Origin: an uncultured delta proteobacterium
Lineage (GTDB): Bacteria; Myxococcota; Myxococcia; Myxococcales; Myxococcaceae
DNA length: 64,000 bases
NCBI GenBank assembly: GCA_963776345.1
Contig: CAVZMH010000017.1
Span: 160,001-224,000, forward strand
Direction of reading: 5' to 3'
Shown here: positions 1 through 64,000 of the stretch, piece by piece
Position numbering within the stretch: position 1 is the stretch's first letter
How the letters are laid out: every line of letters begins with the position of its first letter
Translations under genes and position numbers: made by a program
Notes under the pieces: generated by a model
Told to the model about the DNA's origin: nothing
Database searches by the model: none
The model's input: only the letters and a program-made list of their open reading frames with translations

Positions 1-1181
1 ACCACCACGAAGCCGAGGAGCACCGCGCTGATGAAGAGGAGCGCCGGGAGCAGCTTGCCGCCCTTCCTGCCCTCGCCCGCGTCCTCGATCTCGATCTCCC
101 GCTCCACCTGCGCGCGCGGCGCGGTGACCGGACCGGAGATGGCGCGGGAGTGCAGCCCGGAGGTGGACATCGGCCCGGAGCCGGGACGGGAGTGCAGCCC
201 CGAGGTCGAGATGGGGCCCGAGCCGGTGGTGGTCCTCCGGTCGGGGAAGATGCCGCCGGCGCCGGTGAGCTGGGCCGCCTCGCGCAGGGCCTCCAGTACC
301 TCGTCCATCGACTGGAAACGCGCGACCGGGTCCTTCTGGAGGCAGCGGGCCACCACCGCCTCGACCTCGTGCGGCACCTCCGCGCCCGGGTTCACGTCGC
401 GCACCGGGCGGGCGGCCTCCTTCATGTGCTGGAAGATGACCTCCAGGTAGTCCTTGCCCTGGAACGGCGGCCGGCCGGAGAGCATCTGGTAGACCAGGAT
501 CCCGAGCGAGTAGACGTCGCTCCGCGGGTCGGCCACGTTCCGGGCCTGCTCCGGGGCCATGTACTGGGGGCTCCCCAGGAAGACGCCGTTCTGGGTCACC
601 TCGGGATCGCTGGCCTGCGAGTCCGCGGCGAGGAACGACTTCACCAGCCCGAAGTCGAGGACCTTGACCACGTCGTGGTCGGCCTCGTTGAGCAGCATCA
701 CGTTCGCCGGCTTGAGGTCGCGATGGATGACGCCCAGCTTGTGCGCCTCGCGCAGCGAGCGGCAGATCTGCTGGGCGATGTCGAGCACCCGCCGCCAGGG
801 GAGGGTCTTCTCGTGCGCCAGCACCTCGGCCAGCGTCTGCCCCTCCATGTACTCCATGGCGATGAAGTAGATGCCGTCCTCGGTCTGGCCGTAGTCGATG
901 ACGGTGACCGTGTTCGGGTGCCGGAGCTTCGAGGTGAGGCTCGCCTCGAGGAAGAAGCGCCGCTTGAACGCTGGATCCTTCTCCGCCGGGAAGTTGGGGT
1001 TGAGGATCTTGAGCGCGACCACCCGGTCCAGCGGCGTCTGCACAGCCTTGTAGACCTTCCCCATTCCTCCCGAGCCGAGCGGCGCGAGGATTCGGAAGCG
1101 GTCGTTGAGCACGCGGCCGATGAGCGGATCGGTGGTGCCGACGACGGACGGAATGGGGCCCTGTGGGTCGCCCTCGAGCAT
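1..1181 (-). CDS. Ser/Thr protein kinase (Hanks type) with C-terminal TM segment; runs off the window start
   Basis: Manual translation from ATG at 1181: LGSGGMGKVY, VALK, HRDLKPAN, DFG, MAPE, DVYSLG; hydrophobic LLFISAVLLGFVVV at the window edge. Confidence 0.93.
   Translation of the reverse strand, partial: MLEGDPQGPIPSVVGTTDPLIGRVLNDRFRILAPLGSGGMGKVYKAVQTPLDRVVALKILNPNFPAEKDPAFKRRFFLEASLTSKLRHPNTVTVIDYGQTEDGIYFIAMEYMEGQTLAEVLAHEKTLPWRRVLDIAQQICRSLREAHKLGVIHRDLKPANVMLLNEADHDVVKVLDFGLVKSFLAADSQASDPEVTQNGVFLGSPQYMAPEQARNVADPRSDVYSLGILVYQMLSGRPPFQGKDYLEVIFQHMKEAARPVRDVNPGAEVPHEVEAVVARCLQKDPVARFQSMDEVLEALREAAQLTGAGGIFPDRRTTTGSGPISTSGLHSRPGSGPMSTSGLHSRAISGPVTAPRAQVEREIEIEDAGEGRKGGKLLPALLFISAVLLGFVV
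145..228. repeat. Two imperfect 42-nt tandem units in the kinase juxtamembrane linker (SGPxSTSGLHSR)
   Basis: cgggagtgcagccc...gagccgg begins at 145 and again at 187. Confidence 0.8.
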
Positions 1182-1296
1182 TCGCACGCGCTCCGGGAGG
1201 AGAGGTCCGGACTGCGCGGACGATGAAACCACAACTACGCGCACCCGCGGCAACCGTGCGCCCCGGAAAAAACGGGCTGCCTACATCGGCGCCGAC

Positions 1297-1836
1297 CTAG
1301 CTCTGGAGTGCGCGCTTCAGATCGTCGAGCTGCGACCGCAGCGTGCCGTCGAAGACCACCGAGCCGACCTGGGTGCTGACCCCGCCGAGGACCGTGCCGT
1401 CGATGCGGGTGTCCAGCACCACTTGCTTCCCGACCACCTGGGACAGGGTCTGCTCTAGCTGGCGGATGGACTGCGGATCCAGGGGGACGGCGCTGACCAC
1501 GGTGCCCCGGATGCGCCCGGCCTTCTCGTCGGCCATGTCCCGGAAGAGCCGGGCGACGTCGGGCAGCATCCCGAGCCGGTGCCGGTCCACCATCAGGCGG
1601 AGGAAGTTGGGGAGGGTCTCGGACTCGGGCTGGACGAGCTTGATCAGCCCCTCCACCACGCCGTGCCGCTGTAGGCGGGAGTAGGCGGGATTCCCGATGA
1701 CGTCGGCCAGCTCGGGGTTCGAGGTCACCAGCCCCGCCAGGGCCTCGAGCCGATCGGCGACGCCCGCCACGGTGCCGGGCGCGCTCGCCGCGAGCAACGC
1801 GCGGGCGTAACGGCGGGCGACGGACACGTTCACCAT
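1297..1836 (-). CDS. atpH: F1F0 ATP synthase subunit delta
   Basis: [10 protein letters not shown]-terminus, [13 protein letters not shown]-terminal [22 protein letters not shown]. Confidence 0.92.
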
Positions 1837-1936
1837 GACGGGCGGGGCGCTTAGCACCCGGTCCGGAGGCCCGCAACGTCCATGCGCGCCCTTGCACCCA
1901 CCGGCCGTGCGCGTGGGACCCTTTTCCATCTCTCCC

Positions 1937-3823
1937 ATGCGCGAACCGGTGGTGGGCATCGACCTCGGCACCTCGACGAGCGCCGTGGCCACGGTGGAGA
2001 ACGGCAAGCCGCGGGTGCTGTCGAACCGGGGCGGACGCTCCCTCACCCCGTCCCTGGTGGGGTTCACGCCCGAGGGGGTCCGGGTGGTGGGCGAGGAGGC
2101 CCGGCTGCTCGCGGTGTCGCGCCCGGCCGACGTGGCCGCCGCCACCAAGCGCTTCATCGGGCGGCGCTGGAGCCCCAGGATGGTCCACGAGGCGCGGTCG
2201 CTGGTGCCGTATTCGCTGGTGGAGGGGCCGAGCGGCGAGGTGCGAGCGCGGATCGCCGGGCGGGTGCTGCCGGTCACGCAGATCTCGGCCATGGTGCTCG
2301 GGGAGCTCAAGCTCGACGCCGAGGCCCACTTCGGCCGGCCGGTGCACAAGTGCGTGATCACCGTGCCCGCCAACTTCGACGACAACCAGCGGGCGGCGAC
2401 GAAGCAGGCGGCGCAGATCGCCGGGCTGCACGTGCTCCGCATCGTCAACGAGCCGACCGCGGCGGCGGTGGCCTACGGGCTGACCTCGAAGTTCGAGGGC
2501 AAGGCGCTGGTGTTCGACCTGGGCGGCGGCACGTTCGACGTGTCGATCCTCGAGGTCGAGTCGGGCGTGTTCCAGGTCCAGGCGACGGGCGGCGACCCGG
2601 TGCTCGGCGGCGAGGACTTCGACGCGGCGGTGGTTCGCTGGTTGCTCGAGCGGCTGCCCGAGCCACAGCGAACCACGGCGTCACGGGACACGCTGTCGAT
2701 GCAGCGCCTCAAGATCTCCGCCGAGCAGGCCAAGCGCGAGCTCTCCCAGAGCGACGAGGCGCGGGTCACGGCCTCCGGCCTCGGCGACCACGAGCCGGGC
2801 GGCTCGCTGGTGGACCTGGACGTTCGCCTGTCGCGCGCCGAGTTCGAGCGCCTGGTGGAGCCGCTGGTCACCCGGTGCCTCGACGTGACCCGGGAGATGA
2901 TGGACGAGGCGAAGGCGCCGCCGAAGGACATCCAGATCATCCTCCTGGTCGGCGGGATGACGCGGGTGCCGCTGGTCCGGAAGCGGGTCGCCGAGCTGTT
3001 CGGGAAGCAGCCGGTGGTCGGCGTGAACCCGGACGAGGTGGTGGCGCTCGGGGCGGCGGTGCACGCCTCGGAGATCGTGGCCCAGGACGGGGAGACGCTG
3101 CTGATCGACGTGGCGAGCCACTCGCTCGGGGTGGGCGTCTACGGGGGCGGCGTCCGGACGGTGGTGACGAAGAACACCGCGATCCCGGTGGTGGCCCGCG
3201 AGGTCTTCCTGCCCTCGAGCGAAGGGCAGAACAAGGCGCGCATCGTCATCTACCAGGGCGAGTCGGACCAGACCGAGGAGAACGTGAAGCTCGGCGAGGT
3301 GCTGCTCAGCGATCTCCGGGTCAAGCACCGGGCGGACACGCCGCTGGAGGTGACGTTCGAGCTGTCCAGCGAGGGCACGGTGAGCGTCCGCTGCATGGAT
3401 CTGACCACCGGGCTCTCGGAGGCGCTGCGGATCACCCAGCGGACCGAGCTGTCGGCGGCGGAGGTGAAGGCGCTCCGGGCCGAGCAGGCCGCGTACCATG
3501 CCGACCAGGCCGCCCCCGAGACGCGGGAGATCGCGGAGTTCGAGACGCTGCTCGAGCAGGGCGACACGCTTCGCCGTGCGCTCGAGGCGGGTGCGCGCCG
3601 GAGCGACGACGAGCGCGAGCGCGCCGCGACGGTGCACCTGGTCGACGACCTGCGGGCCCTGGTGCACCTCGGCCGGACCGCCGCGCTGGCGAAGAACCGC
3701 GCGCAGATGGCGGACGTGACCATCCGCCTGGGAACGCTGGTCGCCGAGGCCACCGCGGGCGGCGCCGCGCCGTCCCGGATGACCTCGCCCGAGGGCGCCG
3801 GCGAATCGAGCCCGGCCGGCTGA
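1937..3823 (+). CDS. Hsp70 (DnaK-like) family protein, atypical C-terminus
   Basis: [58 protein letters not shown]. Confidence 0.92.
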
Positions 3824-3896
3824 GCGAATCACCCGGAAGTCGCGCAGGACGCTCGTGCGCCCGTCCTACGTTTCGCGAGATCACGGCGCTGATCGA

Positions 3897-5294
3897 TCAA
3901 GAACCGGGAGGGCGCTGCGGCGCGTTCTCGACCGGCTCGGGCGCCGTGCCCTCCGGCTCGGGCTCCACGCCGGGCGGCTCGAGCAGCTTGTAGAGCGTCT
4001 TGCGGTCCACCTCGAGCAGCCGCGCGGCCTCGGACTTGTTCCCGCCCACCATGGTCAGCACGTGCTGGGCGTAGCGCCGGTTCAGCTCGGCCAGGGCGGG
4101 CATGTCCGCGGCCAGGCCGGCGAGCTTCTTCGGCGCGTCGCCGATCGGCGCCGGGAAGTCGGCCGGCCCGAGCACGCCGGTGGTGTTGAGCGCCAGCGCC
4201 CGCGCGACCACGTTCTCCAGCTGCCGCACGTTCCCCGGCCAGTCGTACGCGACGAGCCGCGCCATCGCCTCCTCGGTCACCACCGGCCGCGCCCCGCCGC
4301 GGGCGTGCAGCGCCGCGAAGTGGTCCACCAGCGCCGGGACGTCCTCCCGCCGCTCGCGCAGCGGCGGCAGGTGGAGGTGCACGACGTCGAGCCGGTAGAG
4401 GAGATCCTCGCGGAACTTCCCCTCGGACACCCGCTGCTTCAGATCCTTGTTGGTCGCGGCGACGATGCGGACGTCGACCTTGATCGGCGTGCTCTCGCCC
4501 ACGCGGCGGATCTCGCCCTCCTGGAGCGCCCGCAGGAGCTGGCTCTGGATCTTCGGCCCGATGTCGCCGATCTCGTCGAGGAACATCGTCCCGCCGGTGG
4601 CCTCCTCGAAGAGGCCCCGTCGGGCGCCCGACGCTCCGGTGAACGCCCCGCGGGCGTGTCCGAAGAGCTCGCTCTCCATCAGCGACTCGGCGATGGCGCC
4701 GCAGTCGACGGCCACGAACCGGCCGGCGCTCCGGGGCGAGCGCTGGTGGAGGCTCCGCGCCACCTGCTCCTTCCCGGTGCCGGTCTCGCCGGTGATCAGC
4801 ACCGGCACGTTGGTCGCCGCCGCCCGGGCCACCTGCTTGTAGACCTCGAGGATGGCCGCGCTCCGGCCGACCAATTCTTGCGGTTTCACCCGGGCGCGGA
4901 GGCTCTTGTTCTCCTCGACCAGCCGCCGCTGCTCGAGCGCCCGCCGCACCACCCGGACGATGGCGTCCACGTCGAACGGCTTGGTCAGGTAGTCGAAGGC
5001 GCCCTTCTGGATGGTGTCCAGCGCGCCCTCGATGTTGCCGAACGCCGTCAGGACGATGACCGGCGTGTCCGGATTCCTGGCGATCGCCGCGTGGAGGACC
5101 CGGAGTCCGTCGTCGGGGTCCGGCATCGCCATGTCGGTGAGGACCACGTCCACCGGGGGCCCGCCCTTCAGCAGCTCCTCGGCCTCGGGCGCCGAGGCGG
5201 CCTCCGAGACCTGTCCCAGCGGTCCGAGCAGTCGCCGCAGCAGTCCGCGGGCGTGCGGGTCGTCGTCGACGACGAGGATGCCGGGGAGGCTCAT
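3897..5294 (-). CDS. Sigma54-dependent response regulator (REC-AAA+-Fis HTH)
   Basis: ILVVDDD receiver, GETGTGKE, ESELFGH, GAFTGA, FLDEIGD, WPGNVRQL, C-terminal HTH. Confidence 0.96.
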   Translation of the reverse strand: MSLPGILVVDDDPHARGLLRRLLGPLGQVSEAASAPEAEELLKGGPPVDVVLTDMAMPDPDDGLRVLHAAIARNPDTPVIVLTAFGNIEGALDTIQKGAFDYLTKPFDVDAIVRVVRRALEQRRLVEENKSLRARVKPQELVGRSAAILEVYKQVARAAATNVPVLITGETGTGKEQVARSLHQRSPRSAGRFVAVDCGAIAESLMESELFGHARGAFTGASGARRGLFEEATGGTMFLDEIGDIGPKIQSQLLRALQEGEIRRVGESTPIKVDVRIVAATNKDLKQRVSEGKFREDLLYRLDVVHLHLPPLRERREDVPALVDHFAALHARGGARPVVTEEAMARLVAYDWPGNVRQLENVVARALALNTTGVLGPADFPAPIGDAPKKLAGLAADMPALAELNRRYAQHVLTMVGGNKSEAARLLEVDRKTLYKLLEPPGVEPEPEGTAPEPVENAPQRPPGS

Positions 5295-6727
5295 CGCGCT
5301 GAGGCCAGGGCTCCGGGTGCCTGTGGGACGCGGGTGGCCGAGGCCGCCGGTCCGGTGTCCGCGCGCGGGCGGTCCACGCTCCGGAACCGCACCGTGGCGG
5401 TGGTGCCGGTCCCGGGCGCGCTGCGGATCCGGAGCGTGCCCCCGTGCGCCTCGACCAGCCGCTTGGTGGTGGCCAGGCCCAGGCCCTGCCCGGGCAGCCG
5501 GCGGGCCTCGGGCGCGCGGAAGAACGGCTGGTAGATCTGCGCCAGCACCGCCTCGGTCATCCCCGGCCCGTTGTCGGTCACCTCGAGCACCGCCTCGTCG
5601 CCCTCACGCCCGGCGTACACCACCACCCGCGCTCCCGGCTTTCCTGCCGAGTACTTCACCGCGTTGGAGATGAGGTTCTGGGCGATGGACTGCACCAGCT
5701 GGGCTGGCACGTCCACGCTCACCTGCCGCGTCAGCTTCCGCTCGATGACCACCCCGTTGAGCGCGGCCACCTGGTCCTGCTCGAGGAGGATCGCGCTCAC
5801 CGCGGTGTCGAGCTCGCAGGGCGGTCCCTCGCTGCGCTTGCCGGCGCGGCAGAAGCGGAGGAGCGCCTCGACCAGCTCAGCCATGCGGGTGGCGCTCGAC
5901 TCGGCATCGGCGAGCATCTCCCTCACGTCCGGGTCGGTCACCGACTCGGAGCGACGGATCAGCGTCAGGTAGCCCCGGAGCGGACTGAGCGGGGAGACCA
6001 GATCGTGCGCCACGCGGCTGGCGAACGCGTCGAGCTCGTGGTTGCGCCGGTCGAGCTCCGCGAGCTGCTCCTGGATGGTGTGCTCCTGCCGCCGGAGCAC
6101 CCGGACCATCGAGGTGCCGACGGCGACCGCGAGTGCGACGGCGGAGAGCGCCACCAGGGCGCCGACGAAGGTGGTCTTGGTCCGGAGGCTCTCCCGCTGG
6201 TGGAGGATGGCCCGTGTCTCCTGGGCGTCCTTGTGGGCCAGCTCGGTGGCCAGTCCGTTGAGCTGCTCGGCGATGGGCCGCAGCTCGGCCTCCAGGTGTT
6301 GCCGGGCCCGCTCCGCCTCGCGGCGATTGCTGAACCGCAGGGCCACGCGCGCGGACTGGGCGAGCGCGCGGGCTGTCTCGTCGAAGCGCTTCCAGAGTTC
6401 CTTCTCGCCCTCGGGCAGCCCTTGCGTGTACGCCAGGCGGGCCTCCTTCGCGTCGGCGAGCGTCTCCTCCATGCGCGCGTCGGCGAGCTGGCGCGCGTCG
6501 TCGTTGGTGGCCCGGATGTGGTCGTCGACCGTGTTCTCCAGCACCGCGGCGTCCACCCGGATCCGGGCGATGAGCGCCTCGCGCTCCAGCGCTGCGCCGA
6601 AGAGCTCGTCGATGCGCGCGTTGGTCCGCAGCTCGTTCCAGAGCGTGAACGCGGTCACCGCGGCCAGCAGGGCGACCACGAAGAAGAAGGCCGCGCGGTA
6701 GCGGCGGAAGAACAGCGGTTCGTTCAC
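5291..6727 (-). CDS. Membrane sensor histidine kinase with periplasmic helical sensor domain
   Basis: Two TM segments, H-box VAHDLVSPL, NLISNAVKY, DNGPG, GQGLGL; stop overlaps the response regulator start; start codon uncertain. Confidence 0.92.
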   Translation of the reverse strand: MNEPLFFRRYRAAFFFVVALLAAVTAFTLWNELRTNARIDELFGAALEREALIARIRVDAAVLENTVDDHIRATNDDARQLADARMEETLADAKEARLAYTQGLPEGEKELWKRFDETARALAQSARVALRFSNRREAERARQHLEAELRPIAEQLNGLATELAHKDAQETRAILHQRESLRTKTTFVGALVALSAVALAVAVGTSMVRVLRRQEHTIQEQLAELDRRNHELDAFASRVAHDLVSPLSPLRGYLTLIRRSESVTDPDVREMLADAESSATRMAELVEALLRFCRAGKRSEGPPCELDTAVSAILLEQDQVAALNGVVIERKLTRQVSVDVPAQLVQSIAQNLISNAVKYSAGKPGARVVVYAGREGDEAVLEVTDNGPGMTEAVLAQIYQPFFRAPEARRLPGQGLGLATTKRLVEAHGGTLRIRSAPGTGTTATVRFRSVDRPRADTGPAASATRVPQAPGALASAR

Positions 6728-6800
6728 GGCGGGGGGCGGAATCCTCTCACAGCCGAGGGGCATCCCGGCCGTGGTTGCAAGCGGACTGTAACGAGGCCGG

Positions 6801-6817
6801 TGGGGAAAAACTCCCCA
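6801..6817. promoter_or_regulatory. Inverted repeat TGGGGA-N5-TCCCCA, probable enhancer-binding protein site
   Basis: Perfect 6-bp arms about 80 nt upstream of a sigma54 promoter, next to a sigma54 activator gene. Confidence 0.55.
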
Positions 6818-6893
6818 ACTCGCCATCCGGTGCTGCGGAGCCCTTCCCCATGGTCCGCCGGCGGATCCGAGGAACGAGTGCGGTTGCGCGTTG

Positions 6894-6909
6894 TGGCACG
6901 GCGGGTGCT
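6894..6909 (+). promoter_or_regulatory. Sigma54 -24/-12 promoter
   Basis: TGGCACG-GCGG-GTGCT (GG-N10-GC) about 40 nt upstream of the ATG at 6952. Confidence 0.75.
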
Positions 6910-6951
6910 GTGCACCCACTCGCAGTTCTCAAACCCCCAAGGAGCAACTCC

Positions 6952-7140
6952 ATGAAGAAGCTCATCGCCGCCCTCGTTCTCGCCACCTCTTTCGCGGCCC
7001 TGGCTGACGACGCTGCCAAGACCACTGCTCCGGCTCCGGCGAAGACCGAGAAGAAGTCCACCGAGAAGAAGACCACCGAGACCAAGACCGAGACCAAGAG
7101 CGAGACCGCGAAGCCGGCGCCCGCTCCCGAGAAGAAGTAA
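6952..7140 (+). CDS. Small secreted Lys/Thr/Ala-rich low-complexity protein (62 aa)
   Basis: AGGAG RBS; signal peptide MKKLIAALVLATSFAALA; mature part rich in K/T/E. Confidence 0.85.
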   Translation: MKKLIAALVLATSFAALADDAAKTTAPAPAKTEKKSTEKKTTETKTETKSETAKPAPAPEKK

Positions 7141-7166
7141 GCCTTTTCGCAGCTCTGTTGCATTCG

Positions 7167-7200
7167 GCGGGGTGGGTTGGCGTGAGCCGGCTCACCCCGC
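7167..7200 (+). terminator. 15-bp stem-loop with GUGA (GNRA) loop between the two small genes
   Basis: gcggggtgggttggc-gtga-gccggctcaccccgc; the mismatches are all G-U compatible; no U-tract. Confidence 0.5.
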
Positions 7201-7216
7201 TGGCACGTTCGGTGCT
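7201..7216 (+). promoter_or_regulatory. Second sigma54 -24/-12 promoter
   Basis: TGGCACG-TTCG-GTGCT, the same pattern as at 6894. Confidence 0.72.
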
Positions 7217-7282
7217 CTCATGTCGGATCGACGCAGCATCTTGCTGTCGTCCCGACGCCGTCACCCAGGAGTTCCAACAACC

Positions 7283-7453
7283 ATGAAGAAGCTGATCGCC
7301 GCGCTGGTCCTCGCCACCTCGTTCGCCGCCTTCGCTGACGACGCTGCCAAGATGGACGCGCCGAAGACCACCCAGAAGAAGGCCAAGAAGGCCAAGAAGT
7401 CGGCCTCCAAGGAGGCCCCGGCCGCCGAGAAGGCCGCCGAGCCCGCGAAGTAA
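7283..7453 (+). CDS. Small secreted Lys/Ala-rich protein (56 aa), paralog of the upstream gene
   Basis: AGGAG RBS; near-identical signal peptide MKKLIAALVLATSFAAFA-DDAAK. Confidence 0.85.
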   Translation: MKKLIAALVLATSFAAFADDAAKMDAPKTTQKKAKKAKKSASKEAPAAEKAAEPAK

Positions 7454-7460
7454 GTCCTCG

Positions 7461-7535
7461 GCGGTCCCTTCAGGGACCGCGCAGGAGAGCGACGGGGCGT
7501 GTTGCACGCGAGAAGGCGTGCGGCACGCCCCGTCG
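7461..7535 (+). terminator. Two consecutive strong hairpins downstream of the small gene
   Basis: GCGGTCCCT-TC-AGGGACCGC (7461-7480) and a 20-bp stem with two G-U pairs (7490-7535). Confidence 0.5.
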
Positions 7536-7666
7536 TCGTCTCGGGGCCGGGGCCGGTCCGGCGTCCCGGACGCCACTCGGCCCCGGCGCGAGACGCTTCG
7601 CGGATGGTGGGCCGCGGCCCGTGGCCAGACGAGGTCAGGGCGCAGTCGCGCCGGCGTCGATCGGGC

Positions 7667-8275
7667 TCAGCCGGCCAGGGGGCTGGCGGCCGGGAGCGGC
7701 GGCCTGGGATGCACCCACGCGTCCACCACCGCCAGCGGCCGGGCCAGGAGCTCGCGCCAGACGTAGGGCGCCCGCCACCGGCCCCCGCCCGCGCGGACGC
7801 CCACCGCGTCGATGCCCGCGGCCCGGGCGAGGTAGACGGCGCGGGGCAGGTGGAACGCCTGGGTCACGAGGATGGCCCGCTGCACGCCGAAGACGCCCCG
7901 CGCGCGCCAGCAGCTGTCGAAGGTCGAGATGCCCTCCAGGTCGCCCGAGATGGCCTGCTCGGGGACCCCGCCCTTGGTCAGGTAGCGGCGCATCGAGCGG
8001 ATCTCGTCGTGGTAGGGGTCCGCGTTGCCGGTGAGGAGCAGCCGCTCCACCCGGCCGGTGCGCCAGAGGGCCAGCGCCATGTCCAGCCGCTCGGCGAGGA
8101 TGGGTGAGGGCTCTCCGCCGGGGGCCAGGCCGGCGCCGAAGACGATGCCCCAGGGAACGGCGGGAGCGGTCTCGGGCGCGACCATGTGCCGGCGGGTGGC
8201 CAGCTCGATGTACGTGGTCGGCACCGCCACCGCCGCGAGCAGCAGGGCGAATCCGAGGGCCGCGGTTCTCCTCAT
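7667..8275 (-). CDS. SanA/YdcF (DUF218) family membrane protein
   Basis: N-terminal [42 protein letters not shown]. Confidence 0.88.
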
Positions 8276-8353
8276 CTTCCGCAGGGCCGCCTCCGGAGTG
8301 CGCAGTGGTTGATTCTGCGGCCATCGGGCTGTAAGGGGCCCCCCCGACCTCCC

Positions 8354-9232
8354 ATGGCCAGCCTTCGAGACATCAGGAAGCGCATCCGGTCCGTGAAGAG
8401 CACCCAGCAGATCACCAAGGCGATGAAGATGGTTTCCGCGGCCAAGCTTCGCCGGGCCCAGGATGCCATCGTCGCCGCGCGGCCGTACGCGCGCGCCCTG
8501 GACCAGATGATCGCGGATCTCGTGTCCCGGAGCGAGGGGCTCTCGCAGCCGTTGCTCACCTCCCGGCCGGTGCGCCGGGTGGAGATCCTCGCCCTCACCT
8601 CTGACCGCGGGCTCGCCGGGGGCTTCAACGCCAACGTGATCCGCCGCGTGGTGCGCTATGCGTACGAGCGAGACCGCTCCACCACCCTGCGGCTCAACAC
8701 CGTGGGCCGCAAGGGCCTGGAGGCGTTCCGGCGCCGGCACCTCGACGTCCGCAAGGACCACGCGGGGCTGTACGCGCGGCTGTCCTACGACACGGCGCGG
8801 ATGCTCGCCGAGGAGCTGACCACCGAGTTTCTCGAGGACCGGGTGGACCAGGTGCTGCTGGTCTACAACGAGTTCGTCTCGGCCATCACCCAGCGGGTGG
8901 TGCTCACCCCGCTCCTGCCGTTCGAGCGTCCCCCGGCCGAGGAGGGCGAGGCGTCCGGCGGTCCCCGGGCGATGGTGGACTTCGAGTACGAGCCGTCGAA
9001 GGAGGCGGTGCTCGACAGGCTGGTGCCGCAGGCGGTGACCACCCGCGTGTACCGGGCGCTGCTCGAGTCGGTGGCCTCCGAGCACGGCGCGCGGATGAGC
9101 GCCATGGAGAACGCGACCAGCAACGCCTCCGACGCCATCTCCAGGCTGACCCTGACCTACAACCGTACCCGCCAGGCGGCGATCACCAAGGAACTCATGG
9201 AGATCGTCTCCGGCGCCGAGGCGCTCAAGTAG
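8354..9232 (+). CDS. atpG: ATP synthase subunit gamma
   Basis: [63 protein letters not shown]. Confidence 0.97.
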
Positions 9233-10714
<1,482 letters not shown>

Positions 10715-10738
10715 CGCCGCCGCCCCCCGCGCGCGCCA

Positions 10739-11332
10739 GTGAGGATCGCCCGGTGCGAGACCACGCTGCTTCTTCTGATGCTCGCCGCGCCGGCGTCCGC
10801 CGAGGAGCTCGGGCAGAGTCGGGGGCGCGCCTCGTCCAACGCCGAGTACGGAATCGTGATGCGCGTCGAAGAGCCCGGGAAGTGCCGGGTGGAGGTGACG
10901 CGGGACACCGACGTGGCCTGGACGCTGCCCAGGTGCGTGGGGGCGGTGGACGACCTGTACTTCGTGAGCAACTCCGGCGAGCGCTTCTGGGTGCTCACCT
11001 CGCTCCCCAAGTCGGTCCCCCCGCCTCCGGGCGCCGCGCCGGTGGGCGAGGCGCAGAAGCGGGCGGCGAAGAAGAAGAAGCCCTTCGATGGGTACGGCCC
11101 GGTGGTGGTCGCGGTTCTGTACGACCGGCTGGGCGAGGTGATCGCCGAGCGGAAGCTGTCGGAGCTGCTCCCCAGGAGCGGCCACCGAAAGCTCCGGGCG
11201 CTGGACCGGCGCTTCGCGTGGCTCGAGGGCGTGCTCGGCGTCCCCGGCAAGGAGCCCCGGGTGAACGACCGGAACCAGGTGGAGTTCGAGACCGTCGAGC
11301 CGCGGACCTGGCGGCTCGACTTCCAGGAGTGA
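10739..11332 (+). CDS. Hypothetical secreted protein inserted between atpD and atpC
   Basis: Fills the gap in operon orientation; signal-peptide-like LLLLMLAAPASA; GC3-biased codons. Confidence 0.7.
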   Translation: MRIARCETTLLLLMLAAPASAEELGQSRGRASSNAEYGIVMRVEEPGKCRVEVTRDTDVAWTLPRCVGAVDDLYFVSNSGERFWVLTSLPKSVPPPPGAAPVGEAQKRAAKKKKPFDGYGPVVVAVLYDRLGEVIAERKLSELLPRSGHRKLRALDRRFAWLEGVLGVPGKEPRVNDRNQVEFETVEPRTWRLDFQE

Positions 11333-11339
11333 GCGCCCG

Positions 11340-11750
11340 ATGGCCAAGCTGAAGGTCGACATCGTCACCCCGGAGCGGCGGCTGGTCTCCATGCACGCCG
11401 ACGAGGTGGTGGCTCCCGCCGCCGAGGGTCTCTACGGCGTCCGGCCGGGTCACAGCCCGTTCCTCTCCTCGCTGTCGCCCGGGCCGCTCACCGTGCGCGA
11501 GGGGGGCACCACCCAGGCGTGGTTCGTCGCCGGAGGGTTCGTCTCGGTGCAGGGTGACACGGTGCTGGTGCTGGCCGACCAGGCGGAGCCGGCGGCGTCC
11601 ATCGACCTCGAGACGGCGACCACCACGCTGCGCGAGGCGGAGCAGCGGCTGGCCGCGCTCGGCCCCGGGGACCCCAAGACCGCGGCCGAGACCGCCCGCG
11701 TGCAGCGCGAGCGCGCCCGGGTGGCGGCGGCCCGTGCCGGGGGCCGCTGA
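11340..11750 (+). CDS. atpC: ATP synthase subunit epsilon
   Basis: LKVDIVTPER, GVRPGHSP, VAGGFVSV, VLVLADQAE. Confidence 0.93.
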   Translation: MAKLKVDIVTPERRLVSMHADEVVAPAAEGLYGVRPGHSPFLSSLSPGPLTVREGGTTQAWFVAGGFVSVQGDTVLVLADQAEPAASIDLETATTTLREAEQRLAALGPGDPKTAAETARVQRERARVAAARAGGR

Positions 11751-12000
11751 GGGCCCGCGGCTCGAGCTGTTCCACCGGCTCGAGGAGCCCCGCTCGGCGC
11801 GGGTGCGGCGGTGGGTCGTGGACCACGACCTCCTCGACGAGGTGCGTTTCCGGAACGTCATCTACCCCGAGGCGGCCGCCGACTTCGCAGCCCGCGGGGG
11901 AAGCGAGACGCCCGCGCTCTGGGACGGAGAGCGGCTCTTCGTCGGCGCGGAGCTGATCATCGCCCGGCTGCAGGCCGTGCTCGACCTCGGCCGCTCCTGA
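11734..12000 (+). CDS. Small glutaredoxin/thioredoxin-fold-like protein lacking cysteines
   Basis: LELFH...EPRSARVR...GGSETPALWDGERLFVGAELI matches the Grx/GST-N pattern; GTG start inferred. Confidence 0.6.
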   Translation: MPGAAEGPRLELFHRLEEPRSARVRRWVVDHDLLDEVRFRNVIYPEAAADFAARGGSETPALWDGERLFVGAELIIARLQAVLDLGRS

Positions 12001-12022
12001 GCTCGCCGGGCTCGCCCGGCGC

Positions 12023-12496
12023 TCAGGGGCCGGTCCGCGCCTCGGGCGCGCGGGTCGAGGCGAGCGCCCGGAGCTCCCAGCCGCGGGTTCCGCGCTCCCA
12101 GGTCTCGAGCCAGGCGAACACCGTGCGGTCGATGGACCCGTCGGCGACGCTCCGGGTGACGACCTCCTTGCGGACCGCGACGGAGCCCCAGGTCCCGTCT
12201 GCCGAGACCCAGGTCCGTGGCGGCTCGAGATTGTCCCAGCGCTCGAACGTGACGCGGGCGAAGTACCGCGCGAAGTGCTCCCGCTGCTGGGCGACGCCGA
12301 GCGGGGAGATCTCCCCCCGGTCGACGAGCACGAAGCCCTCGGAGACGAGCGCGGCGATGCGGTCGGCGTCCCGTGCCAGGTGCGCCTCCCGCTCCAGGGC
12401 GTGCGCGGCGAGGAGTGACCGGCGTGCCTCGTCCGGCCCGCCGGCTCGCGGCGTCGTGGCACATCCCAGGAGCAGCAGCAGGGCGAGCATTCGCAT
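12023..12496 (-). CDS. NTF2-like (DUF4440/SnoaL-like) lipoprotein
   Basis: Lipobox LLLGC; NTF2-like pattern ending WLETWERGTRGWEL. Confidence 0.7.
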   Translation of the reverse strand: MRMLALLLLLGCATTPRAGGPDEARRSLLAAHALEREAHLARDADRIAALVSEGFVLVDRGEISPLGVAQQREHFARYFARVTFERWDNLEPPRTWVSADGTWGSVAVRKEVVTRSVADGSIDRTVFAWLETWERGTRGWELRALASTRAPEARTGP

Positions 12497-12562
12497 GTCG
12501 GGGTCGATCCTGCCCGGGCGCGCGCCGGTGCGTCGCCTCGCCCGCTGCGACGGGGCGACGGC

Positions 12563-13216
12563 TCACTGACTCGGAGGGCGGATCCCCAGCTGCCGGGCGA
12601 GCAGCGCGAGCTGCGTGCGGTTGTCCTGGCGGAGCTTGCGGTAGAGGCTCGAGACGTGGGCCTTCACCGTGCGCTCGGTGATCTGCAGGCTCGCGGCGAT
12701 GTGGCCGTTGTTCGCGCCGGCGGAGACCCAGGCCAGCACCTGCCGCTCGCGGGACGACAGCGGCCGGAGTCGCTCGTGCTCCGGGGCCCGGGTGGCCCGG
12801 AACACGGTGCCGAGCATCTGCGCCGAGATCGCGCGCTCGCCGCGGACCAGCAGCGCGAGGGTCTGGAGCACGTCGCCGCAGACGCTGGCGCGCGCGTCGA
12901 GGTACGCCGCGGCGCCGGCGGCGATGCAGCGGTCGAGGTCGCCCGGCCCGTCGCCCAGGGCGAGGACCTGGACCTGGGGATGGAATTGACGGGCCTCCGC
13001 GAGGGCGCCCACCCCCTGGTCGTCCTCGAGCGAGACGTCCACGCAGGCGAGCTGTGGCTGCTCCTGCGCCAGCGCCGAGAGGAACGCGTCGGCGCGGGTG
13101 TGCCGGCCCACCACGGCGTAGCCCGACTCGGAGAGCACCCGGGCCAGCGCATCGCCCCGGAGGCTCTGGCCATCGAGGAACGAGACCCGCACCCTCCCCT
13201 CGTGTTCCGTGGTCAC
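12563..13216 (-). CDS. Atypical NarL/LuxR response regulator, FruA-like
   Basis: GAGGAGG RBS before the GTG; degenerate receiver; HTH LSSRERQVL...LQITERTVKAHVSSLYRKL...NRTQLAL...LGIRPP resembles M. xanthus FruA as I recall it. Confidence 0.85.
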   Translation of the reverse strand: MTTEHEGRVRVSFLDGQSLRGDALARVLSESGYAVVGRHTRADAFLSALAQEQPQLACVDVSLEDDQGVGALAEARQFHPQVQVLALGDGPGDLDRCIAAGAAAYLDARASVCGDVLQTLALLVRGERAISAQMLGTVFRATRAPEHERLRPLSSRERQVLAWVSAGANNGHIAASLQITERTVKAHVSSLYRKLRQDNRTQLALLARQLGIRPPSQ

Positions 13217-13407
13217 CACCGTCCTCCTCACCCGGGAGACTCGTCGCCGGTCGCCGGGTCAGAAGCCCGCATGGCCGGCTCGAGGTCAACGTCAGGGCAG
13301 GGCGGTGTGTCGAGAGTCCGTCAGCAAGAGCAGGCGAGCGGCCGCCGGCCACCTGGTGATGCAACCCAGGTGGAACCGCGCCCCATCACCTCATCGGGGC
13401 GGTGCGC

Positions 13408-15132
13408 TCAGGACTCGACGAGCGCGACGAGCTGCTTCGCCGCCTCGCGCGGTCCCTGGAGCGCGCGCTCCACCTCGGCGCGCAGGTCCGCGCTCACCCC
13501 GTCGACGGCCCGGAGGAACGCCGCCTCGCCCGAGCGCGCGACGCCCGCGGACACCCCGGCCAGCGTGAGCCCGGCGATCACCGTCCCGGCCACGGTCCAC
13601 AGGAGCGCCAGCACGCCGGCGTTCAGGAAGTAGCCACCCGGCAGCCAGTGCCCCTCCCAGTAGGCGCGTGCGACGCGGTAGCCGACGTGACCGACGAGCC
13701 CGAGCAGCGGGAGCTGCACCAGCGGCACGAGCAGGAGCCGCGCCCAGCGCCACCAGGCCTGCACCGCGCCGTCGAGCATCGGTCCGGTGACCTCGCGCCA
13801 GGCGAGGCTCCTCGCGCCGGCGAGCCGGGCGAGCCACGCCGGATGCTCGGGCAGCCCGTTGACCGCCGCCGGCAGCCCGCGCTCGGCGGCGACGGCGCGC
13901 GCCGGCGCCAGCGCCTGCCGGGCGAGCGCGTCGAGTACTCCGTCCGCCGTGGCCACCACCCGCTCGGCCGCGGCCTGCCGCCCGCGCGACTGCACCTCGT
14001 CCAGCACCGCACCCGTCGCGGCGACGAGGAGCCCCGCGGGGAGGCTCGCCTGCGAGGCCAGCGCCGCGCCGGCGAGCCCGCCCGAGCCCCACCCCGAGAG
14101 GCGCAGCCCCCAGCCGATGGGCCCGGTGAGCCGCCCCGCCGCCTGCCGGCGAACGCTCTGGCGGAGGAATCCGCCCGCGCCCCCGAGCCGGACCCGGAAG
14201 TCCTCGCCGAGCGGCGTCCGGCACTCGGCGAGCCCCGCCTCGAGCGCCTTCCGCACCTCCCCCCGCGCCTCCTCCGTCGTCCGGAGCGCGTCCGACACCC
14301 GGGCGCGGATCTGCCCGAGCAGGGCCTCGGCATTGCGCCGCCTCAGCTCCGTCGCCACCCCCGCCTCGGCGAGGCTCCGCAGCGAGTGCAGTAAGACCTG
14401 CCAGTCGTCGTCGAGCGGCTCGCCGAGCCGGGCCTTCAAGGCGCTCACCACGAAGACCGGGGGCGGCTCGGTGAGCCCGAGCTCGGCCTGCAGCACCCGC
14501 CCCACCTGCTCGCGGAGCGTCTGCCGTGCCTCGGCCCCGAGCTGGTCGGCGAAGTTCACCACCCCCAGCAGGGCGCGCCGGCGGGCGAACGGCCGGAGCG
14601 CCTCCGTCGGCCTGGCCTCGGCCACCGAGCCACGGTGGAAGACGACCAGCGCCGCGTCCACCTGGTCGAGCACCGCGAGCGCCTGCTCGGCGTTCGCCCG
14701 GGCGACGCTGTTGAGGTCCGGTGTGTCGACGAACACTTGCCCCGACCAGGCGCTGCCCGCCTCGGCCATGTACCGCACGACGCGCGGGACCACCTCGCCG
14801 AGCGTGCCCAGCTCGGCGTCGGCCGGGGCGTAGGCCACGGGCTCCGAGGAGGTGGGCCGGTCCACGCCCTCGCGCGCCAGCACCGTCCCGGCGAGCGCGT
14901 TGAGCAAGGTCGACTTCCCCGCTCCCGTCGAGCCCACCAGCGCGATGCGGAGCGGACGCTCGGCGAGCGCGCGTGTGCGGGCATAGTCCCCGGCCAGGCG
15001 CTCCAGCAGCGGCCGGGCGTCGGCGAGCGCCGGGAGTCCGCACGCCTGGTCGAGCCGGGCCATCACCAGCTCGGGCTCGGGCAGCGCCGCTGGCGGAGTC
15101 TCGTCCTGCTTGGCGCGACGGAACCACCTCAT
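13408..15132 (-). CDS. Dynamin-like/MMR_HSR1 GTPase with C-terminal TM segments
   Basis: G1 GSTGAGKS, G2 RPTS, G3 DTPD, helical region, two hydrophobic C-terminal helices. Confidence 0.85.
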   Translation of the reverse strand: MRWFRRAKQDETPPAALPEPELVMARLDQACGLPALADARPLLERLAGDYARTRALAERPLRIALVGSTGAGKSTLLNALAGTVLAREGVDRPTSSEPVAYAPADAELGTLGEVVPRVVRYMAEAGSAWSGQVFVDTPDLNSVARANAEQALAVLDQVDAALVVFHRGSVAEARPTEALRPFARRRALLGVVNFADQLGAEARQTLREQVGRVLQAELGLTEPPPVFVVSALKARLGEPLDDDWQVLLHSLRSLAEAGVATELRRRNAEALLGQIRARVSDALRTTEEARGEVRKALEAGLAECRTPLGEDFRVRLGGAGGFLRQSVRRQAAGRLTGPIGWGLRLSGWGSGGLAGAALASQASLPAGLLVAATGAVLDEVQSRGRQAAAERVVATADGVLDALARQALAPARAVAAERGLPAAVNGLPEHPAWLARLAGARSLAWREVTGPMLDGAVQAWWRWARLLLVPLVQLPLLGLVGHVGYRVARAYWEGHWLPGGYFLNAGVLALLWTVAGTVIAGLTLAGVSAGVARSGEAAFLRAVDGVSADLRAEVERALQGPREAAKQLVALVES

Positions 15133-16892
15133 GCTTCGCCTCCCTCGAGCTGCTCGGCGGCCCGGGCGAACGTGCTCGCCGCTCCCCCGGCGGCGGCGAC
15201 CTGCGCATCGAGCCGTGCGAGCAGCGGCGCGAAGAGCCGTGCCTCCAGCGCGCGTCCGAGCGAGCTCCCGTGCGACCGGCTCCACGACTGCACCACCTCG
15301 GCCCGCACCCCCGCGCCGAGCAGATCCACGAAGCGCTCCATCAGCGGGGTGGTGAGCAGCGTGCTGGCCCACACCACCACGTCCTGCCCCACGCCGCCGG
15401 TGACGACGGTGACCGCGGTCGCCGCGCTCGCCGGCACCGAGTACACCAGCGTCGCCAGCGCCTGGATGGCGCCCTCCTCGAAGCCGCCGGGCAGGTGCTC
15501 CCGGACCAGCTCGCGGCAGCGGGCCAGGAGCTGCGCGCGGTCCTCGTGCAGCGACGCGTCCTCCACCAGCGGGCCCGGAGCCTGGAGGGCGGAGAGGGTC
15601 GGCAGCCCGAGCGCCTCGGCGAGCGCCTCGCGGGTGGTGCTGTCGCCTCTCCACGCGGTGAGCTCGGGCCCCAGCGCCTCGAGGAGCTGCCGCACGCCGT
15701 CGCGGAGCGCGGCGTCGGTCGCCGCCGCCGCGGTGGTGTCCAGCGCCTCGGGCTGTGGGGGGCTGAACGAGGCCCGCAGCTTTCGGCCCAGCGCGCCCAG
15801 CGCCGCGGCGAGCCCGCGGAATGGCCGGCGGATCCACCGGTGCACGGGGCTCCGCGCGTCCAGCTCGTCGCGGAAGGCCTCGACCAGCACGTCGGCGGGC
15901 ACGGCGCGGAGCGCGGCCCGGGCGCCCACCTCGCCGAGCCCGTGCCGGATGCGCGTCCGGAGCCGATCCGGCTCGCTGGCCAGGGCCCGCACCTCGGTGG
16001 CCAGCGTGTGCAGCTCGGCGGCGGCGTCGCGGAGGGCCGCGGCGCGGGCGCGGGTGCGGAGCGCTGCGCCCCGCTCGGGGTCGCCGAGGAGCTCCGCCAG
16101 CCCGGGCCCGCCGTCCACCGGCTCGACGGAAAGGCCGCGTCGGCCGGCCTCCACCTCCGGGTCATGCGGACTCCGGTACCGCGCGAAGGGCTGGGCGCCC
16201 ACGTCGGCGGCGAGCTTGTCCAGGTGCGCGCGCACCGTCTCCAGCTCGGGCGCCTCGTTGTAGACCACCACCCAGGGCCGGCCGCGTCCCACCGCCTGCT
16301 GCACCACGTCCACCAGCGCGGCGTTCTGGTAGGTGTGCCGGGAGACGACGAAGACCACCACGTCCACCGTCACCAGCAGGGCCTCGCTCCGGACCCGGTT
16401 CTCGCGCACCACGCTGTCGAAGTCCGGCGTGTCGACCAGGACCAAACCCTCGGGCAGGGTGGCGGTCGCGGTGAGGAAGAGGCGTCCCGGCGGCCCGGGC
16501 TCGGTCACGGGCGCCAAGGCGCCCGGGGGAAGGAGCACCACCTCGTAGCGCGCCGACAGCGCCTCGCGTCCCGCGCCGCTGGCCGTCCCCGGCGTCGCCG
16601 CGGCGAGGCACTGCTGGGTGAGGCCGCCCTCGGCGCGCGCCGGCGAGAGGCCTGTGCCCACCAGGGTGTTGAACAGCGTGGATTTCCCGACGTTGTTCGG
16701 ACCGGCCACGGCGACCAGGAGGAGCGGCGCCTCGCTGCCGAGCCGCGGGAGCAGGTCGCGGAGGATGCGGGTGCGTACCCGCCGGGCGAGCGCCCGGGTC
16801 TCCGCCTCCGCAGCGTCGGGCAGACGGTCAGTCGCCGCCGCCACGTCGCGGAGCGAGGCCAGGAGCGCGGGGGTCTGGGGGTCGGCCGTCAC
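15129..16892 (-). CDS. Dynamin-like/MMR_HSR1 GTPase
   Basis: G1 GPNNVGKS, G3 DTPDFD, helical C-terminus; stop overlaps the start of the next GTPase. Confidence 0.85.
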   Translation of the reverse strand: MTADPQTPALLASLRDVAAATDRLPDAAEAETRALARRVRTRILRDLLPRLGSEAPLLLVAVAGPNNVGKSTLFNTLVGTGLSPARAEGGLTQQCLAAATPGTASGAGREALSARYEVVLLPPGALAPVTEPGPPGRLFLTATATLPEGLVLVDTPDFDSVVRENRVRSEALLVTVDVVVFVVSRHTYQNAALVDVVQQAVGRGRPWVVVYNEAPELETVRAHLDKLAADVGAQPFARYRSPHDPEVEAGRRGLSVEPVDGGPGLAELLGDPERGAALRTRARAAALRDAAAELHTLATEVRALASEPDRLRTRIRHGLGEVGARAALRAVPADVLVEAFRDELDARSPVHRWIRRPFRGLAAALGALGRKLRASFSPPQPEALDTTAAAATDAALRDGVRQLLEALGPELTAWRGDSTTREALAEALGLPTLSALQAPGPLVEDASLHEDRAQLLARCRELVREHLPGGFEEGAIQALATLVYSVPASAATAVTVVTGGVGQDVVVWASTLLTTPLMERFVDLLGAGVRAEVVQSWSRSHGSSLGRALEARLFAPLLARLDAQVAAAGGAASTFARAAEQLEGGEA

Positions 16893-16925
16893 GCGCCTTT
16901 GGTGCTAGCATCCCCGAGGGTGTCG

Positions 16926-18908
16926 ATGCCGTCTCGTTCGGGCCTGGTGCTCCTGCCGGACAGCTCCGGCGTGGGGGACCGGGTGACCGCGGCTCTCGTC
17001 GGGAGCGACGTCGCGCTCTGGCCCGTGGACCGGCTCGCCGAGGCGAGCTACGTCCTGATGGACCTGACGGTGCCGGGCGGCGAGGAGGCGCTGCGCTCGC
17101 TGAGCGCCGCCGGTGGGCGGCAGGCAGTGCTGGCGCTGGTGGATGCGGAGGTGCTCCGGCGGCGCTCGGCGGCGAGCGTCCCCGCGGACTCGCTGGTGGC
17201 CATCGGGCAGCTCGAGGCGGAGCTGGGCTGGCGGCTGCAGAAGGCCCGCGAGCGCCACGCCCTGGAGCTCCAGTCCCGCGTGCAGCAGCGCAACCTGGAC
17301 ATGCTGCTGGAGCTGACCGCGCGCTACGCCGAGTCGACCGACGTCGACGCGCTCCTTCACGACGTCACCCGGCGGCTCGCCGAGATGCTGGACGTCCCCC
17401 GGGCGAGCCTGCTGCTGGAGGACGGGGCCGGCTCGGCGGTGGTGGTCGCGGCGAGCGACGCGCCGGACCTCAAGAATCTACGCATCGACATGGACCGCTA
17501 CCCGGAGGTGCGCCAGTGCCTGCGCACCGGGCAGCCCACGGCGGTGGAGGACGTGCCCAGCCACCCGCTGCTCGAGGGGATGCACGAGCGCGTCGCGGCC
17601 GCCGGGGTGCGCTCCATCGCCGCGCTCCCCTTGAGCGTCCAGGGCAAGGTGCTCGGCGTCCTCCTGGTCCGAGGCTCCGGCGAGCGGCCGGCGTTCACCC
17701 CCGCCGAGGTGGACTTCCTCGCCACCGTGGCGCACGCGACGGCGGTGGCGCTGCGGAACGCCCGGCTGCTCGAGTCGGTGCGCGGCGAGTCGCGGCGCGA
17801 GAAGTCGGCCCGCCTGGTCGCCGAGCAGAAGGCGGCAGAGCTGGAGCGCTACCAGGCGTTCTTCGCCCACGTCTCGGAGGGCATCGCCATCCTGGACGGG
17901 AAGGGCCGGGTGCTGCTGCTCAACCCCGCGGGGGCGGCGATGCTCGACGTGGACGCGGCCGGCCTCGAGGGCCGCCACGTGGAGGACCTGACCGGCGCGC
18001 TCGGCGCCGAGGCGCTGACCGTGCTGCTCTGCGCGGTCGCCCGCGGCGAGGTGCAGCGGGACGTGGACGTCCAGGCCCGCACGCCCGCCGACCGGCACCT
18101 CACCCTGTCGGTCAGCGGCGCGCCGCTCCGCGAGGCGGACGCCGCCGCCATCCTCAGCTTCCGCGACGTGACCGAGCCCCGGCGCATCGAGAACGAGCTC
18201 CGGCGGACCAAGGAGTTCCTGGAGAAGCTGGTGGACAACACCGTGGACGCGGTGGTGGCCACGGACATGACGGGGCGCTTCATCCTCTTCAACAAGGGTG
18301 CGGAGGCGCTGACCGGCTACACCGCGCAGGAGGCGCTGGGAGGGCTCACCGGGGCCAGCTTCTTCGTCGGCGAGAGCGTGGCCCAGGAGCTCCTCCAGAA
18401 GATGCGCTCGTCGGACCACGGCGGTGCCGGACGGCTGGCGCTCACTCGCCAGGACATCGTCGCCAGGTCCGGGGAGAAGGTCCCGGTGAACATGACCGGG
18501 TCCATCCTGTACGAGGGGCAGCGGGAGGTGGCGATGGTGGGCATCCTCCGCGACCTGCGCGACCGGGTGCAGCTCGAGCGGAAGCTGTCCGACGCCACCC
18601 TGCGGCTGGAGCGGAGCGAGCGGAGCGCGGAGATGATCGCCCTGGCCGGCACCGCGGCGCACGAGCTGAACCAGCCGCTGACCTCGGTGCTCGGGTACGC
18701 CGAGCTCCTCAAGCGGAAGCTGGGCCCGGACGACTACGCCTGGGCCAAGGTGGACATCATCCAGAAGGAGGCCGAGCGGATGAAGGAGATCGTCCGGAAG
18801 ATCGGCCGGATCACCCGCTTCGAGACCAAGCCGTACGTGGGCGAGGCCCGCATCCTGGACCTCGAGCTGGCCTCGGACGAGGACACCACCCCCACCCCCA
18901 AGGGATAG
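16926..18908 (+). CDS. GAF-PAS-PAS-HisKA signalling protein lacking the HATPase domain
   Basis: GAF (SIAALPLSVQGKVLGVL), two PAS domains, H-box TAAHELNQPLT, stop about 80 aa later with no N/G boxes. Confidence 0.85.
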   Translation: MPSRSGLVLLPDSSGVGDRVTAALVGSDVALWPVDRLAEASYVLMDLTVPGGEEALRSLSAAGGRQAVLALVDAEVLRRRSAASVPADSLVAIGQLEAELGWRLQKARERHALELQSRVQQRNLDMLLELTARYAESTDVDALLHDVTRRLAEMLDVPRASLLLEDGAGSAVVVAASDAPDLKNLRIDMDRYPEVRQCLRTGQPTAVEDVPSHPLLEGMHERVAAAGVRSIAALPLSVQGKVLGVLLVRGSGERPAFTPAEVDFLATVAHATAVALRNARLLESVRGESRREKSARLVAEQKAAELERYQAFFAHVSEGIAILDGKGRVLLLNPAGAAMLDVDAAGLEGRHVEDLTGALGAEALTVLLCAVARGEVQRDVDVQARTPADRHLTLSVSGAPLREADAAAILSFRDVTEPRRIENELRRTKEFLEKLVDNTVDAVVATDMTGRFILFNKGAEALTGYTAQEALGGLTGASFFVGESVAQELLQKMRSSDHGGAGRLALTRQDIVARSGEKVPVNMTGSILYEGQREVAMVGILRDLRDRVQLERKLSDATLRLERSERSAEMIALAGTAAHELNQPLTSVLGYAELLKRKLGPDDYAWAKVDIIQKEAERMKEIVRKIGRITRFETKPYVGEARILDLELASDEDTTPTPKG

Positions 18909-18972
18909 GGCCGAGGGTGCCCCTCGGTCCAAAATTATGGAGAGGTTGCGCGTACTTCCCTACCCCGGATTC

Positions 18973-19003
18973 TTGACAGCTCGCGCCGGCCGGGACGTAG
19001 GAT
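18973..19003 (+). promoter_or_regulatory. Possible sigma70 promoter for the agl operon
   Basis: TTGACA-N19-TAGGAT; the spacer is longer than optimal. Confidence 0.35.
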
Positions 19004-19096
19004 GCAACTTCACGTCCAGACCCTGAACTTTGCAGGGTTCCAGCGTGACCCGCCGGTCGGCCTGGCCGCGGGCCGCTGACCAGCACGGAGGCATCG

Positions 19097-19831
19097 ATGA
19101 GCGTGGGGTTCCTGTCCCGACTGACGCTGCTCGCCGCAGAGGCGACCGCCTCGGGCAACTTCTTCGACCAGATGGCAGCCCGGTTCCGCGCCGGCAAGGG
19201 CGGGATGTACCCGATCGCCATCTGCGCGGTCGTCGCGCTGGCGATCATCATCGAGCGCATCGTGGTGCTGTTCTTCTCCGCGCCGATCAACAAGGACGGC
19301 TTCCTGCGCGGGCTGAAGAAGCACATCTACGCCGGAGACCTGGACAAGGCGATCAACTACGTGGCCGGCCAGAAGAGCACCCCGCTCACCAACGTGGTGA
19401 AGGCCGGCCTGATGAACGTCCCCAAGGGCGAGGACGAGGTCCAGGCCGCGCTGGACGAGGCCAGCCTCCGCGAGACGCCGAAGCTCGAGGCCCGCACCGG
19501 CTACCTGGCCATGCTGGGGAACGCGGCGATGCTCGCCGGGCTGCTCGGAACGGTGAACGGTCTGATCCAGTGCTTCGAGGCCGTGGCCCACGTGAACCCG
19601 GCGGACAAGGCCACCATCCTCTCGCAGGGCATCTCCGAGGCGATGAACTGCACCTTCTTCGGGCTGCTCACCGCCATCCCGGCGCTGATCATGTTCTCGG
19701 TGCTGAACGGCCGCACCCAGAGCCTGATCAACGACATCAACGAGACCAGCGTCTCGGTGCTGAACCTGGTGGTGAACAACCGGGACAAGTTCAAGAACCT
19801 CACCGTCTCCGCCGGACGCGATGACGAGTAG
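19097..19831 (+). CDS. aglR: MotA/TolQ/ExbB proton channel, gliding motor AglR-like
   Basis: GLLGTVNGLI, GISEAMNCT; followed by two ExbD-like genes as in myxobacterial aglRQS. Confidence 0.85.
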   Translation: MSVGFLSRLTLLAAEATASGNFFDQMAARFRAGKGGMYPIAICAVVALAIIIERIVVLFFSAPINKDGFLRGLKKHIYAGDLDKAINYVAGQKSTPLTNVVKAGLMNVPKGEDEVQAALDEASLRETPKLEARTGYLAMLGNAAMLAGLLGTVNGLIQCFEAVAHVNPADKATILSQGISEAMNCTFFGLLTAIPALIMFSVLNGRTQSLINDINETSVSVLNLVVNNRDKFKNLTVSAGRDDE

Positions 19832-19886
19832 GTCCCCGGGCCGCTTCCTCACCGCAGCCAACCTCTAGAGATCGGAGACAGCGCGC

Positions 19887-20369
19887 ATGGCCGGCGGGAT
19901 GGACCTGGGTGACAGCAAGGGCCAGAAGAAGGCCCTCGATGCCACCATCAACCTGGTTCCCTTCATCGACCTGATGGCAGTGACCATCAGCTTCCTGATC
20001 ATGACCGCGGTGTGGACGCAGATCGGCCGGCTGCAAGTCAGCGGCGGCGGCGGCGGCGACGACGCCACGCCCGACAAGGACGACAAGACCGTCCCGGTGA
20101 CCCTCCTCCTCTCGGAGAAGGACCTCCGGCTGACCGTGGGGACCAGCACCTTCGACCCCATGCCCATCATCCGGGACGCCAAGCAGCAGATCGATCTCAC
20201 CAAGCTCTCCGAGCGCTTCAAGGACGTGAAGGAAAAGCTCGGCCCCGACCAGACGGCGATCACCGTCCAGACCGAGGACTCGGTCCGCTACGAGGACCTG
20301 GTGCACGTCATCGACGTATGCATCGGCGACGGTTTCCCCTCGGTGTCCGTCGCCCCCGTGAGCACCTGA
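19887..20369 (+). CDS. aglQ: ExbD/TolR family protein, AglQ-like
   Basis: INLVPFIDLMAVTISFLIMTAVW with the conserved TM Asp. Confidence 0.82.
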   Translation: MAGGMDLGDSKGQKKALDATINLVPFIDLMAVTISFLIMTAVWTQIGRLQVSGGGGGDDATPDKDDKTVPVTLLLSEKDLRLTVGTSTFDPMPIIRDAKQQIDLTKLSERFKDVKEKLGPDQTAITVQTEDSVRYEDLVHVIDVCIGDGFPSVSVAPVST

Positions 20370-20371
20370 CC

Positions 20372-20944
20372 ATGGCCATCGAGACTCCAGGCAAGCGCTT
20401 CGGGAAGCGTCTGCGGAAGTCGAAGGTCTTCGGCCACGGGCACGCCGGGCACAAGTCCACCAACGCGGATCTGCTGATCACCCCGCTGGTCGACATGTTC
20501 GTGATCATCGTGCTCTTCCTGATCGCCAACTTCTCGGCGACCGGAGAGATCCTGAACATGACCAAGGACATCCAGCTGCCCACCGCCACGCACGTGGACG
20601 AGCTGGAGCTGGCGCCGGTGGTGATGGTCAGCACCGACGACATCATCATCAACGGCATCTCGGTGGCCCGGGTGGCCGACCTGGCGCGCGACGACTACGT
20701 CACCATCCCCGCGCTGGAGGAGAAGCTCCGCGAGCAGCGCAAGGAGACCGAGGAGCTTCACCAGCTGGCCAACGACGGCACCGCCTTCAAGGGCGTGGTG
20801 AACATCCAGGGCCACAAGGACATCCCCTTCCGGATCATCAAGCGGGTGATGTTCAGCTGCTCGAACGGCGGCTACGCGAACATCAACTTCGCGGTGCTCC
20901 GCGGGTCCGGCCCCGGCGGCGAAAAGACCGCCTCCCTCCCCTAG
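20372..20944 (+). CDS. aglS: ExbD/TolR family protein, AglS-like
   Basis: ADLLITPLVDMFVIIVLFLIANFSATGE. Confidence 0.82.
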   Translation: MAIETPGKRFGKRLRKSKVFGHGHAGHKSTNADLLITPLVDMFVIIVLFLIANFSATGEILNMTKDIQLPTATHVDELELAPVVMVSTDDIIINGISVARVADLARDDYVTIPALEEKLREQRKETEELHQLANDGTAFKGVVNIQGHKDIPFRIIKRVMFSCSNGGYANINFAVLRGSGPGGEKTASLP

Positions 20945-20950
20945 CCGTCG

Positions 20951-21190
20951 CTACAGCGAGCGCCAGTCGAGGCGGGTCGGACGGGGCAGCCCGTCCTGCA
21001 GCTCGGCCCGGTGGTAGGCCGTGGCGGCGGAGATCAGGTGGACGATGATCCCCAGCAGCCCGGCGCTCCCGATCCACAGCGCCGGGGTGATGATCAGCCA
21101 GAAGAGGCCCCGGAGCACCTCGCGGTTGTAGATCTGCCCGAGCCCGGGAATCAGGAACGAGAGCAGGGCGGCAACGGCGGGACGAGACAT
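20951..21190 (-). CDS. Small membrane protein (TM2-like)
   Basis: AALLSFLIPGLGQIYN...RG motif. Confidence 0.75.
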   Translation of the reverse strand: MSRPAVAALLSFLIPGLGQIYNREVLRGLFWLIITPALWIGSAGLLGIIVHLISAATAYHRAELQDGLPRPTRLDWRSL

Positions 21191-21267
21191 GGTATCGGCA
21201 ACCTCCGACCGAGAAGACGGAAGGGGTGGCCGTCGATTGCACCCGTGCAGCGGCAGCGGAACGCCGC

Positions 21268-22062
21268 TCAGGTCTCGAGCGCCTGCGCCGCGGACGCCGG
21301 CGGGGTGTGCGCGTGGGCGTGCTTCAGGAGCCAGCCCCGGACCGGCGGCCCCCCGAACCGCGCCAGCCCCGCGGCGATGCCGAAGCGCACGAGGCGGGCC
21401 ACCGCGGCGGCGACCAGGAATGCCGGGATGGAGACGCCGACCAGCCCGCTGCCGATGGTGGCCAGCTTGAAGGCCGGTGCCACCATGCAGACCACCGCCA
21501 GCGACCACCAGTTCCGGCTGAGGAGCTCGGCGATGGTGCCGTGCACCGCGAACCACCCGGTGTGCGCGGAGGCGATGGCGAAGCAGAGCGTCAGCACGCA
21601 GGCCGCGGCGGCCCGGGCCCAGGCGAACGGGCGCTGGCGCACCCCCTGGAAGGTGGACACGGTGGTCATCACGCCGGACACGCCGGCGAGGATCAGCAGC
21701 ACGTTGCGCAGCCAGTCCGGACCGAGGTCGAGGCGGACGTTGGGGTCGATGTGGATCAGGCTCAGGCCGCCGCGCATCGCCGCGCCGATGCCGTACCCGA
21801 GGAGGCTGCCGGCGACCGAGGCCACCGTGCTCCAGATCATCAGCCGCAACCAGCGGTGCGGGGAGGCGATGACCATGGGGATGAGGAGCACGAACGGCGG
21901 CACGGGGAAGAACGCCGAGTCGATCGCCGAGATCACCATCAGCGCGCTGAACGCGGCCGGGCTGTTGGCGTACGACTCGACCCGGGCATACATCCGGCCG
22001 GACCAGGCCCGGGCCCGTCCCCACGGGCCCAAGGGGAGATGAGACGCGCTGTCGGGAGTCAT
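21268..22062 (-). CDS. YqaA/DedA family membrane protein
   Basis: SAIDSAFFPVPP, STVASVAGSLLGYGIG, PAFKLATI, ARLVRF; start uncertain. Confidence 0.75.
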   Translation of the reverse strand: MTPDSASHLPLGPWGRARAWSGRMYARVESYANSPAAFSALMVISAIDSAFFPVPPFVLLIPMVIASPHRWLRLMIWSTVASVAGSLLGYGIGAAMRGGLSLIHIDPNVRLDLGPDWLRNVLLILAGVSGVMTTVSTFQGVRQRPFAWARAAAACVLTLCFAIASAHTGWFAVHGTIAELLSRNWWSLAVVCMVAPAFKLATIGSGLVGVSIPAFLVAAAVARLVRFGIAAGLARFGGPPVRGWLLKHAHAHTPPASAAQALET

Positions 22063-22154
22063 CGAGGAGTCGCCGGACACCCTATCAGGAACCCCCCGGA
22101 TGGAAGGGCCCGCTGTTCGTGGCACCCGGGTGCCCGGATGTTAGGTTGCCCGGC

Positions 22155-22811
22155 ATGACGGCCCTGGAACGGGTGGAGCGCGCCGCAAGCGCGCTGAAGG
22201 TGTTCCCCCTCCCCTCGGCCGTGCTCTTCCCGCACACCGTCCTCCCGCTGCACATCTTCGAGCCCCGCTACCGCTCGCTGGTGAAGTCGGCGCTCGCCGG
22301 CGACAAGGTGATGGCGATGGCGCAGCTCGAGCCGGGCTACGAAGGAAGCTACTCGGGCCGCCCGCGGATGCGGCCGATGGCCTGCGCCGGGGTCATCGCC
22401 TGGCACGAGGAGCTGGACGGCGGCCGGTACAACATCATCGTCCAGGGGACAGCGCGGGCGCGCATCCTGGAGGAGCTGCCGCCCGAGCAGCTCTACCGCG
22501 AGGTGAGGGCGGCCATCCTCCCGGACGTCGAGTACCACGGGGCGGAGGAGGAGCAGCTCCGCCAGGCGATGCTCGAGCTCGCGGCGCGCCTGCCTCCTCC
22601 GGTCGCCCAGGGACTCCTCCAGGCCTCTGCCCGGACCGCTGGCGGCGCGCTCGCCGACGTGGTGGCCTCCAGCGTGGTGGCCGACGTGGACCGCCGGCAG
22701 GAGCTGCTCTGCGAGCTGAACGTGAGCGCCCGTCTCCGGTCGGTGCTGGCCGAGGTCAGCGAGGTGCTGGCCCGTCTCGCCCCGGCGAAGCCCGACGGGC
22801 CGATGAACTGA
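22155..22811 (+). CDS. LON peptidase substrate-binding domain protein
   Basis: VFPLPSAVLFPHTVLPLHIFEPRYR, DGGRYNI. Confidence 0.9.
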   Translation: MTALERVERAASALKVFPLPSAVLFPHTVLPLHIFEPRYRSLVKSALAGDKVMAMAQLEPGYEGSYSGRPRMRPMACAGVIAWHEELDGGRYNIIVQGTARARILEELPPEQLYREVRAAILPDVEYHGAEEEQLRQAMLELAARLPPPVAQGLLQASARTAGGALADVVASSVVADVDRRQELLCELNVSARLRSVLAEVSEVLARLAPAKPDGPMN

Positions 22812-22831
22812 ATGGGAGCGACGACAGCGCA

Positions 22832-24730
22832 ATGCGGCTGGTGAAGATCGGCCTCGCCTCGGTGAACACCACGGTGGGCGCCACCCACGCCAATGTGGAG
22901 CGTGCGCTGCGCTTTGCGCGCGAGATGGCCGCCGCCGGGGTGACGCTTGCCGCCTACCCCGAGCAGGTGGTGGGCGGATACCCGCCCGAGGACCTCATCC
23001 AGTGGCAGGGCTTCGTCGAGGACCAGTGGCGCGCGCTGGAGCGCTTCGCCGAGGCGACCCGCGACCAGGCCACGGTGCACGTCCTCGGGGTGGCGGTGCT
23101 GCACCAGGGGCTCCGCTACAACTGCGCGGCCATCGTGGCCGGCGGGCGCATCCGCGGGCTGGTGCCCAAGGAGAAGCTGCCGACCTACAGCATCTATTAC
23201 GAGGGCCGCACCTTCGACCGCGGGTTCCCCTACCAGCGCGACGAGCACCGGGGCGTGCCGTTCGGAGATCTCGTGTTCCGGTTCGACTTCGGGGTCGTCG
23301 CGCCGGAGGTCTGCGAGGACGCCTGGACCGCCGAGTGCCCGATGCGCCGGCGCACCTACTCGGGGGCGGAGATGGTGGTGAACATCTCCGGCTCGGCCTT
23401 CCGGGTGGGGACGGACCAGACCCGGCGGGAGATGCTCGTCACCCGCGCGGCGGACCACCAGTGCACGCTGGCCTACGTCAACCTGGTCGGCGGCAACGAC
23501 GGGCTGCTCTTCGACGGCGGGGGCTTCGTCGTCCAGAACGGCAAGCCGATGCTCGACGCGCCCAGGTGGCGGGAGGGCTGGGAGGCGACCACGGTCGACC
23601 TCGACCGCACCCTGCGGCTCCGCAGCGAGAACACCACCTGGCGTCAGGACCACGCGGCCTGGGCCACCTCGCACCGGCCGGTGCCGACCGTCGAGATCCC
23701 GGAGAGCGAGTTCCGCACCCGGCGGGAGGCGCTGACCTACCCGGTGCCGGCGCACGGAAGCTTCTTCCTCCCCGGCCCGGAGACACACGTCCCGGCCAGG
23801 ACGCGCTACTGCGAGGACGTGCTCGACGCGCTGGCGATGGGCGTCGGCGACTACTTCGAGAAGAACCGGGTCTTCCGCAACATCGGGGTGGCGCTGTCGG
23901 GCGGGCGGGACTCGCTGCTCACGCTCCTCGTCGCCCACCGCTGGGCCTCGCGCAAGAAGCCCGAGGCGCCGGGGAGCCTGCTCCGCGCCTTCTACATGCC
24001 CAGCCGCTACTCCTCGGCCGAGACGGAGAAGGCGGCGCGGACCGTCTGCGAGGAGCTCGGGGTGCCGCTCCGGGTGGTGAGCATCGACGCGGCCTTCGAG
24101 CGCGAGCTGGAGGCGGTGCGGGCCATGCTCCAGCCCGGCGAGACGGTGACCCCGCTCACCGAGCAGAACGTGCAGGCCCGCATCCGCGGGCAGCGGATGT
24201 GGAGCTGGAGCAACTCCTCGGGCGGGCTGTTCCTCCAGACCGGGAACATGAGCGAGCGGGCCGTCGGCTACACCACCGTGGGCGGCGACCTCGAGGGGGC
24301 GCTGGCGGTCATCGCCAACCTCCCCAAGACCGTGGTGATGGTGCTGCTCGACCACCTCCAGGAGGTCCACCCGCTGGAGGGCATCCGGCTGGTGCTCCAG
24401 AGTCCGCCCGGCCCGGAGCTGGCGCCGAACCAGGTGGGCGAGGAGGAGCTGATGCCCTTCCGGGTGCTGGACGCCTGCTTCCACCTCTTCGCCGACGAGA
24501 AGCTGCTGCCCGAGGAGGTCGAGCAGGTGGTGGGCGCGATGTTCCCCGACCTGTCGAAGGACACCGTGCACGGGTACGTCACCCGGTTCGTGAGGATGTT
24601 CCTCGCCAGCATCTACAAGTGGGTGCAGGCGCCGCTGTCGCTCCACATCGGCAACCTGGACCTCGACCGCGAGCGTGCGCTGCAGCTCCCGGTGGTCACC
24701 AGCTCCGAGTGGGCGCTGAAGAAGAAGTGA
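22832..24730 (+). CDS. nadE: Glutamine-dependent NAD+ synthetase
   Basis: Nitrilase domain (PE, K, EVCED) plus SGGRDS, QNVQARIRG, TGNMSE. Confidence 0.95.
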   Translation: MRLVKIGLASVNTTVGATHANVERALRFAREMAAAGVTLAAYPEQVVGGYPPEDLIQWQGFVEDQWRALERFAEATRDQATVHVLGVAVLHQGLRYNCAAIVAGGRIRGLVPKEKLPTYSIYYEGRTFDRGFPYQRDEHRGVPFGDLVFRFDFGVVAPEVCEDAWTAECPMRRRTYSGAEMVVNISGSAFRVGTDQTRREMLVTRAADHQCTLAYVNLVGGNDGLLFDGGGFVVQNGKPMLDAPRWREGWEATTVDLDRTLRLRSENTTWRQDHAAWATSHRPVPTVEIPESEFRTRREALTYPVPAHGSFFLPGPETHVPARTRYCEDVLDALAMGVGDYFEKNRVFRNIGVALSGGRDSLLTLLVAHRWASRKKPEAPGSLLRAFYMPSRYSSAETEKAARTVCEELGVPLRVVSIDAAFERELEAVRAMLQPGETVTPLTEQNVQARIRGQRMWSWSNSSGGLFLQTGNMSERAVGYTTVGGDLEGALAVIANLPKTVVMVLLDHLQEVHPLEGIRLVLQSPPGPELAPNQVGEEELMPFRVLDACFHLFADEKLLPEEVEQVVGAMFPDLSKDTVHGYVTRFVRMFLASIYKWVQAPLSLHIGNLDLDRERALQLPVVTSSEWALKKK

Positions 24731-25299
24731 CCTCGACCCGGCCGGTCCCCACCACGCTGGACTGGCTGCGGGTCAACGTGGCCATCGGCACGCTGAGCTT
24801 CGGGTCGGCGAGCCGCATCGTCCTCTACGAGGACGCGGTGGTGCGCGACCACGGGTGGCTGCCGGCCGACGAGTTCGCCGAGGTGCTCACCGTGGCCCAG
24901 CTGCTCCCCGGGCCCAATCTGGTGAACCTCTCGGCGTACCTCGGATACCGGCTGGTGGGCCCGCTGGGCGCGGTGCTGGGCGTCCTCTGCCTCTGTCTGC
25001 CGGGGGCCGCGCTGGCGGTCGGCCTCTCCGGCGTGCTGGCGGTGGAAAGGCCCTGGGTGCAGGGCCCTCTCCGGGGGATGGCGGTGGCGGGCATCGTGCT
25101 GCTCGGCCCCTTCTTCCGGCGGCTCTTGCCGGGGCTGGGGAGCACCCCGGACCCGGCCGTGCCGGCACGGACGCGGGTGCGGGTGGTCCGCAGCGCGCTG
25201 CTGGCGGGCGTCGCGACGGCGACGCTCTCGGGGGCCTCGCTCTTCGCCGTGCTCGGGCTGGCCATTCCCGTGGCGCTCTTTCTGGAGTTCGCCCTGTGA
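24727..25299 (+). CDS. Short-chain chromate transporter (ChrA family), first subunit
   Basis: GTLSFG, WLPADEF, AQLLPGPNLVN. Confidence 0.85.
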   Translation: MTSTRPVPTTLDWLRVNVAIGTLSFGSASRIVLYEDAVVRDHGWLPADEFAEVLTVAQLLPGPNLVNLSAYLGYRLVGPLGAVLGVLCLCLPGAALAVGLSGVLAVERPWVQGPLRGMAVAGIVLLGPFFRRLLPGLGSTPDPAVPARTRVRVVRSALLAGVATATLSGASLFAVLGLAIPVALFLEFAL

Positions 25300-26090
25300 A
25301 GCTGCTCGGGCTCTTCTGGATCTTCTTCCGGCTGGGGCTGGTCTCCTTCGGGGGAGTGTTCGCGGTCCTGCCGGAGCTGCAGCGGGCGCTGGTGGACCAG
25401 GGCTTCGTCACGTCCGAGGGGTTCGTCCAGGCCTTCGTGCTGGGGCAGGTGGTGCCCGGGCCGAACATGGCCATGTGCCCCGTGATTGGCTGGCACGTGG
25501 CCGGGCTTCCCGGCGCCGTGGTCGCCTTCGTCGGCATCTACACGGGACCGGTGGCCATCATGGGCGCGGCGTACGCCGTCTACCACCGGTGGCGGCGCGT
25601 GACCTGGGTGCGGCGGCTCGAGCTTGCGATGCGCCCGGTGGTGCTCGGACTGCTCGGGGCCTCTGCCCTGTCGCTGCTCTGGTCCTCGAGTTCGCCCTGT
25701 GAAGCTTCTGGCGCTGTTCTGGATCTTCTTCCGGCTCGGGCTGGTGAGCTTCGGGAGCGTCTTCGCCGTGCTTCCCGAGCTGCAGCGGGCGCTGGTGGAC
25801 CAGGGGTTCATCACGCCGGAGGGGTTCGTCCAGGCGTTCGTGCTCGGCCAGGTGGTGCCGGGGCCGAACATGGCGATGTGCACCGTCATCGGCTGGCACG
25901 TCGCCGGCCTCGCGGGCGCCGTGGTCGCCTTCGTCGGGATCTACAGCGGCCCGGTGGCGATCATGGGCGGGGCGTACGCCGTGTACCACCGCTGGCGGGG
26001 CGTGATCTGGGTGCGGCGGCTCGAGCTGGCGCTCCGGCCGGTGGTGCTGGGGCTGCTCGCGGCCTCGGCGGCGTCGCTCCTGTGGACCGC
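25285..26090 (+). repeat. Diverged tandem duplication, 403-nt period
   Basis: gagttcgccctgtgaagct at 25285 and 25688, colinear afterwards with mostly synonymous differences. Confidence 0.9.
25296..25687 (+). pseudogene. 3'-truncated copy of the second short-chain chromate transporter subunit
   Basis: GLVSFGG, GQVVPGPN; loses frame at about 25685, where the duplicated unit restarts. Confidence 0.7.
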
Positions 26091-26226
26091 GGCGGGGAAG
26101 CAGCACCTGCTCGCGCTGGGCGTCGCGCTGGTGGTCGGCGTGCTCGCGGTGAGGACGCGGCTCGGAGCGCTCGCGCTTCTCTTCGTCGGCGGCCTGGCGT
26201 GGTCGCTGGGTCAGGCGGCGCTCTGA
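25699..26226 (+). CDS. Short-chain chromate transporter (ChrA family), second subunit, intact
   Basis: GLVSFGS, GQVVPGPN, LRPVVLGL, complete C-terminal TMs. Confidence 0.85.
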   Translation: MKLLALFWIFFRLGLVSFGSVFAVLPELQRALVDQGFITPEGFVQAFVLGQVVPGPNMAMCTVIGWHVAGLAGAVVAFVGIYSGPVAIMGGAYAVYHRWRGVIWVRRLELALRPVVLGLLAASAASLLWTAAGKQHLLALGVALVVGVLAVRTRLGALALLFVGGLAWSLGQAAL

Positions 26227-26250
26227 GCGCGGACGGGGCCTGGGGGATCG

Positions 26251-26859
26251 TCAGTCCTCGACGATGGTGGTGACCTTCGCCAGGACCTCGTCGAGCACGC
26301 CGCGGAGCTTGCGCATGGTGCCGGGGGTGAGCCGACCGCGGCGGGCGGCGCGGCGGAGCACCCGGAAGAGCTGCGCGGCCCGCTGCATCAGATCGGCGAG
26401 ATCCTCGGCGCTCTCGGCCCATCCCGCCGCGCCGGAGCGCTCGTAGAATTCCTCCACCTCCGCGCGGTGCTCCTGGAGGTCCCGCTGACCCTCGGGCGTG
26501 ATGGCGTAGGTGCGCCGTCCGTCGTCCTCGGTGCCGCGGACGTGGCGCAGCTCCTCCAGCATCTGCAGCGTGGGGTAGATGACCCCGGGGCTCGGCCGGT
26601 ACGTCTGACCGCTGCGCTCCTCGATGGCCTGCATGATCTCGTAGCCGTGCCGGGGCTGCTTCTCCAGCGCGTCGAGCACCAGGTACCGGACTGCTCCTCG
26701 CTCCGCCCGCGGCGGCGGACCTCCGAACATGTCCCACCACTCGTGCCGTCCACCGGGGCCCCGTCGCCCCCACGGGCTCCGCCCCATGAACATGCCGGGG
26801 TGCCATCCCCACGGATCTCCGGGTCGCATCGCGCACTCCTTGCCGGACTCGCCGGCCAT
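26251..26859 (-). CDS. PadR family transcriptional regulator
   Basis: RGAVRYLVLDAL, PRHGYEIM, PSPGVIYPTLQMLEE, YAITPEG. Confidence 0.92.
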   Translation of the reverse strand: MAGESGKECAMRPGDPWGWHPGMFMGRSPWGRRGPGGRHEWWDMFGGPPPRAERGAVRYLVLDALEKQPRHGYEIMQAIEERSGQTYRPSPGVIYPTLQMLEELRHVRGTEDDGRRTYAITPEGQRDLQEHRAEVEEFYERSGAAGWAESAEDLADLMQRAAQLFRVLRRAARRGRLTPGTMRKLRGVLDEVLAKVTTIVED

Positions 26860-26862
26860 GCC

Positions 26863-26897
26863 GACACATCGGAAGATGTGTCTTGTAGATATGTCTA
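26863..26897. promoter_or_regulatory. Palindromic operator(s) upstream of padR
   Basis: GACACATC-GGAA-GATGTGTC (26863-26882) plus TAGA-TATG-TCTA (26886-26897) in an AT-rich patch. Confidence 0.6.
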
Positions 26898-27005
26898 TAG
26901 CAACGTTCTGTCCGCCGCGCCACGGGGAGCGCGCGGGCCGGCTCCGGCACGACGAGGCGCGCCGGAGCTACCCGGCGCTCGGCACGACGCCGTGACTCCG
27001 CAGAG

Positions 27006-28097
27006 CTAGAGGGCCAGCTCCTTCACCGGGACTTCCTTGTAGGTGAACTCCCGCGTCCAGTCGGAGCTCTGCTTTCCGTCGATCTCCACGTAGGCCTTGA
27101 CCAGGGAGTTGGCGGGCCCCTCATCTTGCGGAGGCTCGAAGACCAGATCACGCCCCGTCGACCACACCACCCGGCGCTCGTCGATGTTGCCGAAGTAGTA
27201 GTCGACCTTGCTCCGGTCCAGGCCCTTGTATCCGGTGGCGGTGGTCAGCTCGACCAGCTTCTTGTTCTTGTCGGTGATCGGGAATTCCTTGCCGTAGATG
27301 TTGGCCAGCGAGACATCGAGCGGCACCCAACCCACCCGCGGCGCGTAGAACTGGATCCAGCAGTGGTAGCTGCCGTCGACGGCGATCCCGTTCAGGGTCG
27401 GCTTCAGCAGCGACCCGTAGATCATCCTGGTGGGGATCCCGGAGGCCATCGCCAGCGAGGCGAAGAGGGAGTGGAAATCGGTGCAGTTCCCGGTCTTGGT
27501 GTTCAGGCAGTACTCGGTGCTCCCCACCGGCGACGCCTTGAGGTGGTCGGGATCCTTCACCCAGTAGTCGACGTTCTGCAGCGTCCAGTCGTAGATCTTC
27601 CGCGACGCCTTGATCGGGTTGGTCTCGTTGCCCACGATCGACGCGGCGAGCGCCTTGACCCGGTCGTTCACCACCACGTGGGTGGTGGGCTGGAGGTAGC
27701 GGGCCAGGGCGGTTCGCTCCCAGTCGGAGAGGGGCCGGGTGGCGGAGGGATCGGTCGCGGTCCGCATCTCGGTCCGCACCAGGTCGAACTCCTCGCGGAT
27801 CGACACCTTGTCCGCGGCCGGCGACTTCAGCTCGAGATAGCCGACCCGGTTCCCACCCGAGTCGTCCTCGACGGCGATCTTCCCCGCATCGGCGGTCAAG
27901 GTGAGGTTCTTGATGGTGGACCAGGCATCCTCCTGGGGCATCGCGAACCAGACCCGGACGCGCTGCGCCCCCTTGGGAACCTTCACCGTGAAGGTGTTCT
28001 TGACGTGGAATCCCGCTTGCTTCGGCGCATCGGCGGCCAGTGCCGAGGCGGCGAGCAGAACGGACGACAGCATCACCAGCCGACCCTGACGCATCAC
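27006..28097 (-). CDS. Secreted transglutaminase-like (Cys-His-Asp) protein
   Basis: Signal peptide; GNCTDFHSLF, YHCWIQFY, GWVPLD. Confidence 0.88.
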   Translation of the reverse strand: MMRQGRLVMLSSVLLAASALAADAPKQAGFHVKNTFTVKVPKGAQRVRVWFAMPQEDAWSTIKNLTLTADAGKIAVEDDSGGNRVGYLELKSPAADKVSIREEFDLVRTEMRTATDPSATRPLSDWERTALARYLQPTTHVVVNDRVKALAASIVGNETNPIKASRKIYDWTLQNVDYWVKDPDHLKASPVGSTEYCLNTKTGNCTDFHSLFASLAMASGIPTRMIYGSLLKPTLNGIAVDGSYHCWIQFYAPRVGWVPLDVSLANIYGKEFPITDKNKKLVELTTATGYKGLDRSKVDYYFGNIDERRVVWSTGRDLVFEPPQDEGPANSLVKAYVEIDGKQSSDWTREFTYKEVPVKELAL

Positions 28098-29608
28098 GGT
28101 CCTCCTCCGTCACGAAGTCGCCGTGCCGCCTCGGCGATGACCCTGAGCTTCGCGGCGGCAACCGAATCCGAAGCGAGGGGATTGTCGGCAAAGGTGGCAA
28201 AGCCACAATCGGGGGTGAAGAGCACCCGGTCGCGCCCGAGCAGGTCCACCGCCCGGTTCGCCCGGGCCAGGACCTCGTCGACGCCCTCCACCCGCGACGA
28301 CTTCTGGTTCACCAGCCCCACCCCGATGCGCTTGTCGGGCGGAATTTCCCGGAGCAGCGCCATCTCTCCGGCCCGCGGCGTGGCCAGCTCGAGCAGCAGC
28401 GTCCCCACCGGGGCCTGGCGGAGGAGCGGAAGGAGCGGCCGGTAGTCGCCGGCGAGGGCCACGCTCTCGTCGGGCGTCCAGTTCCCCCGACAGACGTGCA
28501 TCGCCAGCCGCTCGCGCGGCAGCCCGCGGGTGACCGCGGTCAGCAGCTCCAGGGCGAACCCCAGCTCCTCCGCTGCGTCTCGACGGGCGCCGAGCGCTCC
28601 GCACATGAACGAGCGCTGGGCCCGGGGGGTCCCGAAGACGACCTCGCTCAGCACCGGCTCGTCGAGCTGCACCAGCGCCGCCCCGGCGTCGAGCAGCTCC
28701 ACCACCTCGGCCCGGAGCGCGTCCACCACGTCGGTGGCGAGCTCCTCCCGGGTGGCGTAGGTCCGCTCCGAGACGCACTCCAGGAACATGGTCCGGGTGA
28801 GGAGGTACGGCCCGGGCAGCGCCACCTTGACCGCGGCGCCCGGCGCCAGGGCCTGCACGAAGCGGAGCTCGTGGAGGGCCAGAGGGCGCGTCCGCCGGAT
28901 CGGACCGAAGACGGCCGGGTGACGCACGCGCTCTGCCGGGACGTCCAGGGAGCGGAGCTCCTCCCGGAACTCCTCCGGGTCGTCGACGTAGGGAAGGAGG
29001 TCGGTGATCGGAACCAGCTGGCAACCGTCGAGGAGGCCTCCGACGAAGCTGGCGTAGTTGTCGCGCCGCTGCTCCCCGTCGGTCAGCACGTCCACCCCGG
29101 CCTCCCGCTGGGCGCTCACCGCGAGGCGGACGGCGTCGTCGGCGGTCCGCTCGAACTCCTCGTCCGGGAGCCGGCGCTCGAGGTGCTCGTGGAGCGCCTG
29201 CAGCATCCACCGCGGCCGGGGCCAGCTCCCGATGCCCATCACCGCCAGCGGGGGAATGGGAGGGGCGGGGACCTTCGCCGGTGGGACGGGCGAGGGCTCC
29301 ACCGTCGCCGGACGGGCCACGGCCGGTCGCGGTTCGGGCGGGGTGACTCCAGCGCTCCGGCCGAAGGCCCCCTTGCTCACCAGGAAGCTCGATTCCTTCC
29401 CTTCCCGGAAGCGGGAGACGAGCTCGTTCCCCGTCATCCGGCACCAGGCGGGCAGCTCCTCGTCCACCGAGATCTCGCGCGAGCGGATCTCCAGCAGCTC
29501 TCCAGGCGCGAGGGGGTCGATGTGCTTGCGGATCAGGAGCAGCAGGCCGTTGCCGCAGTCGAGGTCGCCCCCGTCGAAGCTGGCCTTGGGCGGGAAGGGG
29601 TGGCCCAT
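28094..29608 (-). CDS. TusA-domain fused, catalytic-domain-only (core) cobalamin-independent methionine synthase family protein
   Basis: N-terminal FDGGDLDCGNG...LPAWCRMTG, Pro-rich linker, then IGSWPRP, TDGEQRR, VQLDEP, HVCRGN, PDCGF. Confidence 0.88.
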   Translation of the reverse strand: MGHPFPPKASFDGGDLDCGNGLLLLIRKHIDPLAPGELLEIRSREISVDEELPAWCRMTGNELVSRFREGKESSFLVSKGAFGRSAGVTPPEPRPAVARPATVEPSPVPPAKVPAPPIPPLAVMGIGSWPRPRWMLQALHEHLERRLPDEEFERTADDAVRLAVSAQREAGVDVLTDGEQRRDNYASFVGGLLDGCQLVPITDLLPYVDDPEEFREELRSLDVPAERVRHPAVFGPIRRTRPLALHELRFVQALAPGAAVKVALPGPYLLTRTMFLECVSERTYATREELATDVVDALRAEVVELLDAGAALVQLDEPVLSEVVFGTPRAQRSFMCGALGARRDAAEELGFALELLTAVTRGLPRERLAMHVCRGNWTPDESVALAGDYRPLLPLLRQAPVGTLLLELATPRAGEMALLREIPPDKRIGVGLVNQKSSRVEGVDEVLARANRAVDLLGRDRVLFTPDCGFATFADNPLASDSVAAAKLRVIAEAARRLRDGGGP

Positions 29609-29622
29609 CGCCGTCCGGGCCC

Positions 29623-29985
29623 CTAGTAGCTCACGCAGGGACTGCCCTCGGAGAGGAACTCCACCAGCTTGGCGCCGCCCACCACCGTGGCGCCCTCGAC
29701 CAGCCTGGTCTCGTCGAGCCCGCGCTTCTTGAAGCAGGGCGAGCAGACGAAGATCTTGCCCCCCGCCTTCACGAAGTTGCCCATCAGCTCGGCGAGGGGG
29801 GCGAATCCCTGCTCGTGGATGTCCGCGGCGTAGCCCTGCTGCGAGAGCCGCACCCCCTCGATGCTGAGGAAGACCATCGTCTCCTTGTCCGAGGCGACGG
29901 CGGCGTTGGCGACCACGAAGGCCACGGTGGCCTTGTCGGTGTCGTTCTTGGCGTAGCTGAGGCTCACACAGAACCGCTTGCTCAT
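29623..29985 (-). CDS. DsrE/DsrF-like family protein
   Basis: VFLSIEGV, GGKIFVCSPCFKKRGL. Confidence 0.85.
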   Translation of the reverse strand: MSKRFCVSLSYAKNDTDKATVAFVVANAAVASDKETMVFLSIEGVRLSQQGYAADIHEQGFAPLAELMGNFVKAGGKIFVCSPCFKKRGLDETRLVEGATVVGGAKLVEFLSEGSPCVSY

Positions 29986-30245
29986 GGCGTGCTCCTTCGT
30001 TCGATGAGGTAGTGGGGAGGGTTCGCCTCCAGGAGGCGATGACCGGTCATCCGGCACCAGGCCGGGAGGTCCTCCGGCGCGCCGGGGTCGTGCGCCACGA
30101 CCCGCAGACGCTGCCCCGGCGACAGCGCAGCGAGCTTGTTGCGCAGCAGGAGGACGAGCTCACCGCAGCCGGTGTGGCCGGCATCCCACTCGGCGTGGGG
30201 ACTCAGGTCTGCGGCGCGACCCGGCGCCGCATCGAGCGGAGTCAC
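29982..30245 (-). CDS. TusA/SirA family sulfur carrier protein
   Basis: WDAGHTGCGEL, PGQRLRVVAHDPGAPEDLPAWCRMTGH. Confidence 0.85.
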   Translation of the reverse strand: MTPLDAAPGRAADLSPHAEWDAGHTGCGELVLLLRNKLAALSPGQRLRVVAHDPGAPEDLPAWCRMTGHRLLEANPPHYLIERRSTP

Positions 30246-30360
30246 AACCGTCTCCGGGGCGCTCGAGGACGCATGGGAGGCGATGTTCTACCAACGCACT
30301 CGAACGAGCGGCAAGGAACACTCGCTGCCATCGCAGCGCGTCAACCGCGCCGGACCGTGG

Positions 30361-30846
30361 TCAGCGCCGGTGGACGCTGCGGTCCCGGCCGGCCTGCTTG
30401 GCGCGGATGCAGGCCGCCTCGGCCGCCTCGAGCAGGTTGCCCCACGGTTCGGACGGACGGAGCGACGCCACCCCCACGCTGACCGTCGCCATCACGCAGG
30501 GGTCCGCCCGCGCTGCCCCCCGGAGCCGGTCCGCCAGCGCGCAGGCCCGCGCGAGCGCCCACCCCGGGAGCAGGAGCGCGAAGGTGTCCGACCCCAGCCG
30601 CCCGATGGGCCCCGCCCCGCTGCACTCGGCCGAGATGCGCTGGGCGAGCGCCTCGAGGCAGCTGTCCGCGGCCAGGTCGCCCCGCACGTCCCGGAGGGCC
30701 TGGAACTCGTCCACGTCCACCACCAGCAGGCTGCACGGCTGCGCCGCCCGGCGCGCCACCTGGACCGCGAACGCCACCTCGCGCTCGAACGCCTGCCGCG
30801 TGTAGACGCCGGTCTCGAGGTCCAGCTCCACCACGCGGGCGCTCAT
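30361..30846 (-). CDS. Stand-alone GGDEF domain protein with degenerate active site (GSDTF)
   Basis: DLETG, LLVVDVDEF, GRLGSDTF, TVSVGVA, AKQAGRDR. Confidence 0.85.
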   Translation of the reverse strand: MSARVVELDLETGVYTRQAFEREVAFAVQVARRAAQPCSLLVVDVDEFQALRDVRGDLAADSCLEALAQRISAECSGAGPIGRLGSDTFALLLPGWALARACALADRLRGAARADPCVMATVSVGVASLRPSEPWGNLLEAAEAACIRAKQAGRDRSVHRR

Positions 30847-31466
30847 GGCGCGCTCGCTCCCGAGGCGGCCCGGGTCTTGGCCGCGGCGCGCACGAACCCG
30901 TCGTACTGCCGGAGCGCCGCCTCTCCCACCAGCTGGATGTGGTGGTTGTTGAGCCAGGCGGTGATGGGCGCGGCCACCAGCGGCATCGCCCGGCCGATCG
31001 AGGCGAACCCGCCGCGCTCGGCGAGCACCGCCGCCACCTTGCCCAGCACCCTGGGCCCGGAGCGCCGGAGCGGACCGACCCCGTTCGCCTCGCCGAGGAC
31101 GCCCAGCAGCTCGGTCCGCGCGCGCCCGAAGCGGAGATCCACCTCGTACGCGGTGGCGATGTCGGCCAGCATCCGGATCTGCAGCCAGGCCATCACCAGG
31201 AGGTCCGCCGGCACGCTCACCAGCCCGAACACGCCGCTGACCGACCCGCTGAGCGAGGCCAGGCCCTTGGTCGACTCGATGGCGTGCTGCCCCAGCTCGC
31301 GTGGGCCGGCGGACGGGTAGCGCGTCCGCAGCGCCTTCATCCGGGCCCGGGACCGCTTGGCCTCCAGCGCGACCACGTCCTCCATCCGGAGCGACCCCAG
31401 CCGCTGCAGGGCCGCGGGGCGGAGCTTCTTCAAGAAGGCGAGGCGTTCGCTGTCGAGCAGTCCCAC
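30843..31466 (-). CDS. EcsC-like family protein
   Basis: GVFGLVSVPADL, IATAYEVD, IGRAMPLV; GTG start inferred. Confidence 0.7.
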   Translation of the reverse strand: MGLLDSERLAFLKKLRPAALQRLGSLRMEDVVALEAKRSRARMKALRTRYPSAGPRELGQHAIESTKGLASLSGSVSGVFGLVSVPADLLVMAWLQIRMLADIATAYEVDLRFGRARTELLGVLGEANGVGPLRRSGPRVLGKVAAVLAERGGFASIGRAMPLVAAPITAWLNNHHIQLVGEAALRQYDGFVRAAAKTRAASGASAP

Positions 31467-31579
31467 GGCGGGAGAATCCTGGCAGCGGCCCGGTGTCCCC
31501 CGCAACGGGCGAGCGAGCGTGCCGCGCAGATCGATGAACGCCGGAGCGGCCGGTGCGATTTCGCCCGACGTTCGCGCCT

Positions 31580-32398
31580 CTACGACTGCCCCAGGCGCGA
31601 GGCCACCCGGGTCGCCTCCTCGACTGCCCGGGCGAGGACCGAGCGGATGCGCCCGTCCTCCAGGGTGAGCAGCCCGGCGATGGTGCACCCGGCCGGCGTG
31701 GTCACCTGGTCCTTCAGCGCGGCGGGGTGCATCCCGGTCTGGAGCACCATCCGCGCCGACCCCTGGAGCATCTGGGCGGCAATTTCCATCGCCACGTCCC
31801 GGCGGAGGCCCATCATCACCCCGCCTTCTGCCAGCGCCTCGACGATGAGGTAGGCGAACGCCGGCCCGCTGCTGTTGAGGGCGGTCACCACGTCCATCGA
31901 CTTCTCCTCGAGCTCGAGGCAGCGGCCCACCGCCTGGAACAGCTTGATCGCGGTGTGTACGTGTGCGTCCGTGGCCAGCGGGCCGCGGGACACCACCGTC
32001 ATCCCCTCGCCGATGAGACAGGGCGTGTTGGGCATGGCGCGGATGAGCGGGCTCTCGGGGAGCCAGCGGCGGATCTGCTCCAGGCGCACCCCCGCCGCCG
32101 TGCTCACCACCAGCTTCCCCTTCAGCGCGGCCCGCATGTCGTCGGTGTCCAGCACCGTCGCCAGCTGCTGCGGCTTGAGGGACACCAGCACCGCGCTCGC
32201 GTCCCGGGCGACCGAGACGTTGTCCACCGTGGCCCGGATGCCGTGCCGCTGGGCGAGCGCCTCGGCCGCCTCCGGCCGCCTCGTCGAGGCGACCAGCCGG
32301 GCCGGAGCGAGCGAGCCCGAGCGAATCAGCCCGCGCACGATCGCCTCGCCCACCGTTCCACAACCCAGGACGCCCAGGGTACCGTCGTTGTCCAGCAT
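31580..32398 (-). CDS. proC: Pyrroline-5-carboxylate reductase
   Basis: LGCGTVG, LKPQ, RAMPNTP, SSGPAF, VTTPAGCT. Confidence 0.95.
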   Translation of the reverse strand: MLDNDGTLGVLGCGTVGEAIVRGLIRSGSLAPARLVASTRRPEAAEALAQRHGIRATVDNVSVARDASAVLVSLKPQQLATVLDTDDMRAALKGKLVVSTAAGVRLEQIRRWLPESPLIRAMPNTPCLIGEGMTVVSRGPLATDAHVHTAIKLFQAVGRCLELEEKSMDVVTALNSSGPAFAYLIVEALAEGGVMMGLRRDVAMEIAAQMLQGSARMVLQTGMHPAALKDQVTTPAGCTIAGLLTLEDGRIRSVLARAVEEATRVASRLGQS

Positions 32399-33566
32399 GC
32401 CCTCGGACCTAGCACAGCCTGGCACACGGCCTCCGCTCGGGGACGCGCAGCGCATCGTCGTCAAGCTGGGCACCCAGGTGGTGACCCACGACGGGCAGGC
32501 GCTCGCCCTGGGGCGGCTGATGTCGCTGGTGGAGGAGATGGCCTTGCTCCGCCAGGAGGGCCGGCAGCTCCTCCTCGTCTCCAGCGGGGCGGTGGCCCTG
32601 GGGATGAAGCAGCTCGGGCTGACCGAGCGGCCCCGCTCGCTCGGGCTCCGGCAGGCCTGCGCCGCGGTGGGACAGGGGCATCTGGTCGGGCTCTACACCT
32701 CGGCCTTCGCCCAGTTTGGCGTCACCGCGGCCCAGGTGCTGCTGACCGAGAGCGACCTCGGGGACCGCGACCGGGCGCTCTGCGTGCGGACGACGCTCAT
32801 GCGGTTGCTCGAGCTGCGCGCCGTTCCGGTGCTGAACGAGAACGACAGCGTGAGCATCCGCGAGCTGGTGGAGCACCGCCGGGCCCAGGGCGCCGCGACC
32901 GGAGCGCCGGCGTTCGGCGACAACGATGGGCTGAGCGCACGGGTGGCCATCGGGGTCGACGCGGATCTCCTGGTCCTCCTCACCGACGTGGACGGGCTGT
33001 ACACCGCCGACCCGCGGACCGAGCCTGACGCAAGGCGCATCGACGTGCTCGACGCCGAGACCCCGCGGCTCGGCGCGGTGAGCGCCGCGGGCACCGGCGG
33101 GATGTCGAGCAAGCTCGAGGCGGCGCGGCTGGCGAGCCGGGCCGGAGTCACCGTGGTCATCGCCTCGGGCGCCGCGCCGAACGTGCTCCGGCGGCTCCTC
33201 TCGGGCGAGGCGGTGGGGACGTGCATTCCCCCCGCCGAGCGGCGCGCGGTCCGCCGCCAGCGCATCGCCCTCGCTCCCCACTCGGGCGCCCTGGTGGCGA
33301 ACGACGGGGCGCTCTCCGCGCTCGAGCGTGGCCGGGCCTCGCTCCTGCCCATCGGCGTGGTGGCGGTCGAGGGCGACTTCCGCGAGGGCGACGTGGTGGA
33401 GATCCGCGACGGCTCGGGTCGGGTCCGTGGCCGGGGCCTCGCGAACTACGACGCGCGCGCCTGCCTGGCGCTGCTCGGGCGGCACAGCGAGGAGATCGAG
33501 GACGTTCTCGGCTGGCGCGGCTACGACGCGCTCGTCACCCGCGACAACCTGGTGCTCGGGTCATGA
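32397..33566 (+). CDS. proB: Glutamate 5-kinase
   Basis: IVVKLGT, VSSGAV, AAVGQ, NENDSV, FGDNDGL, GTGGMSSK, PUA domain. Confidence 0.95.
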   Translation: MPSDLAQPGTRPPLGDAQRIVVKLGTQVVTHDGQALALGRLMSLVEEMALLRQEGRQLLLVSSGAVALGMKQLGLTERPRSLGLRQACAAVGQGHLVGLYTSAFAQFGVTAAQVLLTESDLGDRDRALCVRTTLMRLLELRAVPVLNENDSVSIRELVEHRRAQGAATGAPAFGDNDGLSARVAIGVDADLLVLLTDVDGLYTADPRTEPDARRIDVLDAETPRLGAVSAAGTGGMSSKLEAARLASRAGVTVVIASGAAPNVLRRLLSGEAVGTCIPPAERRAVRRQRIALAPHSGALVANDGALSALERGRASLLPIGVVAVEGDFREGDVVEIRDGSGRVRGRGLANYDARACLALLGRHSEEIEDVLGWRGYDALVTRDNLVLGS

Positions 33567-34843
33567 GCGCGGTGACCGAGCGGGTGCAGCGGGCGGTCGA
33601 GGCCGGGGGTCGCCTCGCACGTGCGCCGGCGGCGGCGCGCACGAAGGCGCTCGAGGCGCTGGCGGCGGCCCTGGTGGACCCGGGAGTCCGCGCCCGGGTG
33701 CTGGAGGCCAACGTGCGCGACCTCACCGCGGCCGTGGGCCTCGCCTCGCCGCTGGTGAAGCGGCTGAAGCTGGATGCCTCGAAGCTGGAGACGCTGGCCG
33801 ATGGCGCACGGCAGCTCGCGGCACGGGCGGATCCGCTCGGCACCGTGCTCGCCCGGCGCAAGCTCGACGAGGGCCTGGTCCTGACGCAAGAAAGCTGCCC
33901 GCTGGGCGTCCTGGCGGTGGTGTTCGAGTCGCGGCCCGACGCGCTGGTGCAGATCGCCTCGCTCGCCCTCCGCTCCGGCAACGCGGTGCTGCTCAAGGGC
34001 GGGCGCGAGGCGGCGGAGTCGAACCGCGCGCTGGCCGAGGTGGTGCGCGGCGCCCTGGAGCGCGCGGGCCTGCCGCCGGACGCGGTGCAGCTGCTCGACG
34101 ACCGGTCCGAGGTGGAGGCGCTGCTCGGGCTGGAGAAGGGCGTCGACCTGGTCGTCGCGCGGGGCGGCAAGGAGTTCGTGGAGCACGTGCGCGCCCGGAG
34201 CCGCATCCCGGTGCTGGCCCACGCCGAGGGCGTCTGCCACGTGCTCCTCCACCGCTCGGCCGACCCGGCGAAGGCGGCCCGCATCGTGGTGGACAGCAAG
34301 TGCAGCTACCCCGCGGCGTGCAACGCGCTGGAGACGCTGCTCTGGGAGCCGGGGGCCGAGGCGGCGCTGGACGCGAGCCTGGCTGCGCTCCGGTCGGCGG
34401 GGGTCGAGCTCCGGGGAGACGCGGCCACCCGGGCCCGTCATCCGGACATGAAGGTCGCGACCGAGGCGGACTGGGATGCGGAGTACGGCGCGCTCGTCCT
34501 CGCCGTCGCGCGGGTGGACGACCTCGACGCCGCCCTGGCCCACATCGCGCGGCACGGCTCGCAGCACACCGAGGCCATCGTCGCCGAGGACCGCGCGGCC
34601 GCCGAGCGCTTCCTCGCCGAGGTGGACGCGGCCTGCGTCTTCCACGACGCGAGCACCCGGTTCGCCGACGGCTACCGCTTCGGCCTCGGCGGCGAGGTGG
34701 GCATCGGCACGGGGAAGCTGCACGCCCGTGGGCCGGTGGGCGTGGACGGGCTGCTCACCTTCCGCTGGCTGCTCCGCGGCTCGGGGCAGGTGAGCGCGGA
34801 CTACGGCCCGGGGATGAAGCCGTTCCTGCACGAGGAGCTCTGA
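33563..34843 (+). CDS. proA: Gamma-glutamyl phosphate reductase
   Basis: PLGVLAVVFESRP, LKGGREA, ACNALETL, STRFADG, KLHARGP. Confidence 0.95.
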   Translation: MSAVTERVQRAVEAGGRLARAPAAARTKALEALAAALVDPGVRARVLEANVRDLTAAVGLASPLVKRLKLDASKLETLADGARQLAARADPLGTVLARRKLDEGLVLTQESCPLGVLAVVFESRPDALVQIASLALRSGNAVLLKGGREAAESNRALAEVVRGALERAGLPPDAVQLLDDRSEVEALLGLEKGVDLVVARGGKEFVEHVRARSRIPVLAHAEGVCHVLLHRSADPAKAARIVVDSKCSYPAACNALETLLWEPGAEAALDASLAALRSAGVELRGDAATRARHPDMKVATEADWDAEYGALVLAVARVDDLDAALAHIARHGSQHTEAIVAEDRAAAERFLAEVDAACVFHDASTRFADGYRFGLGGEVGIGTGKLHARGPVGVDGLLTFRWLLRGSGQVSADYGPGMKPFLHEEL

Positions 34844-34900
34844 GGGCGCTCGTCCCGGTTCGAGCCCGCGGCCGGCGGGCGGCGAGGGGTCGAATAGAAA

Positions 34901-34938
34901 GGAAACGCACCTGACTATTTCTGGGAAATCGTCAGGTG
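34901..34938. repeat. REP-like palindromic intergenic repeat, copy 1
   Basis: ggaaacgCACCTGACtATTTC-tgg-GAAATcGTCAGGTG; near-identical copy at 50263. Confidence 0.75.
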
Positions 34939-35037
34939 GCCCGGTGAAGGCCAGAGCCGTGCTTGCCCGTGCCTCGACGTCCGTCGGTCCGGACTCCCCT
35001 TCCTGCAGGCGGCATCCGACCGTCCGGGTCCTGGGCC

Positions 35038-35872
35038 TCAGCGCCGGAACTGGGCGGTGGTCCTCAGCGCGAACGGTACCGGCACGGGTCCTGACGTCAG
35101 CTGACCCTCGAGCGTGATGGGCACCGTGCCGCCCCGCACGATGGCCTGCGCCGCCTCGAACGCCCCCGCGAACGGGACGGTCAGCGGCAACGAGATCGAC
35201 CGCGACGTGCCGGGAGCGAGCGTCCCCAGGTCCTTCGCCGACACCTCGCCGACCCGGGCGCCGGCGATGCTCACCGCCGCCGCCAGCGCCTCCAGCGGCA
35301 CCGGGTAACCGCCCTTCGCGGTCAAGGTGACCGGCAGCTCCACCGTGGCCTGGTCGAGCGCCACCTTCGTCAGCCGCGGCGTCCCGAGCGCGATGCCCGG
35401 CATGTCCGGGAGCGAGAACGTCCCCTCGTGCGACAGGGGCAGCCGCACCACGCCGGCGGGCGTCTTCACCCCCACCGTGCCCTCCGCCTTGTACCCGGCG
35501 GCTTCCCTTCGCCAGCACCGTGGCCACCGCCTGCCCCAGGTCCGTGAAGCGGAACGTCGCCGGCAAGGTCACGTCGGCGCTGCCGTTGGCCGGGATCTCC
35601 AGCCCCTCCGGCGGCCGCCCGGTCGCGACGGGGTGCCCGTCGATGCTGAGCCGGTAGTCCAGCTCGGCGAGCGAGAGCCCGACCCCGTTCGGGTTGGTCA
35701 CGGTCGTCACCAGATTGAGCGTCGCCCCGCTGAGCGAGACGTCCGCCAGCGCCGCGCTCCTGAAGGCCAGCGTGGGCTTCTGGAACGCGCCGGCCGCGAG
35801 CTGCTCCAGCGTGGCGCAGGACGTCGTGGCGGCAGCGAGGACGAGCAGCAGGCGAGCAGGGAACCGGATCAC
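35038..35872 (-). CDS. LEA type 2 (WHy) lipoprotein with two domains; frameshift near 35500
   Basis: Lipobox-like TTSC, VTNPN motif; removing one base joins ...AKGS to AGYKAEGTVGVKTP and a second LEA_2 domain. Confidence 0.75.
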
Positions 35873-35957
35873 GAGAGGCCCAGCGTAATCAACGCCCCAA
35901 GCCCCTGTGGACAGGCCCGAACCCTCAAGGACTGGACGGGGCCTCCCCGGGGCTGCT

Positions 35958-35974
35958 ACCTACCGGTCGGTAGG
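35958..35974. promoter_or_regulatory. AibR-type TetR operator palindrome
   Basis: ACCTACCGGTCGGTAGG about 50 nt upstream of the TetR gene; resembles the M. xanthus AibR site as I recall it. Confidence 0.75.
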
Positions 35975-36024
35975 AGAGTCCCGAGCGACCCCCACGCTGC
36001 GAGTGGTAACCTCGATGCACCCCC

Positions 36025-36624
36025 GTGAGACGCACCGACGACACCACCGCGAAGCACCGGGCCATCCTCGAGACCGCCGCGCGGCTCATCTGCAAGCAGG
36101 GCTACGAGGGGACCAGCATCCAGGAGATCGCGGATGGCTGCGGCCTGACCAAGGCCGGCCTCTACCACCACATCGAGAGCAAGGAGCAGCTGCTCGTCGA
36201 GATCATGAACTACGGGATGGACGTGTTCGAGGAGCGCGTCCTCTCCGAGGTGGAGCACATCCCGGACCCGGTGGAGCGCCTCAAGACCTGCATGGCGAAG
36301 AACATCCGGCTCGTCACCCGCGGGTGGAGCAAGGAAGTCACCATCATCCTCCACGAGCACGACACGCTCACCGGGAAGCCGCAGGCGCAGATCAACGCCC
36401 GGAAGAAGCGCTACGTGCGGTTCCTCGAGTCGTCCTTCGCCGAGGCCGTGGACCGGCAGCTCATCCGTCCCGTGGACCCGACCGTCGCCGCGTTCGCCTT
36501 CCTGGGGATGGTTCTCTGGATCTACAAGTGGTTCAAGCCGGGCGGGAAGCGCACCGACGACGAGATCGCCGCGGGCATGGTGGACCTCCTGTTCACGGGA
36601 CTGGTCCCCGCGCCGCGCTCCTGA
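36025..36624 (+). CDS. aibR: TetR family regulator, AibR-like
   Basis: TetR HTH GYEGTSIQEIA...GLYHH; adjacent to mvaS with the palindromic operator upstream. Confidence 0.75.
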   Translation: MRRTDDTTAKHRAILETAARLICKQGYEGTSIQEIADGCGLTKAGLYHHIESKEQLLVEIMNYGMDVFEERVLSEVEHIPDPVERLKTCMAKNIRLVTRGWSKEVTIILHEHDTLTGKPQAQINARKKRYVRFLESSFAEAVDRQLIRPVDPTVAAFAFLGMVLWIYKWFKPGGKRTDDEIAAGMVDLLFTGLVPAPRS

Positions 36625-36712
36625 GTCCGTTCACCCTGTCGTACGCAGACATCCCCTCCGGCTGGCCGGCCCGGAGGCGGACCGCTTCGAGTTGAGGGGA
36701 GAGAGACAACAC

Positions 36713-37957
36713 ATGAAGACGTCCGTGGGCATCGAGGCGCTCGCCGTGGCGCTGCCTCGTCGCACGCTTCACCTGGAGGACCTGGCGCGCGCCCGGGGCG
36801 TCGACCCCGCCAAGTACATCGCCGGCCTCGGCGTGCGTGAGATGGCGGTCACCGATCCCGGCGAGGACACCGTCGCCCTGGCCGCCACCGCGGCCCGCCG
36901 GCTGATCGAGGCGAACAGGATCGATCCGGCCTCGATCGGGATGCTCTCGGTGGGCACCGAGACCGGGGTGGACCACAGCAAGCCGGTGGCCTCGTTCGTC
37001 CAGGGGCTGGTCGGCCTTCCGCGGCACATGCGGGTGTTCGACGTCCAGCACGCCTGCTACGGCGGCACCGCGGCCCTGATGGCGGCGGCGGAGTGGATCG
37101 CCTCCGGCGTGGCCGGCGGCAAGTCGGCGCTGGTCATCTGCTCGGACATCGCCCGCTACGGGGTGAAGACCGCGGGCGAGCCCACCCAGGGCGCCGGGGC
37201 CGTGGCGATGCTGGTCTCGTCGCGTCCGGAGCTCCTCGCGCTCGACCTGGGCGTGAACGGCACCAGCAGCGCCCACGTGTTCGACTTCTGGCGTCCCCTG
37301 GGCCGCCGCGAGGCGGTGGTGGACGGCCACTACTCCATCGACTGCTACCTCGAGGCGCTGGCCGGCGCGTACCGCGACTGGCGGGGAAAGGCGGAGGCGC
37401 GGGAGATCGTCCGCCGCGGAGCGAGCTCGCTCCCCAGCGAGCAGCTCGCCGCCATCGGCTACCACGTGCCGTTCTGCAAGATGGCCAAGAAGGCCCACGC
37501 CCGGCTGCGGCGCTGCGACCTGGACGACGTGCTCGGCGCGTTCGACGAGGCACGCGAGGAGCGGGAGGGCGCGGCCAGTCACGAGCGCCAGGTCGCCGGG
37601 TCCCTGACCGTCTGCGCGCGGGTGGGCAACGTCTACACCGGGTCGCTCTACCTGGGCCTCGCCGGGATGCTGCACACCGGGGTCGCCGCGCTGGCCGGCA
37701 GGCGGATCGGCCTCTTCTCCTACGGTAGCGGCTGCGCCAGCGAGTTCTTCTCCGGCGTGGTGGGGAAGGCCGCCGCCGAGCGCATCGAGCGCGCGAAGCT
37801 GGACGAGGTGATCGGCTCCCGCGAGCGGGTGACGGTGGAGGAGTACGAGCGGCTGATGGCGCTGCCGCCCGAGACGCCGCCGGACATCCCCCCGGCGCCG
37901 GGCGGCTTCCGCTTCACCGGGATGAGCCACCACCGCCGGCAGTACGCCGCGGGCTGA
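36713..37957 (+). CDS. mvaS: Hydroxymethylglutaryl-CoA synthase
   Basis: GTETG, QHACYGG, GEPTQGAGA, DFWRP, YHVPF, GNVYTGSLY, FSYGSG. Confidence 0.93.
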   Translation: MKTSVGIEALAVALPRRTLHLEDLARARGVDPAKYIAGLGVREMAVTDPGEDTVALAATAARRLIEANRIDPASIGMLSVGTETGVDHSKPVASFVQGLVGLPRHMRVFDVQHACYGGTAALMAAAEWIASGVAGGKSALVICSDIARYGVKTAGEPTQGAGAVAMLVSSRPELLALDLGVNGTSSAHVFDFWRPLGRREAVVDGHYSIDCYLEALAGAYRDWRGKAEAREIVRRGASSLPSEQLAAIGYHVPFCKMAKKAHARLRRCDLDDVLGAFDEAREEREGAASHERQVAGSLTVCARVGNVYTGSLYLGLAGMLHTGVAALAGRRIGLFSYGSGCASEFFSGVVGKAAAERIERAKLDEVIGSRERVTVEEYERLMALPPETPPDIPPAPGGFRFTGMSHHRRQYAAG

Positions 37958-38150
37958 GCGACACAAGCGGCTTCATCCCGGAGATGTGAGGTCGAGCCGC
38001 GCGAGTTCGCCGCCGGAACGGCCATTCCCATTCGCGGACGCGACACCGGCGTTTGGTCCATTCGCTGCACGCCAGGGCCCAATCCCCGGGGCACTCCTCT
38101 TGCTCACGAGGCGATTCGCGGGTCTCCGTGTGCCCGCAGCGAGGGACCTC

Positions 38151-39321
38151 ATGAGGCGAATCAACGCAGGGACGAAGCTCGGACTCCTCTTGGTGGCGGC
38201 GGCCTCGAGCGGGGCCGTCTGGGCGGACGAAGTCGAGGCCCTGGGCCCGCCGCAACGTGGCGATCGTGGTCTACGACGGCGTGGAGATCCTCGACTTCGC
38301 CGGCCCGATGGAGGTCTTCACCGCCGCCGGGAACGGAGCCTTCCGGGTCTTCACCGTCGCCCCGACGCACGCCCCGGTGCTGAGCCAGGGCGTGCTGAGC
38401 ATCCGCCCGGACTTCTCGGTCGAGGACAGCCCAGCCCCGGACATCCTCGTCCTCCCCGGCGGGAACTCGCGCGGCTTCACCCGCAGCGAGGCCGGGATGG
38501 CATGGGTCCGCAAGGTCGCCGCCACGAACGAGCTCAGCATGTCGGTCTGCAGCGGCGCATTCATCCTCGCGAACCTGGGCCTCCTCGACGGGCGACCGGC
38601 GACGACGCACTGGGGCGCCGTCCCGCGGCTCCGGAGCGCCTTCCCCAAGGTGCAGGTGCAGACCGGCGTTCGCTTCGTCGACACCGGCCGCATCGTCACC
38701 ACCGCGGGCGTGTCCGCGGGCATCGACGGGGCCCTGCACGTGGTGCAGCGCCTCCTCGGCGACGACGTGGCCTGGGAGACCGCGCGGTACATGCAGTACG
38801 ACTCCTGGGAGCCGAAGGAGTCCGCCGCCCTGCCCGGGCCGGCCAGGGAGGCGCTCCGGGCGCTGGTCTTCCAGGACGGCGCGCGCGCGGTCGCGCTGCT
38901 CTCCGCCGTCGCGGCGAAGCATCCCAAGGATCCGCTCGCGCTCTCCCGGCTCGGCCGCGCACAGCTGCTCTTCGGGGCGCCCCGGGAGGGCATCGCCACG
39001 CTCGAGCGCGCGGTGGCGCTCGGAGACGCACGGCCCATCACCCTCGCCGCGCTCGGCGAGGCCCAGCTCGCCATCGACGCGAACGCCGCCGCCGAGCGCA
39101 CCTTCGCGCGGCTGCTCGAGGAGCGCGGCGCTCCACGCGATGCCTACCAGCTCGCCTCCGCCCAGGGCCGTCAGGGCAAGGTGGACGCGGCGCTCGAGTC
39201 GCTGGGCCGGGCCGTGACCCTGGGCTTCCACGACCAGGCGCTCGCGGACGGCGACGTGGATCTCCGCGCCGTGAGGAGCGATCCACGGTACGCGCGGCTG
39301 TTCGGCCGCACCGGCCAGTAG
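38151..39321 (+). CDS. Secreted DJ-1/PfpI family protein with C-terminal TPR-like region; frameshift near 38245
   Basis: Signal peptide from ATG 38151 is out of frame with RNVAIVVYDGVEILDFAGP, SVCSGA, ATTHW, TAGVSAGID. Confidence 0.8.
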
Positions 39322-39325
39322 GCGC

Positions 39326-39577
39326 TCACCGCCAATCGACGGGGGCGCTTCGTCTCGTCCGCCCGAGCTGCACCAGGGACCGGACGGCGACCACCGCCGC
39401 GGCGACCGCCAGCGCCGACCAGGTCGTCGACGCCGACAGCCGGAGCAGCCCGGCGCCGATCCAGAAGTCGAGCGCCAGCCCCAGCGCCGCGTGCCACCCG
39501 TGCACCGGCCCCGCGAGGAGCGCCAGCACCCCGGCGGCGGTCACCGCCAGCGCCGCCGCGTCGAGCACCTCGGTCAT
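39326..39577 (-). CDS. Small membrane protein (DUF1622-like)
   Basis: Hydrophobic; LALDFWIGAGLLRL; coupled to the upstream gene. Confidence 0.65.
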   Translation of the reverse strand: MTEVLDAAALAVTAAGVLALLAGPVHGWHAALGLALDFWIGAGLLRLSASTTWSALAVAAAVVAVRSLVQLGRTRRSAPVDWR

Positions 39578-39939
39578 CCCGGGGCCTCCGGACCGAGCTG
39601 CCCCTGCTCCTCCTTCAGCTCGCGCCCGAGGAAGAAGTTCAGCCCCGTCCGGATCGCCGCCACCGCCGCCAGCTTGCCGATCTCCTCGAAGCTCGGGGCC
39701 ACCGCCGTCCGCAGCAGGTCCGAGGCGAGCTGGAACTCGAGCCCCAGCGCCAGGAACCGCCCCAGCCGCAAGCGGACCGCGGCCAGGGCCTTGGGCGCCG
39801 GCTGGAGCGCGGTCCGGAGGAATTGCAGGAAGCCGCGCACTGCCCCCCAGAAGATGACCAGCGCTCCGCCGGCCTCCACCAGCCGGACCAGGAGACCGAC
39901 GGCCTGGCGCAGCCACTCCTCGGGGATGAAATGCTCCAC
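39574..39939 (-). CDS. DUF1622 family membrane protein
   Basis: RLRLGRFLALGLEFQLASDLLRT, IRTGLNFFL. Confidence 0.85.
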   Translation of the reverse strand: MEHFIPEEWLRQAVGLLVRLVEAGGALVIFWGAVRGFLQFLRTALQPAPKALAAVRLRLGRFLALGLEFQLASDLLRTAVAPSFEEIGKLAAVAAIRTGLNFFLGRELKEEQGQLGPEAPG

Positions 39940-39952
39940 GTCCGGTCGGCCG

Positions 39953-40454
39953 TCAGCCCTTTCGCCCGAAGAGGCCGGTCAGCGTGCCCTGGGCGAGCAC
40001 GTGGCCGCGGATCATGAAGCGAAAGCTGGCATAGGTCGTGGACGCGCCGGCGCCCTCGAGGCGCGGCACGTCGAGCGCCCACACGGTGAACTGGTACCGG
40101 TGCGGCGGGTCCCCGGGCGGAGGGGCCATGCCGCCGTACGCGCTCTCGCCGTAGTCGGTGAAGCCCAGCACGCTTCCCTTCGGCACCTTGCCCGGGGCGC
40201 CCGCGCCGGCCGGCAGGCTCGCGGAGCTCCGGGGGCAGGTTGAACAGGATCCAGTGGCTGTAGCCGACGCTGGTGGGCGCGTCGGGGTCGTAGCAGGTGA
40301 CCGCGAGGCTCCTCGTGCCCGGCGGCGGCGCATCCCATGCGAGGTCGGGGCTGATGTTCTGTCCTCCGGCTCCGCCATGGGCCGCGCTCAGCGGGATGGG
40401 CTTGCCCTCCGAGACCACGCTGCTCGAGATCTTGAGTTGAGCGGGACTGGCCAT
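39953..40454 (-). CDS. YbhB/YbcL (PEBP) family protein; frameshift near 40224
   Basis: NISPDLAW, DPDAP, HW in one frame; YGGMAPPPGD, HRYQF in the next. Confidence 0.82.
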
Positions 40455-40519
40455 GTCACATTCCTCCTCGCCCTCCACGGCGGAGGCGGCCATGCCACAC
40501 TACGCCTCCGGACCACCGC

Positions 40520-41616
40520 ATGCTCGCTCTCTCTCCTGCGCCTCCCGAGGTTCCCGGTCCGGACGGGTTGCCGCAGTTCGGCGCCTACGCCGGGGAGCTG
40601 GGGCCGGTCCACCTCGACCAGCTCGCGCCGCCGCACGCGCTCCCCGCCTGGGCGCGGCGGCTCCGCCGGAAGCGCTGGCACTACGCGCTCTACACCACGC
40701 CCGAGGTGGTGGCGGTGATGGCCATCGCCGAGATGGGCTACGCCTCGAACGCCTTCTTCGCCGCGGTGGACCTCCGGGAGAAGCAGCCGCTGATCGACGA
40801 CACGCTGCTCGGCCCTCCGGCGCCCCTGAGCGGCGTCTCCGACGCGATGTCACGCGGGCTCTCGGCCCGCTTCCGCGTCCCCGGGGCGCGGTTCCGATTC
40901 ACGCGGGGCGCGGACTCCGACCGGTACCGCCACTCGGTGGAGATCTCCGCACTCCGGCGGCCGAGGAGCGGCCGGGTGAAGTTCGAGGGCGAGGCGCGGG
41001 TGACCGGCGCTCCGCCGCCGCTCGCCCTGGTGGCGCCGGTTCCGGGAGGCCCGGGACGCGGAGCGGCGCCCTCGGCTCGGTGCTGCGGCGCGAGGGGGTG
41101 AACGTGACGCAGAAGTCCGTCGGCCTGCTCGCCTCGGGACGCCTCGAGGTCGGGCGGCGGCGGTACGCGCTCGACGGCGGGGTGGTGGGCCTCGACTCGA
41201 CCCACGGCTTCCTCGCCCGGCACACCCGCTGGCGCTGGGCGATGGGCTGCGGACGCCTCGAGGACGGCACGCCGCTCGGATTCAACCTGGTCGCGGCTTC
41301 AACGCGGTCGCTCCGGGGGCCGCGGGCGAGAACGTGCTCTTCCTCGGGCGATCAGCTCGAGCCGGTGGGCCCGGCGACGTTCCGCTTCAATGCGGCGGAC
41401 CCGCTGGACCCGTGGCAGGTGTCGACCGAGGACGGGGCGGTGCAGGTCAACTTCCGTCCGCTCCACGCCCATCGCGACGTGCGCGACCTGTTCGCGCTAC
41501 GGAGTCGCTTCATCCAGCCGCTCGGCTTCTTTGCGGGCACGTTGCGATTCCGGGGCCGGCAGATCGAGCTCACCGAGTTGCCGGGCGTCACGGAAGATCA
41601 GGACATGCTGTGGTGA
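40520..41616 (+). CDS. DUF2804 family protein; several frameshifts
   Basis: KRWHY in one frame; NVTQK, DSTHG, WRWA, FIQPLG, GVTEDQ in the next; compensating indels near 41296 and 41347. Confidence 0.75.
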
Positions 41617-41749
41617 GTGGTTCGAAATCCCCCCGGCGGGCGGCCTCGCGCTAGGGTGCGAGCCGCCGGTGCATGCGTTCCAGAGATTGGTGGCTTGCCG
41701 GCGTGGCCGCGCCCGGGGGCGGCGCCCTGAAATCCAAGGAGATTTGACA

Positions 41750-42193
41750 GTGATCAAGACGATCGCAGTGGCAACCGTTGTCGCAGCAGCGCTCCTCGTC
41801 CCGGTGGCCGCAGGGGCCAAGGACGGAGGGAAGGCGGCCGTCGTTCCAGCGGGCGACCTCAAATTCACCGAGGACGCCAAGAACCCGGGGGTGCAGGTCG
41901 CCGTGCTGTCGGGAGATCCCAAGAAGGGCGCGAGCCACCTCATCATCAAGCTTCCGGCGAACTTCTCGGCGCCGCTGCACCATCACACCTCCGACCATTA
42001 CTCGGTGGTTCTGGCGGGGACCATGGTCTTCAACTTCGATGGTCAGGACCACACCTTGCCCGCGGGCTCGTACTTCTCCTTCACCGGGAAGAAGCAGCAC
42101 ACCACCCAGTGCCACGACCCTGCGGGGTGCACGCTCTTCGTGGATACCCGCGGCAAGTGGGACGTGGTTCCGGAGAAGACCCCGAGCAAGTAG
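41750..42193 (+). CDS. Secreted cupin (DUF4437-like)
   Basis: AAGGAG RBS, signal peptide, PLHHHTSD, LPAGSY, HTTQC. Confidence 0.8.
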   Translation: MIKTIAVATVVAAALLVPVAAGAKDGGKAAVVPAGDLKFTEDAKNPGVQVAVLSGDPKKGASHLIIKLPANFSAPLHHHTSDHYSVVLAGTMVFNFDGQDHTLPAGSYFSFTGKKQHTTQCHDPAGCTLFVDTRGKWDVVPEKTPSK

Positions 42194-42340
42194 GCCTGCA
42201 AAGGGTCATCCGGCCTCTCACCGGCTCTGCCGTCGCGGCGACGAGGTGTCCGACACCTCCGCCGCGGGCTCGTCCCTCACGGGGCGAACGTTGCCGGCCG
42301 CGTCCATCACTCGATGACCCTCGTCGAGGACGGCCGGCGT

Positions 42341-44962
<2,622 letters not shown>

Positions 44963-44966
<4 letters not shown>

Positions 44967-46477
44967 GCCGCCGCCTCTCCTCGCTGGTCCTGGTCCTGCT
45001 CGCGCTCGGCTGCGCCTCGGGCCGGCCTGCCCCCTCGGTGGCAGCGGCGCCTGCCCCCACCCCCGCGCCCGACGCCTGGCGCGTCACCCAGCCCGAGGCG
45101 CTCCCGGCCGTGCCGCCGTTCAAGGCGCCGGTTCCCGTCCAGCGGGCGCTGCCGAACCGGCTCCCGGTGCTGCTTCGCGAGAACCACGCCGTGCCGGTGG
45201 TGGTGGTGGAGCTGGCGATCAAGACGGGCGTGGACGGCGATCCTCCGGACAGGCCCGGGCTCGCCGACTTCCTGGCCGCGGCGCTCGACGAGGGCACCCG
45301 GAGCCGCACCTCCGAGCAGCTCGCCGAGCAGCTCGAGGACCTCGCCGCCTCGCTCAGCGTGAGCCCGGGGCTGGACGGCATCCGCATCCACCTCAACTGC
45401 CTGTCGGACACGCTGCAGCCCGCGCTCGAGCTGCTCGCGGACGTGGCGCTCAACCCGGCGTTCCGCCCGGACGACATCGAGCGCGTGCGCGGCATCACCC
45501 TCACCGGCCTGGAGCAGCGGCGGGGCAACCCGGGCGCGCTGGCCAGCGACGAGGTGGCCCGGCTGCTCTACGGACCGCGGCACCCCTGGGGCCAGCCCGC
45601 GGGCGGAACGGCGGAGTCGGTGCGCTCCATCCGGCGGCAGGACCTGGTGCGCTTCCACGACACGTACTTCCGTCCGAACAACGCGCTGCTCTCCGTCTCG
45701 GGCGACTTCGAGCCGGCCAACATCCTCCGGCTCCTCGCCGAGCGATTCGGCGCCTGGCGACCCAAGGCCGTTCCCCCCTCGCGCCTGCCGCCGTTCCCGA
45801 AGGAGGGCACGCGCACCGTCGTCACCGTGGACATGCCGGACGGCACCCAGAGCCAGGTCGCGCTCGCCACCCGGACCCTCTCCGCGACCGCTCCCGACGC
45901 GCTCGCCCTCAGCACGGCGAGCATCGCGCTGGGCGGGCTCTTCACCAGCCGCCTCAACCAGCAGCTGCGCGAGGTCCGAGGCTGGACCTACGGGATGTTC
46001 AGCTCGGTGGGCTTCAACAAGCGGACGGGCGTGTTCCAGGTGCGGGGGTCGGTCATCGCCGCGCACACGGTCGACTCGCTCAAGGACATCGAGGCGGAGC
46101 TCCAGAAGTACGCCACCGGCGACATCACCGACGCCGAGCTGGCCCACGCCAAGGAAGGCATCCTCCAGTCGCTCCCCCAGGCGCTGGAGACCAACGACGC
46201 GGTGGCGAGCACCTTCGTCACCCTCTCGCTCATCGGACGGCCGCTGGACTGGTACGCCACCCTGCCCAAGCGTCTGGGCGTGCTCGACCGCGACGAGGTG
46301 GCGCGGGTCTCGCGCGCGTACCTGGCTCCGGCGACGCTCCCGGTGGTGGTGGTGGGACCGAAGAAGAACCAGGAGGGGCTGGCGGAGCTGCAGCTCGGAC
46401 CGCTCGTCGACCGCACCGCCGAGGCGAAGGGCCTCGCCGGCCGGCCGCCGCCGCCGTCCGTGCCCGTGGCTCGCTGA
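44963..46477 (+). CDS. M16 peptidase, non-catalytic lipoprotein subunit
   Basis: Lipobox LALGC; HxxEH replaced by DFLAA; SRLNQQLREVRGWTY. Confidence 0.88.
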
Positions 46478-46502
46478 CCGTCGGCCTTCGCTCAGCTCGG
46501 CA

Positions 46503-47222
46503 TCAGCGCTTCACCGAGTACTTGGCGATGGCGTAGAGCGCGCGGACGCCGTCCTTCCAGCCGATCTTCTTGCCCTCCTCGTACGTGCGCCCGTGGTAGC
46601 TGATGGGCACCTCGTAGACGCGGGCGCCGGCGCGGGCCACCTTGGCGGTGATCTCCGGCTCGAAGCCGAACCGGTCCTCCTCGATGGCGATGGACTGGAT
46701 GAGCTCGCGGCGGAACGCCTTGTAGCAGGTCTCCATGTCCGTCAGGTTCAGCCCGGAGGTCATGTTGGAGAGCGTGGTCAGGCCCCAGTTCACCACCGCG
46801 TGCCAGTAGTAGAGGACCCGGCGCGGGGTGCCGATGAAACGGCTGCCGTACACCACGTCCGCCACGCCATCCTGGATGGGCGCGACCAGGCGGGGAATCT
46901 CGCGCGGGTCGTACTCGAGGTCGGCGTCCTGCACCACGACCACCTCCCCGGTCGCCTCGGCGAAGCCCCGCCGAAGCGCCGCCCCCTTTCCCTGGTTCCT
47001 CTCCTGGAAGAGGACGTGGAGCGTGTTCTCGTTCGCCGGTCGCGCTCCGGGCAGCGCTGCGAGCCCGCTCTCGGCCAGGCCGGTCAAGATCTCCCGGCTG
47101 CCGTCGGTGGAGCAGTCGTCCACCACCACCAGCTCCTTGGGCATGTCCACCGCCACCACCCGCCGGAGCAGCTCCTCGAGCGAGGTCTTCTCGTTGTAGA
47201 CCGGGATGACCAGCGAGACCAT
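46503..47222 (-). CDS. Glycosyltransferase family 2 (DPM1-like)
   Basis: VIPVYNE, VDDCSTDGS, GKGAAL, QDADLEYDP, DMETCYK. Confidence 0.93.
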   Translation of the reverse strand: MVSLVIPVYNEKTSLEELLRRVVAVDMPKELVVVDDCSTDGSREILTGLAESGLAALPGARPANENTLHVLFQERNQGKGAALRRGFAEATGEVVVVQDADLEYDPREIPRLVAPIQDGVADVVYGSRFIGTPRRVLYYWHAVVNWGLTTLSNMTSGLNLTDMETCYKAFRRELIQSIAIEEDRFGFEPEITAKVARAGARVYEVPISYHGRTYEEGKKIGWKDGVRALYAIAKYSVKR

Positions 47223-47239
47223 CGCTGGCCCCATAGCAG

Positions 47240-48127
47240 ATGAACGAACCCCGGTGGCTCTCCGCGCAGTTTCCGTATCCCCCGGACACGGAACCCGTTC
47301 CCGGTGGGACGATGGCCTGGGTGGAGTCCGGGCGCGGCCGGGACGTGGTCTGCGTCCACGGAAACCCCACCTGGGGCTTCGTCTGGCGGCGGGTCATGGC
47401 GGCGCTGGAGGGACAGCGCCTCCACGTCCTCGCGCCGGACCTCCTCGGCTGCGGCCGCAGCAGCAAGCCGCAGGCGGTGGGGTGGCACACGCTCGACCGC
47501 CACGCCGGAGCTCTGGCCGCCTGGATGGAGGCCCGCCGGCTGGTGGACCCCATCCTGGTGGTCCAGGACTGGGGCGGGCCCATCGGACTTCTCGCCGCGT
47601 CCCGTGCGGCCTCGGTGCGCGTGTCCGCGGTGTGCCTGCTGAACACCGCGGTGGTGTTGCCGGAGCGCTTCCGGGGCACCCGCTTCCACCGGCTCGCTCG
47701 CACCCGGCTGCTCGCCCCGGTGCTCTTCCGCGGGCTGGGCTTTCCCCTCCGCTCGCTCCACCGGACGCAGGGGGATCGCCGCTCCATCTCCGGTGACGTG
47801 GCCCGGGCGTACCGCTGGCCCTTCCGGAGGTGGGTGGACCGCGCCGCCCCGCTCGGCCTCGCGCGCATGGTCCCGGACTCGCCCGAGCACTCCAGCGTGC
47901 CCGGCCTTCGCGCGGTGGACGCGTGGGTCCGCGCCTTCCCGGGGCCCGTCGAGCTGGTGTGGGGACGCGCCGACCCCATCCTGGGGCGGGCGCTGCGGCG
48001 GCACGCCGAGCAGCTTCCACGCGCCCGGGTGACCGAAACGGAGGCCGGGCACTTCCTCCAGGAGGAGGTCCCGGAGATCATCGCCCGCAGCATCCGGCGG
48101 CTGGCCGGGATGCAGGAGGCTCCGTGA
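47240..48127 (+). CDS. Alpha/beta hydrolase, haloalkane dehalogenase/OleB-like
   Basis: HGNPTW, QDWGG (Asp nucleophile), GHFLQEE. Confidence 0.88.
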   Translation: MNEPRWLSAQFPYPPDTEPVPGGTMAWVESGRGRDVVCVHGNPTWGFVWRRVMAALEGQRLHVLAPDLLGCGRSSKPQAVGWHTLDRHAGALAAWMEARRLVDPILVVQDWGGPIGLLAASRAASVRVSAVCLLNTAVVLPERFRGTRFHRLARTRLLAPVLFRGLGFPLRSLHRTQGDRRSISGDVARAYRWPFRRWVDRAAPLGLARMVPDSPEHSSVPGLRAVDAWVRAFPGPVELVWGRADPILGRALRRHAEQLPRARVTETEAGHFLQEEVPEIIARSIRRLAGMQEAP

Positions 48128-48942
48128 CCCATCCGCTCGAACCGCTGGTCACCGCCGCGTACGCCGACCGCTCGCTGCTGGAGAAGCCCGGGTACCGGGA
48201 GGCGGTGCTGAAGGCGATGGCCGGGCTCGACGACGGCTCGCTGCGGGTCGCCGAGAAGGGACCCGAAGGCTGGACGGTGAACGTCTGGCTGAAGGAGGCG
48301 ATCCTTCTCTTCTTCGCCATCTCCGAGATGAAGGTCTGGGAGGTCGGGCCGTTCGAGTTCCACGACAAGCTGCCGCTCAAGAAGGACCTGGCGCGCGCAG
48401 GGGTGCGGGTGGTGCCGCCGGGCACCGTGCGCTACGGGGCGCACCTCGAGTCCGGGGCGGTGGTGATGCCCGGCTACGTCAACATCGGCGCCCGCGTGGG
48501 CGCCGGGACGATGGTGGACACCTGGGCCACCGTGGGCTCGTGCGCCCAGGTCGGCAAGGGCGTGCACCTCTCCGGCGGCGTAGGGCTGGGCGGGGTGCTC
48601 GAGCCGCCCGGGGCGCGGCCGGTCATCATCGAGGACGGCGCGTTCATCGGGAGCCGGGCCATCGTCGTCGAGGGGGTGGTGGTCGAGGAGGAGGCGGTGC
48701 TCGCGGCGAACACCGTGCTCACCGCCAGCACCCGCATCATCGACGTGACCGGCCCCGTGCCGCGCGAGTGGAAGGGCCGCGTGCCCGCGCGCAGCGTGGT
48801 CATCCCCGGGAGCGTGCCGAAGCAGTTCCCGGCCGGCACCTACGCCATCCCCTGCGCGCTGGTCATCGGGCAGCGCTCCCAGAGCACCGACCGGAAGACC
48901 TCGCTCAACCAGGCGCTCCGGGACTTCGCGGTGCCGGTGTGA
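48124..48942 (+). CDS. dapD: Tetrahydrodipicolinate N-succinyltransferase
   Basis: FHDKLP, VNIGA, MVDTWATVGSCAQ, GGVLEP. Confidence 0.95.
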   Translation: MTHPLEPLVTAAYADRSLLEKPGYREAVLKAMAGLDDGSLRVAEKGPEGWTVNVWLKEAILLFFAISEMKVWEVGPFEFHDKLPLKKDLARAGVRVVPPGTVRYGAHLESGAVVMPGYVNIGARVGAGTMVDTWATVGSCAQVGKGVHLSGGVGLGGVLEPPGARPVIIEDGAFIGSRAIVVEGVVVEEEAVLAANTVLTASTRIIDVTGPVPREWKGRVPARSVVIPGSVPKQFPAGTYAIPCALVIGQRSQSTDRKTSLNQALRDFAVPV

Positions 48943-50045
48943 GCGCGGACCTCCTCGCCGAGGTGGGCGCCGAGCCCGACGCGGCGAGCCTCGGGCGCCG
49001 GGCGCTGGCGCTCTGTGCCATCCCCAGCCCCATCGGGCACGAGGCGGCGCTGGCGGATGCGGTCACCGCCTGGGCGAGCCACGTCTACGACGCGGGAGAG
49101 GTGGTGCGGATCGGGCACTCGTTCGTCCTCGGCCGTCGCGACGACCCGCGCCCGGCGGTGGGACTGGTCGGTCACCTGGACACCGTGCCCGCCAGGCCCG
49201 GCGAGGCGGCCCCGCGTCTGGAGGGAGCGCGGCTCCACGGCCTCGGCAGCTCGGACATGAAGGGCGGCGTGGCGGTGATGATGGCGCTGGCGGAGACGCT
49301 GGAGCTCGACGCGCTGCCGGTCAATCCCCTGCTGGTCCTGTACGAGCGTGAGGAGGGCCCGTACCTCGAGTCGGGGCTCGGGCCGCTGTTCGAGTCGGTG
49401 CCGGCGCTGCGGCGGCTCGCGTTCGGCGTCGCGCTCGAGCCGACCGACGGGGTGGTGCAGGTGGGCTGCGTGGGCTCGCTGCACGCCACGGCGCGCTTCC
49501 ACGGCCGCGCTGCGCATGCCGCCCGTCCCTGGCAGGGGGTGAACGCGATTCACCTCGCCGGGCCGCTGCTGGCCGAGCTGCTGGGCCGCCCGCCGCGGGA
49601 GGTGGAGCGCGGGGGGTTCGTCTTTCGCGAGGTGACCTCGGCCACCCTGGCCTCCGGCGGGCGGGCGCGGAACGTGGTGCCGGACACCTTCGAGGTGAAC
49701 CTCAACGTGCGGTTCGCGCCGGGCCGGACGCCGGAGGAGGCGGAGGCCGAGCTGCGGGCGTGGATCGGCGACCGGGCCGAGGTGACGGTGACCGACCGTG
49801 CGCCGTCCGGGCCGGTGTGCACGGCGAATCCGCTCTACCGGAAGCTGCTCCAGAGCACCGGGCTGCGCGCCGAGCCCAAGCAGGCCTGGACCGACGTGGC
49901 CCGCTTCGGGGCCATGGGCATCGACGCGGTGAACTACGGGCCCGGCGAGACGGCCCAGGCGCACCAGGCGGGCGAGAGCGCCAGCGTGCTCGCGCTGGAG
50001 GAGGCGTACCGGAAGCTGCGGGCGTTCCTCACCGCGCCGGGCTGA
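48939..50045 (+). CDS. dapE: Succinyl-diaminopimelate desuccinylase (M20)
   Basis: GHLDTVP, DMKGG, REE, HAARPW, WTDV, GPG, AH; follows dapD. Confidence 0.88.
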   Translation: MSADLLAEVGAEPDAASLGRRALALCAIPSPIGHEAALADAVTAWASHVYDAGEVVRIGHSFVLGRRDDPRPAVGLVGHLDTVPARPGEAAPRLEGARLHGLGSSDMKGGVAVMMALAETLELDALPVNPLLVLYEREEGPYLESGLGPLFESVPALRRLAFGVALEPTDGVVQVGCVGSLHATARFHGRAAHAARPWQGVNAIHLAGPLLAELLGRPPREVERGGFVFREVTSATLASGGRARNVVPDTFEVNLNVRFAPGRTPEEAEAELRAWIGDRAEVTVTDRAPSGPVCTANPLYRKLLQSTGLRAEPKQAWTDVARFGAMGIDAVNYGPGETAQAHQAGESASVLALEEAYRKLRAFLTAPG

Positions 50046-50262
50046 GCAGGCGGCGGATCAGGCTCGGGGTTCCGGCCGGCGTTCGGGGACCGGGCGGGCG
50101 CCTGCGCAGGCACCCGGGGGGAGCGGCCGTTCGGGCCCCGGCTGCCTCGAGGGAGGACGGGGTCGTTCCGATCTGCGGGGGGACGCCTCCAATCGTCGCT
50201 GGCCTCGGTCCCGGGCCGTGGCAGGGTGTCACGCGGGCGATTCGCAGGCGCACCACTGCGCA

Positions 50263-50300
50263 GGAAATGCACCTGACTATTTCTGGGAAATAGGCAGGTG
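50263..50300. repeat. REP-like palindromic intergenic repeat, copy 2
   Basis: ggaaatgCACCTGaCTATTTC-tgg-GAAATAGgCAGGTG. Confidence 0.75.
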
Positions 50301-50464
50301 ACTTGCCTGAGTAGTTCGGCAGCCGTGCCGCACCGACAGCCGTGCGCACCATTCGGCGCACCGTGGCCGACCCCGGCCTCAGCGGTGGAGCCGGACTCGC
50401 GTTCCGGCCACCGCCCGCTGCGACTGTGCTGGCCGGGCTCCGGTCAGGCGGGGGAGAGTCGGAC

Positions 50465-51073
50465 ATGCACACCCTCTACGGCAACTCCACCTCCGGGAAC
50501 TGCTGGAAGCCGGCGATGATGCTCCACGCCCGCGGTCTCCCGTTCCGCTGGATCGAGGTCGACATCCTCAAGGGCGAGAGCCGGACCCCCGAGTTCCTCG
50601 CCCTCAACCCGAACGGACGCGTCCCGCTGCTGGTCCTGCCCGACGGCCGCACCCTGGCCGAGTCCAACGCGATGCTGCTCCACCTGGGCGAGGGCTCGGC
50701 GTGGATCCCCCAGGACGCGTACCAGCGGGCCAAGATGTACCAGTGGCTCTTCTTCGAGCAGTACAGCCACGAGCCGTACGTCGCCACCGTCCGCTTCTGG
50801 GTGAAGTACGCCGGCAAGGCCGAGGAGAAGAAGCAGGAGATCGCCGAGCGGATGCCACGGGGGTACGCCGCGCTGGGGGTGATGGAGAAGGCGCTCGCCA
50901 GCTCGCCATTCCTGGTCGGCGAGCGGCCGACGCTGGCCGACATCGCGCTCTACGCGTACACCCACGTGGCGCCGCAGGGCGGGTTCTCGCTGGACGGTTA
51001 CCCCGGCATCCGTCGCTGGCTCGGCCGGGTCGCCGCGCTCCCCGACTTCGTGCCCATGCCGTTCCTCGGCTGA
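50465..51073 (+). CDS. Glutathione S-transferase
   Basis: SGNCWK, NPNGRVP, LAESNA, TLADIALY. Confidence 0.93.
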   Translation: MHTLYGNSTSGNCWKPAMMLHARGLPFRWIEVDILKGESRTPEFLALNPNGRVPLLVLPDGRTLAESNAMLLHLGEGSAWIPQDAYQRAKMYQWLFFEQYSHEPYVATVRFWVKYAGKAEEKKQEIAERMPRGYAALGVMEKALASSPFLVGERPTLADIALYAYTHVAPQGGFSLDGYPGIRRWLGRVAALPDFVPMPFLG

Positions 51074-51120
51074 GCTCGCCCGTTTGCGGCGGGGCTCTCC
51101 CCGGGGGAGGCTCGGGGGCT

Positions 51121-52008
51121 GTGGTCCTTCCCTGGGAGCAGCTCCGCCTGGTGCTCGCCGTCGCCCGCCACGGCGCGCTGTCCGGTGCGGCCCGGGCCCT
51201 GGGGATGGCTCCCGCCGCGCTCGACGCGGAGCTGAAGCGCGTGGAGCGCGCGGCCGGGGCGGCGCTCTTCGTCCGCGAGGACGGCCGCCTCCTCCCCACC
51301 GACGCCGGCCGGAGCGCGCTGCACACCGGTGAGCGGATGTCCGAGGAGATGGCGCGGGTGGACCGCGCCCTGCCGCAGGTCCCGCCGGGCCCGCCGGTGC
51401 GCGTTCGTGTCGAGGAGACGCTCGCCGCGCAGTGGCTGCAGACCGCCGCCGCGGACCTGGCCCGGAAGCTGGGTGGCGTCACGCTCGAGCTCGTCACCGG
51501 GCGCGGCGGCAGGCGCACCGAGGTCGACCTGGAGGTGACGTCGCACCGTGCCACCGGACAGGGCGACGCGCCCCGTGTCCTCGGGGTGACGGCCGACGCG
51601 CTCTACGCCTCGGAGGCCTACCTGCTCGACCACGGACGCCCGGCCCGCGCGGATCGGCTGGTCGGACACCGCGTGGTGCTGCTCACCGGCGCGCCGGCGC
51701 GGACGGAGGCGGGCCGCTGGCTGCTCGAGGCGTCGCGCCACGGCGCCCGGGTGTCGCTCCGGACCGACAGCATCCCGGTGTTCCTCTCGGCGGTGCACGC
51801 CGGCGTCGGGCTCGGGGTGCTCCCCCGCGGCTCCGAGGAGCTCGCGCCCGAGCTCGTCCCCGTCGCCGAGCTGCCGGAGATCCCGGTCCGCCAGGTCTGG
51901 CTGCTCTTCCGCCGCGAGGGCCGTCCGTCCCCGCGGGTGCGGCGCGCGGCGCAGGTGCTCGAGCAGACGCTGGGTGCGGCGCTCCGGAGGTGGGAGCGCG
52001 GCCGCTGA
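51121..52008 (+). CDS. LysR family regulator
   Basis: WEQLRLVLAVARHGALSGAARALG HTH, LFVR, GVGLGVLP. Confidence 0.85.
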   Translation: MVLPWEQLRLVLAVARHGALSGAARALGMAPAALDAELKRVERAAGAALFVREDGRLLPTDAGRSALHTGERMSEEMARVDRALPQVPPGPPVRVRVEETLAAQWLQTAAADLARKLGGVTLELVTGRGGRRTEVDLEVTSHRATGQGDAPRVLGVTADALYASEAYLLDHGRPARADRLVGHRVVLLTGAPARTEAGRWLLEASRHGARVSLRTDSIPVFLSAVHAGVGLGVLPRGSEELAPELVPVAELPEIPVRQVWLLFRREGRPSPRVRRAAQVLEQTLGAALRRWERGR

Positions 52009-52067
52009 TCCCGGGCCTCCGCGGGACTGCTAGGCTCGCCACCTGCGTCCCCGGGGGGACATCGACC

Positions 52068-53918
52068 GTGGAAGACGCGGCCTCGACCGTCGAAGCACCG
52101 GCGCCCGCTCGGCCCGCGGAGGCGTCCACGCTCGCGGTGGTCCTGCTGGCGCTGCTCGGGTACGCGGTTCTCGCCGCGGCGCTCGTGCTTCTGGGCGCGG
52201 CGTTCGTCCTGGTGCTCCGTTTGCTGGTGACCGGGAAGCTCAACTTCCTGGCGGTCAAGCTGGTGCTGGTCCTGGTCCCGCTGGCGTGGATCATCCTCCG
52301 GTCCCTCTGGGTGCGCATCGAGCCGCCGATGGGCCTCGCGCTCGAGACCGCGGACGCCCCGCGGCTCTTCGAGCTCGTCGAGCGGGTGCGCGGCGCGCTC
52401 CGGGCTCCGCACGTCGACACCATCTTGCTCACCGAGGACCTCAACGCCGGCGTCGCCCACGTTCCCTGGCTCGGGATGTTCGGCCCGGGCCGCACGTTCC
52501 TGGTCGTCGGGCTCCCGCTGCTGCAGGGGCTCACCGAGCCACAGCTCGAGGCGGTGCTGGCGCACGAGTTCGGGCACGTCTCCGGGAAGCACACCCGCTT
52601 CGGCGCCTGGGTCTACCGAGCGCGGCTCACCTGGGCCCGGCTCGCCGCCCAGCTCCAGGGCTCCCGGGCGGGCGCCCCGCTGGGGGCCTTCGTCCGCTGG
52701 TACTACCCACGCTTCGACGCCGCGTCGCTGGTCGTCGCCCGCGCGCAGGAGCTGCAGGCGGACCGCGAGTCGGCCGCGTTCGCCGGTGCGCGGACGGCCG
52801 CTGATGCGCTCATCGCCACCCAGCTCCAGGGACGGCTGCTCGGTGAGCGGTTCTGGAGCGAGCTCGCCCGGAGGAACGCCAGCGTCCCCGAGCCGCCCGC
52901 CGCGCTCTTCGCCGAAACGCGCGCGCTGCTCACCGGAGGCCTCGCGCCCGAGCTCGCCACCCGCTGGGTCCGTCACGCGCTCGCCGAGACCGAGGACCCG
53001 GCCGACACCCACCCTCCGCTCTCCGAGCGGCTCCGCCACCTGGGCCAGACCGAGCGCGTCCCGCCCCCGGGCCCGCCCGCGAGCCAGACCCTGCTCGGGA
53101 CGTCCGAGGCGCGGCTCGAGCAGGCCCTGGGGCGGTGGTGGTCCGAGCGCGCCACGGAGGGCTGGCAGGACCGCCACCAGTCGCTGGAGAAGCAGCGGCG
53201 CCGGCTGCGAGAGCTCGAGGAGACGCTCGCCGGCGGGGCGCTGCCGGTGGACGACGCCTGGCAGCGGGCGGACCTGGTGGAGGACTTCCGCGGCGAGGCC
53301 GAGGCTCTCCCCCTCTTCGAGGAGGTGCTGGCGCGCGCTCCGGACCACGCCCGGGCACACCTGAGCGTGGGACGAATCCTCGTGCTGCGAGACGACCCGG
53401 TGGCCCTCCCTCACCTCGAACGCGCGGCCCAGCTCGACCGTCGGCTCGAGGGCGTCGCCTGTGAGCTGCTGACGTTCTACTGGACCGGGCAAGGCCGGCC
53501 CGAGGAGGCGCAGGTCGCCCGGAGCCGGCTGGAGCGCTGGGGGCGCCTTGCCGAGGAGGCCCGGGCCGAGCGTTCCGCCCTCGGCCCCGGCGACCCGCTC
53601 GCCCCGCACGGCCTCGATCCGGAGGCGCTGGCCCGGCTCGGCAGGACGCTCGAGCGCTTCCCGGCGATCCACGAGGCCTGGCTGGTGAGGAAGGTGCTGC
53701 GTCACTTCCCCGAGGATCCGCTGTTCGTCCTGGCCGTCCGCGCCGGAGCGGTCTGGGCGCTGAACGACGTCCAGAAGGCACAGCAGCTCGTCCAGCAGCT
53801 CCTGCCCGAGCTGCAGCTGCCCGGCGGGGTCGTGGTGGTGGATCTCTTCACCCAGGGCGCCCTCGCGGAGCGCGTGCGCGGCTCCGCCGGGTCGGCGGCA
53901 TACCGGCGCGCCGGCTAG
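52068..53918 (+). CDS. M48 family membrane metallopeptidase with C-terminal TPR region
   Basis: Two TMs, LNA, LAHEFGH, QELQAD, DTHPPLSER; start uncertain. Confidence 0.88.
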   Translation: MEDAASTVEAPAPARPAEASTLAVVLLALLGYAVLAAALVLLGAAFVLVLRLLVTGKLNFLAVKLVLVLVPLAWIILRSLWVRIEPPMGLALETADAPRLFELVERVRGALRAPHVDTILLTEDLNAGVAHVPWLGMFGPGRTFLVVGLPLLQGLTEPQLEAVLAHEFGHVSGKHTRFGAWVYRARLTWARLAAQLQGSRAGAPLGAFVRWYYPRFDAASLVVARAQELQADRESAAFAGARTAADALIATQLQGRLLGERFWSELARRNASVPEPPAALFAETRALLTGGLAPELATRWVRHALAETEDPADTHPPLSERLRHLGQTERVPPPGPPASQTLLGTSEARLEQALGRWWSERATEGWQDRHQSLEKQRRRLRELEETLAGGALPVDDAWQRADLVEDFRGEAEALPLFEEVLARAPDHARAHLSVGRILVLRDDPVALPHLERAAQLDRRLEGVACELLTFYWTGQGRPEEAQVARSRLERWGRLAEEARAERSALGPGDPLAPHGLDPEALARLGRTLERFPAIHEAWLVRKVLRHFPEDPLFVLAVRAGAVWALNDVQKAQQLVQQLLPELQLPGGVVVVDLFTQGALAERVRGSAGSAAYRRAG

Positions 53919-54063
53919 GCGGCCCCCTCCTTCCTGCTCCCGGCCCTGGCCCGGCGCCAGCGGTCCCTGCCGCGGCCCCGAGTCGCGTCGACCCCTCCGT
54001 TGCCCCTCCTCCGGGGTGCGTGCTACGCCCACCAGTTGCGCGGAGAGACAGGTCGGAACCGTC

Positions 54064-54612
54064 ATGGCCCGAGCAGGACCCCGAACGTCAGGTGTCCTCG
54101 ACGCTGGGACGCGGGACCATCTGTTCAGCGCCGCCTATGACGAGCTGCGGCGACTGGCCGCGTCGGTTCGCCGCGACGACCCCGGCCGCACCCTCAGCCC
54201 CACCGCCCTGGTCAACGAGGCCTGGCTGAAGCTCGCCTCCTCGGCCGACTTCGCCGCCACCTCCCCGGCGCACTTCAAGCGCATCGCCGCCCGGGCCATG
54301 CGGCAGGTGCTGGTGGAGGCCGCCCGGCGCCGCTCGGCCCGGAAGCGCGGCGGGGGCGCCCCGATGGTGACCTTCGACGAGGACACCTTTCCGCCTGCGG
54401 GCGGCGCGGAGCAGCTCCTGGCGCTCGACACCGCCCTGGAGGCGCTGGCCCAGCTCGAGCCCCGCCAGGCGCTGATCGTCGAGAGCCGCTTCTTCGGCGG
54501 GCTCGACGTCCGCGAGACCTGCGAGGTCCTCGGCATCTCCGAGGCCACCGTCCTGCGCGACTGGCGCGCGGCGCGCGCCTTCCTGGCCCATGAGCTCCGC
54601 CAGCCAGGCTGA
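54064..54612 (+). CDS. ECF sigma factor of the STK-associated type
   Basis: YDELRRLA, TLSPTALVNEAWLKL, AMRQVLVEAARR, RFFGGL, TVLRDW. Confidence 0.9.
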   Translation: MARAGPRTSGVLDAGTRDHLFSAAYDELRRLAASVRRDDPGRTLSPTALVNEAWLKLASSADFAATSPAHFKRIAARAMRQVLVEAARRRSARKRGGGAPMVTFDEDTFPPAGGAEQLLALDTALEALAQLEPRQALIVESRFFGGLDVRETCEVLGISEATVLRDWRAARAFLAHELRQPG

Positions 54613-57247
54613 CCCGGAGCCGCCCGGTCCGGCGCGCTGGCGGCGCGTGCAGGAGCTCTTCCACGCCGCGGCCGAGCTCCCGGTGGACGCGCAGCACGCG
54701 TTCCTCGAGGGCCGCTCGGGCGGCGACCCCGCGCTGGTGTCCGAGGTGGAGGCGCTGCTGCTCGAGGACCGGACCCCGGACTCGTTCCTGGATCGCCCGC
54801 TCCCGGAGGTCGCCGGTCAGCTGCTCGCGCCCGGCGCACCCGGGGGACGGGTGGGCCCCTACCGGGTGCTTCGCCTGCTGGGCGAGGGCGGGATGGGCGT
54901 CGTCTACCTCGTCGAGCGCGAGGACGTGGGCGGCCGCGCCGCGCTCAAGCTCCTCCGCGACGCCTGGGTCTCGCCGTCCCGCCGGGCGCGCTTCCTCGCC
55001 GAGCAGCGGACGCTCGCCCAGCTCGACCATCCCGGCATCGCCCAGCTCCACGACGCCGGGACGCTGCCCGACGGCACGCCCTGGTTCGCGATGGAGTACG
55101 TGGAGGGGGTCCTCCTCACCGAGCGCTGCCGGGTCGAGGGGAGCGGGCTCGCCGAGCGGCTCCGCCTGTTCCGCGCCGTCTGCGAGGCGGTGCAGCACGC
55201 GCACCGGCACGCCGTCATCCACCGCGACCTCAAGCCCTCCAACATCCTGGTGAAGGCCGATGGCGCGGTGAAGCTGCTCGACTTCGGCATCGCCAAGCAG
55301 CTCGATCCGACCGGCCCCGGCGCCGACCCGACGCGCACCGGCCTGCGCCTCATGACTCCGGCGTACGCCGCTCCGGAGCAGGTCACCGGCGGCCGGCTCG
55401 GAGTCGAGACTGACGTCTACGCCCTGGGGGTGCTCCTCTTCGAGCTGCTCTCGGGGCGGCTCCCCTTCGAGCTGTCCGGGCTCTCGCCACACGAGGCCGC
55501 GCGCCTGGTCCTGGAGCAGGAGCCGCCGCGCCCCTCGGAGATCGCCGATCGCCCGGTGCAGGCCGGCCGCGCGGCGTGGGCCGACCTGGACGTGCTCTGC
55601 CTCACCGCGATGCAGCGCGACCCGGCGCGGCGCTACCCGTCGGTGGAGGCGCTGATCCGGGATCTGGATCACCACCTCGCCGGCGAGCCGCTGGATGCGC
55701 GGCCCGATTCGCTGGCCTACCGCGTGGGGAAGCTGCTGAAGCGGAACGCCCGGACGGTGCTGGTCGCGTCGGGGGTGACGCTGACCGTGCTGGCGCTGAC
55801 CGTCTTCTCCGCGTTCCGCCTGGCGCGGGCGCGCGACGCGGTGGCGGCGGAGGCGTCCCGGACCCAGCGCATCCAGCAGTTCATGCTCCAGCTCCTGGAG
55901 GGGGGCACGGGCGAGGTCGGCCCGTCGGCCGACGTCCGGGTGGTGGACATCCTGGATCGCGGCGTCCGCGAGGCGCGGTCGCTCGAGGGGGAGCCGGCGG
56001 TGGAGGCCGAGCTGCTCCAGACGCTGGGCGGCATCGCCCAGAACCTCGGTCGGCTGGAGCAGGCCGAGGAGCTCCTCGACCGCGCACTCCACCTCCGGCG
56101 TGGGGTGTTCGGGCAGGACCATCCGGAGGTGGCCCGGTCGCTGGTGGCCAGCGGGCAGCTGGCCAGTGCCCGGGGGAAGTACGACCTCGCCGAAGAGCAG
56201 ATCGGCGCCGGGCTGAAGATGCTCCGCCGACATCGATCGAGCGAAGACCCCGAGGTGGCCCGCGCCCTCTCGGCGCTGGGGCGGGTTCACGAGAACGCCG
56301 GCAAGTACCCGGACGCCATCCGTGAGCTGGAGGAGGCGGTCCGGCTCCAGTCCCGCCGGCCCGACACGCTGGCCGATCTCTCGCAGAGCCTCACCGAGCT
56401 GGCCAACTGCTACTTCTACACCGCCCAGTACCCCCAGGCCGATGCGCTGAACCAGCGGGCGCTGGCCATCGATCGGCGTCTGTACGGGCCCCGGCATCCG
56501 CACGTGGCGGACGACCTCATCAACCTCGGCGCGGTCCAGTTCGAGGGAGGGCACTACGTCGAGGCCGAACGCTGGAATCGCGAGGCGCTGGAGATCATGC
56601 GCGGGTGGTACGGGCCGGACCACCCGGAGACCGCGTCGGCCGAGACCATCCTCGCGCGTTCGCTGGTGAAGCTCGCGCGGCGGGACGAGGCGCGGACGCT
56701 GCTCGTCGCCGCGCTCGCCACGCAGGAACGCGTGTACGGCCCGGTGCATCCGCGGGTGGCCTCGACCCTGAACGAGCTCGGGCTCATCGCCCGGGACCAG
56801 GGCCGGCTCGACGAGGCGTCGGCCGACTTCGGGCGCATGGCGGACATCTACGAGAAGGTCCACCACGGCAAGCACTACGTCATCGGCGTGGCGCTCTCGA
56901 ACCTCGCCGACGTCGAGCAGCGGCGGGGACGGTCGGAGCGAGCCCAGGAGCTGTTCCGGCGCGTCCTCGCCCTGTACCGGGAGGTGCTCCCCGAGGACCA
57001 CCCGTTGCAGGGCATCGCCCGCCTCCGCTTTGGCCACGTGCTGCTCGCCGCGGGCCGGCCAGTGGACGCCGAGGCCCAGAGCCGGGCCGGCTACGAGATC
57101 CTTCTCAAGCGGCCCGACCCGCCGGCCATCTGGATGACGATGGCGCGCCAGGATCTCGCCGCCGCGTACCGTGCGCTCGGCCGTCCAGCCGATGCGGACC
57201 GATTCCAGGCGGAGCTTACCGCGACGAACGCGGTGGGCCCTCGATAG
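54590..57247 (+). CDS. Membrane Ser/Thr kinase with extracytoplasmic TPR repeats
   Basis: GEGGMGVVY, HRDLKPSN, DFG, APE, one TM, repeated GxxHPxVA TPR units. Confidence 0.94.
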   Translation: MSSASQADPEPPGPARWRRVQELFHAAAELPVDAQHAFLEGRSGGDPALVSEVEALLLEDRTPDSFLDRPLPEVAGQLLAPGAPGGRVGPYRVLRLLGEGGMGVVYLVEREDVGGRAALKLLRDAWVSPSRRARFLAEQRTLAQLDHPGIAQLHDAGTLPDGTPWFAMEYVEGVLLTERCRVEGSGLAERLRLFRAVCEAVQHAHRHAVIHRDLKPSNILVKADGAVKLLDFGIAKQLDPTGPGADPTRTGLRLMTPAYAAPEQVTGGRLGVETDVYALGVLLFELLSGRLPFELSGLSPHEAARLVLEQEPPRPSEIADRPVQAGRAAWADLDVLCLTAMQRDPARRYPSVEALIRDLDHHLAGEPLDARPDSLAYRVGKLLKRNARTVLVASGVTLTVLALTVFSAFRLARARDAVAAEASRTQRIQQFMLQLLEGGTGEVGPSADVRVVDILDRGVREARSLEGEPAVEAELLQTLGGIAQNLGRLEQAEELLDRALHLRRGVFGQDHPEVARSLVASGQLASARGKYDLAEEQIGAGLKMLRRHRSSEDPEVARALSALGRVHENAGKYPDAIRELEEAVRLQSRRPDTLADLSQSLTELANCYFYTAQYPQADALNQRALAIDRRLYGPRHPHVADDLINLGAVQFEGGHYVEAERWNREALEIMRGWYGPDHPETASAETILARSLVKLARRDEARTLLVAALATQERVYGPVHPRVASTLNELGLIARDQGRLDEASADFGRMADIYEKVHHGKHYVIGVALSNLADVEQRRGRSERAQELFRRVLALYREVLPEDHPLQGIARLRFGHVLLAAGRPVDAEAQSRAGYEILLKRPDPPAIWMTMARQDLAAAYRALGRPADADRFQAELTATNAVGPR

Positions 57248-57327
57248 CGCCGGCCCGGCGGCGGTGACGGTCCGGACCCCGTTCCTGCGCATGGGCAGCT
57301 GGAGCCGTCCCTCTCCCGGAGGAGCCC

Positions 57328-59094
57328 ATGCTCGACCCGTTCGCCCACCCGAGGCACCCAGGAGCGAGGCCAGTCCGCCTCCTCCTCGCCGCGGCCCTCG
57401 CCGGCGCCGCCTCTCTGGCCGGGTCCGCCCGGGCTGCCTCGAGCGCCGAGTGGCTCGCGTCGACCGAGGGGCCGAGCCCGATCGTCACCGCGAAGTCCGG
57501 GGTGGGGACTGCGCAGGCGACCGTCACGGCGAAGGTCACCTCGGACTCGCTCAAGACCTTCTGCGCGGACCAGAGCGGTCAGGGCGACCCGGCCCAGGCG
57601 AAGGCGGCCGTCAACGCCTGCGTGAAGCAGCAGAACCCCGAGCTGGGAAAGACGTACACCATCCAGGCCGACTGCACCGTGGGGCGGCTCACGCCGCTCG
57701 ACGGGAAGTCGTACGTGCTGGACGGCCTCTGGGACAACTCCGACATCGGCGGCGGCCGCACCCGGTGGAAGGGACCGGACGGGGTGGTGGTGGGACGGGA
57801 CAACGCCAGCGGCGGCCTGGCGCTGTCGCAGCAGTGGGAGGTTCTCTGCCCCGGCCGGGTGAGCGCCTCGGTGCTCTCCAAGGCCCGCGCGCTGGGAGGA
57901 TCGGCCGCGTCGGGTGGTGCCGCCGTCCAGGCCCAGACGGTCCCGGTGTGCGGTGGAGACCCGTCGTGCGCCGAGGTGAACGGGTTCGCGATGTCGGTCG
58001 TCGAGTTCCGGGCCAGCCTCCAGGGCTACTGGAAGGTGCTCACCACCACCCTCCGGTTCCGGAACAAGCTCGGCCGCCCGATGGTCCTCGGCTACGTCGT
58101 CGGCTCGGGCGGCGCCACGGACGACCGCGGCAACCGCTACGCGGTCAAGGACGCCGATGTGCGTGGCATCGGGCTCATCAGCGGGCGCTCCGACGACAAG
58201 TTCGCGATCGCCCCGGGCCAGACCGGGGACGCTCGGTTCACCCTGGTGTGGGCCGGGCAGGCGCTGTTCGGCAGCACCTTCGACCTCGACCTCACGGTCC
58301 GCGAGATCATCCCCGCGGGCAACGGCCAGACCACGCTGGGCCCCGAGTACCCGCTGCAGATCGTCGGCCTGACCGACGGCGCGCGGGCCGGCGCGTCCGC
58401 GGGGCAGGCCTCGGCCGGGTCCGGCGCGGCGGCGGTGCCCGCGACGGGCGACCAGGCCCCGCTCACCGCGTCGACCCCGGCTGCCGGAGCCCCGTCCGCG
58501 GCTCCCGCGTCGCAGCCGGCGTTGCCCGCTCCTGCCTTGGGCGCGCACTGCCCGGCGGGCACTGCCGGCTGCTACGACGCCGGGGCGTTCAGCGTCACCG
58601 TGACCCAGACCAGCGCGGCGGTGTCGGGCGGGAAGGACCAGCTGGTCCGCTTCGCCGTCCGGGTGAAGAACTACGGCGCCCAGCCCCTGGTGCTCGGCTA
58701 CAAGGCCGGGACGAACCGCGCCACCGACGAGCAGGGCAACGCCTACGGCTGGGGAAAGCCAGGCACCCACGACGGCAGCGTGCAGGGCATCGGCACGCTC
58801 GAGGGGAACCGGATCGACCCGCAGTTCCAGGTCGCGCCCGGGGGAACGCGCGACGCGATGCTCTCGGTCACCCGCTTCAACGCCGGCGCGGTCACCGCCC
58901 GCAGCTTCACCCTGGACACGGTGCTGGTCGAGCTCCGGGCGCTCCCCGGACAACAGTGGCAGCGGGTGCGCGAGTACGCCGTCCACCTTCCCAGCTCGGG
59001 CTCCGGTGCCGCGCCGGCGGTGGGACAGAACCCGGCCAACGACAGCGTCCAGAAGGCGGGCGAGCTGCTCAAGGGCCTGTTCGGGGGGAAGTGA
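57328..59094 (+). CDS. Secreted Cys-containing hypothetical protein with two related beta-sandwich-like domains
   Basis: GGAGG RBS, signal peptide, duplicated N...VLGY...ATDxxGNxY...VxGIG...APG motif. Confidence 0.8.
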   Translation: MLDPFAHPRHPGARPVRLLLAAALAGAASLAGSARAASSAEWLASTEGPSPIVTAKSGVGTAQATVTAKVTSDSLKTFCADQSGQGDPAQAKAAVNACVKQQNPELGKTYTIQADCTVGRLTPLDGKSYVLDGLWDNSDIGGGRTRWKGPDGVVVGRDNASGGLALSQQWEVLCPGRVSASVLSKARALGGSAASGGAAVQAQTVPVCGGDPSCAEVNGFAMSVVEFRASLQGYWKVLTTTLRFRNKLGRPMVLGYVVGSGGATDDRGNRYAVKDADVRGIGLISGRSDDKFAIAPGQTGDARFTLVWAGQALFGSTFDLDLTVREIIPAGNGQTTLGPEYPLQIVGLTDGARAGASAGQASAGSGAAAVPATGDQAPLTASTPAAGAPSAAPASQPALPAPALGAHCPAGTAGCYDAGAFSVTVTQTSAAVSGGKDQLVRFAVRVKNYGAQPLVLGYKAGTNRATDEQGNAYGWGKPGTHDGSVQGIGTLEGNRIDPQFQVAPGGTRDAMLSVTRFNAGAVTARSFTLDTVLVELRALPGQQWQRVREYAVHLPSSGSGAAPAVGQNPANDSVQKAGELLKGLFGGK

Positions 59095-59154
59095 CGCAGC
59101 GCTCCGGTGGCGGGTCGGGGAGGAGCGGCTCACCCCGTGCTATGCGTCGGGCGC

Positions 59155-60615
59155 ATGAGCCGGGCGTCGCGCGCCGCGGTCGTCGCCCTCCTGCTGGCGG
59201 GCCCGCCGGTGAGCGCGCAGACCGGCTCCTCGTCGAGCCCCCAGCGCGACGCCGCCCAGGAGGCGGTGCTCGAGCCGTTCAAGGGTGACTGGGAGGAGAT
59301 CAAGCAGCGCCGGATGCTCCGGGCGCTGGTGGTCTACAGCCGGACCCTCTACTTCGTGGACCGCGGGACGCAGCGAGGCGTGACCTACGAGGTGCTCAAG
59401 GCCTTCGAGGACGAGGTCAACGCTCGCCTCCGGACGCGGACGTTCCGGTTCCATGTGATGTTCGTCCCGGTGTCGCGCGACCAGCTCATCCCCGCGCTCC
59501 TGGACGGACGCGGCGACATCGCCGCCGCGAATCTCAGCGTCACCCCGGAGCGCCAGCAGCGGGTGGACTTCTCCACCCCCGTTCTCGACGACGTGAACGA
59601 GCTGGTGGTCACCGGCCCGTCCGGTCCGAGGCTCTCCCGCCTGGAGGACCTGGCCGGGCAGCCGGTGCATGTTCGCCGGTCCTCCAGCTACTGGGAGCAC
59701 CTGGAGGCGTTCAACCAGCGGCTGGTCGAGGAGGGCAAGCCGCCGGTGAAGCTGGTCGCCGCCTCGGAGGACCTGGAGGACGAGGATCTGCTGGAGATGG
59801 TGAGCGCCGGGCTGCTCCCCACCACGGTCTGCGACGACTACCAGGCCCGGTTCTGGAAGCAGTTCCTCGAGGCGCTGTCGTTCGACCCGGCGATCGCGGT
59901 GAGCACGGGCGGCACCGTCGCCTGGATGATGCGCCCGGGCAGCCCCCAGCTGAAGGCGGTGGTGGACTCCTTCATCCGCAGGCATCGCAAGGGCACCGCG
60001 TTCGGCAACGCGCTGGTCCGGAAGTACATGCGGAACTCCCGCTCGGTGCTCCCGGCGACGTCCGGGAAGGAGCTCCGGAAGTTCCAGCAGACGGTGGAGC
60101 TCTTCCGGAAGTACGGGAAGCGGTACGACGTCGACTACCTTCTGGTGATGGCCCAGGGGTACCAGGAGTCCCGGCTCGACCAGAGCATGCGGAGCCCGGC
60201 GGGGGCGGTGGGCGTCATGCAGCTCATGCCTGCGACCGCGGCGCAGATGAAGGTCGGGGACGTCCGGAAGCTGGAGCCGAACATCCACGCCGGCGTGAAG
60301 TACCTGCGCCACGTGGAGGACACCTACTTCGACGAGCCGGCGCTGGATCCGCTGGTGAAGGCGCTCTTCTCCTTCGCCTCGTACAACGCCGGTCCCGGTC
60401 GCATCCATTCGCTGCGCGGGGAGGCGGCGAGGCGAGGGCTCGACCCCGACCGCTGGTTCAAGAACGTGGAGGTCGTGGTGGCCGACCGGATCGGCCGGGA
60501 GACGGTCACCTACGTCTCCAACATCTTCAAGTACTACGTCGCCTACCAGCTGGTCGCGGAGGCGGAGCAGGACCGAGCGGCCGCTCGCCAGTCGCTGGAG
60601 CACGGCAGCCCCTGA
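59155..60615 (+). CDS. MltF-like lytic transglycosylase (SBP + SLT)
   Basis: PBP domain (GDIAAANL, VRRSSSY) plus YQESRL, GVMQL, ASYNAG. Confidence 0.9.
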   Translation: MSRASRAAVVALLLAGPPVSAQTGSSSSPQRDAAQEAVLEPFKGDWEEIKQRRMLRALVVYSRTLYFVDRGTQRGVTYEVLKAFEDEVNARLRTRTFRFHVMFVPVSRDQLIPALLDGRGDIAAANLSVTPERQQRVDFSTPVLDDVNELVVTGPSGPRLSRLEDLAGQPVHVRRSSSYWEHLEAFNQRLVEEGKPPVKLVAASEDLEDEDLLEMVSAGLLPTTVCDDYQARFWKQFLEALSFDPAIAVSTGGTVAWMMRPGSPQLKAVVDSFIRRHRKGTAFGNALVRKYMRNSRSVLPATSGKELRKFQQTVELFRKYGKRYDVDYLLVMAQGYQESRLDQSMRSPAGAVGVMQLMPATAAQMKVGDVRKLEPNIHAGVKYLRHVEDTYFDEPALDPLVKALFSFASYNAGPGRIHSLRGEAARRGLDPDRWFKNVEVVVADRIGRETVTYVSNIFKYYVAYQLVAEAEQDRAAARQSLEHGSP

Positions 60616-60670
60616 CGTCGGGGCGCAACCGGTGCGCTCTCCCGGCGCGGAGGTGCGGCGAGCGAACCCC

Positions 60671-60686
60671 TGGCGCGTGCGATGCA
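60671..60686 (+). promoter_or_regulatory. Probable sigma54 promoter of the chaB-archease-rtcB operon
   Basis: TGGCGCGTGCGATGCA (GG-N10-GC) 36 nt before the chaB ATG. Confidence 0.55.
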
Positions 60687-60722
60687 TCCGGAACGCCTCG
60701 AACGAGCCAAGGGGGTGCGTCG

Positions 60723-60935
60723 ATGCCCTACGACACCAACGAGGCCCTGCCAGCGCCGGTGCAGGCCCACCTGCCGGCGCACGGGCAGGACATCTACCGC
60801 GTCGCCTTCAACCACGCGTGGGACCGGTACCGCGTCGATGCCATCGCCCACCGCGTCGCCTGGGCCGCGGTGAAGCGCCGCTACGTCAAGGCCAACGGAG
60901 ACTGGGTGGAGAAGCCCCGGGCCGAGCTGCGGTGA
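60723..60935 (+). CDS. ChaB family protein
   Basis: MPY...LPAPVQAHLPAHGQDIYRVAFNHAW...AHRVAWAAVKRRY. Confidence 0.88.
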   Translation: MPYDTNEALPAPVQAHLPAHGQDIYRVAFNHAWDRYRVDAIAHRVAWAAVKRRYVKANGDWVEKPRAELR

Positions 60936-60944
60936 CCTCGCCCC

Positions 60945-61364
60945 ATGCTGCGCTCCGCGCGTCACCGCTTCGCCGAGCACACCGGTGAGGTGCGGCTGGA
61001 GCTCGCCGCCCCCTCCTGCGAGGAGCTCTTCGCCGAGGCCGGGCACGCGCTGGCCGAGCTGATGCTGGGAGAGGTCCCCGACCCCGGCGCCTCCGCCCCG
61101 GCCCGGGCGGTGGAGGTGCATGCCCGGGACCGCGCAGCGCTCCTGGTCGGGTGGCTGAACGAGCTCATCTACCTCTCCGAGACCTCGAAGCAGGTCTTCA
61201 CCCGCTTCGACGTCGAGCGGGTGGACGAGACTGCGGTGTGGGCACGGGTGGCGGGCGTCGCCCCGGAGGTCCTGAGGACGGCGGTGAAGGCAGCCACGCT
61301 CCACGGGGTCTCCGTCGTGCGGAGCGCGGATGGGTGGCGGGCGTCGGTGGTGCTGGACGTGTGA
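60945..61364 (+). CDS. Archease
   Basis: EHTGE, LLVGWLNELIY, VKAATLH, C-terminal LDV. Confidence 0.88.
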   Translation: MLRSARHRFAEHTGEVRLELAAPSCEELFAEAGHALAELMLGEVPDPGASAPARAVEVHARDRAALLVGWLNELIYLSETSKQVFTRFDVERVDETAVWARVAGVAPEVLRTAVKAATLHGVSVVRSADGWRASVVLDV

Positions 61365-61375
61365 AGGAGAGGCCG

Positions 61376-62809
61376 ATGGTCGGCGTCGCGACGCGCATCT
61401 CCGACGTGCTCTACGAGGTGCCGAAGAATGCCCGGCGGGGGATGCACGTCCCGGCGCGCATCGTCGCCGACGCCGAGCTGATGGCGCAGATCGAGCACGA
61501 CCGGAGCATCGAGCAGCTCCTCAACGTGGCCATGCTCCCCGGAATCTGGGGGCGGGTGGTCGGGATGCCCGACATGCACGAGGGGTACGGCTTCCCGGTG
61601 GGCGGCGTGGCGGCGACGCTGGCTCCGGACGGAGTCATCTCCCCGGGCGGCATCGGCTTCGACATCAACTGCGGCGTCCGGCTGCTGGCCTCGAGGCTGA
61701 CCCGCGCGGAGGTGTCTGGAGTCCTGGAAGACTTCGTCCACGAGCTGAGCCGGAGCATCCCCACCGGCTACGGACGGCACGGACGGCTCTCCCTCACCGA
61801 CGAGGAGCTGGACCGGGTGCTGGAGGGGGGCTGCGAGCACGTCATCGGAGCGCTGGGGCTCGGCGTCCCGGAGGACCTGGAGCGCATCGAGTCCCGGGGC
61901 CGCCTTCCCGGCGCCGACGCGCGCAAGGTGTCCCCCCGGGCCAAGGAACGGGGTCGAGACCAGCTGGGGACCCTCGGGGGAGGGAACCACTTCCTCGAGG
62001 TGCAGGAGGTGGAGACCGTCTTCGACGCCGAGGTGGCGAGCGCGCTCGGGCTCTTCGAGGGCCAGCTGACGGTGCTCATCCACACCGGCTCCCGCGGGCT
62101 CGGGCACCAGGTCTGTACCGACGCGGTGCGGACCATGGACGCCTCGCTCTCGAGCTACGGCATCACCCTGCCCGATCGCCAGCTGGCCTGCGCTCCGCTC
62201 TCCTCCCCGGAGGGCCAGGACTACTTCGGGGCGATGTGCGCCGCGGCCAACTTCGCCTGGGCCAACCGCCAGGTCCTCACCCACCGCGTCCGGACGGTGG
62301 CCGACCGCGTGCTCCCCCGGCGCGGCGAGCCCGGGCTGGAGGTCGTCTACGACGTGGCGCACAACATCGCCAAGCTCGAGGAGCACGGCGGACGCCGGCT
62401 GTGCATCCACCGCAAGGGCGCCACCCGGGCGTTCGGGCCGGGACACCCGGAGCTCCCCGCGCGCTACCGGGACGTCGGGCAGCCGGTGTTCATCCCCGGG
62501 AGCATGGGAACCCGGAGCTTCGTCCTGGTCGGGGCTCCGGCCGCGGAGGACATCTCGTTCGCCAGCTGCTGCCACGGCGCCGGACGTGCGCTGAGCCGCC
62601 ACGCGGCGAAGAGACAGGTGGAGGGCCACGTCCTCCGCAAGGAGCTGGAGGCGCAGGGCATCGTCGTCCGCTGCCCGTCGAATGCCGAGCTCGCCGAGGA
62701 GGCGCCGGTGGCCTACAAGGACGTCTCGCGCGTGGTCGACGTCGTGGTCCGGGCGGGCATCGCGCGCAAGGTTGCGCGGCTCCGTCCCTGGGGCGTGCTC
62801 AAGGGTTGA
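61376..62809 (+). CDS. rtcB: RNA-splicing ligase RtcB
   Basis: PDMHEGYG, DINCG, GNHF, HTGSRG, HN, HRKGAT, PGSMG, HGAGR, EEAPVAYK. Confidence 0.95.
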   Translation: MVGVATRISDVLYEVPKNARRGMHVPARIVADAELMAQIEHDRSIEQLLNVAMLPGIWGRVVGMPDMHEGYGFPVGGVAATLAPDGVISPGGIGFDINCGVRLLASRLTRAEVSGVLEDFVHELSRSIPTGYGRHGRLSLTDEELDRVLEGGCEHVIGALGLGVPEDLERIESRGRLPGADARKVSPRAKERGRDQLGTLGGGNHFLEVQEVETVFDAEVASALGLFEGQLTVLIHTGSRGLGHQVCTDAVRTMDASLSSYGITLPDRQLACAPLSSPEGQDYFGAMCAAANFAWANRQVLTHRVRTVADRVLPRRGEPGLEVVYDVAHNIAKLEEHGGRRLCIHRKGATRAFGPGHPELPARYRDVGQPVFIPGSMGTRSFVLVGAPAAEDISFASCCHGAGRALSRHAAKRQVEGHVLRKELEAQGIVVRCPSNAELAEEAPVAYKDVSRVVDVVVRAGIARKVARLRPWGVLKG

Positions 62810-62911
62810 GGAGCGCCCTCGCGCAGAATCTGCGCCTCACGCCGGGCGGGCTCCCGTCATCTCCCGGGTCATCCGGCGTGGTGCCTCGATTGCAGGAAGG
62901 AGGCGCGCCCA

Positions 62912-64000
62912 ATGGAGAACACCGACGTCGCCCGGGTACTCGCCGAGGTGGCAGATCTCCTGGAGCTGACCGGCGGAAACGCCTTCAAGGTGAGGGCCTA
63001 CCGTCAGGCGTCGCAGATCGTCGATCTGCTCCCCACCCCGGTCTCCGAGCTGTGGCGCGCGGGGAAGCTGACCGAGCTGCCGTCCGTCGGCGAGCGCATC
63101 GCCGGGCACATCGAGGAGCTCCTGAGCACCGGCCGCTTCCGCGAGCACGACCAGCTCGCCGGCAAGGTGCCACCCGGCGTGCTGGAGCTGCTGCGGGTGG
63201 AAGGAATCGGTCCGAAGACCGCCGCGCTGGCCTGGAAGAAGCTCCGGATCAAGGAGCTCGCGGGGCTGGAGAAGGCATGCCGGGACGGCTCGCTGGAGAA
63301 GCTGCCGCGGATGGGGCCGAGGCGGGTGGCCGGCATCCTGGCCGCGCTGGAGCGCTACCAGGCGCGGAAGGGACGGGTTCCCCTCCATCGTGCGCTGGCC
63401 ACCGCCGAGGCCATCGCCGAGCGCCTGCGGAAGGTGCCCCACGTGCGCTCCGCCGAGGTGGCCGGGAGCATCCGGCGGCGGCGGGAGACCATCGGGGACA
63501 TCGACCTGCTGGTCTCCGCGGCCGAGGCGGACGCGGTGATCCGCGCCTTCAAGGACGCGCCGGAGGTGGAGGCGCTGACCGCCACCGGACCGACCAAGTG
63601 CACCGCGCGGCTGACGAGCGGGCTCCAGGCGGATCTCCGGATCGTGCCCCCCGAGTCGTTCGGAGCGGCGCTGCACTACTTCACCGGGAGCAAGTCCCAC
63701 AACATCGAGCTGCGGACCCGGGCCATGCGCCGCGGCCTCAAGCTGAGCGAGTACGGGGTGTTCGATCGCCACGGCAAGCGGCTGGGCGGAGCCACCGAGG
63801 AGGAGGTCTACCGGGCGGTGGGGTTGCCCTTCATCCCTCCGGAGCTCCGCGAGGGTTCCGGTGAGCTCGAGGCGGCGGAGGAGGGTCGTCTGCCGCGATT
63901 GATCGAGGAGAAGGACGTCCGTGGAGACCTGCACGTCCACTCGGATGCCTCGTCGGATGGCCACTCGACGCTCGACGAGCTCTGCCAGGAGGCGGAGCGG
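62912..64000 (+). CDS. polX: DNA polymerase X/PHP (PolX); runs off the window end
   Basis: Manual translation: FKVRAY, GIGPKT, AGSIRR, GDIDLL, QADLR, YFTGSK, PPELRE, DLHVHS. Confidence 0.93.
   Translation, partial: MENTDVARVLAEVADLLELTGGNAFKVRAYRQASQIVDLLPTPVSELWRAGKLTELPSVGERIAGHIEELLSTGRFREHDQLAGKVPPGVLELLRVEGIGPKTAALAWKKLRIKELAGLEKACRDGSLEKLPRMGPRRVAGILAALERYQARKGRVPLHRALATAEAIAERLRKVPHVRSAEVAGSIRRRRETIGDIDLLVSAAEADAVIRAFKDAPEVEALTATGPTKCTARLTSGLQADLRIVPPESFGAALHYFTGSKSHNIELRTRAMRRGLKLSEYGVFDRHGKRLGGATEEEVYRAVGLPFIPPELREGSGELEAAEEGRLPRLIEEKDVRGDLHVHSDASSDGHSTLDELCQEAER

What the first reader, a model, noticed from the sequence alone, without database searches (positions are those of the whole stretch)
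27006..30245. Candidate undescribed sulfur-relay system: TusA - DsrE - TusA::core-MetE - secreted transglutaminase operon
Seen in the sequence: four co-oriented genes with 4-nt start/stop overlaps at 29982-29985 and 28094-28097 and a 14-nt gap, so they are translationally coupled. The MetE-like protein has only the C-terminal Zn barrel (HVCRGN, PDCGF) and lacks the N-terminal barrel of full-length MetE. In its place is a TusA domain on a Pro-rich linker. Established knowledge: TusA and DsrE are Cys-persulfide carriers, and core-MetE relatives (folate-independent methionine synthases, epoxyalkane:CoM transferase) use Zn to activate a thiol for alkylation. Inference: this module may methylate or alkylate protein-bound sulfur, or make or detoxify an organosulfur compound, rather than perform classical Met synthesis. 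I know of no characterised pathway with this architecture.
Basis: partly seen in the sequence, partly recalled or inferred. Interest (0 to 1): 0.78.

Follow-up and report, generated by a model that had tools for sequence, protein, structure and literature searches.

The report
Cysteine relay feeding methionine-synthase-like enzyme
Four linked genes form a widespread unit, for which I found no published study, in which small cysteine carrier proteins sit beside a half-size zinc methionine-synthase-like enzyme whose extra cysteine is likely selenocysteine in some bacteria; it likely strips the methyl group from methanethiol or methylselenol without folate or vitamin B12, which would be new chemistry.

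Summary
In detail: TusA, DsrE, TusA::core-MetE and an exported transglutaminase-like gene, with the stated overlaps. The fusion is widespread, and DsrE lies upstream in 70 of 71 informative loci. All zinc and homocysteine ligands are invariant. An extra Cys336 is Cys in 123 and in-frame TGA in 5 of 128 loci, and all 5 genomes have selA and selB. Carriers keep MetH (59 of 63), so this is probably not the housekeeping synthase.

The transglutaminase is a real accessory gene (22 of 32 planctomycete carriers, 1 of 169 non-carriers) but is absent from most other lineages. In 80 metagenome loci it sits beside either this module (16) or an SBP56 methanethiol-oxidase-family gene (38), never both.

Best reading (about 0.33, untested): a folate- and corrinoid-free methylthiol/methylselenol:homocysteine methyltransferase, with TusA/DsrE carrying the sulfur. 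Against: the pterin-binding Glu is kept, and the selD link is mostly lineage background. I found no paper on it. This scan noted the module on other DNA at least ten times; the SBP56 swap was in none of the notes returned.

The parts
29982..30245 (-). Free TusA-family protein, 87 aa; Cys27 (motif GCGEL, where canonical TusA has CPxP) and Cys64
   Evidence: Pfam TusA 43 bits; Cys27 aligns with position 19 of the NCBIfam TusA model, 41 bits against cut-off 78; Cys at this place in 127 of 127 aligned loci, a count that may include the fused TusA domain
29623..29985 (-). DsrE-family protein, 120 aa, C81-x-x-C84
   Evidence: Pfam DsrE 56 bits; both Cys in 116 of 116 loci
28094..29608 (-). TusA::core-MetE fusion, 504 aa: TusA domain (about residues 7-80, Cys18), Pro-rich linker (85-120), single MetE-type zinc barrel (121-500)
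   Evidence: AlphaFold2 mean pLDDT 81; top Foldseek hit 3RPD (MesD), TM by target 0.82, 24% identity
28601..28603 (-). Codon of Cys336 (FMCG loop), the extra cysteine; in-frame TGA, likely Sec, in five planctomycete relatives
   Evidence: Cys in 123 and TGA in 5 of 128 loci; selA 5 of 5, selB 5 of 5
28205..28498 (-). Stretch holding the zinc ligands His371, Cys373, Glu407, Cys468
   Evidence: invariant in 128, 128, 129 and 127 loci that cover each position; aligned to MetE, MesD and 1YPX
27006..28097 (-). Transglutaminase-like Cys-His-Asp protein, 362-363 aa, likely exported; triad Cys204/His244/Asp260
   Evidence: Pfam Transglut_core 80 bits; triad invariant in 18 aligned sequences; model pLDDT 93, nearest solved fold 3ISR at 15% identity; linkage counts

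Best explanation
These genes encode a conserved unit in which a zinc MetE-type barrel with an intact homocysteine pocket and an extra Cys336 is tied to TusA and DsrE cysteine proteins, and it likely works as a folate- and corrinoid-free methylthiol (or methylselenol):homocysteine methyltransferase. Proposed cycle, all steps inferred: (1) a CH3-S- or CH3-Se- group is caught as a mixed disulfide on DsrE/TusA and passed through the tethered TusA domain (Cys18) to Cys/Sec336; (2) zinc-activated homocysteine takes the methyl group, giving methionine and a Cys336 persulfide; (3) TusA and DsrE carry the sulfur or selenium away for reuse or for release by thioredoxin. The net reaction, CH3XH + Hcy to Met + H2X, breaks the same bond as SBP56 methanethiol oxidase and could run either way. 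The exported transglutaminase-like hydrolase, or in other lineages an ABC importer, would supply the substrate. Shown: gene linkage, residue conservation, the TGA codon, the partner swap. Not shown: any substrate, binding or reaction.
For: Homocysteine triad S128/E179/D316 maps to MesD S22/E73/D188 and T. maritima MetE S411/E462/D577 and is invariant (127 of 127, 127 of 127, 128 of 128). No folate barrel in the protein or elsewhere in the genome; no CdhD in 5 of 5 genomes tested. MetH activation domain in 59 of 63 carriers. Cys336 is the only non-zinc Cys of the barrel kept in both fused and split forms; C196 and C278 are lost in the split form. It is TGA in 5 genomes with selA and selB and a downstream hairpin, which by established knowledge marks a catalytic nucleophile. 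It lies 20 residues after D316 and 14 after E322, the equivalent of the residue that binds the methyl donor's pterin in MetE. The same transglutaminase subfamily sits beside the module in 16 and directly upstream of SBP56 in 38 of 80 metagenome loci, never both; its tree needs 3 label changes and 0% of 200 bootstrap trees allow 1. A Cys-S-S-CH3 adduct was reported on methanethiol oxidases (PMC10936201). MetE-fold relatives in mlp clusters are proposed to demethylate methyl-S/Se compounds (PMC10418091). DsrE-to-TusA group transfer through cysteines is shown in PMC4175335. Scattered S/Se neighbours: selA, trxB, tRNA-Sec and cysteine desulfurase (L136), selD/selA (L114), putative selenate ABC over cut-off (L111), metYXW (10 Binatia loci).
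Against: No substrate evidence in the window itself; the methanethiol link is second-hand, through one accessory gene. That gene is missing from 77 of 80 GTDB loci, and 26 of its 80 metagenome loci have neither partner (11 are short downstream). Thiolates normally attack a disulfide at sulfur, not at the methyl carbon (established chemistry), so step 2 has no enzyme precedent that I know. E322 (Glu583, pterin ligand) is kept in 127 of 128 and R229 (Arg496) in 112 of 128, which fits a pterin donor. The genome has metY and metX, and MetY-type enzymes can take up methanethiol directly (recalled). No methanethiol-forming or -methylating gene recurs among 79 scanned neighbours. The neighbouring SBP56s have Ala at the C-terminal Cys position in 23 of 23 and their activity is unknown; PMC13603461 disputes the sulfane-sulfur mechanism of PMC10936201. 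selD is enriched only modestly over background. The position of Cys336 is unresolved: its loop has pLDDT under 50.
Confidence: 0.33

Rival explanations
1. A Cys/Sec-dependent reductase. The pocket binds an oxidised methionine or homocysteine derivative (methionine sulfoxide, a homocysteine mixed disulfide or S-sulfonate, or the Se analogue), zinc polarises it, Cys/Sec336 attacks, and TusA, DsrE CxxC, OsmC and thioredoxin reductase act as an electron relay.
For: DsrE CxxC invariant, 116 of 116; OsmC domain in the split form; trxB or glutathione peroxidase beside some loci; bacterial Sec mostly marks redox cysteines (PMC13188914, passages); thiol-disulfide chemistry is easy; DsrE3A cleaves TusA thiosulfonate reductively (PMC4175335).
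Against: No NADPH-linked reductase recurs in the operons; the OsmC domain lacks its second Cys and in several cases both; it does not explain the swap with SBP56.
Confidence: 0.22
2. A fifth type of core methionine synthase that uses a pterin or another ordinary methyl donor. The TusA domain stands in for the missing barrel as a lid, and the cysteine proteins protect or reactivate the zinc-thiolate site.
For: Zinc tetrad and homocysteine triad intact; E322 and R229 kept; divergent from metYXW in 10 Binatia loci and downstream of a Cys/Met PLP enzyme in L108; it is the only PF01717 gene of G000.
Against: MetH present in 59 of 63 carriers; the Trp539 stacking residue aligns with R272/T273, and Arg15, Lys18, Lys104 lie on the missing barrel; no SAM or cobalamin riboswitch in 10 loci; patchy occurrence, 13 of 251, 12 of 201, 32 of 201 genomes; a protective Cys would not be expected to become Sec.
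Confidence: 0.17
3. Carrier-fed insertion of sulfur or selenium: a persulfide on Cys336 attacks an activated homoserine held in the amino-acid pocket, making homocysteine or selenohomocysteine without free sulfide (closest to the first reader's idea).
For: TusA and DsrE are sulfur carriers (PMC4175335); cysteine desulfurase divergent from the Paracoccus operon; metX/metY and selA/selD neighbours; oxyanion-type ABC importer inserted in 21 of 80 loci.
Against: In MetE the open face leads to the sulfur or methyl position, not to C-gamma (inference from the known structure); G000 already has metY and metX; cysteine desulfurase is not a regular neighbour (4 of 195 loci).
Confidence: 0.13
4. Detoxification of a thiophilic metalloid or organometalloid (selenite, methylarsenicals or an amino-acid-like arsenical) that enters through a phosphonate-type ABC system and is handled on cysteines.
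For: PhnD/PhnE-type importer inside the operon; a putative selenate ABC in L111; TIGR04282-type genes near transglutaminase-SBP56 loci.
Against: No ars, mer or metalloid efflux genes recur among the neighbours; an importer is odd for detoxification; the homocysteine pocket is unchanged.
Confidence: 0.07

Closest known systems
MesD/MesX core methionine synthase (Price et al. 2021, PMC7857596; PDB 3RPD)
   Same: Single zinc barrel without folate domain; top structural hit (TM 0.82 by target); same zinc and homocysteine residues; aerobic hosts; needs a partner protein
   Different: 24% identity; NCBIfam PRK09121 91 bits against cut-off 392; no MesX found in 5 genomes, though no control rang; has Cys/Sec336 and TusA/DsrE partners; the paper has no occurrence of TusA, SirA or DsrE
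Type 1 mlp gene clusters / MtsA-type methylthiol methyltransferases (Kountz and Balskus, PMC10418091)
   Same: MetE/UROD-fold zinc enzymes proposed to demethylate methyl-sulfur and methyl-selenium compounds and recycle the methyl to methionine; tie to Sec genomes
   Different: They use a corrinoid protein and an activase and occur in anaerobes; here no corrinoid gene is in the operons, the barrel is of the MetE branch (3RPD E 1e-19 against MtaA 4AY7 E 9e-9), and the partners are TusA/DsrE
DsrE3A-TusA thiosulfonate transfer of Metallosphaera cuprina (PMC4175335) and YedF (TusA+DsrE, linked to SelD; PMC5322559)
   Same: DsrE and TusA encoded together and passing a sulfur group between conserved cysteines; link to selenium genes
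   Different: Those serve sHdr sulfur oxidation or Sec supply; no MetE-type enzyme is involved; TusA here has GCG instead of CPxP and DsrE has CxxC instead of Cys-X7-Cys
SBP56 / SELENBP1 methanethiol oxidase (PF05694; PMC10936201, PMC13603461)
   Same: Takes the module's place next to the same transglutaminase subfamily; cleaves the CH3-S bond; a Cys-S-S-CH3 adduct was reported
   Different: Unrelated fold, copper and O2 dependent, gives formaldehyde; not found in G000
Full-length MetE (T. maritima, PMC539065)
   Same: Zinc ligands, homocysteine triad, Glu583 and Arg496 equivalents
   Different: No N-terminal barrel; TIGR01371 81 bits against 930; Trp539 not matched; Met468 position is Tyr or Phe

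Membership tests
Core (single-barrel) MetE superfamily, PF01717 | Meth_synt_2 domain over cut-off and MetE barrel fold | tested here: met
   101 bits against 21; Foldseek 3RPD, E 1e-19
Core (single-barrel) MetE superfamily, PF01717 | Zinc ligands His-x-Cys, Glu, Cys and homocysteine triad Ser/Glu/Asp | tested here: met
   H371, C373, E407, C468; S128, E179, D316 invariant
Full-length or split MetE | N-terminal folate barrel (PF08267) in the protein or as a separate gene | tested here: not met
   17.6 bits against 27 in the protein; 0 matches in G000, 98% complete, controls ring in 9 of 14
MesD | Score over the family model's cut-off | tested here: not met
   PRK09121 91 against 392; that this model is MesD is recalled
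MesD | MesX (PF08908) partner | tested here: inconclusive
   0 of 5 genomes, but no control genome rang; none among recurring operon neighbours
MesA / MesB / MesC | Methanogen or Wood-Ljungdahl host with the corrinoid Fe-S protein | tested here: not met
   CdhD 0 of 5 carriers, controls ring; PRK00957 92 against 258, PRK04326 162 against 406; no tree with Mes sequences was built
Methionine synthase (activity) | Methylates homocysteine; complements a metE metH mutant | not testable with these tools
   needs an assay
TusA (equivalog NF001423) | Score over cut-off; CPxP motif | tested here: not met
   41 and 21 bits against 78; motif is GCG / DCG
TusA family (PF01206) | Domain hit with the active-site Cys in place | tested here: met
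   free protein 43 bits against 28.6; fused domain 26, just under; Cys27 and Cys18 align with the model's Cys
DsrE family (PF02635) | Domain hit with conserved Cys | tested here: met
   56 bits against 22.7; C81/C84 in 116 of 116
TusA / DsrE persulfide carriers (activity) | Carry sulfane sulfur on Cys | not testable with these tools
   needs mass spectrometry
Selenoprotein (planctomycete relatives) | In-frame TGA at a conserved Cys, homology on both sides, downstream hairpin, selA and selB in the genome | tested here: met
   5 loci; selD found in 3 of these 5 genomes; Sec insertion itself not shown
SelD-dependent trait | Found only in selD genomes, beyond lineage background | tested here: inconclusive
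   carriers 13 of 13, 12 of 12, 29 of 32 against non-carriers 164 of 238, 164 of 189, 119 of 169; kin are not independent
Transglutaminase-like superfamily (PF01841) | Domain hit and Cys-His-Asp triad | tested here: met
   80 bits against 23; C204/H244/D260 invariant in 18
Epoxyalkane:CoM transferase (XecA) | CoM pathway context and family-level similarity | not tested

The most novel reading that the evidence does not exclude
A widespread bacterial route that moves a methyl group between methanethiol or methylselenol and homocysteine using a protein disulfide/persulfide (or selenylsulfide) as the methyl carrier in place of folate or cobalamin: an O2-independent alternative to methanethiol oxidase, run by an uncatalogued MetE-fold selenoenzyme family with its own TusA/DsrE relay and an exported hydrolase.
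Probability: 0.3. Interest if true: 0.9.

Novelty: new variant of a known kind. Interest (0 to 1): 0.72.

Why it matters
Core MetE enzymes raise an open question: what donates the methyl group when there is no folate domain and no corrinoid. This family offers a defined, testable set of partners in cultured soil bacteria (Duganella, Massilia, Paraburkholderia, Paracoccus, Anaeromyxobacter). It appears to be a selenoprotein family missing from a 2026 review of more than 110 prokaryotic families (no PF01717, PF01206, homocysteine or transglutaminase in its text). If the methylthiol reading holds, it adds a new methyl-transfer chemistry and a new sink or source for methanethiol and methylselenol in soils and wetlands. 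It also gives a first functional lead for an orphan group of exported transglutaminase-like proteins.

Tried and rejected
(1) Strict selenium trait: selD is in 60 of 63 carriers, but matched samples show 177 of 251, 176 of 201 and 148 of 201 overall, so most of the signal is lineage background. (2) The fusion replaces a broken MetH in this genome: metH is frameshifted in the assembly, but contigs of close relatives in 4 of 4 runs lack the extra base, so an assembly error is likely. (3) Transglutaminase as a chance neighbour: my first view from 80 GTDB loci (3 hits), overturned. (4) Sec in the fused form: none seen in 95 loci with strict motifs or in 97 fused copies. (5) SBP56 versus module at genome level: 0 of 49 genomes (G000, 24 planctomycete carriers, 24 non-carriers) hold SBP56, so the test said nothing. 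(6) Riboswitches: none in 10 loci; no sigma-70-like promoter. (7) Longer fusions: one likely read-through and three tandem transglutaminases, no new domain. (8) Expression: no RNA holder listed. (10) The one-clade test for SBP56-linked transglutaminases did not finish. (11) ESM Atlas gave only Pfam-level names. (12) Literature on Rv1679-Rv1681 gave no function (listing only). Flanking GGDEF and PadR genes are not conserved neighbours.
Full report
OBSERVATION. The four ORFs, their overlaps and motifs are as reported. The window is G000:C17:160001-224000; its nearest named relative among fetched loci is a Myxococcaceae MAG at 87% identity (L021). The fusion models as a TusA domain, a disordered Pro-rich linker and one barrel (pLDDT 81). 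Its best structural match is MesD 3RPD at 24% identity. It passes no NCBIfam methionine-synthase cut-off (best 162 against 406).

SPREAD. The 119 best homologues listed cover 95-100% of the protein at 64-90% identity. Within groups it is patchy: 13 of 251 Myxococcota, 12 of 201 Burkholderiaceae, 32 of 201 Planctomycetota genomes, fused and split forms together. Of the 80 loci, 71 had at least 3.5 kb upstream or showed DsrE (a rule that favours positives); DsrE was upstream in 70 and a free TusA in 56. Gene calls in loci came from my own codon-based script, not from an annotation tool.

VARIANTS. In 21 of the 80 loci a PhnD/PhnE/ATPase-type importer is inserted between DsrE and the fusion. In many Planctomycetota and some metagenome contigs the unit is split: porin-like gene, transglutaminase, TusA (often with a Cys-rich N-terminal extension), DsrE, TusA::OsmC, free core. 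In five loci an Rv1679-like acyl-CoA dehydrogenase lies nearby, in four of them with an Rv1680-like binding protein. Sulfur and selenium genes recur singly: metYXW divergent in 10 Binatia loci, which are one lineage; a Cys/Met PLP enzyme directly upstream in L108; selD and selA in L114; a putative selenate ABC over cut-off in L111; cysteine desulfurase, selA, trxB and tRNA-Sec around the Paracoccus operon.

ACTIVE SITE. Over 195 loci searched the zinc ligands H371, C373, E407, C468 are invariant wherever covered (128, 128, 129, 127 loci), as are S128, E179 and D316 (127, 127, 128). These map to MesD S22/E73/D188 and T. maritima S411/E462/D577 after removing tag offsets. TusA-domain Cys18 is kept in 126 of 126, DsrE C81 and C84 in 116 of 116. 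C196 and C278 are kept only in the fused form. C336 is Cys in 123 and in-frame TGA in 5 of 128. The five are planctomycete split forms; I fetched 20 of the 32 carriers, chosen to include those flagged with an inner TGA, so the rate is at least 5 of 32. Each has conserved sequence on both sides and a hairpin behind the codon, and selA and selB in the genome (5 of 5 each); selD was found in 3 of the 5. Against my reading, E322 and R229, equivalents of the folate-binding Glu583 and Arg496, are also kept (127 of 128, 112 of 128), though Trp539 is not matched and the other folate contacts lie on the missing barrel.

NOT THE MAIN SYNTHASE. The MetH activation domain is in 59 of 63 carriers (50 of the 80 GTDB loci plus 13 Myxococcota genomes). 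In G000 metH has a frameshift, but relatives' contigs in 4 of 4 runs lack one base there. G000 has no PF08267 gene, and CdhD was absent from 5 of 5 carriers. MesX was not found in 5 of 5, without a ringing control.

SELENIUM LINK. selD is over cut-off in 60 of 63 carriers. Controls weaken this: carriers against non-carriers are 13 of 13 and 164 of 238 (Myxococcota, where the two main carrier families are at 87 of 94 and 33 of 33), 12 of 12 and 164 of 189 (Burkholderiaceae), 29 of 32 and 119 of 169 (Planctomycetota). The Sec codon, not co-occurrence, is the firm selenium evidence.

TRANSGLUTAMINASE. It has an invariant Cys204/His244/Asp260 triad and folds like the uncharacterised Cytophaga protein 3ISR. 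Only 3 of the 80 GTDB loci hold a homologue. But with a cut at E under 1e-80, set after seeing the gap between full-length and partial hits, the subfamily is in 22 of 32 planctomycete carriers (19 within 5 kb on the same contig, 3 on other contigs) and 1 of 169 non-carriers, and in 4 of 13 Myxococcota carriers, all adjacent, and 0 of 238 others. Among its 80 best metagenome loci (61-93% identity), 16 show module genes, 38 show an SBP56 gene (645 bits) directly downstream, none shows both, and 26 show neither. Many of these loci are close kin. A tree of 60 of 98 sequences (left out: 26 without either partner and 12 planctomycete rows) needs 3 changes of partner, and no bootstrap tree allows one; the planctomycete rows, all beside the module, lie outside. 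The SBP56s keep histidine motifs like those named for copper binding (23 of 23 full-length) but have Ala at the C-terminal Cys position (matched by motif, not by alignment to the human protein).

MECHANISM. The pocket says homocysteine or methionine; the lack of folate barrel and corrinoid says an unusual methyl partner or another reaction; Cys/Sec336 says a second catalytic nucleophile on the donor side; the carriers say a sulfur-linked group moves by disulfide exchange; the swap with SBP56 points to small alkyl thiols. One cycle fits all five: CH3-S-S-Cys336 gives its methyl to zinc-bound homocysteine and leaves a persulfide that TusA and DsrE remove. I put this at 0.33. A reductase (0.22), a methionine synthase with a conventional donor (0.17), carrier-fed homocysteine synthesis (0.13) and metalloid handling (0.07) remain open. 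That the genes form one functional unit around a Cys/Sec-bearing core-MetE enzyme is much safer, about 0.9. No binding between the proteins was modelled.

KNOWN WORK. Read: PMC7857596 (abstract, section 11, passages); PMC10418091 (abstract, Discussion; 80, 100); PMC10936201 (abstract, Discussion; 98, 111); PMC13603461 (abstract, section 3.1; 99, 103); PMC4175335, PMC5322559, PMC13188914, PMC539065 (passages; 105, 55, 56 and 73, 124). Seen only as listings: PMC5739008, PMC11094781, PMC11073785. No supplements were read; supplementary tables of the selenoprotein and Mes papers could list this family. Searches that found no description of the module; the library lacks most subscription journals. 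Recalled and not from a call: that PRK09121 is MesD, MetY's use of methanethiol, MtsA's role, and the labels TOBE, Nit1C and chromate transporter.

EARLIER NOTES. This scan reported the module on other genomes at least ten times, including the extra cysteine, Sec, the OsmC form and the porin-transglutaminase form. The extra-cysteine and Sec leads came from them; I retested these and they hold. The claim of near-restriction to selenium users is weakened by my controls. The transglutaminase-SBP56 swap was in none of the notes returned.

UNPUBLISHED GENOMES. G295 (L058) is one row in the counts 21 of 80, 70 of 71, 56 of 71, 60 of 63, 59 of 63, 12 of 201, 176 of 201 and the residue tallies; G205 is one row of the 251-genome sample. 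No claim depends on them.

VERDICT. A real, widespread, apparently unstudied unit; a new variant of the core-MetE kind, with chemistry that would be new if the main reading holds. Interest 0.72.

Noticed in passing
L101:1345-1347 (G000:C20, metH): metH is frameshifted near codon 87 in the assembly; relatives' contigs in 4 of 4 runs lack one base here, so an assembly error is likely.
   Followed up: yes
L217:2791-10258 (G000:C22): Cluster of an Rv1679-like acyl-CoA dehydrogenase, Rv1680-like binding protein, Rv1681 radical SAM (over cut-off; TusA-like N-terminus), TIGR04282 transferase, membrane glycosyltransferase-like gene, radical SAM/SPASM, GT2 and DoxX-like gene. A similar glycosyl set flanks transglutaminase-SBP56 loci (L165, L166, L172, L173, L180).
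   Followed up: partly
L151, L156, L164, L177 and others: Transglutaminase, SBP56 and a 220-aa membrane protein without Pfam hit form a recurring three-gene unit (membrane gene in 22 loci).
   Followed up: partly
L117:8813-9397, L118, L124-L127, L129, L132, L103, L115: The free TusA often carries a Cys-rich N-terminal extension (CxxC...CGH...CxxC) with no Pfam hit; it may bind a metal.
   Followed up: no
L136:6511-8592; L087, L100, L030: Two proteins without Pfam or NCBIfam hit (about 170 and 520 aa) are inserted between DsrE and the fusion in Paracoccus and some Burkholderiales.
   Followed up: partly
L103:7881-8093, L106:6066-6272, L107, L112, L113: A 69-71 aa TOBE-like gene (label recalled) adjoins the operon in several Myxococcota; L112 and L113 also have FdhD upstream.
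   Followed up: no
L104:9888-11045; L098:10039-11016; L105:3109-4495: EgtB (over cut-off) lies divergent from one operon, a histidine methyltransferase downstream of another, and an MSMEG_0572/Nit1C-like cluster (label recalled) near a third.
   Followed up: no
P0125, P0126, P0127: Tandem double transglutaminase proteins whose first half is of this subfamily.
   Followed up: no
window 24727-26226: Chromate-transporter-like half genes (label recalled) with a near-duplicated stretch and apparent frame breaks; another apparent frameshift near 35475-35872. May be assembly errors.
   Followed up: no
L025:397-1560: A second, more distant core-MetE gene lies 3.8 kb from the module in a Binataceae locus.
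   Followed up: no
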